This document shows positions 1 to 35,108 of a stretch of DNA of 35,108 nucleotides, piece after piece. The notes beneath the pieces were generated by a model. It searched no databases and was not told the DNA's origin. It saw only the letters and a program-made list of their open reading frames with translations. A program made the position numbers and the translations under genes. The DNA comes from a virus, in the IMG/VR virus record IMGVR_UViG_3300028198_000279, positions 1-35,108 of that record. One strand, written 5' to 3'. Every line of letters starts with the position of its first letter. The first letter of the stretch is position 1.

Positions 1-276
1 AATATTATGTGAAACATTCTGTAGGTTCACCACAGATGAATCTGGGTGGTCTAATTCCCCCATAGCCCGACGTTCTTTAATATAGGTGGTTGTATACTTC
101 TTAGCCTCTCTTACTAAAACTTCACGCGGATAAACTCTACCATTTTGGTTTTTAGCCTCTGCTCGTTGAAGTACACCTTTAACAATTAATTTACCATCAT
201 TTTCTTTTAATGATTCATTTATCTGTTCCGATTTTACTTCAAATGGTAGATAATCTACTAATAGTTCCTTGTTCAT
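1..276 (-). CDS. gp21: Prohead core protein protease (T4 gp21-like), 5' part; runs off the left edge
   Basis: Not in the ORF track. Manual translation from ATG at 276 gives MNKELLVDYLPFEV...LIVKGVLQRAEAKNQNGRVYPREVL...RRAMGELDHPDSSVVNLQNVSHNI. NxNGRxYP and GELDHP are typical gp21-family motifs, and the gene lies downstream of the portal as in T4. Confidence 0.93.
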   Translation of the reverse strand, partial: MNKELLVDYLPFEVKSEQINESLKENDGKLIVKGVLQRAEAKNQNGRVYPREVLVREAKKYTTTYIKERRAMGELDHPDSSVVNLQNVSHNI

Positions 277-278
277 AA

Positions 279-536
279 TTATTTTATCCTCTTAGTGAGT
301 GCCATAAATTCTCTCATAAATTTAGTTATATTCTGTTGATATGACCTTATTATTTTATTAGCCGTGGGTTTTTCACCACCACTACTTAAATCTTGTGCTA
401 ACTCATACATCGTATGACGTAAACGACTTTCTGCCTTACGTAAAGTCTTTATCTGTTTTTGTAATTTTTTATCACTAACAGGTGCCTCTATTAAAAGTTC
501 AGAAGCCTCAAGAAAATCTTTTAATCCTACAGACAT
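279..536 (-). CDS. Hypothetical helical protein, candidate prohead core/internal protein
   Basis: 85-aa ORF coupled by a TAATG overlap at 536 and ending 2 nt before the gp21-like start. The N-terminus has LLIE-type Glu sites. Confidence 0.6.
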   Translation of the reverse strand: MSVGLKDFLEASELLIEAPVSDKKLQKQIKTLRKAESRLRHTMYELAQDLSSGGEKPTANKIIRSYQQNITKFMREFMALTKRIK

Positions 537-973
537 TAGTATAATTTACCAACTTTATTAGCTAATTTAACTAATCTCTCACTAATTTTACCTAATGCCT
601 TATGAGTAGTTTTCCAATAATCTCTTGAATCTATGTTCAATTCATTTTTCAGTCTAACATTATATTGAACAGTTCTTTCTAATTCTTGTAAGGAATCACG
701 AGTTTCTCTCATTGCTAAACCAATTTTTTGTTTAGGTGTTAAAGTCTCATCATTTCTATATTGATGATATCTGCCTTCTTTAACAACTTCATATCCAGTT
801 GAATTGGTTGCCACTTCTTCTTCCTTATCCTTATCTTTCTTTTTCTTCGAACTAAATGCAAACGGTGTATTATATCCTGCAATATCACCAGTTTGTGTAA
901 TTTCATTAGTGCTTAATAATTCTCTAACAAATGCCCTAATATATTGTCTTAACTTATTTTCTGTCAAGGACAT
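536..973 (-). CDS. Hypothetical head-module protein with amphipathic leader (KLRQYIRAFVRELLSTNE)
   Basis: 145-aa ORF between portal and protease. Its leader resembles those of the ORFs at 13098-17664. Confidence 0.65.
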   Translation of the reverse strand: MSLTENKLRQYIRAFVRELLSTNEITQTGDIAGYNTPFAFSSKKKKDKDKEEEVATNSTGYEVVKEGRYHQYRNDETLTPKQKIGLAMRETRDSLQELERTVQYNVRLKNELNIDSRDYWKTTHKALGKISERLVKLANKVGKLY

Positions 974-1811
974 CTTCTAACTCCGTTATCAAATCATAAT
1001 ATCTTAATAAAGTTGTTAATTTCTTCTCAGTATTTTTATTTTCACTAATAGTATCTACAAAGTTAATCGCCTCTGTTAACTTAATTTTAGTAATATCATC
1101 ATCTATAGCAGGTACAAGTTTTTTCAGATAACTTTTTATTTTACCCACCTCTACTTGTACAAATTCTCTTAATGAAGTAGCATTAGAAACATTATTAATA
1201 TATTTTCTCAATACTTCTTTTTGTTCTGTAGATAATTTAGAATACTTTTTATTAAACTTTTCTACCATTAACTCATAAGCAAGTAATCTAACATCCTTTT
1301 CTTCAGTAGTTACTGGAGATTCACTAACCTTTTTATTAGGATTAGAGGAAATTAAATTTTCAACAATAGTATATCTTGAATCTACTTCTTCTTTTGGACT
1401 ATAACTTTCGTTTGAAGTCTCAATAGAAAATAGTTTCCAAATGGAAGCCAATTGTTTAAAATTAGGGATTTTTGAAGTAAATAATGTTTTTACATCATAA
1501 TCTTCTTTAATTTCTTTTATTAAATTAAATTTTTCCCTTCTAAGAGAGGCATTTGTAATTTGTGCCCGTTCTTTTAAGACGGCATCTACCAATCTGTTTG
1601 CACGTTCTTCAGAATTATATCGTTCTTTTGTTAAAATTTCATATAATTCTAACTCTTTACCTAATGCAGTATTTTTATTAAAATACTTTTTGACTAAATT
1701 TACAGATTTTGATTCTTTATTGCTCAGTATATCTGATGTTATTTGTCGAGTCAAAACTTCAAATAACACACCAGTATTTTTAATTTTACTGTGCTTCAAC
1801 TTTTTAGACAT
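954..1811 (-). CDS. Hypothetical head-module protein (helical), candidate prohead core protein
   Basis: 285-aa ORF immediately after the portal, preceded by a GGAG Shine-Dalgarno and an ATATTTATA motif. Confidence 0.7.
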   Translation of the reverse strand: MSKKLKHSKIKNTGVLFEVLTRQITSDILSNKESKSVNLVKKYFNKNTALGKELELYEILTKERYNSEERANRLVDAVLKERAQITNASLRREKFNLIKEIKEDYDVKTLFTSKIPNFKQLASIWKLFSIETSNESYSPKEEVDSRYTIVENLISSNPNKKVSESPVTTEEKDVRLLAYELMVEKFNKKYSKLSTEQKEVLRKYINNVSNATSLREFVQVEVGKIKSYLKKLVPAIDDDITKIKLTEAINFVDTISENKNTEKKLTTLLRYYDLITELEDVLDRK

Positions 1812-1876
1812 ATATCACTCCAATGATAATTATATTCACTCTATTATAAATATTAAACTTCTAAAATTTATATATA

Positions 1877-3688
1877 TTACGATTTAGAATTTATTTCCTT
1901 ATCATATTCCTCTTTTACTTCCTCAGACTCAGTTAATATCTTTGTATGAGGTTTAATTAATGTTCCCTTTAGTTTATCAACGTGGGCTAAAGCTAATGAC
2001 TTACCATATTTAGGTGCTCCACTCCCACCTTTTCTTTTATCGTGTTTTCCTAATGGATCTCTTCCTCTTGCACTACCATCTTTTCCATAGTGAGGGCCTT
2101 CTTTAGGTCTACCTGCTCCCGGCTGTCCACCTTCTGGAGCTCCACCCTCATCTTCTAACTCATGACCAGTTCTTCCCATAGCTAAATCACTCGGTGTTCC
2201 TTGTGATTCACCAGATTTTGCTGGATCATTTCCTTCCGTTTCTATTTGTCCTCTTCTAAATTTTTGCTTAAAATCGAAAACAATACCTTCATCTTCTTTT
2301 TTAATTTCTTCTTCGGTGAATCCAAATATGTTTCTATAAATCCAATCTGTAGAAACTATACCATCTTGTAACATTGAAGATGCAAGTGAAGTTTTACTCG
2401 TCCACAACTCAATTTTTTCTTGTTCATATATTGTAGATGGATTTGTTAAACCTAAATCAAAATTAACTAAATCTGCGTCTGTATATCCTTGTACGTATAA
2501 ATGTACAATAGCAATCTTTGTTAATTCACTAACAATAATTCTTTGTATTCTTTCAATCGTTCTTGCAAATCTAACATCTTCTGCTGCTAAAGTTGCCTTT
2601 GAACCAACTTGTTCTTCGTATCCAAGAAACGCCTTTGGAATCTTTAATGCTGCCATCAACTTATTTCTTAGATACTCAATATCTTCAACTGCTTCATAAG
2701 TTAATCCAGGTAATGAATCTATTTGTGTTCCACTATCTCCACCACGAACAGGTACAAAGAAATCTTCTGTTATGTTTTGCATATTATATCGTAAATTATA
2801 ATCACCAGATTCTTTTTCTACTACGGGTGCCTTTTTCATTTTATTGATAATTTGTTGCATATAATTATCAACTTCGTTTGGTGGAATATTACCTATATCA
2901 ATTTTAAATACTCTCTTTTCTGGAGCTCTCATAATTCTGTGAATCAACATAGCATCTTCCATAAGTGAAAGTTGTTTCCAAGTCTTTCTACCACCTTCAA
3001 CCATAGCCTTACCATACGGTAAATAATTTGAATCTCCCAATAATCTAAAATGTGCAATTTCGAAATTTTCAAATTCTTGTTGAGTATGAGTTACTTTTGT
3101 CTGATTTGGATCTGCTGATTCTAATACAAACTTAACATATTCTGGATTTTCTGGATCAATTCCTTCTAATCTCACTACATCATAGCTTGATAACGGAACT
3201 ACATTTTTAACTCCATATTTATCATCTATTTCTAAATGTAAAAAGAAATCTCCATACTTACACATATTACGAACCCAAGACCATAAATTAAATTCTACAT
3301 TCAAAATATCATAAAATAAATTATGTAATATTTGTTTTATTTGATCATTATCACTATTGATTGTTAAAACATCACCATACTCGGATTTCATTGTTGATTC
3401 ATCTGAATAAACATCCAATGCTGATGATATAATAGAATCACTATCCATTGATTCATAATCTCTAAATAACCCTAACCGCATTGAGCGTACCATCGCGGTA
3501 TCTGAATATCCAGATAATCCTTTACCCGTTGAAAACAATCGTTGATATCTATCCACCAATTGTTTTTGTGGTAAATATTGTACTTTACTCGTATCTGCTA
3601 CTTTTAATTTTCTTCCACCAACGTTTCTAACAATAACGTTACCTGAAAATAATCTAAACAGTCGAGCTCTTATTGATGTATCTGCCAT
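1877..3688 (-). CDS. gp20: Portal vertex protein (T4 gp20-like)
   Basis: Motifs MEDAMLIHRIMRAPEKRVFKIDIGNIP, EDFFVPVRGG..GTQIDSLPG, DIEYLRNKLMAALKIPKAFL and EDVRFARTIERIQ are characteristic of gp20 portals. It sits next to the terminase. Confidence 0.96.
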   Translation of the reverse strand: MADTSIRARLFRLFSGNVIVRNVGGRKLKVADTSKVQYLPQKQLVDRYQRLFSTGKGLSGYSDTAMVRSMRLGLFRDYESMDSDSIISSALDVYSDESTMKSEYGDVLTINSDNDQIKQILHNLFYDILNVEFNLWSWVRNMCKYGDFFLHLEIDDKYGVKNVVPLSSYDVVRLEGIDPENPEYVKFVLESADPNQTKVTHTQQEFENFEIAHFRLLGDSNYLPYGKAMVEGGRKTWKQLSLMEDAMLIHRIMRAPEKRVFKIDIGNIPPNEVDNYMQQIINKMKKAPVVEKESGDYNLRYNMQNITEDFFVPVRGGDSGTQIDSLPGLTYEAVEDIEYLRNKLMAALKIPKAFLGYEEQVGSKATLAAEDVRFARTIERIQRIIVSELTKIAIVHLYVQGYTDADLVNFDLGLTNPSTIYEQEKIELWTSKTSLASSMLQDGIVSTDWIYRNIFGFTEEEIKKEDEGIVFDFKQKFRRGQIETEGNDPAKSGESQGTPSDLAMGRTGHELEDEGGAPEGGQPGAGRPKEGPHYGKDGSARGRDPLGKHDKRKGGSGAPKYGKSLALAHVDKLKGTLIKPHTKILTESEEVKEEYDKEINSKS

Positions 3689-3696
3689 ACTTTCCT

Positions 3697-5286
3697 CTAA
3701 TTAATTAACCATTCCAATGATTCTTTTTCTTTATTTCTATTTCCTACATCCCATTGCCAGGCATCCTGACCAGGGTTTTCATCTGTTACATATATACCAG
3801 GATTCATATCAATCCCCGCCAAACTTTTCTTCTGTAATTCTATTCCTTCGGCCCTCAATCTTAATGCTGTTTCTCTTATCCACAATCCAATACCAAATGA
3901 CATTACTAAGTCATCATTGTATCCTTGCATAGCTTCAGCTTTAGTTCCGTTATATATAAATACGAATAATTCATCAATTAATCTCTGGGAATAAACTTTA
4001 ACTGATTTTTCTCTAAAAAATTCTTCTAATTTAGAAATAACCAAAGGTCTTGTTTTTGTAGACATTGTAAACCCAGGAATCATTTGTTTTTCTTGTCTAT
4101 AAAGTTTATTAGACATTTGTTTTTGTGTATCCACATATTGTAAATCTTTACTCATATAAAATAAGTTATCATATTCTCTATCTATTACTTGTTGAATTGC
4201 TGCCCACCCAATTGTGGCGTTCTCAATTACCAATAATGCGTTATTATATTCCTTAGATATATTTACAAGTAAGTTACCATAATCCCTTGTAGAAATCTTA
4301 CCTTTATATTCCGCTACTTGTTTACAATCTTCTACTTCCATAACATGAAATGCCGAGTAGTCGGTCGCATCCCCCCTACTAACATCTGCACTCACAACAT
4401 AATCTTTTGTATAATTTGGTTGTTCCCATATCCAAACATTATTATCAACTCCACGTTTTTCCATAGGGTCTTTTACCATAGTGGTTCTATATTCTTCTAA
4501 AATAACACCATCAACTACAGATTGACCAGAAGTGATAAAGTCACAATCACATTCTTGAGCGGCCATTGAAGGCCCCAATAATTTATCTTGTTCATCTCTC
4601 CAAGGTTGTTCTCTATCTGGATGTATAGTCCAATGAAGTTTAATCATATTCCAATTATTAGCACCATCTTCAGCATCTACCCAAGTTCTATGAAACCAAT
4701 TACCAACACCATTTGGTGTAGAAAGTGCAATACATCTACCACCTAATGCCAATGTTTGAGATGCAGCAGTCCATATTGAATCTATTTTAGGAATAAATGC
4801 CGCCTCATCTAACACCAATAAAGATAGTGCCTCTGAACGACCTGCTTCATCTGAACTTGCGATTGCCTTGATTTGAGAACCATTTCTATATCTTAATGAT
4901 AATTTATTATCTTCCACACAATTGGCCTTTAACCAACTTGGAAGATTTGCGTGCATTACACGAACTTTTGTTACTAAATTTTTAGCAGTATCTTGTTTGG
5001 TGGCAATTACTAATATGTTCTTATCTTGATGAAATGTCATCATCCATAATGCATATCCCGCAGTTAATGTACTGATACCTAACTGTCTTGCCTTTAAAAT
5101 AACATTATATTCATTTTTTAATAAATCTTCAATTGTTCTTTCTTGAAAATCATACAAATTAAATGGTATTTTCCCTTTAAGTGGATGTTGAATTACGCAA
5201 TACTTTCTTAAAAAATATACAGGAGATTCTGCACATTTTAAAAATTCTCGTTTTATTGCATTTTTTATATTTTTCTTATTATCCAT
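3697..5286 (-). CDS. gp17: Terminase large subunit (T4 gp17-like)
   Basis: Walker A region KARQLGIST, Walker B LLVLDEAAF, STPNG coupling motif, and RNase H-like nuclease acidic motifs (SADVSRG..DYS; NDDLVMS). Confidence 0.96.
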   Translation of the reverse strand: MDNKKNIKNAIKREFLKCAESPVYFLRKYCVIQHPLKGKIPFNLYDFQERTIEDLLKNEYNVILKARQLGISTLTAGYALWMMTFHQDKNILVIATKQDTAKNLVTKVRVMHANLPSWLKANCVEDNKLSLRYRNGSQIKAIASSDEAGRSEALSLLVLDEAAFIPKIDSIWTAASQTLALGGRCIALSTPNGVGNWFHRTWVDAEDGANNWNMIKLHWTIHPDREQPWRDEQDKLLGPSMAAQECDCDFITSGQSVVDGVILEEYRTTMVKDPMEKRGVDNNVWIWEQPNYTKDYVVSADVSRGDATDYSAFHVMEVEDCKQVAEYKGKISTRDYGNLLVNISKEYNNALLVIENATIGWAAIQQVIDREYDNLFYMSKDLQYVDTQKQMSNKLYRQEKQMIPGFTMSTKTRPLVISKLEEFFREKSVKVYSQRLIDELFVFIYNGTKAEAMQGYNDDLVMSFGIGLWIRETALRLRAEGIELQKKSLAGIDMNPGIYVTDENPGQDAWQWDVGNRNKEKESLEWLIN

Positions 5287-5660
5287 TATTTAAACCAGTT
5301 GATACCTTTACCTATATTATATGCCGGTATTCCGACTATTCCTGCTCCATAGACAAAATATAACCATTTATTTTCATACCAAGATGGTTTTACTAATTTT
5401 ACCTTCTTTTCTAATAACTTAATTTGTTCATCAGATAATTTAATTTGAGATTCATATAAAACTTTTAAAGAATCATCTTCTACTGACTTTCCCTTATAAA
5501 TATCAAATAAACTGTCCTGATACGAAACTATTTTTGATAAACTTTCTACTTCAAATTGTAACTGTTTTATATTATTAGTTAAACTTATAGCATCCTCTTC
5601 GGTCAGAGTCATTTGTCCGAAAAGTGAACCAATTAGGAATAAGTGTATTATCCATTTCAT
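5286..5660 (-). CDS. Exported/membrane coiled-coil protein (N-terminal signal peptide, C-terminal hydrophobic segment)
   Basis: MKWIIHLFLIGSLFGQ signal-like N-terminus, heptad-rich middle and WLYFVYGAGIVGIPAY C-terminal hydrophobic stretch. Confidence 0.65.
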   Translation of the reverse strand: MKWIIHLFLIGSLFGQMTLTEEDAISLTNNIKQLQFEVESLSKIVSYQDSLFDIYKGKSVEDDSLKVLYESQIKLSDEQIKLLEKKVKLVKPSWYENKWLYFVYGAGIVGIPAYNIGKGINWFK

Positions 5661-5678
5661 TAGTCAAGATTATTTTAA

Positions 5679-5933
5679 TTATCTATGTAGGACGTGAACT
5701 ACACCAGTTGAACCAATTACTACTTTCCTTACACCAATTGGATAAAGTGTTTTAGTGGTAATTTGATCCGTATCTAATGTTCCACCACTAGCACAATGTA
5801 TTACTACATTAGTAGCATTTTCAACAATAAATCCCGCACCAGAATTTGAACCTGTGGCATGAAAGGTAGTACTTGACGCCACCTCTGTTACCTTATTATA
5901 ATCACCCAGTGCTAAATTGTCTGGTATTGCCAT
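5679..5933 (-). CDS. Small beta-rich hypothetical protein, possibly a virion structural/decoration protein
   Basis: 84 aa, rich in G/S/T/V, with a clear AGGAG SD upstream. Confidence 0.6.
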   Translation of the reverse strand: MAIPDNLALGDYNKVTEVASSTTFHATGSNSGAGFIVENATNVVIHCASGGTLDTDQITTKTLYPIGVRKVVIGSTGVVHVLHR

Positions 5934-5945
5934 TTTAATCTCCTA

Positions 5946-6275
5946 TTATTTTTTCTTAGCAAATTCTCTTAAAAAATCTTCAGCCTCAGAAATATCTTTT
6001 ACTTTCTTTGTCTTAGAAGAACCTTTTTTTACTTCTTCTATTTCTTTTTCAAGTTTTTCTGCCTTTGTTTTTAATTTATCACTCTTTTTAGAAACAGATT
6101 TAGTGGCAGACTTAATTTGTTTCTTTTTTTTCTTTATATCTTTAATTTTTTTGTCTATCTTTACTATTTTCTTCTTTTTTATCTTAGATAATAGTTGAGA
6201 TAATCCCAGAAAAAAAGTAAATATCCAAACAGGATTAATTTTTTTAAAGAATTTCCTGATTGAGTCCCTACTCAT
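5946..6275 (-). CDS. N-terminally membrane-anchored Lys-rich coiled-coil protein
   Basis: Hydrophobic INPVWIFTFFLGLSQLL segment followed by a K/E-rich coiled coil. TAATG overlap with the upstream ORF. Confidence 0.65.
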   Translation of the reverse strand: MSRDSIRKFFKKINPVWIFTFFLGLSQLLSKIKKKKIVKIDKKIKDIKKKKKQIKSATKSVSKKSDKLKTKAEKLEKEIEEVKKGSSKTKKVKDISEAEDFLREFAKKK

Positions 6276-6529
6276 TAAAGACCACGTTTAATTTTAGCAA
6301 AGTATCTAATTAAATCACTTTTATCCAAATTTAACGCCTTAACTATTCTTGCCAGTGCTGCTACTTGTCTTTTTCGATTAAGATTAGCACCTTTAATAGC
6401 ATCAACTGCTTTATTTAAATATCTTTCGGCTTGAGCGGGAAGTTTATAATCTTCTAAACCTTTACCGTCTTCCGTCATCACTTCCTTAATCTCTGTACGA
6501 ATTATATTACGCAATTCATCTTGTGTCAT
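6275..6529 (-). CDS. Hypothetical protein with leader MTQDELRNIIRTEIKEVMTE (candidate internal head protein)
   Basis: AGGAG SD. The leader matches the L(R/K)xII(R/K)xE family seen at 13098-17664. Confidence 0.65.
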   Translation of the reverse strand: MTQDELRNIIRTEIKEVMTEDGKGLEDYKLPAQAERYLNKAVDAIKGANLNRKRQVAALARIVKALNLDKSDLIRYFAKIKRGL

Positions 6530-6575
6530 AGTAAAATCTCCTAATTATCTATGTTAACATACATATAAATATCAA

Positions 6576-7121
6576 TTAAATTGTTTCTTCTAAGTTTTTT
6601 AAATAATCTTCAGCTTCCACTAAAAGTTTTTTCATTTCTTCTCCATCATCTCCACCCCACTTTTCTTCATCTACCGAATAACCATCCGCTCTTACCTGAT
6701 TCAAAAATGTGACCGCATCTGGAGAATTTTTCCACTCTTCTATGGTTTGTTTTAAATCTTTGATATAAGACCGTTTATTTTCTCTAACTTTTGTTTTTTC
6801 ATATTCTTCATAAGTACCATTTATTCTCATTTTGGTTTCTTCGTTTACCACACAATCATGACACCTACTTTGTAAATAATAAAATTTAGTATCTAACCGA
6901 CTTTTCATTATTTTCTTACATTCTGGACAAAACCACGGCATTCTTGCTTCTTTTAATACATCTGCCTTTTCTGAAGAAATTTTTCGTTCTTCTTTCTCTG
7001 TTTCAGTAAGTCCTATTTTATCTCCTTGATATCCTACCATTATACGTTTTTCTGGAGACTTACCATCAAGAATTGATTGTAATGCTTCGTTTTGTCTTTG
7101 ATTTTCTCTACTATATCCCAT
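6576..7121 (-). CDS. Hypothetical protein with a CxxC...CxxC zinc-binding motif
   Basis: WFCPECKK and RCHDCVV in a 181-aa ORF. Confidence 0.7.
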   Translation of the reverse strand: MGYSRENQRQNEALQSILDGKSPEKRIMVGYQGDKIGLTETEKEERKISSEKADVLKEARMPWFCPECKKIMKSRLDTKFYYLQSRCHDCVVNEETKMRINGTYEEYEKTKVRENKRSYIKDLKQTIEEWKNSPDAVTFLNQVRADGYSVDEEKWGGDDGEEMKKLLVEAEDYLKNLEETI

Positions 7122-7127
7122 AATAAC

Positions 7128-7745
7128 CTATACTCCGTATTGCCTTTTATATTTGTAATATGTCGGAATACTTACACCTAATTCATAGATGATTTCTGTT
7201 ACTGACTTATTACTTTCTAATACTTTTATTAAATCTTCTTTTTTCACTTTCGGGTTTTCCTCATAATATCTTTTGTGAGCCAATCTCTGTTTCTCTCTAT
7301 ACTCATCACTTTTCCAAAGTTCTTTACTAACTTTAGAAACTCCTCTTGAAATTTTTTCTCTTACTTCTTTACTTCTCATTACTTCCTTATGTATCTTTGA
7401 GTTTCTTTGTGCTAAACTCATTTTCTTTTTTTGTTCTTTCGTTCTCCTTAAACCCAATGTTGCTTTACCACCTGCAACTGCATCATTAGTTAAACCACCT
7501 GGTGAAATATTGTATTCTGGTTTTAATTTACTAATCCAATATTTCTCTCTTTCATCTAATTTATCAATACTATCTACTACTTCTAATGTTTCAACAATAA
7601 AGTTTTCACCACCATACTTTTTGATAGCATTACTCAATATAATTCCACTACCTTTATAATAGCGATTATTATTTTGTCTGGTCTGTCCTATGTAGAACTT
7701 TCCATTCAATAAATTGGTTGTTTTATATATTCTATAATATCCCAT
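7128..7745 (-). CDS. GIY-YIG homing endonuclease (Seg-like, free-standing)
   Basis: IYKTTNLLNGKFYIGQT GIY-YIG motif, conserved R/E/N module residues, basic NUMOD3-like repeats and a C-terminal HTH-like segment. The start is more likely the ATG at 7745 (AAAGGT upstream) than 7772. Confidence 0.9.
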   Translation of the reverse strand: MGYYRIYKTTNLLNGKFYIGQTRQNNNRYYKGSGIILSNAIKKYGGENFIVETLEVVDSIDKLDEREKYWISKLKPEYNISPGGLTNDAVAGGKATLGLRRTKEQKKKMSLAQRNSKIHKEVMRSKEVREKISRGVSKVSKELWKSDEYREKQRLAHKRYYEENPKVKKEDLIKVLESNKSVTEIIYELGVSIPTYYKYKRQYGV

Positions 7746-7781
7746 ACCTTTATATAAATATATAGGATACAAAAAAATGTA

Positions 7782-10700
7782 TTAAAAGTTCACCAATCCC
7801 AAAATCTGGTTAATCGGAGCAAAACTTCCTGTAAACTTATAAGTATTACCTTTATACTTAAATACTATTCCTTCTGATGGAACTATTGAAGATAGTCCAC
7901 CAATTGCTTCTAATTTTTCAAGTTGGTGTTTTAACGTAGCCAACTTTTTAACATCTTTACCTCGTTTTACCTGTTTTATTGCCGCAATTACATCTCTTCT
8001 TATCTTTTGTACCGTACTATCTCCCGAAACTGCTAAATATCCACTAATATTCTTCAATATTTGTGCACCTACATCAAAAAATAAAACTTCAAAGGGTTTC
8101 ATATTCTGTTTTACCGTTTCTTGATGGTCATTCTTATCAAATGATAATACCCAGTCTAAAAAATCAGGAAATTTCTTCAAATCTTTTTTAATCGTTGGTA
8201 TCTTATATGACTTATCAAAAAACGCCCATCTTTTAGTTAAATTAATCAAAACTTTATTCGATATTTTTGCACTATGTTGTTTTGTTGCGTTAAAGATAAA
8301 TTCTTCCCAAAATGATTGATGATACATAGATAAAGTATCATTATCTTTTAATGCATATTCTTTTTGTAATTTATTTAATCTACTGATAAACCCAGCCTTC
8401 TTTTTTCCAAAATCTTGTACTTTAGATACTGTTAAAAATTGAGGTTTACCAATTTTATAATGTTTTTGTACGTGTTGATTAACTTGTTTAATCATACCTG
8501 CCAACATTCGTCCAGAACCTTTAAGTTCTCCAATTGCCTTCCCGCTATCATCATATTCTAATGCTCCGTGAAATACAATCTCTGCTTTATCATAATTGAT
8601 TACATTTGATGATGCTGGATACATGACTTCAAGATTCATCCAATTCTTACCATTACCAAAAATCTTTTCTTTTTGTGCATCGGATAATCTACCGATAGAT
8701 TTTCCCAAATCTTTCATTGCAAATACAAAGGCATCTCTAATATCACCTCTACCTGCAAACTTAGATGCTACTCCACTCGTATCCATCGAATTTGCTCCAA
8801 AATTCTTTAGTTGACCTTTATTTCTGGCCGTGACTAATTTTCCATCTTTCCAACTAACCATTAAATTTTGACCATCAAGTTTCTCTGTAACATTATCTTC
8901 ACGACTAAGATTTCCACCCAATCCTAAAGTAATAATGTTTTTTAAATCACCAAATGTCAAATTTTTATCATCAAAGGGATGATTCATGTGTCCATAGGCT
9001 CCACCCATTAATAATAACTCCTTTCCATTATCTTGTTTATCTGTAACTAATAAATTTACATATTCTTTTAAATCAAAAATATTATCACTATGAAATTTAT
9101 CCATTGGTGATAATTTAAGCTTTTTTGCTCTTTTTGTATTTTGTCCAACTGAGTCTATATCAACTCCGGCCGATACGGGTGCCTCAACTGCCACTCCTGT
9201 ATAATCTTTACCATCGGGAGTAATTCCGTTCCAATTAAGAACTTCCCAACCCAAACTACTCATTATAAATTTTATTCTATCTTTATATGCCTCTATTGGA
9301 TTTGTCTTACCAAATCTTTCACCGTAGGCTCCAGCTCCTTTTTTACCATATGCCACTGCCGGAACTATGTTTTTTGAAGTTGTATAATCAAGTCCTGGAT
9401 CTTTTGCAGAATCACTTATAATATAACTCAATAAATCCCAACCCGTATCATTGATTTGTTCATGAGAATACATATTTTCAATCCAAGACTTTGTAACTCG
9501 TTTGTAATCCTCAAATCCATCATAAAATGTTGGTGGGCCGTCATCCGTAGGAAACATACCACTATTAGCAACTTCTTTTAATAATTTTGGTATAATATTT
9601 GGATTATTAACTAAAAACCCATCATATACTTCAAATAATTTTTTAAATTTATTAGTCATCATTTGGAATACCCCTTTATCAAAGTATCCGAATGCCTTTT
9701 TAAATAATTTTTCTCTATTCTTTTCAAATTCAGGTGAACCAAGTAGTTGTCTTATAGTAGTTCCACTTACTTCCTTTCCACCAACTCTAACTGAAACGTG
9801 TGGTGCTGTATGAATGTATCCGTGTTCCTCGTATCCACTCATGTTATTTTTATTCTTTTTATAATCTTGATAATAAGTTTTTCCACCACTTTTCTTTGTT
9901 CCACCCGTTAATCTATCGGCGTCCTTTTCACCAAATATGTAAATTACTGCAGTTGTTTCTTCATCAAATTTATTTAATGTGTTTTTAGCAACATAAGGTG
10001 TTCTTTCTTTTATAATACGATTAGATGGTATACCCATTTTTTTCATATGACGAACTTTTTCCTTAAAGTTCATTGGATGTCTTGGTGGTTGTTTTATATC
10101 AGATGTAGTGATATATGCTACATCAACTTGTTTTTCTAACCATTTATAGGTTTTCAAATGGTGGGGCCCAAACGGTTGAAACCGTCCACCGTATACACCT
10201 ACGACTTTTTTAATTTTTGATTTTTCTTCTATCACATTAGTTGTGGCTTCACTTTTCTCACTAATGGAATATACAACATTTTTAGTATATAAGTCAAGCG
10301 TTTTATTAAGTTTTTCAACAGTCACTCCAGTATCTTTAATTGCACTTTTCTTCTCTGCCTTATCTGTAGTAACGTATGTGTCGTATTTATCACCTGGAGA
10401 ATGTTCATATTGACGAACTTTTAATTTAATTTTTGATTCATAATCGCTTGGTAAAGTATTCTCAATTCCTAAAAATTTAACCGCTCCTGGTATCAAATAT
10501 AAAGTCACTTCTTTTTTATTTAAATTCATCATTAACTGACTTGATGTCCAGAGTTTATTTTGTGCCCTAACTAAATCATATTTGGGGCCTTCATTTTGTT
10601 TATGATTATAAAACGATGGAAATACCTTCTTGTAATCTTTTTCTTTAGTTAATATCTCTAAAGAATTATTCAATCTCACTACAGAAGAATGTCTATCTGT

Positions 10701-12563
10701 TCCACTAGTATATCCTTGTTCTGGATGATAAATCCCGTGATTTGACTTAACTACTGGTTGTTTTAAATCTTGTATTTTCACATAAGGACTAACTCTACTT
10801 GTATTTTCTATTTCAACTAATTTATTTCCATCACTAATTAATGTATGTCCCTTAATACCACCATGATATGTTATAAGTGATTCAACTGCATCTTTTAAAG
10901 TCGTTTTAGAAAGTGCCTCTCTGATTCTTACACCATCTTTAGACATAGCCTTCTTTTTCTTTGCTTTATCAAAATCTTTCTCATCTCGTTTTACAAATAG
11001 TGCTGAATTTACAATTCCTATTCCATGAGAATTCATTCCTTCTGACCAATCTGTATCTTGGTCTATCATATAACATAACTCCACACCATAACCAGTTAGT
11101 TCCCTAACTACTTTTAGATTTGGATTATAATTTCTATCTCGGTTTTTACCTATTACAATATCATCACCAAATTTTTTGGCTATTGCAATACATTCATCTA
11201 CTTTACGATATTCATCATCTTTTCGTTGTTTATCTAATTGTTTTTTTACTTTATTAACTTTCTTTACACTTGGTGCACCACCAATAGATTCTTTTCTAAA
11301 AGTTCCAAATTTTGGTTGACCTGATTTTTTTGTTCTTTTTCCACGACTAACTAAATTTTCATCATCTGGTGAATTAACGGGTGTGGGTGCCTGATTATCA
11401 AGATAATTTGGTGGATTTAACATCTCGGTTGTAATCTTTTGTTTATCTAACCACTTTTTAGCCTGTTTACTTTTTATTGGTTTTTTAATAAATTTACTAA
11501 TTCCCTTTCTAACCAACATATTGAATTTTCTCTGTGCTTGTTTTGGATTCAAGGTAGCATTATTATCTACTAACATAAAGTTAGACCCACCAAATAATCC
11601 TTGAAAGTATGCCATATTTTTTTGAACATTATTCCAATACTTTTCTACAAGTTCAGATGGTAAAACTCTATCTCTTAATTTATTTCTCATTTGTGCAACT
11701 TCTAATGAAGTATTAACAAATACCATATAGGTATCATAACCTAAATCAATCAATTTTTGTCGTTCTTTTTTTACATCTGAAAATTTATGACCAGTACCAT
11801 CAATAATAACACCAAGTCTACCTTTTGAATATAACTTTAATCTTTGTTTACTCAATGCTTTAGCGTGTGTTCTCACTCCCATATGTGCACTATAACTTGG
11901 GTCTGTAATCTGTCTAAATAAATCATTTGACATATTATCTAAATCTGTTGTACCAAAATACTTTTTCAAAAACATTTCTAATTCTGTATCTTGATTAACA
12001 AGTTTTAATCCGTATGCTGAAGTGGTTAATTTATCGGGTATTCCAAACAATCCACCAGCAACATATGACTTTCCACTACCTGGCCCACCTGCAAGAAATA
12101 CTGCTTTGAATATTCCTGGATCATTTTTTCCTTCAAATAAATCATCTGCTTTCCAAATATCTTTTGGGTCTTGTGCCATATCTAAAACTTGTATTCGAGC
12201 TTTCGTAACTCCGTGTTTCTTAGTTAATATTTTTATTATCTTTTTAGCTTCGGAATGTGATTTAGCCTTTGTATAAAGTATATCTTCGTGTTTCTTACCT
12301 GGAGGAATACCCCAAATTACAAATTCTTTTTTACTTTCATCTATAGTATCTTCGTCAAATATATTAACTGTTTTATGTATTCTGAATGTGGCAGCTTTTC
12401 TACCATTGATAGTTGGCATGCCGTGGTCATCTTTACCAATATCTTTGATTTTCATTTTCTTGTTTTTAAATTTACCAACAAGAATAGTATCACCAATATT
12501 AACTGGTATATTTATATCTTCTTCTATCAGGGGTTTAGTTAACCATTCAGTTAATTTATTCAC
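7782..12563 (-). CDS. 1593-aa multidomain protein: P-loop kinase + Ntn hydrolase + HIGH-type nucleotidyltransferase + KxDG ligase-like domain
   Basis: GGPGSGKS at 12066-12089; DE|CIAIAK...KNRDR...EGMN at 11190 onward; GGRFQPFGPHH at 10158-10190; EKLDG at 8871-8885 and EGIV...K near 7863-7874. GTG start. Confidence 0.85.
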   Translation of the reverse strand: MNKLTEWLTKPLIEEDINIPVNIGDTILVGKFKNKKMKIKDIGKDDHGMPTINGRKAATFRIHKTVNIFDEDTIDESKKEFVIWGIPPGKKHEDILYTKAKSHSEAKKIIKILTKKHGVTKARIQVLDMAQDPKDIWKADDLFEGKNDPGIFKAVFLAGGPGSGKSYVAGGLFGIPDKLTTSAYGLKLVNQDTELEMFLKKYFGTTDLDNMSNDLFRQITDPSYSAHMGVRTHAKALSKQRLKLYSKGRLGVIIDGTGHKFSDVKKERQKLIDLGYDTYMVFVNTSLEVAQMRNKLRDRVLPSELVEKYWNNVQKNMAYFQGLFGGSNFMLVDNNATLNPKQAQRKFNMLVRKGISKFIKKPIKSKQAKKWLDKQKITTEMLNPPNYLDNQAPTPVNSPDDENLVSRGKRTKKSGQPKFGTFRKESIGGAPSVKKVNKVKKQLDKQRKDDEYRKVDECIAIAKKFGDDIVIGKNRDRNYNPNLKVVRELTGYGVELCYMIDQDTDWSEGMNSHGIGIVNSALFVKRDEKDFDKAKKKKAMSKDGVRIREALSKTTLKDAVESLITYHGGIKGHTLISDGNKLVEIENTSRVSPYVKIQDLKQPVVKSNHGIYHPEQGYTSGTDRHSSVVRLNNSLEILTKEKDYKKVFPSFYNHKQNEGPKYDLVRAQNKLWTSSQLMMNLNKKEVTLYLIPGAVKFLGIENTLPSDYESKIKLKVRQYEHSPGDKYDTYVTTDKAEKKSAIKDTGVTVEKLNKTLDLYTKNVVYSISEKSEATTNVIEEKSKIKKVVGVYGGRFQPFGPHHLKTYKWLEKQVDVAYITTSDIKQPPRHPMNFKEKVRHMKKMGIPSNRIIKERTPYVAKNTLNKFDEETTAVIYIFGEKDADRLTGGTKKSGGKTYYQDYKKNKNNMSGYEEHGYIHTAPHVSVRVGGKEVSGTTIRQLLGSPEFEKNREKLFKKAFGYFDKGVFQMMTNKFKKLFEVYDGFLVNNPNIIPKLLKEVANSGMFPTDDGPPTFYDGFEDYKRVTKSWIENMYSHEQINDTGWDLLSYIISDSAKDPGLDYTTSKNIVPAVAYGKKGAGAYGERFGKTNPIEAYKDRIKFIMSSLGWEVLNWNGITPDGKDYTGVAVEAPVSAGVDIDSVGQNTKRAKKLKLSPMDKFHSDNIFDLKEYVNLLVTDKQDNGKELLLMGGAYGHMNHPFDDKNLTFGDLKNIITLGLGGNLSREDNVTEKLDGQNLMVSWKDGKLVTARNKGQLKNFGANSMDTSGVASKFAGRGDIRDAFVFAMKDLGKSIGRLSDAQKEKIFGNGKNWMNLEVMYPASSNVINYDKAEIVFHGALEYDDSGKAIGELKGSGRMLAGMIKQVNQHVQKHYKIGKPQFLTVSKVQDFGKKKAGFISRLNKLQKEYALKDNDTLSMYHQSFWEEFIFNATKQHSAKISNKVLINLTKRWAFFDKSYKIPTIKKDLKKFPDFLDWVLSFDKNDHQETVKQNMKPFEVLFFDVGAQILKNISGYLAVSGDSTVQKIRRDVIAAIKQVKRGKDVKKLATLKHQLEKLEAIGGLSSIVPSEGIVFKYKGNTYKFTGSFAPINQILGLVNF

Positions 12564-12580
12564 TTGTATTTTCCGTTAAG

Positions 12581-13078
12581 TTATACTGAAAGTGCTCTCT
12601 TATACCATCCAAATATAAATCTCTCTTGTTCTGGTTTTCTATTCACTAAATCATAATAGTGTTTTAGACGATAACAACGAACTCTATCTACAGATGGATT
12701 ATATTTTGACAATGCTGCCTTAGTACCTGGCCCAAATCCTCCATCGACTGATATTTTACCACCCTTACCATTGATTGCACTTTGTAAAATCTTTACTGCT
12801 GTTCTTCTACCTTGATTTACACACATATCAAAATAAATATGTTTTAAATTATCAGATACATCATCTATTTTATTCTTATCCCAATAATCTTTTTTATAGA
12901 TTTCTTTAGCACCTTCTTTAGTAAGGTTCTTGATATCTACATCAGGATAAAATCTCTTTGCTATACCAAAATTGGTTTCGCCCCCTAAATCACTCGGATC
13001 GTGAACATATCCACCCTCGTGTTCTAAAGTTAAATCAATTATTTCATCAAATGTAGTTAGTGTTTCATTATTTGCCAT
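12581..13078 (-). CDS. Glycoside hydrolase family 108 lysozyme with C-terminal peptidoglycan-binding region (probable endolysin)
   Basis: HEGGYVHDPSDLGGETNFGI (EGGY at 13007-13018), FDMCVNQG and DGGFGPGT. A GGAGG SD precedes the ATG at 13078, so the track's 13132 start is probably too long. Confidence 0.92.
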   Translation of the reverse strand: MANNETLTTFDEIIDLTLEHEGGYVHDPSDLGGETNFGIAKRFYPDVDIKNLTKEGAKEIYKKDYWDKNKIDDVSDNLKHIYFDMCVNQGRRTAVKILQSAINGKGGKISVDGGFGPGTKAALSKYNPSVDRVRCYRLKHYYDLVNRKPEQERFIFGWYKRALSV

Positions 13079-13097
13079 AAATAACCTCCGTATTAAA

Positions 13098-13331
13098 TTA
13101 AATAGCTTTTTTAATATGTTTAGATTTTCCATTCGTTAATTTTTCTTCTTGTTTTAATTTTACATCAGGTTTCCCTGTCAATTTATATCCAAGAACTTCT
13201 GCATTACTCATTCGAACCTTTTCAAATTCAGCTCTGTCCTTCTCATTCAACTCTCCACCAAACCCCTCATGTATCACTCGTTCAAGTTCTTCACCAATCA
13301 TTCTATGTATAGCTGCTTTTGTTATTTTCAT
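13098..13331 (-). CDS. Small hypothetical protein with MKITK... leader (candidate internal head protein)
   Basis: MKITKAAIHRMIGEELERVIHE leader. Confidence 0.7.
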   Translation of the reverse strand: MKITKAAIHRMIGEELERVIHEGFGGELNEKDRAEFEKVRMSNAEVLGYKLTGKPDVKLKQEEKLTNGKSKHIKKAI

Positions 13332-13332
13332 T

Positions 13333-13572
13333 TTAATCCCACCCTGAATGATTTTTTTCTAAGTGTCTATAAATCATAGTAACTATTTTTTTGAGAGTCT
13401 GTGCATGTTTTTTTAATTTTGCATCTTTTCTAGTATCAGTATTTCTTCCAACAAACCACTCAAAATTTTCAACTGCATCACCAAGTTCATAATATGCACT
13501 TTTAAGATTCATTTGTTCCTTTAACAATTCTTCTCTAATGATTTCTCTTAGTTGTGTTTTAGTTATTTTCAT
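13333..13572 (-). CDS. Small hypothetical protein with MKITK... leader (candidate internal head protein)
   Basis: MKITKTQLREIIREELLKE leader; ATGA overlap with the 728-aa ORF. Confidence 0.7.
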   Translation of the reverse strand: MKITKTQLREIIREELLKEQMNLKSAYYELGDAVENFEWFVGRNTDTRKDAKLKKHAQTLKKIVTMIYRHLEKNHSGWD

Positions 13573-15755
13573 TTTACTTTATTTCCTAACAATTTTACCC
13601 ATTCGTCATATTTTAATGAGACTGAACCTGTCCTTATGTTTCCATAATTAATGTTATCCATATCTCTAGCTCTACCACCACCGATTACTTTCAATGCCCT
13701 TTTTCTAAAATCATTTGGTATTACATCTTTTCCGGATCTTGCTACTCTTACGTCAATCCAGGGATTGTGGTTTGCCTGTTTTATAACTCTAACCTTTACA
13801 GGTATTTTAAGAAGTCTTCTCATATATGGTTTTAATTTTCTTGCGTATTTCGGATATTCTGACCATTCTTCTTTTGAAATTTTTTCATTTACGGATTCTT
13901 TAAGTGGTTTTCCATTTCTCAAAACCCTCTTAATAAATTTTACTCTTATTTGACTATCAAAATTTGATTTAGATAATTTTGCATCAGATGCAAACATTCC
14001 ACCAGTTGCTTTCTTTTTAGCAACTAAACCCATATGAATATTTTTACCATCATTTTTCGCAACATAATACTGAGCATAACCATAATCTATGGTATCTTTT
14101 GGTTGAATACTATCAAATTTTACGGCTTCATTTACGGATTCGTCAATCGGAGTCATATATCCACCAATCTTTTTCTTCTTTATCATAGTCATTGGTATGG
14201 TGTATCTCCAATTATCATTTGGATTATAAACTTTCATTCCTTTAGAGTCTATACTCACTACTTTAACGGTGTCTTTCCATTTTCCATAATTAAGTAAATA
14301 CCATTTCCCTACTTCTACATATCCACCTTTACTATGTGCTATTTTTGCTTCATTTACTGATTCCATTACACCAAATGCAATATCACCAACAACTCTATCT
14401 GGTTTAGATACATTTTTCTTATTTAAAATACCATATCTTTTACCATTCAACTTAAATGTATATCGTGGTAATCCCATACTTGTTTGGAAATCAGATTTAA
14501 TTCTAACCTTTTTTAACGCTCTACCAACATCCATAAAGTTTTTTGCAGATTTCACTATTTTTTCTATTGTGTCTAATTCTTTTGATTCATTTACTGATTC
14601 TTTTAACTTAACAATCTTATAATTTCCTCTGAATTGCCAATCCAATCCATTTAATTGATTTTTTGCGTCCTTTTCAGATTTAAATTGTAATGCGTCTTTT
14701 ACTTTTTTAACATCTCTGGATTTATTACTTAAATATCTATTTTTATCCTTCTTATATTGAATTACATATTTTAAGTTTCCTTCATTTACGGATTCATTTG
14801 CGTTTCGAAGTGCCACTTTTACTGTAGAATTTAAAGATAAACCTTTTTTAATTTTTTCAATTTTCTTAACAGCCCCTGTCATATTACCACTCATCTTTTT
14901 AGCTATATCTACTGCTTTCTTAATTAATATAGTAGAAACTCCTTCTTTCACAGATTCAAGTGATAACCATCCTTTTTTATTAGCTAAATCCCAAGTTTTT
15001 GGTGTAAAATGTTCTTTTCTATTACCTGGTGCAGCAAACATATAACTTGTTCCCCCAACACGACCAGTTTTAACACTTTTCAAAGTATATACTCTACGAG
15101 GGTCACTCTTAAATCTTACTTTCATTTTATTAATATCTTTTTTTTGTGGGCGAAGTGTTGTTTTGAATGAACCTTCATTTGCCGTTTCTTTTTTCAAACG
15201 ACTTTTTTCTGCTCTACCTCTATTTGTAGATTCTTTTTCAAATCCCATAATTTTTCCTCCCTTATGTGATGCGTCCTTACCATCACCATTACCGTAAGTT
15301 CCTTTTTTTCTGTTATACTGATTTAATTCTGCTCTATATTTTTTTGCTTTCGGAGATGAACCATATTTCTTGTATTCTGCTTTATAATCTCGTTCTTCTT
15401 TTATACCAAGAACTTTAGTTAAATTTAACAATACATCTATTATTTCATCAGATCTAAAACCATCAAGTTTACGATGAAATGGTTTAATCTTTGGATGATT
15501 GTAAACTTTCATTATTGTTTTAGCTGTTTTACCGTTCAAACGCATACCATCAACTTCACCATACTTGTTAGCTTTAGCCAATTTTTCAATTTTTTGAATT
15601 GGTGTCATTTTCTTTAGTTCATTTACGGATTTTATTTCTTGTCTTATAACACGGCGTAACTTTTCCCTTATAGCTTCTTCCTTTGCCCATTTCTTAGCCA
15701 TTTCTGGATCGTTTGCGTACATCCATTTTCTCTGTTTATCTGATTTGAAGGGCAT
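13569..15755 (-). CDS. 728-aa modular, highly basic protein with repeated ESVNE-type linkers (putative polyprotein of internal head proteins)
   Basis: In-frame linkers end at Glu 46, 121, 194, 271, 325, 390, 469, 543 and 624 (KSVNE, IKEE, ETANE, ESVKE and five ESVNE). The intervening modules are not similar to each other. Confidence 0.8.
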   Translation of the reverse strand: MPFKSDKQRKWMYANDPEMAKKWAKEEAIREKLRRVIRQEIKSVNELKKMTPIQKIEKLAKANKYGEVDGMRLNGKTAKTIMKVYNHPKIKPFHRKLDGFRSDEIIDVLLNLTKVLGIKEERDYKAEYKKYGSSPKAKKYRAELNQYNRKKGTYGNGDGKDASHKGGKIMGFEKESTNRGRAEKSRLKKETANEGSFKTTLRPQKKDINKMKVRFKSDPRRVYTLKSVKTGRVGGTSYMFAAPGNRKEHFTPKTWDLANKKGWLSLESVKEGVSTILIKKAVDIAKKMSGNMTGAVKKIEKIKKGLSLNSTVKVALRNANESVNEGNLKYVIQYKKDKNRYLSNKSRDVKKVKDALQFKSEKDAKNQLNGLDWQFRGNYKIVKLKESVNESKELDTIEKIVKSAKNFMDVGRALKKVRIKSDFQTSMGLPRYTFKLNGKRYGILNKKNVSKPDRVVGDIAFGVMESVNEAKIAHSKGGYVEVGKWYLLNYGKWKDTVKVVSIDSKGMKVYNPNDNWRYTIPMTMIKKKKIGGYMTPIDESVNEAVKFDSIQPKDTIDYGYAQYYVAKNDGKNIHMGLVAKKKATGGMFASDAKLSKSNFDSQIRVKFIKRVLRNGKPLKESVNEKISKEEWSEYPKYARKLKPYMRRLLKIPVKVRVIKQANHNPWIDVRVARSGKDVIPNDFRKRALKVIGGGRARDMDNINYGNIRTGSVSLKYDEWVKLLGNKVK

Positions 15756-15760
15756 TTTAA

Positions 15761-16048
15761 TTAAAATGCTCTCTCTATAGAATCATAATCACTAAATTTC
15801 TTTTTAGCATATGCGAATAATTTTTTGTCTAATGCGTTTCGAGCAATATTTGTTTCATTTGCTCGTCTTAAATAATCTTGAACTATATTAAGTCCTTTAT
15901 ATGCTTGTTCTAATTTTTTATCTACTTCTTTTGCCAAAATTATTCTAGCTTCTGTATGATTATTTACATCAGTAAGTCGCTCTATTTTATTAATAAGAGC
16001 TCCACCAAGTTCTTTCTTTTCTGTTAATATTTCTTTTAATTTTATCAT
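15761..16048 (-). CDS. Small hypothetical protein with MIKLKEILTE leader (candidate internal head protein)
   Basis: The leader shares ATGATAAAATTAAAAGAA with the next two ORFs; TAATG overlap. Confidence 0.72.
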   Translation of the reverse strand: MIKLKEILTEKKELGGALINKIERLTDVNNHTEARIILAKEVDKKLEQAYKGLNIVQDYLRRANETNIARNALDKKLFAYAKKKFSDYDSIERAF

Positions 16049-16326
16049 TATTTAAATTCCTTATATCCCATTTTACTTAACATACTATGTAAACCTACCA
16101 TAAAAGTAGTTAAGGCCTTATCTGTATCTGCCATTTTCTCATACTTTTTCACGAGATTACCTACATCAGTTCCAATTTTTCCTAACTTTTTATATAATTC
16201 AGCATCTGGATTTCTTTCATTTATAGTAGCCTCATGTTTCTTAGTAGAGGATTCTAATGTTGGTAAAGGTTCTCCAAATTTTCTTTTCCAAGAGTGTTCT
16301 TTTATTAATTCTTTTAATTTTATCAT
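16048..16326 (-). CDS. Small hypothetical protein with MIKLKELIKE leader (candidate internal head protein)
   Basis: AGGAG SD. The first 31 aa nearly duplicate those of the 16331 ORF, then diverge after ...TINE. Confidence 0.75.
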   Translation of the reverse strand: MIKLKELIKEHSWKRKFGEPLPTLESSTKKHEATINERNPDAELYKKLGKIGTDVGNLVKKYEKMADTDKALTTFMVGLHSMLSKMGYKEFK

Positions 16327-16659
16327 TACTTTAACTCCTATTTTCCATTGGATGACTTTTCATATATTTAACGAATTGTCTTGCACCATCAATATATCCT
16401 AATAATTCTTTTTTATCAACTCCCTTAAAAAATCCACTTTTTAATGCAACATTTAAAATAGCCTTTGTATTTTTATTTTTATTTCTCATTACTATACCCT
16501 GTAATACATCGGCTTGGTCGGAAGATAATATACCCATACCACCCTCATTTACTTTTTTAACTTTATGCTTTTCAGTAGAGGTTTCTAATGTTGGTAAAGG
16601 TTCTCCAAATTTTCTTTTCCATGCGTGTTCTTTTATTAATTCTTTTAATTTTATCATTA
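16234..16659 (-). repeat. 95-bp direct repeat (16234-16328 and 16565-16659)
   Basis: Manual alignment shows 6 mismatches in 95 nt. It encodes MIKLKELIKEH(S/A)WKRKFGEPLPTLE(S/T)ST(K/E)KH. Confidence 0.95.
16331..16657 (-). CDS. Small hypothetical protein with MIKLKELIKE leader (candidate internal head protein)
   Basis: The ATG at 16657 has a GGAG SD and a TAATG overlap with the upstream stop, so it is preferred over the track's 16675. The unique C-terminal module follows ...KVNE. Confidence 0.75.
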   Translation of the reverse strand: MIKLKELIKEHAWKRKFGEPLPTLETSTEKHKVKKVNEGGMGILSSDQADVLQGIVMRNKNKNTKAILNVALKSGFFKGVDKKELLGYIDGARQFVKYMKSHPMENRS

Positions 16660-17664
16660 TTTTAACTCCGTCCAATCTTGTGGATTACTGTATCGTGATT
16701 TATAATACCATTTTTTATCTTTTACAGACCAAATATATGCGAATTCATCACCACTATTAAATTTTAATTTATCTCTATTTCTCCATGTGCTCGACATACT
16801 ACTTTTTGAACCTCTATCACGACCATAAAATACTGTTTCACCTTTTTTTGGGTGTCCAAATGAATGGTCATCACCACCCTTAATACTTTTATCAATAGTA
16901 GAAATACCTTGTTTGCCAAGTTTCATTAATTGTTTAACTTTACCAGTATTGGAATAATACCGTTTTAACATTTTACCTGCATATTCTGGGTAACCATCAT
17001 AATGTCCATAGGTAGATGCTATTTTACCACTCGGTGCTTCAATACCAACCGACCAACGAGTTCCCTCTGTTAATACTGACTGAATTTCTTCTTTAATTAT
17101 TTCTTTAATTCTCGTTTTAGTTATTTTCATTGTTTTTTTCTCAGTTACGGAACAACAAGTATGTCCTTCTTTACAATTATCACAACACTCTTTATTTGTA
17201 AGTTTTCCTTCTTTAATGGATTCAAGAGATGGATATCCTCTTTGTACATTTATAACACTCGAAATAGCACGCTTTATACTTTTTTTACCTTGTCTATAAT
17301 TATAAAACTCATTTGCTATCATAGCAGATAAATAACTTAATCCTGGGTATTTTCTGGGATTGTATATTGGATATTTAGATGCTAAATAATCTGTTATTTT
17401 TTTTAGTTGGCTTCGAGGAGCTTTCTTTGGAAATTTTTTATCTAAATCTTTAAATGTAGATGTAATATTCTTTCTTAAAGCTGAATTTACTATTTTTTTT
17501 TCATTTACGGATTCCATTTTTTCAGTACTATGTGGTTCATCAAAATCTGAATCTTCTTCTGGTGCATAATCTCTAAATCCACTTGGATGTATATTTACAC
17601 CATCTATTATATTCTTATATTCTTCACGCACTATGCGTTTTAAAACTTCCAAAGCATCTGACAT
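16657..17664 (-). CDS. 335-aa modular protein (ESVNE/ESIKE linkers, Cys-rich micro-module, internal MKITK leader, C-terminal HYDGYP domain)
   Basis: GGAG SD; ESVNE at 17500; ESIKE at 17209; CCDNCKEGHTCC at 17152-17187; MKITKTRIKEIIKEEIQSVLTE at 17130; HYDGYP at 16987-17004. Confidence 0.78.
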   Translation of the reverse strand: MSDALEVLKRIVREEYKNIIDGVNIHPSGFRDYAPEEDSDFDEPHSTEKMESVNEKKIVNSALRKNITSTFKDLDKKFPKKAPRSQLKKITDYLASKYPIYNPRKYPGLSYLSAMIANEFYNYRQGKKSIKRAISSVINVQRGYPSLESIKEGKLTNKECCDNCKEGHTCCSVTEKKTMKITKTRIKEIIKEEIQSVLTEGTRWSVGIEAPSGKIASTYGHYDGYPEYAGKMLKRYYSNTGKVKQLMKLGKQGISTIDKSIKGGDDHSFGHPKKGETVFYGRDRGSKSSMSSTWRNRDKLKFNSGDEFAYIWSVKDKKWYYKSRYSNPQDWTELK

Positions 17665-17695
17665 TTATTTACTCCAATGATTGCAGTTATTCAGT

Positions 17696-17704
17696 AATAA
17701 ATAT
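17696..17704 (-). promoter_or_regulatory. Candidate late-promoter element ATATTTAT(A/T), about 32-35 nt upstream of block-leading start codons
   Basis: The same 9-mer lies in intergenic gaps at 1845-1853 (ATG 1811), 6564-6572 (ATG 6529) and 17696-17704 (ATG 17664), and also at 7753-7761. Chance matches are expected in AT-rich DNA; the support is the consistent spacing. Confidence 0.45.
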
Positions 17705-17733
17705 TAACTTACAAAAATATACATACTTTTACA

Positions 17734-19224
17734 TCAAGAAAAGACCTTTACTCCATATTTTTTAGAAAATGCAGTCGCATCTATGTAAGAATTCACAATT
17801 GGTTGTCCTTTTATGTTTAAACTTGTGTTTAATACCATAGGACACCCCGTTTTTTTGTAAAATTCCTTAATTAACTTGTAAAATCCAAGATTATCTTCCT
17901 TAGAAACAGTTTGAACTCTCGAAGTACCATCTATATGACATATAGCTGGATATTTCTTTGGATATTTACACTTTGCTACAAATTGCATAAATTGACTCTT
18001 CTTAACGGGCATATCAAATAGTTCATGAGCGTGTTCTTCCAATACTGCAGGTGCAAATGGTCTAAATTCTTGTCTATGTTTGATTTTATTCACTTTATCT
18101 TTAATTTTCTTACCACGAGGATCAGCCAACAGCGATCGATTGCCCAATGCGCGCGGCCCAAACTCAGCTCTACCATTTGCAACTCCAACTATGTTAGTTA
18201 GAAGTAATTCATCTAATACTTTCTTTCTTGGATAACGGCCACCTATATCATAACCTGTAAATGGTGTTTTCCAATTCACGTGCTCTCCGAAAGCATATGC
18301 CGCACATCCTAACGAACTACCTGCATCTCCTGGGTTTGGTAATATCCATAAATTAGGATATAACTCTTCTGCAATAATACTATTGGCTACACAGTTCAAT
18401 GCAACTCCACCACCATATACACAATTATCTGTTTCGGGAACTAATCTTTGGGCCAATTCAAATACACTATATATCTCATCTTCACAAATACTCTGTACAT
18501 TGGCGGCTATATCAAATTTCCATTGTTCACTATCATCATCTGGGTAGTATGTTGGATTCCAATCTAAACATCCTCTATGTAGATTTTGTGTTAATCTAAT
18601 AGGTAATGGTGTCTCTTTGAAAAAATCATTCCGTATATTCTGTTTTAATTCTTTATCAACCGTTCCCCAACCTGCCATTCCCATAAGAATGTATTCATCT
18701 TCTTGTGGTTTCAATCCTAATCGTTGAGTCATTGCACTATACCACAATCCTAATGAGTTTGGATATCTTATCGAGTATCGTTTTTCTAAATGTCCCCCAT
18801 ACGCATACCAAATAGAACAAGTTTCCCATTCTCCCATAGCATCTATAACCACAATTGCAGATTCTTCATAAGGTGATGTAAAATAACCTGCTGCTGCGTG
18901 AGATGTGTGATGTTGTACATATTCTATTGGTGTATTTCCAACAAAATCTCTTAAATAATAAGATGGTAAATTTTTACGAGATAATACTTCACCGTATTGA
19001 CCTGCTCTTAATTGTCTTAACTTTTTTAGATATGGTCTTTCATAATATACTACCTTATCTGGTCTACCATATTTAAAACAATCACTAAATAGTGGTTGAT
19101 TCAAATCAGGGTCGTTTTTAATACCACTATAACGTTCACTATGTGCAGCAAATAATATCTCACCATCTTCTATCATAGTTATGGCTGCATCGTGGTTTAA
19201 AGCGTTTATTCCTAATATTTTCAT
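17734..19224 (-). CDS. O-carbamoyltransferase, NodU/CmcH family
   Basis: HDAA, ERYS.IK, HHTSHAAAGYF, DAMGE, GGVALNCVAN, GDAG, EFGPRALGNRSLLADP, HIDGTSRVQTV and LNTSLN.KGQPIV motifs. Confidence 0.95.
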   Translation of the reverse strand: MKILGINALNHDAAITMIEDGEILFAAHSERYSGIKNDPDLNQPLFSDCFKYGRPDKVVYYERPYLKKLRQLRAGQYGEVLSRKNLPSYYLRDFVGNTPIEYVQHHTSHAAAGYFTSPYEESAIVVIDAMGEWETCSIWYAYGGHLEKRYSIRYPNSLGLWYSAMTQRLGLKPQEDEYILMGMAGWGTVDKELKQNIRNDFFKETPLPIRLTQNLHRGCLDWNPTYYPDDDSEQWKFDIAANVQSICEDEIYSVFELAQRLVPETDNCVYGGGVALNCVANSIIAEELYPNLWILPNPGDAGSSLGCAAYAFGEHVNWKTPFTGYDIGGRYPRKKVLDELLLTNIVGVANGRAEFGPRALGNRSLLADPRGKKIKDKVNKIKHRQEFRPFAPAVLEEHAHELFDMPVKKSQFMQFVAKCKYPKKYPAICHIDGTSRVQTVSKEDNLGFYKLIKEFYKKTGCPMVLNTSLNIKGQPIVNSYIDATAFSKKYGVKVFS

Positions 19225-20003
19225 TTAAAGTATTCCTCTACTTTTGGTGTAATAACATCTGCACAAAATGCTTCGTGTCCTTCTCGTGTAGAATGTATTG
19301 TATGATCGAATGGGATATTATTTTCTATATTATGTTCATATATACCTTTTGTTCCATCATATAAACAAAACTTATCCATATCAATTAAATCATATAAATG
19401 TTTTGGTTCTTCGTATTTGGATAACCCTTCTGTAAATAAATCATTTAAGCTTGTCATAAAATATGGTATATTATATTTTTCTAAAAACCATTGTGTTCTC
19501 AATATATTTTCTAATGTTTCCCAAAACATTCCTTCAAAGGTATAATAATCTGTATACCAAGTTTTCCAAAATTCTGTATCCGCTTCTACCCAATTATGCA
19601 TCCCACTTTTCATCCATAAACTATTGATATCTTTTGATTTTTTATAAGCCTCTCCACTCATCGTCACAGTTGGATATGTTAATTTATCATCAATAACTTG
19701 ATCTAACCATAACTTACTGGGTTGTTTTTTAATCTCTCCCCATTTTAATGTTTCTTTTCTACTAATCAAAATATCTTTTCTACTAACATCAGTCCACATC
19801 ACCCCAACCACTAAATCTTTTTCATCCATATAATGATGGGATATTGTATTTATTAACTGTTTTGCTATAAAGGAATTTCCACTCATACCAGAACCAAGAT
19901 TAACTAATTTTGTATTCATTTGTTTAGATATGAGATTTGGCCAAGAAAATCCACCTGGTCTATCTTCAGTAAAACTACAACCACTTGTTAATAGGGTTTT
20001 CAT
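19221..20003 (-). CDS. SGNH/GDSL-like hydrolase or acyltransferase
   Basis: N-terminal TSGCSFT, SW, NLG.G.SGN and C-terminal DHTIHST..GH. Confidence 0.6.
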   Translation of the reverse strand: MKTLLTSGCSFTEDRPGGFSWPNLISKQMNTKLVNLGSGMSGNSFIAKQLINTISHHYMDEKDLVVGVMWTDVSRKDILISRKETLKWGEIKKQPSKLWLDQVIDDKLTYPTVTMSGEAYKKSKDINSLWMKSGMHNWVEADTEFWKTWYTDYYTFEGMFWETLENILRTQWFLEKYNIPYFMTSLNDLFTEGLSKYEEPKHLYDLIDMDKFCLYDGTKGIYEHNIENNIPFDHTIHSTREGHEAFCADVITPKVEEYFK

Positions 20004-20707
20004 TCGAAATATTTCTCCATCTTTATTTCTCTCGGTGTGAAATCGTCTCTGTCTATAATATCTTTTAAAAACAAATACATATTATAATTATTTTTATCAT
20101 TTAAATGATTTTTCCTATCATCCTTTGATATAGTGTTCGAATCAAAATTAGGTTCTTTCATAGAAATATCTTCATACAAATATAAATTTCCCCAAACAAC
20201 ATTTTCTGGTATATAATCGGGAAAACTTTCTGAAAAACATTTTAAAAATATACATTTTTTATTATATTTCTTCACTACACTCTCTATTTCTCTCAATAAC
20301 CCTCTATGTGTTGTTTCCATATGTGAATCATCATATAACATTTTATAATAATACTTTACTGCAGTTTGTAATTCCTTATAATTAAATACTGACGGTAATA
20401 TTCCATGACTGTGAGAATATCGCTTATCATCTTGTATTTCAATAAATGCATTTTTATCCATCCCTTGATTAATTGTAATTGGTAATTTAAATGGATTAGA
20501 TAACCTACTTGGATCTGTGATACAAAATATTATTAAATCGGCCTCCTTAATATTTTCAATCATTCTCTCGTAGGCATGAAATAAAGATAACCCAGATGTT
20601 CCCTTACATAAAATTTCTGCATTATATTTTTTAACTATTCTCGACGGCCAACTCAGGGGACTAAAATCTACTACAAAACTGTCACCACAGAAAGCTATTT
20701 TTTTCCT
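20000..20707 (-). CDS. SGNH-like protein whose reading frame extends upstream of the annotated Met to (R)KKIAFCGDSF, with no ATG
   Basis: The frame is open from 20707: AGG AAA AAA ATA GCT TTC TGT GGT GAC AGT TTT (RKKIAFCGDSF...SWP...GTSG). The SGNH block I motif lies in this extension. Confidence 0.65.
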   Translation of the reverse strand, partial: RKKIAFCGDSFVVDFSPLSWPSRIVKKYNAEILCKGTSGLSLFHAYERMIENIKEADLIIFCITDPSRLSNPFKLPITINQGMDKNAFIEIQDDKRYSHSHGILPSVFNYKELQTAVKYYYKMLYDDSHMETTHRGLLREIESVVKKYNKKCIFLKCFSESFPDYIPENVVWGNLYLYEDISMKEPNFDSNTISKDDRKNHLNDKNNYNMYLFLKDIIDRDDFTPREIKMEKYFE

Positions 20708-20904
20708 TGATATGATACTATCCCCGCATTAGCTATTATTTGTTCAAACGTATATGTTTCTAATTCATCCATATGTTCAATCGGATGTAACGTTTCAAAA
20801 AAATCTAAAATCCAATCATAGTCCTGATTGTTATATGCTATAAGAATATCACAAATATCTCTTTCTGTTATAACATATTTATTATTTGGTAATTCTATTT
20901 TCAT
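20695..20904 (-). CDS. Small acidic hypothetical protein
   Basis: 69-aa ORF with an ATGA overlap at 20901-20904; ends in GGA AAA AAA TAG. Confidence 0.55.
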   Translation of the reverse strand: MKIELPNNKYVITERDICDILIAYNNQDYDWILDFFETLHPIEHMDELETYTFEQIIANAGIVSYQGKK

Positions 20905-22019
20905 TTTTCCTCTGTTATATTTTTTTCTAAATTCTCGGTTAAATGTTTCATACTACCTCGTTCAACTATCAAATCATAGTTATATTTTAATGTAGGAATC
21001 ATATCAATATATAACTTATGTAATTCTTCAATAGGCATTTTATCAAATTTCATCAATAAGTTAAAAACTTTTTCAAATCTCTTATCGTTATTTTCTTCTT
21101 CATCATAACTCTCGTCCCAAAAATCTCCAAATGTTTTAAATCCTATACTTCTCATATGTTTTAAAGTATATGGACTACCTAAAACTATAAATGGATGATA
21201 ATGTATAATAGGTTTATAAACTTTTTCTGTTATAATATAATCAGCCTCATAAAAAAACGTCTCAGTAACTAAACTGATATAACTACTCTTATAAATATCA
21301 ACCGTCTCATCTCTAACAGTAAAAATATATCCAGGACTCTCATGAGAAAAAGATTCATATACATTTTTTTTATTTTTTACTAACTTATCCATCTCTGAAT
21401 ATAATTCTTTTTGTGATATTAAATTATAACTTCCTTTTGGTTGAGCGGTTAAATTTATCAATTCATTTAATGGTGGTACTTCTGAATCAAACTCTGGGTC
21501 TAAATTATAGGTGATATAATTAGTTTCAAATAAGTTATGTTTACTTGATAATGCTAATAACAATACTCTATGCCAACAATTATTCAATCGTCTATTTAAC
21601 GATAAAATTTTCTTTTCTCTTTTATCAGTTAAAAAACTTAAATCTTTATAAAACCTCTTAATATTATCTTGTCTATTAAAATGTAATCCTACCTTATACA
21701 TTAAATAATCAGTACTTACAAACTTTATTTCAGTTTGTGGTAATGAAAGATTTCTATTAATTAAAACCATAACTTTATCTTTTTTTATTCCTCGTAAATC
21801 TATAACTTTTTCTAAATCAGAAATAAATCTCTTTACATCTGAATCGGTTATCCAATCTATTAATAAATAATAATTTGATTCGTTATTAACTCTATGTACT
21901 ATATCATCGGTTAAATTTGAAATTATATTTGAATCATTTAAAAGATCCCATGTATCTCTTATATCATTACCTATTAATTTACCAAACTTTTTACAAACCT
22001 CTCGTATTTCATTTTTCAT
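20901..22019 (-). CDS. Putative glycosyltransferase-like protein (C-terminal S.VTET..TEK..KP...PF..G...GFKTF..DESYD family), paralog 1
   Basis: The motif block is shared with 23897-24985 and resembles GT10-like C-terminal motifs; the GT assignment is inference. Confidence 0.55.
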   Translation of the reverse strand: MKNEIREVCKKFGKLIGNDIRDTWDLLNDSNIISNLTDDIVHRVNNESNYYLLIDWITDSDVKRFISDLEKVIDLRGIKKDKVMVLINRNLSLPQTEIKFVSTDYLMYKVGLHFNRQDNIKRFYKDLSFLTDKREKKILSLNRRLNNCWHRVLLLALSSKHNLFETNYITYNLDPEFDSEVPPLNELINLTAQPKGSYNLISQKELYSEMDKLVKNKKNVYESFSHESPGYIFTVRDETVDIYKSSYISLVTETFFYEADYIITEKVYKPIIHYHPFIVLGSPYTLKHMRSIGFKTFGDFWDESYDEEENNDKRFEKVFNLLMKFDKMPIEELHKLYIDMIPTLKYNYDLIVERGSMKHLTENLEKNITEEK

Positions 22020-23922
22020 AAACTACTGTCTCAAAACCTTTATTTCTTCTTCCCCACCATATAGCCTTTGTACCCCATTCTCTAACATCATTTTTATAAT
22101 TTTCAGAATCAAACTGATAATTATAACCACTATTTGTTAATTTTTTATTGTTGAATAGAACATCTTTTATATTATAATCAAACCTTTTCATCATAGGATA
22201 TTTTTCAAGTGGATTCTTTATTATCGAAGATTGAAATTCTATTATATCATTTTCAACTTTCTCATTTAAATTAAATTGATTTAAAAACTCTCTAACACTA
22301 TCAAAAAACTCATCTCTATTTAATGCAACCTCTAAAGCGGTGGCTTCTTCAAAATTCCAATAAAAATTTCCAGTTAAATCTACAGCTCTTCCCCATAAAG
22401 TTTCTTTTCTTAAAACTTTACCTAAAGTATTTTTTGTTATCAAATATTGTTTTCCCATAAAACTATTAGGATTATCAACCATATATGTATAAAATTTTTC
22501 ATAAAATTCTTTATAAGATACTTTCTTAACAGTTTTTATAAATCTTGATATATACTTTAAATGCCCTAAACTATAACCAAACATAAATAACCACTTCCAT
22601 ACACTAGCCTCAATATATTGTTCTCTTGTCATTGTCTTACTACCAACTACCATATATTCACTTTCATTTTTCAATAAATCTGCATTTTCATGATGATAAA
22701 ATGCTGGAGTAGTTTCCACAATATCAATATCATATTCCTTAATATATTCGGCGTCAAAAAATGGTGTGTTGGGTAATGCCGTCAATGGATGAATATCAAC
22801 ATAATCATTATATCCCAAATCTAATAACTGAAAAATTCCATCTTTAAATGATTCAACAGTTTCCATAGGTAATCCAAGAATTATTTCAACATAACTAACC
22901 AAATTTTCATCTTTATATAAATCAAAAAATTCTTTTAATTTACCATCATCTACATTTTTTCTTTTTACTGCCTTTAACACTTCAGGATTCCTGGACTGTA
23001 ATGCAATCGTTATCCCTTTCATCATTTTAGCCTTAGTCAATAATTTAGCCAATTCAACAACTTTATCTGCTCTAGATTTTGCCCAATCTATTCTAATATT
23101 ATCTGGATAACCTGTTTTCTTCTTTAAATCTGTCATATATCTAACTTGGTCAAGATGTTCAGGAAATAATCCAAAATTAGAATCTGCGTTATAAAAAAAT
23201 AATAATTTATTTTTAGATATCCAATCTAATTCTTTAAATATTTTTTCGTTTGATTGTTTTGTGAGTTTCTGAAAATATTTATCTCCTATTTCACAAAATG
23301 TGCATTGATACGGACAACCACGAACACTTTCAATACATGCTTCAAAGTCATAATTATGGTCTTTAATTTTAATTAAACTATCAAATAACCCATCTAAATA
23401 TGGACTTGGCATTGAATCTATATCTTTAATTCTTGGTCTTGATGATGTAGTGATAAATTTATCACCATTAATAGTAATTCCGGGAATATTTTTAAAATTT
23501 GAGGTATCTTTTAAATTCTCAAGTAATATTTCTTTAAATGAAATCTCTCCTTCACCGTGAACTGTTATATCCACATACGGGTGTTCTATAAAAAAATTAA
23601 AAACTTTATCTGACTTAGGTGTGCCCTGCCCACCAAAAACTATAAGACAATTTGGATACTTTTCTTTTATTTTTTTGGCTAATTTATAATTTATATGAGT
23701 ATTCCAAACAAAATTTGAAAATCCAACGACTGAAGGATTATCTATTTTATTCATAATTTTATCTATTACATCTCTATAATAAATCCAACCACCTAACTCA
23801 TAATTTGATTTAATAGTATTATCTAATATACATTGTCCCCAAATTAAACCAGTGCTATACGGTAATTTAACTTGGTTTTCAGTAATATCACTTATTTCAA
23901 ACAGATATACTTGTTTTTTCAT
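22009..23922 (-). CDS. Cobalamin-binding radical SAM protein (class B methyltransferase-like architecture)
   Basis: N-terminal B12-binding-like segment (PYS.G, GFS.FVWN, IVFGG, VHGEGE), RGCPYQCTFC cluster motif at 23293-23316, D.NFG, ALQS and ILGLP.ET. Confidence 0.92.
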   Translation of the reverse strand: MKKQVYLFEISDITENQVKLPYSTGLIWGQCILDNTIKSNYELGGWIYYRDVIDKIMNKIDNPSVVGFSNFVWNTHINYKLAKKIKEKYPNCLIVFGGQGTPKSDKVFNFFIEHPYVDITVHGEGEISFKEILLENLKDTSNFKNIPGITINGDKFITTSSRPRIKDIDSMPSPYLDGLFDSLIKIKDHNYDFEACIESVRGCPYQCTFCEIGDKYFQKLTKQSNEKIFKELDWISKNKLLFFYNADSNFGLFPEHLDQVRYMTDLKKKTGYPDNIRIDWAKSRADKVVELAKLLTKAKMMKGITIALQSRNPEVLKAVKRKNVDDGKLKEFFDLYKDENLVSYVEIILGLPMETVESFKDGIFQLLDLGYNDYVDIHPLTALPNTPFFDAEYIKEYDIDIVETTPAFYHHENADLLKNESEYMVVGSKTMTREQYIEASVWKWLFMFGYSLGHLKYISRFIKTVKKVSYKEFYEKFYTYMVDNPNSFMGKQYLITKNTLGKVLRKETLWGRAVDLTGNFYWNFEEATALEVALNRDEFFDSVREFLNQFNLNEKVENDIIEFQSSIIKNPLEKYPMMKRFDYNIKDVLFNNKKLTNSGYNYQFDSENYKNDVREWGTKAIWWGRRNKGFETVVYEK

Positions 23923-24985
23923 AAATTTTCATCAATTTAGTTATAAGGTCATCTACATATCCATCATGAGCAAAAAATCTCTTCTGATTATAAATAACCT
24001 TTTCTTGCACTTTATCTAATTTTTCATAAAATTCTTTATCTGGTAAAGTCAACACTCTTTCTATTTCTTTCCAAACTGCCCTTGTTCTTTCTTCCCAAGT
24101 TTCCATTTCATCGTAAGATTCATCAAATATATCATTATAAGTTTTGAATCCCATCTCGTTTAAAAACTTCAAAGAATTTTTAAAACCAATTAGAATAAAC
24201 GGTTGACCATAATATAATGGTTTAGTGAATTTTTCAGTAAAATATGCACTTATTTTATCTTGGTCAAATGCTTCCCACCCACCACTAGATTCTTGTACGA
24301 TACTAAAATAAGAATCATTATGAAAAAAATCCAATACATTTTTATTGGGGTCTAAAAAACGAGCGTTCCCACCTGCCAAATTTTCTAAAAGTTCTTTTTG
24401 AGTTAAAGATACATCTAAAGTAATTCCTTTTGATAAATCACTAATATATCCAAGATTTTTGAATCTCTCCAACTTATCTAAAATATATTCTCTTGGTTTA
24501 GTATGATTTCCATTTAAATTTATAAATTTTTTACTTGGTAATACTTCTCTATCCTCATATTTTACAAATTTATATGGATTATATCCTATATTTTTTATCA
24601 AATTTTCTTTATCATGTAAAAAATACCAAGGAAACCCAATACAATTAAATTTTGTATCATAATTTTTATCTAAATCTAAATCACCATTAATAAAAACAAC
24701 CTTACTTTCATCTAATTTCAATTCTTCACATACTGTATGTAATTCTCTAATTTCATTTGGTGCATGTGATTCAGTTTTCATCCAAAATATCCATAAATCA
24801 TTATCTTTAACATAACCACCATCTATTAAACTTTTATAATAATCTATATCATATTCTTGAAATCCACCCCCATTTACAAGAAATATAGAATTTTTACATA
24901 CCTTTTCAAAAACTACGTTTAACTTACCAGTAACCCAATTAACTTCATTATAAGCAAGTCGTTGTGGGTGTAATTGGTCAATCAT
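23897..24985 (-). CDS. Putative glycosyltransferase-like protein, paralog 2
   Basis: FSIVQES...FTEKFTKPLYYGQPFILIG...GFKTY..IFDESYD. Confidence 0.55.
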   Translation of the reverse strand: MIDQLHPQRLAYNEVNWVTGKLNVVFEKVCKNSIFLVNGGGFQEYDIDYYKSLIDGGYVKDNDLWIFWMKTESHAPNEIRELHTVCEELKLDESKVVFINGDLDLDKNYDTKFNCIGFPWYFLHDKENLIKNIGYNPYKFVKYEDREVLPSKKFINLNGNHTKPREYILDKLERFKNLGYISDLSKGITLDVSLTQKELLENLAGGNARFLDPNKNVLDFFHNDSYFSIVQESSGGWEAFDQDKISAYFTEKFTKPLYYGQPFILIGFKNSLKFLNEMGFKTYNDIFDESYDEMETWEERTRAVWKEIERVLTLPDKEFYEKLDKVQEKVIYNQKRFFAHDGYVDDLITKLMKIYEKTSISV

Positions 24986-26225
24986 TTATATTATCACCAT
25001 ATCGAATAACTGTACAACCATCTATATCTGAAATATATCTCCAAGGGTCAATAATCACCGAACCCTTTTCATATGGGAAACTTATAAACTCTGGATGTTT
25101 AGTTCCTATAAAATAACAACAAGGTTTTTCATCTAAAACTATATCCCAATCATCTACGTGAGGATCCCAGTTAAAAACCTCATGTCCTCTATCTTCTAAT
25201 ATGTTTTTTAAAAGTATTGCTGGACTTCCTACCGTGAGATTAGTTTCAGGTTTAAATGACTTTCCAAGAATACAAATTTTCTTATCTTCATAATGTTCTT
25301 CTATCAAATCTGCAAACATTTCAGTTTGAACTTCTCTTTGTTTCATTATATTATCAAACCAATTAAAACTCACACCCAACTTATCACTCAACCAACTCAA
25401 AGCTATATTATCTCGTGGATGACAACCACCACCATCTCCCATACCACCACTCAAGTATTTATCTGAAATAATCCTAACGTCACACATTTTTAAGGCGTTC
25501 ATCACATCATCTACATTTGTATTTGGTAAATGTTCACACATTTCCATTACGTTATTTACAAATGCTATCTTAGTTCCAATATAAGTGTTATAAGTAACTT
25601 TAATCAATTCTGCATTCTCAATAGTTGTTTCATAAAATGGAGCGTGATTTATTGTTCTATAAAATTTCTTTGCCTTTTCTGCGGCCTTTTTATCATCAAC
25701 ACCAAATAAAATAATTTCTGGTCTTAAAAAATCTTCAATGGTTGTTCCCATAGCAATAAAGAATGGATTGTAACATAATTTAATATAAGTACTTAAATTT
25801 GGTAAAATTTCTCTACGAATTGTTCCAGGTAGAACTGTAGAAATCACTATAACTACCATTTCCTTATTTTGTTTTATTAACTCCTCATCTAAATCCATAA
25901 GGCCTTGTTTTAAATAAGTGTAATCAAAATCTTCTCTCTCATCTGGTATTTTAGTTGTTCCTTCAAACTTTTCACCGTGTGGTGTTTGTATTGGAACAAA
26001 AATAATTTCTGAATGTTTTACTACTTCTTCTACACTCTTTATTTCTATTTTACTTTTATCTAAAAATCCTTGTGCATTAACTTCTTGATACTTTAATTTT
26101 TTAGTATCAATAATTTCTTTAACTTGGTCTGAAGGATCATAACCTACTACTTTATGACCCCTTGATTCTATTACCAGTGCACATGGTAAACCAAGTTTTC
26201 CCAATCCTATAAATCCTATATTCAT
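24978..26225 (-). CDS. UDP-glucose/GDP-mannose dehydrogenase family protein
   Basis: GFIGLGKLG Rossmann motif, ISTVLPGT, YNPFF, AELIK, catalytic GGGCHPRD (Cys codon 25422-25424) and ILG.SFKPET. Confidence 0.95.
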   Translation of the reverse strand: MNIGFIGLGKLGLPCALVIESRGHKVVGYDPSDQVKEIIDTKKLKYQEVNAQGFLDKSKIEIKSVEEVVKHSEIIFVPIQTPHGEKFEGTTKIPDEREDFDYTYLKQGLMDLDEELIKQNKEMVVIVISTVLPGTIRREILPNLSTYIKLCYNPFFIAMGTTIEDFLRPEIILFGVDDKKAAEKAKKFYRTINHAPFYETTIENAELIKVTYNTYIGTKIAFVNNVMEMCEHLPNTNVDDVMNALKMCDVRIISDKYLSGGMGDGGGCHPRDNIALSWLSDKLGVSFNWFDNIMKQREVQTEMFADLIEEHYEDKKICILGKSFKPETNLTVGSPAILLKNILEDRGHEVFNWDPHVDDWDIVLDEKPCCYFIGTKHPEFISFPYEKGSVIIDPWRYISDIDGCTVIRYGDNIND

Positions 26226-27115
26226 TTTAATTTATCTCCAATCTGATATGATATACACAAACGATTAACTTCCGTTCCTCTATTTAATTCTTTATATTCA
26301 TCTCCACCGAAAGCAAATATAACACAATCACTTGGTTTCAAATTATTCTCTTTACAAAATTCAAGTTGTTTATTCTTATATTTGTTCACACTAAAATCTG
26401 GAGGAAAGTGTGATAACAATTTAGTACCAAGATGTGCGGATAAATGACTGTATTGATTCCACTCATTCATAATATGTATATTATCATCATAATACTTTTT
26501 CGTATACCTTATACCACCTCGTATTCTATTAGAAAGATGAAAACCTTTACTTAAACTAAATGTTATATCTTCAATGCAGTCGTACTTTGTGAAATCAAAG
26601 TTTATTCCTTCTCCAATCACATAATAAGCACAATCAATCAATACAGGTACTCCCCATCTTTCACACTCATCTAATATTTCTCTCATCTTTGGATGCTCCA
26701 TACCATAATCTGAAAATGGCAAACTAATAACAACTGCATCATCAGGTAGAATATCTTCATCTTCCAAATAACACCATGTGTGAAACTTCTTCCAATTTGC
26801 TTTATGATAAAAGAATTCTCCTTTAAAACATCTAAATCTTCTATCGTGATTTCTCATCCAAAAACTATCAAATGTTTGACTTGTTCCTGCTACAAAAGAC
26901 CTATGTTCATAAGTGTCTAATCCTTTTAAATTATTTAACTTTGATGCTTTAATATATTCATCAAATTTATCTGTAAATAACTTTCCATTTTTAGGGAAAG
27001 AATAATGGTCTGTGATAATCACATCAGTTAAATCCTTCAACGATTCTTTCCAAAATTCTACAACTTCCAAATCTGGAATTGCGTTCCCGCCTCTATATTT
27101 TTCTGTTATATTCAT
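26222..27115 (-). CDS. PLP-dependent enzyme-like protein (fold type I; aminotransferase/decarboxylase-like)
   Basis: AGTSQ phosphate-binding-like segment, VLIDCAY (PLP Asp) and FSLSKGF (candidate Schiff-base Lys at 26546-26548). Confidence 0.65.
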   Translation of the reverse strand: MNITEKYRGGNAIPDLEVVEFWKESLKDLTDVIITDHYSFPKNGKLFTDKFDEYIKASKLNNLKGLDTYEHRSFVAGTSQTFDSFWMRNHDRRFRCFKGEFFYHKANWKKFHTWCYLEDEDILPDDAVVISLPFSDYGMEHPKMREILDECERWGVPVLIDCAYYVIGEGINFDFTKYDCIEDITFSLSKGFHLSNRIRGGIRYTKKYYDDNIHIMNEWNQYSHLSAHLGTKLLSHFPPDFSVNKYKNKQLEFCKENNLKPSDCVIFAFGGDEYKELNRGTEVNRLCISYQIGDKLK

Positions 27116-27980
27116 ACAACCTCTGTATACCTTCCGTCAATGTTATAAATTCAAAATCAATAGTATTTTCTAAATGAGTAAAGTCTGCTCTATAACTTCT
27201 CGTATCTTCATTATTGGCATAACTAACATATTCAGAAATATTTATATTTAAAGTTTTTGATATTTCATCAACTATATCCTGTTTAGTTAAATTTAATTCA
27301 TCGCAACCCACATTTATTATTCCCTCAAAATCCTTATCTAACAATTGTAACAAAATATCTGCACAATCAGATACATATAAATTTGGTCTCCAAGTATTTT
27401 TCCCATATATTTCAAATTTCTCTTTGTTCATAACACACTTTACAAACTCATTTATCATTAAATCGTTTCTTACCACATCACTAACTCCAAATAATGTTGC
27501 CTGTCGTGCAACTATTGGGCTAACTGGATTAGCAGAATATAAATTATATAAAAATAATTCTGATTTATATTTTAATTCTGCATAATGTGATATCAACTCT
27601 ACACTATCGTGTTCATTCATATCTCCAGTCCTAAATCCATAAACACTACAACTACTTGGAAACACAAACTTTCTAACTTTATTTTTAAGACATAAACCAT
27701 GTAATACTTTTAAATCCTCTAAACCATCTTCTATTTCTTTATCCGAATTAATATCTTGTATTCGTGGGCCCGCTAAGTGAAATACTGCATCCACCCCATC
27801 AAAATGTTTTTCATATTCTTTTATATTCTTTATATCATCTTCTATAAATACAGTATTATCTTCCCATCGTCTTTTAACATTATATATTAGTTTATCAATT
27901 ACAACCAATTCATGACCAGAAAGTTTTTCACACAAATGGTGTCCTAAATATCCTGCTCCTCCTGTTATCAAATACTTCAC
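27093..27980 (-). CDS. NAD-dependent epimerase/dehydratase (extended SDR)
   Basis: ITGGAGYLG, FHLAG, SSCSVYG, YAELK and R.ATLFG. Confidence 0.93.
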   Translation of the reverse strand: MKYLITGGAGYLGHHLCEKLSGHELVVIDKLIYNVKRRWEDNTVFIEDDIKNIKEYEKHFDGVDAVFHLAGPRIQDINSDKEIEDGLEDLKVLHGLCLKNKVRKFVFPSSCSVYGFRTGDMNEHDSVELISHYAELKYKSELFLYNLYSANPVSPIVARQATLFGVSDVVRNDLMINEFVKCVMNKEKFEIYGKNTWRPNLYVSDCADILLQLLDKDFEGIINVGCDELNLTKQDIVDEISKTLNINISEYVSYANNEDTRSYRADFTHLENTIDFEFITLTEGIQRLYEYNRKI

Positions 27981-27982
27981 AA

Positions 27983-28765
27983 TTAGTACTCCTCTCCACC
28001 TTCACCTACATAGTGAGAAGTAGTAACTTCTTCTTCATATAGTTTTTGGTGTGTGTATTCCATACTTGCATAAGTACTTCTATGTGGTAGATTTTTTGGA
28101 TCATACTCACTTGAACTAAGATAATAAAAAAATCTTATTGCACATCTACCCTCAACATCATCAGGACAATTAACAGTACTTACTGAATGCCAATCTCCTT
28201 TTTGCTGTGATTCTTCATACCACATATTTTCCTTAATAACAAATCTATTAAACGTTGGTGCTACCGAACCTAACAGTTTAGCACTTGAATCAACATCTTT
28301 ATTCTTATCCCATACTTGATGGTGACCACCCCATTCATCTTTCCAATCTGGAGTTATGAATAAAAGTGATGTTAAAGTTCTGTGTAATCGTAATCTATCA
28401 TTCCAATTAAAATCATAATGACAACCAAGATTACTTCCATTTCTAAATATAGAAAATCCAGTACCAACTAAATGTGGGTCTGGTATTAATCCTACTACAC
28501 CTGTCAGTTGTTCTAAGTCATACAACATCTCGCCCGAATGCATCAAGTCATATGTAACTTGGTGTGCTGTAGGACACGAGATTAAATCATTAAACTCTTC
28601 CATACGAGAACCAGCCCGTGTGAAAACTGTCCATCCACCTTTCGGTGCACTAATACATTCCTCATATATTTTTAAACAAGTTTCTTCATCTAAAAAATTA
28701 TCAAAAACGGCATGTGGAACTCCTGCCTTTTTATTTTTATCCCACTCTTGTTTTTTATTAATCAT
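27983..28765 (-). CDS. 2OG-Fe(II) oxygenase (prolyl-4-hydroxylase-like)
   Basis: LGCHYDFN HxD motif, W..EWGG, P.FNR, distal HSV and R (RCAIRFFY). Confidence 0.9.
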   Translation of the reverse strand: MINKKQEWDKNKKAGVPHAVFDNFLDEETCLKIYEECISAPKGGWTVFTRAGSRMEEFNDLISCPTAHQVTYDLMHSGEMLYDLEQLTGVVGLIPDPHLVGTGFSIFRNGSNLGCHYDFNWNDRLRLHRTLTSLLFITPDWKDEWGGHHQVWDKNKDVDSSAKLLGSVAPTFNRFVIKENMWYEESQQKGDWHSVSTVNCPDDVEGRCAIRFFYYLSSSEYDPKNLPHRSTYASMEYTHQKLYEEEVTTSHYVGEGGEEY

Positions 28766-28776
28766 AGTTATCTCCT

Positions 28777-29580
28777 TTAATTATAAACATCTATAAATTC
28801 TCTTTTCATATGAGTTCCAGCACTTCGTATATTACCAATTTTTTGATATTGTATTAAAAAAGACCTTCTCCATCTATCTTTAGATTTATTCTCATCTGAA
28901 CCATGTAATACGTGAGAATTTAATGGTGTTACTGAACCAGCCTTTATTGGAACATATATTTTTGGCCATTTGTCTGTCCATACTCCATCAACCCAAGTAC
29001 CAGGAACATATAAAGGTTTACCTCGTTCATTTGGGTGTTCGTCTGGATTTCCCGCAATTCTTTTTTCATCTCTTGAAGCAAATTCAGTATGTGATGAATC
29101 TGGAATAGGATATACCATTCTATCTTTATGTGAACCAGGATACCAATATAAACACCCATTTTCTTCATCTGCATCATCTATTGCAATACTTACATTAATT
29201 ACTTCTCCATAATTCGCATGAGAATAAAATATATTATGATGCACATCTCTACCGAGTTCTCCTGGTGGTTTAAAATACATCCAAGTTTGAGTTGCCTCTA
29301 TCTTACAATCTGGAATATCCAAATCTTTCCCCATCAGAGTTTCTATCATACTAACAATTCGTTTATCTTTCAATATTTTTGAAAATAATTCTGAATCTTT
29401 ATGTGGGTGTCTATAAAATCTATATTGATTAGCAAATCGTTTTTTCTTCTCCGAATCCCTTTCGTTGAGTAATCTCACAGATTCGCTTCTCATTTCTTCT
29501 ACTTCTTCTGGAGTAAATAATGGATAATTTATAAATCCATTTTCTTGCCAGGTGTTTATTAACTGTTCGCTATTTTTCAT
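28777..29580 (-). CDS. Phytanoyl-CoA dioxygenase (PhyH)-family 2OG-Fe(II) enzyme, paralog A
   Basis: W.ENGF, YFKPPG, HHN, AIDDA.EENGCL...PGSH and HVLHGS..N.S..R. The ATG at 29580 has a GAGGAG SD and is preferred over 29604. Confidence 0.9.
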   Translation of the reverse strand: MKNSEQLINTWQENGFINYPLFTPEEVEEMRSESVRLLNERDSEKKKRFANQYRFYRHPHKDSELFSKILKDKRIVSMIETLMGKDLDIPDCKIEATQTWMYFKPPGELGRDVHHNIFYSHANYGEVINVSIAIDDADEENGCLYWYPGSHKDRMVYPIPDSSHTEFASRDEKRIAGNPDEHPNERGKPLYVPGTWVDGVWTDKWPKIYVPIKAGSVTPLNSHVLHGSDENKSKDRWRRSFLIQYQKIGNIRSAGTHMKREFIDVYN

Positions 29581-29689
29581 AGTATTTCTCCTCATACCAC
29601 TCAACTGTTTCTTCTAACCACTCAATTATCTTATTAGTCCAACTTGACGGAACGGGTGAATTATCCCACTCTCTTTTTTTATATATCAT
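29570..29689 (-). pseudogene. 39-aa mini-ORF resembling an internally deleted SDR epimerase C-terminus
   Basis: Below the track cutoff. GGAG SD, then MIYKKREWDNSPVPSSWTNKIIEWLEETVEWYEEKYYEK*. EWDNS and EETVEWY match the C-terminus of the 30481 SDR. Confidence 0.6.
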
Positions 29690-30554
29690 TTTAACTCCAT
29701 TTTAATTATAAACATCTATTAATTCTCTTTCCATATGTGCACCAGCAAAAAAGTTTCCACCCTTTTTAGCATATCCTGATAAAAATGCTCCTCTCCACTT
29801 ATCCTTAGAAACATTATCATCTGAACCATGTAATACGTGTGAATGTAAAAATGTTACTGTGCCTTCCTTTGCAGGTAAGTATACTTTTGGATATTTATCC
29901 ACCCACTCACCATTCACATACGTACCAGGAACAAATATCGGTTTACCTCGTTCATTTTCCCAACCACTTGGATTTGTTTTCATTCGTTCTTCATCTTTTA
30001 AATCATCTGGTATTGGATAACATATTTTTTCTTTATGTGAACCTGGATAATAATATAAACACCCATTTTCTTCATCTGAGTCATTAAGTGCTAAACTAAT
30101 ATTAATTATTTCTCCCCAATCAGAATGAGAATAAAATATGTTTTGGTGCACATCTCTACCAAGTTCTCCTGGTGGTTTAAAATACATCCAAGTTTGGTGT
30201 CCATTAACTTTACAATTTGAAATATTTAAATCACTTCCAATTAAAAGCTCTACCACATCAAGTATTCTTTTATCCTTCATCACACTCTCAAATAATTTAG
30301 AATCTTTATGTGGATATTGATATGGTTGGTGTCCATCCATACCGTGTTTTTCCCAATCTGGATCTCTTTCGTTAAGTAATCTCCACGATTCTTTTCTCAA
30401 TTCTGCAACTTCCTCTTTAGAAAAAAGTTGTAAGTTAATTAATCCAGTTAGATTCCACATATCTAATATTTGTTTTCTATCTACCATCCCAAACTTTTAC
30501 CGATGTTTGCCAAATACCCCGATTTGGCCAAATACCACTCAACTGTTTCTTCTA
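29594..30554 (-). repeat. Exact 23-bp direct repeat flanking PhyH paralog B (29594-29616 and 30532-30554)
   Basis: The plus-strand sequence ataccactcaactgtttcttcta occurs at both positions. Confidence 0.95.
29702..30487 (-). CDS. PhyH-family 2OG-Fe(II) enzyme, paralog B
   Basis: Highly similar to paralog A (TWMYFKPPGELGRDVHQNIFYSH, ENGCL, HVLHGSD). Confidence 0.9.
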   Translation of the reverse strand: MVDRKQILDMWNLTGLINLQLFSKEEVAELRKESWRLLNERDPDWEKHGMDGHQPYQYPHKDSKLFESVMKDKRILDVVELLIGSDLNISNCKVNGHQTWMYFKPPGELGRDVHQNIFYSHSDWGEIINISLALNDSDEENGCLYYYPGSHKEKICYPIPDDLKDEERMKTNPSGWENERGKPIFVPGTYVNGEWVDKYPKVYLPAKEGTVTFLHSHVLHGSDDNVSKDKWRGAFLSGYAKKGGNFFAGAHMERELIDVYN

Positions 30555-31461
30555 TACCTTCCTCAAAAGTATATTCGGGTTTAAATCCAAGTTCATTTTG
30601 TATTCTCTCTGTACTACACGCCCTAAAAGGAATTGTTGTAGGTTTAGAATTGTCCCATTCAACTTTAGGAGTTTTACCAGTAACTTTAAGTATAGTATCT
30701 ACTATTTCCCCTATGGTGATTGTTGAACCATAACCAAGATTATATGGTCTCATAGATTCACCTTTTTCTAATACTAATAAAGCACCCTTTACAACATCTT
30801 TTACATACAGAAAATCTCTAACCACATCAGGACTTCCCCACACTACAAATGGATCTTCATCCATCAACACTCGTTTAATGAGTGCTGGAATTACATGACA
30901 AGTTTTTAAATCAAAGTTATCGTGGGGCCCGAATATTGCTGTTCCACGTGCAATCCCCATCTTCATATCTGTTAGATGTGAGGTATGTTCTATAAGTTTT
31001 TCTCTATATCTTCTCATCCACCCATAACCATAATAAGAAATATATGGTTCATCATCCCAATACTCATCTTCCGTGATTGGATATCGTCTATCGGGATAAC
31101 CAGTTGAACTATTTAGGTCTAAAAACCCTTCTATACCTGCCTGATAACTAGCATCCAAAACATTTGTAATAACATTTATTTGATTAAGTGTAACTTGAAA
31201 ATCTGTAGGAACACTAGCAGGATGACAAATATTTCCTGCACTATGAATAACATAATCTGCACCCACTATCAAATTTAATGCACCATCTAAAGTTTCTAAA
31301 TCTATATCATCAACAACTTCTATTCTCTCATCTTGAATTTTAAGTGGATTCTTATGTGTATGAGTTATTACTTGTGCTCCTCTTGATAATAATTCCTCTA
31401 TGTAATGTGTAGCTATAAAACCACTCCCACCTGTTATAACTACTTTTTTATCTTTAAACAT
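30481..31461 (-). CDS. Extended SDR, GDP-L-fucose synthase/colitose synthase-like epimerase-reductase
   Basis: ITGGSGFI, HSAG, N.ST.YP, YGWMR, FGPHDNFD..TCHVIPALI and WGS..VVRDFLYV. Confidence 0.88.
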   Translation of the reverse strand: MFKDKKVVITGGSGFIATHYIEELLSRGAQVITHTHKNPLKIQDERIEVVDDIDLETLDGALNLIVGADYVIHSAGNICHPASVPTDFQVTLNQINVITNVLDASYQAGIEGFLDLNSSTGYPDRRYPITEDEYWDDEPYISYYGYGWMRRYREKLIEHTSHLTDMKMGIARGTAIFGPHDNFDLKTCHVIPALIKRVLMDEDPFVVWGSPDVVRDFLYVKDVVKGALLVLEKGESMRPYNLGYGSTITIGEIVDTILKVTGKTPKVEWDNSKPTTIPFRACSTERIQNELGFKPEYTFEEGIEETVEWYLAKSGYLANIGKSLGW

Positions 31462-32426
31462 TATAATGATGCTCCATATGTTAATGGAAACCCATTTCTA
31501 AAATGACTAACATCATTATTGATAATAATCTGATATGCCATTATCAATTCTTTAATTCCATCATCCAAAGAATATTCTGGTTTCCATCCAGTTTTTTCTA
31601 CTTTTTCATTACTCACAATATAATCCCTTTTATCTGGATCTTTATAATAATCCGAATAAGTTATTGTTAAATCTGGAATATATTCTTTAATTTTTTCTGC
31701 TAATTGTTGTTTATTAATATTCGTATCTGATAACCCCACATTAAAAATTTCTCCCCTACAATCATCATAATTATCAATCATAAAATCAAATACATTTGCC
31801 ACATCTCTAATATGAATATAATTACGAATAAATTCTCTTTCAAATATTGTAATATATTTATCAGTTAGTGCCTTATACACAAATTCATTTACTAATAAAT
31901 CCAATCTCATCTTAGGTGATACTCCAAATACCGTGGCTAATCTAAATACAATTCCGTTACTAAATGATTTAACATAATTTTCTGCATCACATTTAGTGTG
32001 TCCGTAATGTGAAATTGGTGTTAACGTATCCTGTTCTGTAACTTCTCCATCTGTTCTACTCCCATATCCACTATTGGTATTTGGAAATAATAGTAATTGG
32101 TCTGGAGACATATTATCAACAATTTCCGTTACTTGATAATAATTTATTTGAGTTGCTAATTGTTTATCCTTTTCACAGGCAGGAAATCCAACTACTCCAG
32201 CCAACGGTATAATACAATCAGACTTATCAATATAGTTCTTCAATTTTTTATTATCTCTAACATCACCATACACAAATTTAAAATTCTTTTTATAACATAA
32301 ATCAGTTAATGTCAATTGATTATACATTAAATTATCATATACGGTTACATTATGTCCTTTATCTAATAATAAAGGAACAATAACTGATCCGAGATATCCT
32401 GCACCACCTGTAATTAATATTCTCAT
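31461..32426 (-). CDS. NAD-dependent epimerase/dehydratase (extended SDR)
   Basis: ITGGAGYLG, PLAGVVG.PAC, YGHTK, RLATVFG.S..MRLDLLVN and RNYIHIRD. Confidence 0.93.
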   Translation of the reverse strand: MRILITGGAGYLGSVIVPLLLDKGHNVTVYDNLMYNQLTLTDLCYKKNFKFVYGDVRDNKKLKNYIDKSDCIIPLAGVVGFPACEKDKQLATQINYYQVTEIVDNMSPDQLLLFPNTNSGYGSRTDGEVTEQDTLTPISHYGHTKCDAENYVKSFSNGIVFRLATVFGVSPKMRLDLLVNEFVYKALTDKYITIFEREFIRNYIHIRDVANVFDFMIDNYDDCRGEIFNVGLSDTNINKQQLAEKIKEYIPDLTITYSDYYKDPDKRDYIVSNEKVEKTGWKPEYSLDDGIKELIMAYQIIINNDVSHFRNGFPLTYGASL

Positions 32427-33478
32427 AAATTCAAACTCCCTATTATATATTCTGTAAATATTCTATGTCCTATTAGTGATGGATGATATGCTCCTCTATC
32501 TTCAAAAATATTATTACTATCTTTCATCCAATCCATTGCCTTCTCCCATTTGTCACACTCATCTAAAATACATTGTATACTTTCAGTATCTTTATGAAAA
32601 AATCCACCTAATCCACTTTTAGATATATCTTCCCAATGTGGATTACCACCAACACTAACAGGTAAAGTATCTCCATATTTCTTTTTAAGTGAATTAACTA
32701 TCTTATCACTACCATATTTTAAAGTCAATTCATAAAAATACTCAATCATAACTTTATCAATCGTTTTGATGTTACCAAAATCTCCACCTAACCACCGAGT
32801 AAAATTTCTCCATACTATAAATTCACAATTTGGATATTGTTCTTGTAACTTATTTAACTTATCACTAAACCAATTTTCATAATTTACAAAATAATCATAA
32901 AATGAATTTCCTCGTAACCCTATTAATTCTTCACTATCAGCAGTTTCGTGTTTCCAATCTCGGCCTGTTTCGGTTAATTGTACAACTACATAAACTTTAT
33001 CATATGTGTTTGATAAATACTCAATAGAACTTTCTAATCCCATTAAAATACCAACATTAGATTGTCCTGGTACTGCCTTTAACAAATAATCTGTATCTAA
33101 TAATCTTGAAAAGTGGCCACCTAAATTATTATTCATTCTATATGAAAAATTATCATACCTAAATCTTTGTTCTCCAACCGATTTAATAGTGGTTGCCATA
33201 CTATCACCAAAAGTAAAACTTTCCCCAAAAAATGCACTACATACTTTTTTTCCTCTTTCAACTAACACATCAGTATTAGGATGTGTTATTGAACCAGGAT
33301 CAATCTCCGAACTTACTGGTGGCCACTTAAAAATTAATTCGGAATCAGTTAATATATTATTTTCTCCAGAAAAAATATCAGGTGTAGTTGTAAGATGTAA
33401 AGGAGGATCAGTATGGAGAGGGCCCCATTCGTGTATCAACTTTGGTAAATTTTCTTCCCAATTAATATTATATTTCAT
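32423..33478 (-). CDS. SGNH-like hypothetical protein
   Basis: FFGESFTFGD, A.PGQSN, QLTE.GR and C-terminal YHPSLIGH. Confidence 0.55.
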   Translation of the reverse strand: MKYNINWEENLPKLIHEWGPLHTDPPLHLTTTPDIFSGENNILTDSELIFKWPPVSSEIDPGSITHPNTDVLVERGKKVCSAFFGESFTFGDSMATTIKSVGEQRFRYDNFSYRMNNNLGGHFSRLLDTDYLLKAVPGQSNVGILMGLESSIEYLSNTYDKVYVVVQLTETGRDWKHETADSEELIGLRGNSFYDYFVNYENWFSDKLNKLQEQYPNCEFIVWRNFTRWLGGDFGNIKTIDKVMIEYFYELTLKYGSDKIVNSLKKKYGDTLPVSVGGNPHWEDISKSGLGGFFHKDTESIQCILDECDKWEKAMDWMKDSNNIFEDRGAYHPSLIGHRIFTEYIIGSLNL

Positions 33479-34388
33479 TTAAATACCAGTCTATTGTTTT
33501 TTCTATACCATCTTTTAACTTTACTCTTGGATTAAATCCTAATTCGTGTGCCCTTCTCATACTCATTAATCTTTTCATATCACCATTTGGTTTTGATTCA
33601 TCATATATTCTCGGTTTTTTAAAATATTCTGATACTATTGTTGCTATGTCTGAGATTGTTACTCCCGTTCCACTACCAAGATTTACAGTATCGTTATGTT
33701 TATTTTTAACCATATGTAACATACCTCGTGCAACATCTTCAGAATAAATAAAATCTCTAATTGGTGTTCCATCACCCCAAACATTTATCTCATCATCTTC
33801 TACTCCCTTTTTAATCAAAGATGGGATCACCATAGAATTTTTTCCAAAATTATCATACGGCCCATAAATGTTTGCAGGTCTCACAATAGATATATTCTCA
33901 TATCCATATGTGGCTCTAATAGAATAACAACTTAACTCACCCATACGTTTTATATAACCAGGAACTTTATCATTATCACTCGGAACTGTATGCCAAACTT
34001 TATCCTCTTCATAAATTTCCATTGGTGGATATACACCTATTGAACTCGTATATAGAAACCACTTTGGTTTATATTTACCAACTGCCTCAATTACATTAGT
34101 GTCAAATTGTAACATTGGTAGATATTCTGCTGGACTATTTTTTGCCGTATCGGGAGAACCTTTCTTCCCTGCCAGATGATACACATGGTCAAAATCTGCA
34201 ACAATACTTGCATTTGATTTAAATGTTAAATCTGCCTGATGATATTTAACTCCCTTTGGTAAATCTTTGGGTGTCTTATAATCTAAATCAAGAACACACA
34301 CCTCATCATATTCTTCAGCACACAACTTTGTTAATTGTCTACCTACCATTCCCATTCCACCAATAATAAGAGCACTCTTATTTTTCAT
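33468..34388 (-). CDS. Extended SDR, GDP-fucose synthase-like
   Basis: IIGG.GMVG, YHLAG.KG, TSSIGVYP, RPANIYGP.DNF, VIPSLI and WGDG.PIRDF. The start is likely the ATG at 34388. Confidence 0.88.
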   Translation of the reverse strand: MKNKSALIIGGMGMVGRQLTKLCAEEYDEVCVLDLDYKTPKDLPKGVKYHQADLTFKSNASIVADFDHVYHLAGKKGSPDTAKNSPAEYLPMLQFDTNVIEAVGKYKPKWFLYTSSIGVYPPMEIYEEDKVWHTVPSDNDKVPGYIKRMGELSCYSIRATYGYENISIVRPANIYGPYDNFGKNSMVIPSLIKKGVEDDEINVWGDGTPIRDFIYSEDVARGMLHMVKNKHNDTVNLGSGTGVTISDIATIVSEYFKKPRIYDESKPNGDMKRLMSMRRAHELGFNPRVKLKDGIEKTIDWYLNEI

Positions 34389-34908
34389 TATAATAATCTC
34401 CCCACTCAATTAATAATGTAGAACAATCTGTATTATATGCTTCCTCAAATTCTGGAAATATTTGTTCTGGTTCATTTAACAACACCACATTAACTTCATG
34501 TAACATTCGCATTATTGGGTCTGTATAATCTTGTGTGTGTTGAATGCCACCATCAAGTGGTTTCTTAGAACCAATAGAAGTTCTCATTATTACTTTTGGT
34601 TTAAACGTCCCTTCAGTCATATGTTGCATTTTATCTAAATGATTTACTAAAGCATCCATACATCTTAATATAAAATCAAATCGTGGAAAACAACAAATAG
34701 GAACTAACCCATCTAACGCCATTCCTGTACTCATTCCCATTTGTATTTCTTCAAATACTGGTAATTCTATTCGTTTTTCTTCAGGTAAAGTTTTTAATGT
34801 ATTGTAAATTGCATTACCACTATACTTTACTGATTGGCCGATGAAAATTGTATCTTCTTTCTCACCCAACCACTCCATACTTCTTATTATTTCATCTTTA
34901 TACTTCAT
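34378..34908 (-). CDS. ThDP enzyme beta subunit (pyruvate dehydrogenase E1-beta/transketolase pyrimidine-binding domain, truncated)
   Basis: FIGQSV, RIELPVFEEIQMG..GMAL.G..P, RFDFI..MD.LVNH and P.DGGIQHTQD. The start at 34908 overlaps the upstream TAA (TAATG). Confidence 0.88.
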   Translation of the reverse strand: MKYKDEIIRSMEWLGEKEDTIFIGQSVKYSGNAIYNTLKTLPEEKRIELPVFEEIQMGMSTGMALDGLVPICCFPRFDFILRCMDALVNHLDKMQHMTEGTFKPKVIMRTSIGSKKPLDGGIQHTQDYTDPIMRMLHEVNVVLLNEPEQIFPEFEEAYNTDCSTLLIEWGDYYNEK

Positions 34909-35108
34909 TAAAATAACACCCAATTTCCTGTTCCGTGATGTGGATACTCACTTTTATATTGATAATAATATACATCTGATGGCACTGTTTGTTTTCCACC
35001 CCAAGTTTCATCAACGGGTGTATTTGTAGAAAGGTTATTATCTTCAATAACAAACTCTAAAGGTAATTCAAAATTTCTACTGTATTTATAAGTTTCATAA
35101 AATATACC
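34908..35108 (-). CDS. ThDP enzyme alpha subunit (E1-alpha-like), 3' part; runs off the right edge
   Basis: Manual translation gives GIFYETYKYSRNFELPLEFVIEDNNLSTNTP...YPHHGTGNWVLF*. This includes the end of the ThDP-binding motif (G.F.E...FVIEDN). Confidence 0.82.
   Translation of the reverse strand, partial: GIFYETYKYSRNFELPLEFVIEDNNLSTNTPVDETWGGKQTVPSDVYYYQYKSEYPHHGTGNWVLF

Follow-up and report, generated by a model that had tools for sequence, protein, structure and literature searches.

A single gene (P0001) of an uncultured marine T4-like phage probably encodes a cargo polyprotein of the phage head, in other words, a multi-unit version of the internal proteins of T4, in which ten modules follow one another along a chain of 728 aa. 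The open reading frame and its length are those of the original prediction, which had not given the strand (minus). Its position in the window, that is, the whole stretch of 35,108 nucleotides analysed, and those of its modules are as follows (the arrow marks a junction).

13569..15755, minus: polyprotein ORF P0001, 728 aa, 83.5 kDa, pI 10.1, net charge +91
15618..15755, minus: residues 1-46, DUF3008-like N-terminal piece (MPFKSDKQRKWM...KEE) followed by an amphipathic helix with KSVNE at its end
15396..15617, minus: module 2, residues 47-120, helical, ending at a degenerate GIKE↓E
15174..15395, minus: module 3, residues 121-194, ending in ETANE, phrog_6437 (5.6e-13)
14943..15173, minus: module 4, residues 195-271, ending in ESVKE
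14781..14942, minus: module 5, residues 272-325, helical, ending in ANE/ESVNE
14586..14780, minus: module 6, residues 326-390, alpha/beta
14349..14585, minus: module 7, residues 391-469, alpha+beta
14127..14348, minus: module 8, residues 470-543
13884..14126, minus: module 9, residues 544-624
13572..13883, minus: module 10, residues 625-728, confident alpha/beta model

These modules are bounded by eight in-frame linkers of the form (E/K)(S/T)(V/A)(N/K)E, five of them ESVNE, and by one degenerate site; in 728 aa of this composition about 6e-4 copies of ESVNE would be expected by chance, against the five observed.

Residues 42-46, in frame: KSVNE linker
Residues 190-194, in frame: ETANE linker
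Residues 267-271, in frame: ESVKE linker
Residues starting at 321, 386, 465, 539 and 620, in frame: ESVNE linkers
14781..14795, minus: linker DNA word GAATCCGTAAATGAA, one of eight
Low coordinates 15618, 15174, 14943, 14586, 14349, 14127 and 13884, minus: the other seven linker DNA words

The earlier reading of the gene as a string of independent modules agrees with the comparative evidence, its module lengths were right to within 1 aa, and its list of linkers stands, apart from the site taken as IKEE (residues 118-121), which is better regarded as GIKE↓E, a degenerate site, since at that place the relatives read ESVKE↓ERDYK or ESVEE↓DRDYK. As was also foreseen, the modules are rich in Lys (17.3% of the ORF) and, with the linkers stripped, show no pairwise similarity (best blastp E 0.19). 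None has a Met of its own, and the pI is 9.6-10.6 in every one of them, as against 5-6 for the enzymes encoded in the same window. If the chain were cut at the linkers, the predicted products would be ten small, basic, Lys-rich proteins of 5.7-12.2 kDa.

The AF2 model of the whole chain (pTM 0.30) is made up of separately confident domains, with coil or low-pLDDT linkers at 321, 386, 465, 539 and 620, and points to separate domains rather than one fold, in accordance with what had been proposed; of the sites, the first, KSVNE, is part of a helix predicted with confidence over residues 17-49. Confident folds, helical or alpha/beta, are obtained for modules 1-3, 6, 7 and 10 (module 10 modelled alone reaches a pLDDT of 91), and confidence is low for modules 4, 8 and 9; of the small beta-barrels and helical modules that had been expected, it is the helical ones that are found among the confident models. 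Family searches say little more: (i) Pfam gave no family in the whole protein or in any of the ten modules at E up to 10, and only DUF3008 in ten long relatives; (ii) PHROGs matched P0001 to just two families, both without functional annotation, phrog_1375 (weakly, residues 3-27, E 7e-4) and phrog_6437; (iii) the PDB sequence search gave no match; (iv) Foldseek and VIA-align, applied to the whole model and to module 10, returned nothing informative (best E 0.33, best Z 4.5); and (v) the sole return of the BFVD fold search was a homologous polyprotein. As to DUF3008 (PF11450), P0001 stays below its gathering score, with no Pfam match at E up to 1, and that score is exceeded by the N-termini of the relatives P0007, P0012, P0021 and P0053, P0007 and P0021 being the highest. 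Neither Pfam nor PHROGs found a protease family inside the chain, the protease being a separate gene, unlike that of a classical self-proteolytic viral polyprotein.

The suggestion that the modules are anti-defence or host-takeover effectors did not find support, given that no module has a Pfam match, module 10 has no fold match and the module with the widest distribution belongs, in T7-like cyanophages, to the late region and not to the early genes. This is module 3, which is 84-96% identical in over 150 distinct protein architectures and is a stand-alone gene in those cyanophages, where it sits between TerS and HNH/TerL or among late genes, and its candidacy there as an early host-takeover gene was rejected. 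An HNH-like resemblance of module 3 (Atlas scores 0.84-0.86, TM 0.59) is weak and received no support from sequence searches; it is kept as a lead.

T4 gp21 cuts after Glu at L/I-x-E, an activity first seen at a Glu-Ala bond (PMC9026906), and at the level of the motif the linkers fit this T4-type prohead protease rule, as originally predicted. All eight linkers of P0001 carry Glu at P1, and at P3 either V or A; in the logo of 272 distinct contexts from 120 relatives P3 is V or I (272/272 canonical linkers, A occurring only in ETANE), P1 is E, and the commonest residues at P1′ are A (98), G (64), K (32) and S (28). Modules that elsewhere follow ES[VI]NE were also found behind 311 distinct alternative junctions, with Glu at P1 in 246/311 and V, I, L or M at P3 in 211 of those 246, P2, P4 and P5 being variable. 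Since the alternative junctions keep [V/I/L/M]-x-Glu only, selection keeps the determinants of the protease and not the whole motif. In T4, an Asp at P1 blocks the cut. For the cut site of T4 gp23, FLTE65↓A, the aligned counterparts are QLIDE↓S/A in relatives and QIVSE↓A in Flavobacterium phage immuto, and Glu65 of gp23 is invariant in the capsid-protein alignment. Avoidance of internal [VIL]xE in the modules is not significant (2 seen against 4.3 +/- 1.75 expected). The modules also recur as single genes behind leaders that, by their sequence, look to be of the cleavable type.

The surroundings of the gene are those of a head-gene region.

1..276, minus: N-terminal 92 aa of a gp21-type prohead protease, ending at the contig end (Peptidase_S77, PF03420, 6.5e-10; phrog_207, 1e-21)
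1877-3688: Portal_T4
13098..13572, minus: two small basic downstream genes with MKITK...-type leaders
15761..17664, minus: four basic genes upstream, whose leaders end in xxNE (ESVNE51, KKVNE42, ATINE33)
16331-16675, minus: 'GGMGIL...' module gene, one of these four, the module being internal in polyproteins P0002/4/6

The gp21-like gene that had been announced for the window is therefore there, on the strength of both family matches, and is proposed as the processing enzyme of the polyprotein. In the relative L009, which has a full-length S77 protease copy at 6796-7410, polyprotein genes of 668 aa and 428 aa lie between the protease and the scaffold/major capsid genes, and the core protein adjoining the portal also has ESINE; the comparison of the window with L009 places the gene family in the head-morphogenesis cluster. 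All the neighbouring leader genes are basic, as against the acidic enzymes of the same window, and the recurrent leader types found before cargo are MPFKS.KQRKWM (DUF3008-like), MKITKTQL..., MIKLKEL... and MDEYKSRLS..., with no sequence similarity to the T4 capsid-targeting sequence (CTS). Residues 1-46 of P0001 are proposed as its leader, the analogue of that sequence; in P0220, P0225 and P0239 the same 27-aa N-terminal piece is followed directly by ESVNE, and in P0188 module 8 comes directly after a MIKLKEL-type leader. The 'GGMGIL...' module is met in three settings, between two ESVNE (P0002/4/6), after ...KKVNE↓ (the window gene) and after MKITKTQL...QSLKE↓ (L009), and its start residue is identical in all three. 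Of the T4 late promoter TATAAATA, 11 copies were counted where 10.95 would be expected, so that it shows no enrichment.

The proposed course of events would then be the following: the polyprotein would be made together with the head genes, and the leader would carry the chain as one piece into the prohead's scaffolding core; the gp21-type (S77) serine protease would cleave every (V/I/A)-(N/K)-E linker behind its final Glu, freeing about ten basic proteins of 5.7-12 kDa; these would remain associated with the DNA in the capsid and would probably be delivered to the host along with it. That all the modules alike are positively charged suggests that they would, at the least, bind DNA and neutralise charge inside the capsid.

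Two points that the original prediction lacked concern the linker as DNA, namely that it is a conserved DNA word and that it is the breakpoint of module exchange. The 15-mer GAATCCGTAAATGAA has, allowing up to 2 mismatches, 7 copies in the window, all on the coding strand and in frame, and the linker DNA is conserved beyond what the peptide needs and homogenised within lineages, the first of which shows that forces besides protease recognition also act on it and the second of which points to recombination. A functional need for the V/I codon to end in A was considered and is weakened by the arrays L248 and L258, which have GTT throughout; within-lineage homogenisation explains the DNA identity better. 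More than 4,000 metagenomic proteins carry single P0001 modules in different orders, and in alignment A1 the breakpoints of module loss and replacement fall exactly at ESVNE: module 5 is missing in P0003 and swapped for another module in P0002/4/6 exactly at the linkers. In the same way, blastn matches begin and end at linkers (99.85% over modules 6-8 as against 77% over module 10), the DNA of module 6 is 98-99% identical in L006-L009 and L014 with different flanks, and module 10, present in 73/120 relatives, is C-terminal in 38 of these 73. The comparison of orthologous loci that had been called for thus has modules gained, lost and replaced at linkers and, judging from these alignments, the 15-base word is the place where related phages do so, which would allow one address tag to deliver a changeable set of proteins. 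Single-linkage clustering over-merged the modules and was used only qualitatively. That the word is a dedicated in-frame cassette-exchange site, where breaks or template switches are targeted, for example by a phage GIY-YIG or HNH-type nuclease, is quite unlikely; if true, it would amount to an integron-like, reading-frame-preserving shuffling machine for injected proteins. No cultured phage with such arrays was found, the cultured relatives immuto and Mel-JY01 having no ESVNE arrays in the head region examined; these two have head genes and similar capsid-protein cut sites in common with the group, and immuto similar leaders too.

Other readings of the same facts have to be weighed, and the over-conserved, homogenised linker DNA and the breakpoints at the linkers would also be expected if ES(V/I)NE were a mere spacer, kept as a recombination junction in a long multi-domain chain that works uncleaved. 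This is unlikely, because junctions without the 15-mer keep [VILM]-x-E alone, a constraint at the protein level that matches the protease rule, and because a role in DNA only leaves unexplained both the preference for A, G or S at P1′ and the equivalence of linker and leader junctions. Rather unlikely, in turn, is that the protein is a sacrificial component of the core or scaffold, the basic partner of an acidic scaffold, cut for clearance or left as counter-ions of the DNA, with modules that are filler. A net charge of +91 set against the extremely acidic scaffold protein of the relatives would suit it, and Pfam and fold searches recognise a function in no module; the T4 core proteins gp22, gp67 and gp68 are chopped by gp21 (PMC9026906), and in SPN3US the propeptides are cleared away after cleavage at more than one site (PMC10052503). 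However, several modules are confidently folded domains in the AF2 models, the capsid would have to expel rather large fragments (6-12 kDa), and the conservation of module 3 in so many architectures, and as a single gene in T7-like phages, does not fit a filler. T7 itself is not known to have a prohead protease.

It is very unlikely, and nothing in particular speaks for it, that the polyprotein is cytoplasmic, cut by another Glu-specific protease and never packaged, as the S77 head protease is the only protease found in the window or in the loci of the relatives, the genes are embedded in the head module, and the modules themselves contain no detectable protease domain. Near-identical modules common to several phages could have confused assemblers, which might have joined unrelated genes at a short repeat; such a chimera is extremely improbable, because thousands of proteins with the same architecture come from samples and sources that are independent of one another, the frame is open through all the junctions, the boundaries of the shared segments cannot arise by mis-joining, and a repeat of 15 bases is probably below the typical k-mer length of assemblers.

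If the head-cargo reading is true, T4-like phages of a large and abundant marine and freshwater group use a polyprotein to load their capsids, a strategy otherwise associated with RNA viruses: one address tag would carry up to ten different small proteins, freed by the head protease, and the set would be re-assorted between phages at a shared junction. Thousands of modules would then be candidates for proteins that reach the host before any phage gene is expressed, and the system would suggest a natural plug-in format by which phage heads could be made to package foreign proteins. The rule for the sequence, [V/I]-x-E and then A, G or S, is directly testable in viral metaproteomes.

No paper describing a polyprotein architecture of ESVNE-linked modules was found, in keeping with the earlier opinion that this is not a described system, and the nearest relatives in the literature are the internal proteins of T4. 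IPI, IPII, IPIII and Alt have a capsid-targeting sequence, are processed by gp21 and are ejected with the DNA; like P0001, they are small and basic, with a leader ending in hydrophobic-x-Glu and an S77 protease in the same genome, their leaders are conserved and the cargo behind them is very diverse (PMC3012670, PMC9026906), and their Lys residues contact DNA phosphates (PMC3012670). T4 has, however, one cargo per gene and leader, as against up to ten units per chain with internal sites in P0001; P0001-type leaders, of 27-50 aa, have no relationship in sequence with the CTS of T4, which is of 10 aa; and, unlike the T4 genes, those of the P0001 type lie inside the head-gene cluster, with a DNA word for module exchange at their junctions. 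In phiKZ, 201phi2-1 and SPN3US, a protease related to gp21 cleaves many inner-body and ejection proteins behind Glu, some of these proteins at several sites (PMC10052503, PMC9026906). Their motif has a small residue at P3 (S/A/G-x-E), which is not that of the P0001 family (V/I at P3), and their multiple cuts mostly dismantle long N-terminal propeptides, whereas the P0001 sites separate independent domains; no shared linker or cassette shuffling has been described for the head proteins of these giant phages. T4 gp22, gp67 and gp68, encoded beside the protease and cut at several L/I-x-E sites in the prohead, are acidic, assembly-essential and conserved, in contrast to the basic, hypervariable and modular P0001 family. 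In adenovirus, pVII and pX/mu are basic DNA-associated precursors matured by a packaged viral protease, a cysteine one; these belong to a eukaryotic virus with an unrelated protease and are not known to form multi-cargo arrays. The polyvalent proteins of phages and conjugative elements, reportedly treated by Iyer et al. 2017, are said to be very large, with recognisable enzymatic domains, and are thought to be delivered with the DNA; they resemble P0001 in the many unrelated domains of one chain and differ in that its modules are without a Pfam family and have the same protease-type linker at their boundaries throughout. Closer to this polyvalent-protein class is the neighbouring 1593-aa gene (7782-12563).

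The polyprotein gene encodes a chain of ten modules without pairwise similarity (best blastp E 0.19), every one with a pI of 9.6-10.6 and none with a Met of its own, and the whole chain carries a net charge of +91, so that the original description of mutually unrelated, basic modules was borne out. It lies among the genes of the window, all on the minus strand, in the following order:

17.7-35 kb, minus, sugar-modification cluster
15761-17664, minus, four basic genes with leaders (short N-terminal pieces ahead of the cargo) ending in xxNE
13569-15755, minus, polyprotein gene, 728 aa
13098-13572, minus, two further leader genes, likewise basic
12581-13132, minus, GH108/PG_binding_3 hydrolase, pI 9.1
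minus, 1593-aa multi-enzyme protein
7128-7772, minus, GIY-YIG endonuclease of the homing type
minus, TerL
minus, T4-type portal
minus, three small proteins
1-276, minus, Peptidase_S77 (T4 gp21-type) prohead protease, first 92 aa, the rest beyond the contig end

The gp21-like gene claimed for the window is this N-terminal part of a Peptidase_S77 protease. Elsewhere in the window, the products of the sugar-pathway, terminase and portal genes are acidic.

The linkers are KSVNE (residues 42-46), ETANE (190-194), ESVKE (267-271) and ESVNE (at 321, 386, 465, 539 and 620), these five copies comparing with about 6e-4 expected by chance from composition. Where a further linker had been read as IKEE, the junction stands and the reading is better amended: relatives show ESVKE↓ERDYK, ESVEE↓DRDYK or GVKE↓ERDYK there, before the same module, and therefore it is best taken as a degenerate site, GIKE↓E.

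The AF2 model of the whole chain (62-row alignment) has a pTM of 0.30, with good confidence at residues 1-150, 326-465 and 625-728; modules 4, 8 and 9, thinly covered by the alignment, are modelled with low confidence. Between the structural elements, the five ESVNE linkers (321, 386, 465, 539 and 620) are predicted as coil or low-confidence stretches, and KSVNE 42-46 falls within a long helix. Module 10, folded alone, reaches pLDDT 91 and pTM 0.83 in the order alpha-beta-beta-alpha-beta-alpha, and structure searches gave it no informative neighbours; the sole match in BFVD was a polyprotein homologue from an uncultured phage of the Mediterranean. As far as the models go, these folds rule out one integrated repeat fold and favor the separate modules originally proposed.

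Word-seeded searches gathered and scored 1,799 relatives with lengths of 400-1274 aa and 2,690 shorter ones, most having only 10-30% of the query in common, at 60-97% identity, and the modules recur in other proteins with changed order and position. Among the best 120 relatives (ESVNE 272 times, ESINE 86), module 3 is present in 99 and module 10 in 73, of which it is C-terminal in only 38. Module 3 alone, searched exhaustively, gave 786 clusters, and in the best 150 of these it is 84-96% identical within the module and placed anywhere along proteins of 119-682 aa, an extreme conservation that spans more than 150 different architectures.

In an alignment of close relatives, module 5 is missing from one protein (P0003) and swapped for another in three (P0002, P0004 and P0006), other N- or C-terminal modules appear in some, and the breakpoints of loss or replacement are exactly ESVNE. 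Where IMG/VR loci match the window by blastn, the matched segments likewise begin and end at linkers: L001 shares modules 6-8 at 99.85% identity and module 10 at 77%; in L006 and L007, module 6 (99%) is fused directly to module 10 (81%); and in L002-L005 the values are 99-100% for module 9, 93% for module 8 and 85% for module 10. Such jumps of identity show that single modules were transferred recently among phages that have otherwise diverged, the linkers being the junctions. Phage C48C1, a T4-like cyanophage (classified as Kyanoviridae, host field blank), encodes a 373-aa protein (L024 8461-9582) in which a module 5 homologue is bordered by the decayed linkers KESVQE, NESVRS and NESVELE, and thus the architecture extends, eroded, into a GenBank phage genome record.

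The 272 distinct linker contexts have V or I at P3, E at P1 and, at P1′, A (98), G (64), K (32) or S (28); T4 gp21 cleaves after Glu in L/I-x-E, as first observed at a Glu-Ala bond (PMC9026906). The most discriminating test of the linker as a protease site is offered by modules found elsewhere behind ES[VI]NE that also occur behind another pentapeptide (311 distinct cases): P1 is Glu in 246, P3 is V, I, L or M in 211 of those 246, and P2, P4 and P5 vary freely. In other words, selection preserves the protease determinant, not the whole motif. In an alignment of capsid proteins, the known T4 gp23 cut site FLTE65↓A corresponds to QLIDE↓S/A of two relatives and to QIVSE↓A of Flavobacterium phage immuto, Glu65 (T4 gp23 numbering) being invariant; Microcystis phage Mel-JY01 has QLISE↓A. 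Judged by their portals, the closest cultured phages are these last two, Mel-JY01 at 55% identity and immuto at 52%. The N-terminus of the S77 protease itself contains EQINE↓SLKE↓ in the window and EQITE↓S in locus L009 (6796-7410), sequences compatible with N-terminal self-processing.

The linker is also conserved as a DNA word. In the polyprotein gene and 16 loci, its Val codon is GTA in 62 of 62, its Ile codon ATA in 19 of 19, and its Ser codon TCC in 52 of 81 and never AGT or AGC. Outside the linkers, these ORFs use GTA about as often as GTT and ATA about as often as ATT, and TCC makes up 10% of Ser codons. In an independent IMG/VR sample, GAATCCGTAAATGAA had 167 hits, 96 of them in arrays whose partner linkers carry A (219), G (4) or T (1) at the third position of the Val/Ile codon, and the GTT version had 119 hits, only 7 in arrays. 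Two IMG/VR arrays (L248 and L258) use GTT, not GTA, for Val in all linkers (GAATCAGTTAATGAA), the linker DNA being uniform inside an array and different between lineages. The word is thus homogenised within lineages, a pattern better explained by gene conversion or recombination at these sites than by a universal nucleotide function. The homing endonuclease gene, placed among head and packaging genes much like segD and segE in T4, may play a part in gene conversion nearby. The linker 15-mer (e.g., 14781-14795, minus) reads ..CCG TAA ATG.. in the +1 frame and ..AAA TGA in the +2 frame, so that each linker closes both off-frames and holds an out-of-frame stop-start pair, a feature that may simply result from the codons GTA/ATA + AAT + GAA.

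In the relative L009 the genes run from the portal through a protein of 288 aa, a core-like protein of 198 aa containing ESINE, small MKITKTQL-leader genes, S77 protease, leader genes, polyproteins of 668 and 428 aa, leader genes and an acidic scaffold to a gp23-type capsid protein. The family is thereby placed within a T4-like head module, with gene 21 on one side and genes 22/23 on the other. An 88-aa gene there (13673-13939) resembles by eye the gene for ribosomal protein S21 (RpsU) that the annotation of Mel-JY01 shows in the equivalent position (L028 22183-22410).

The “GGMGIL...” module starts at the identical residue in three settings: flanked by two ESVNE linkers in P0002, P0004 and P0006; following ...KKVNE↓ in a gene of its own in the window (16331-16675); and following MKITKTQL...QSLKE↓ in L009. 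Module 8 follows a MIKLKEL-type leader in P0188, and the 27-aa MPFKS... piece runs directly into ESVNE in P0220, P0225 and P0239. Leader and linker junctions are thus equivalent, as would be expected if both were cut and freed one and the same mature N-terminus.

The mechanism with the best support treats the polyprotein as a multi-unit counterpart of the T4 internal proteins, which would put the family in their capsid-targeted, protease-processed type. The leader would bring the whole polyprotein into the core of the prohead, the S77 protease would cleave at every linker, and the basic fragments would remain with the packaged DNA and probably be ejected together with it. The sequences and models show the modular build, the determinants of a cut site, the place of the family in the head module, module exchange at linkers and the independence of the domains, from which targeting, cutting, packaging and ejection are inferred. 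Their uniform positive charge is compatible with DNA binding, Lys residues of T4 internal proteins touching DNA phosphates (PMC3012670). Literature searches on the linker motif, on internal proteins, capsid-targeting sequence (CTS) and polyprotein, and on DUF3008 turned up no description of this architecture.

As to what the modules do, T-even internal proteins, a diverse defence-countering set with only a CTS in common (PMC3012670), are a fair analogy; however, the anti-defence role first suggested found no direct support, as no module matches a known family and the most conserved, module 3, belongs to the late region in T7-like cyanophages, where it adjoins genes for TerS and an HNH protein; cyanophage P-SSP2 carries it between these two as a stand-alone gene of 78 aa. 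Among named Atlas clusters, those closest to it are HNH families (scores 0.84-0.86), a weak lead, and its motif GNGDGKDASHKGGK...STNRG is loosely reminiscent of a His-Me finger.

The GH108/PG_binding_3 peptidoglycan hydrolase, located inside the basic leader-gene cluster, could be the endolysin or an ejected wall-degrading protein; a clear hydrophobic-x-E leader site was not seen in it. Finally, a 335-aa basic protein (16657-17664, minus) has ESVNE at residue 51, with the exact linker 15-mer at 17500, ESIKE at 148, a Cys-rich stretch (CCDNCKEGHTCC), and an internal leader copy, MKITKT...EEIQSVLTE (residues ~178-200), followed by a phrog_1987 domain, and looks like two leader-cargo genes fused.
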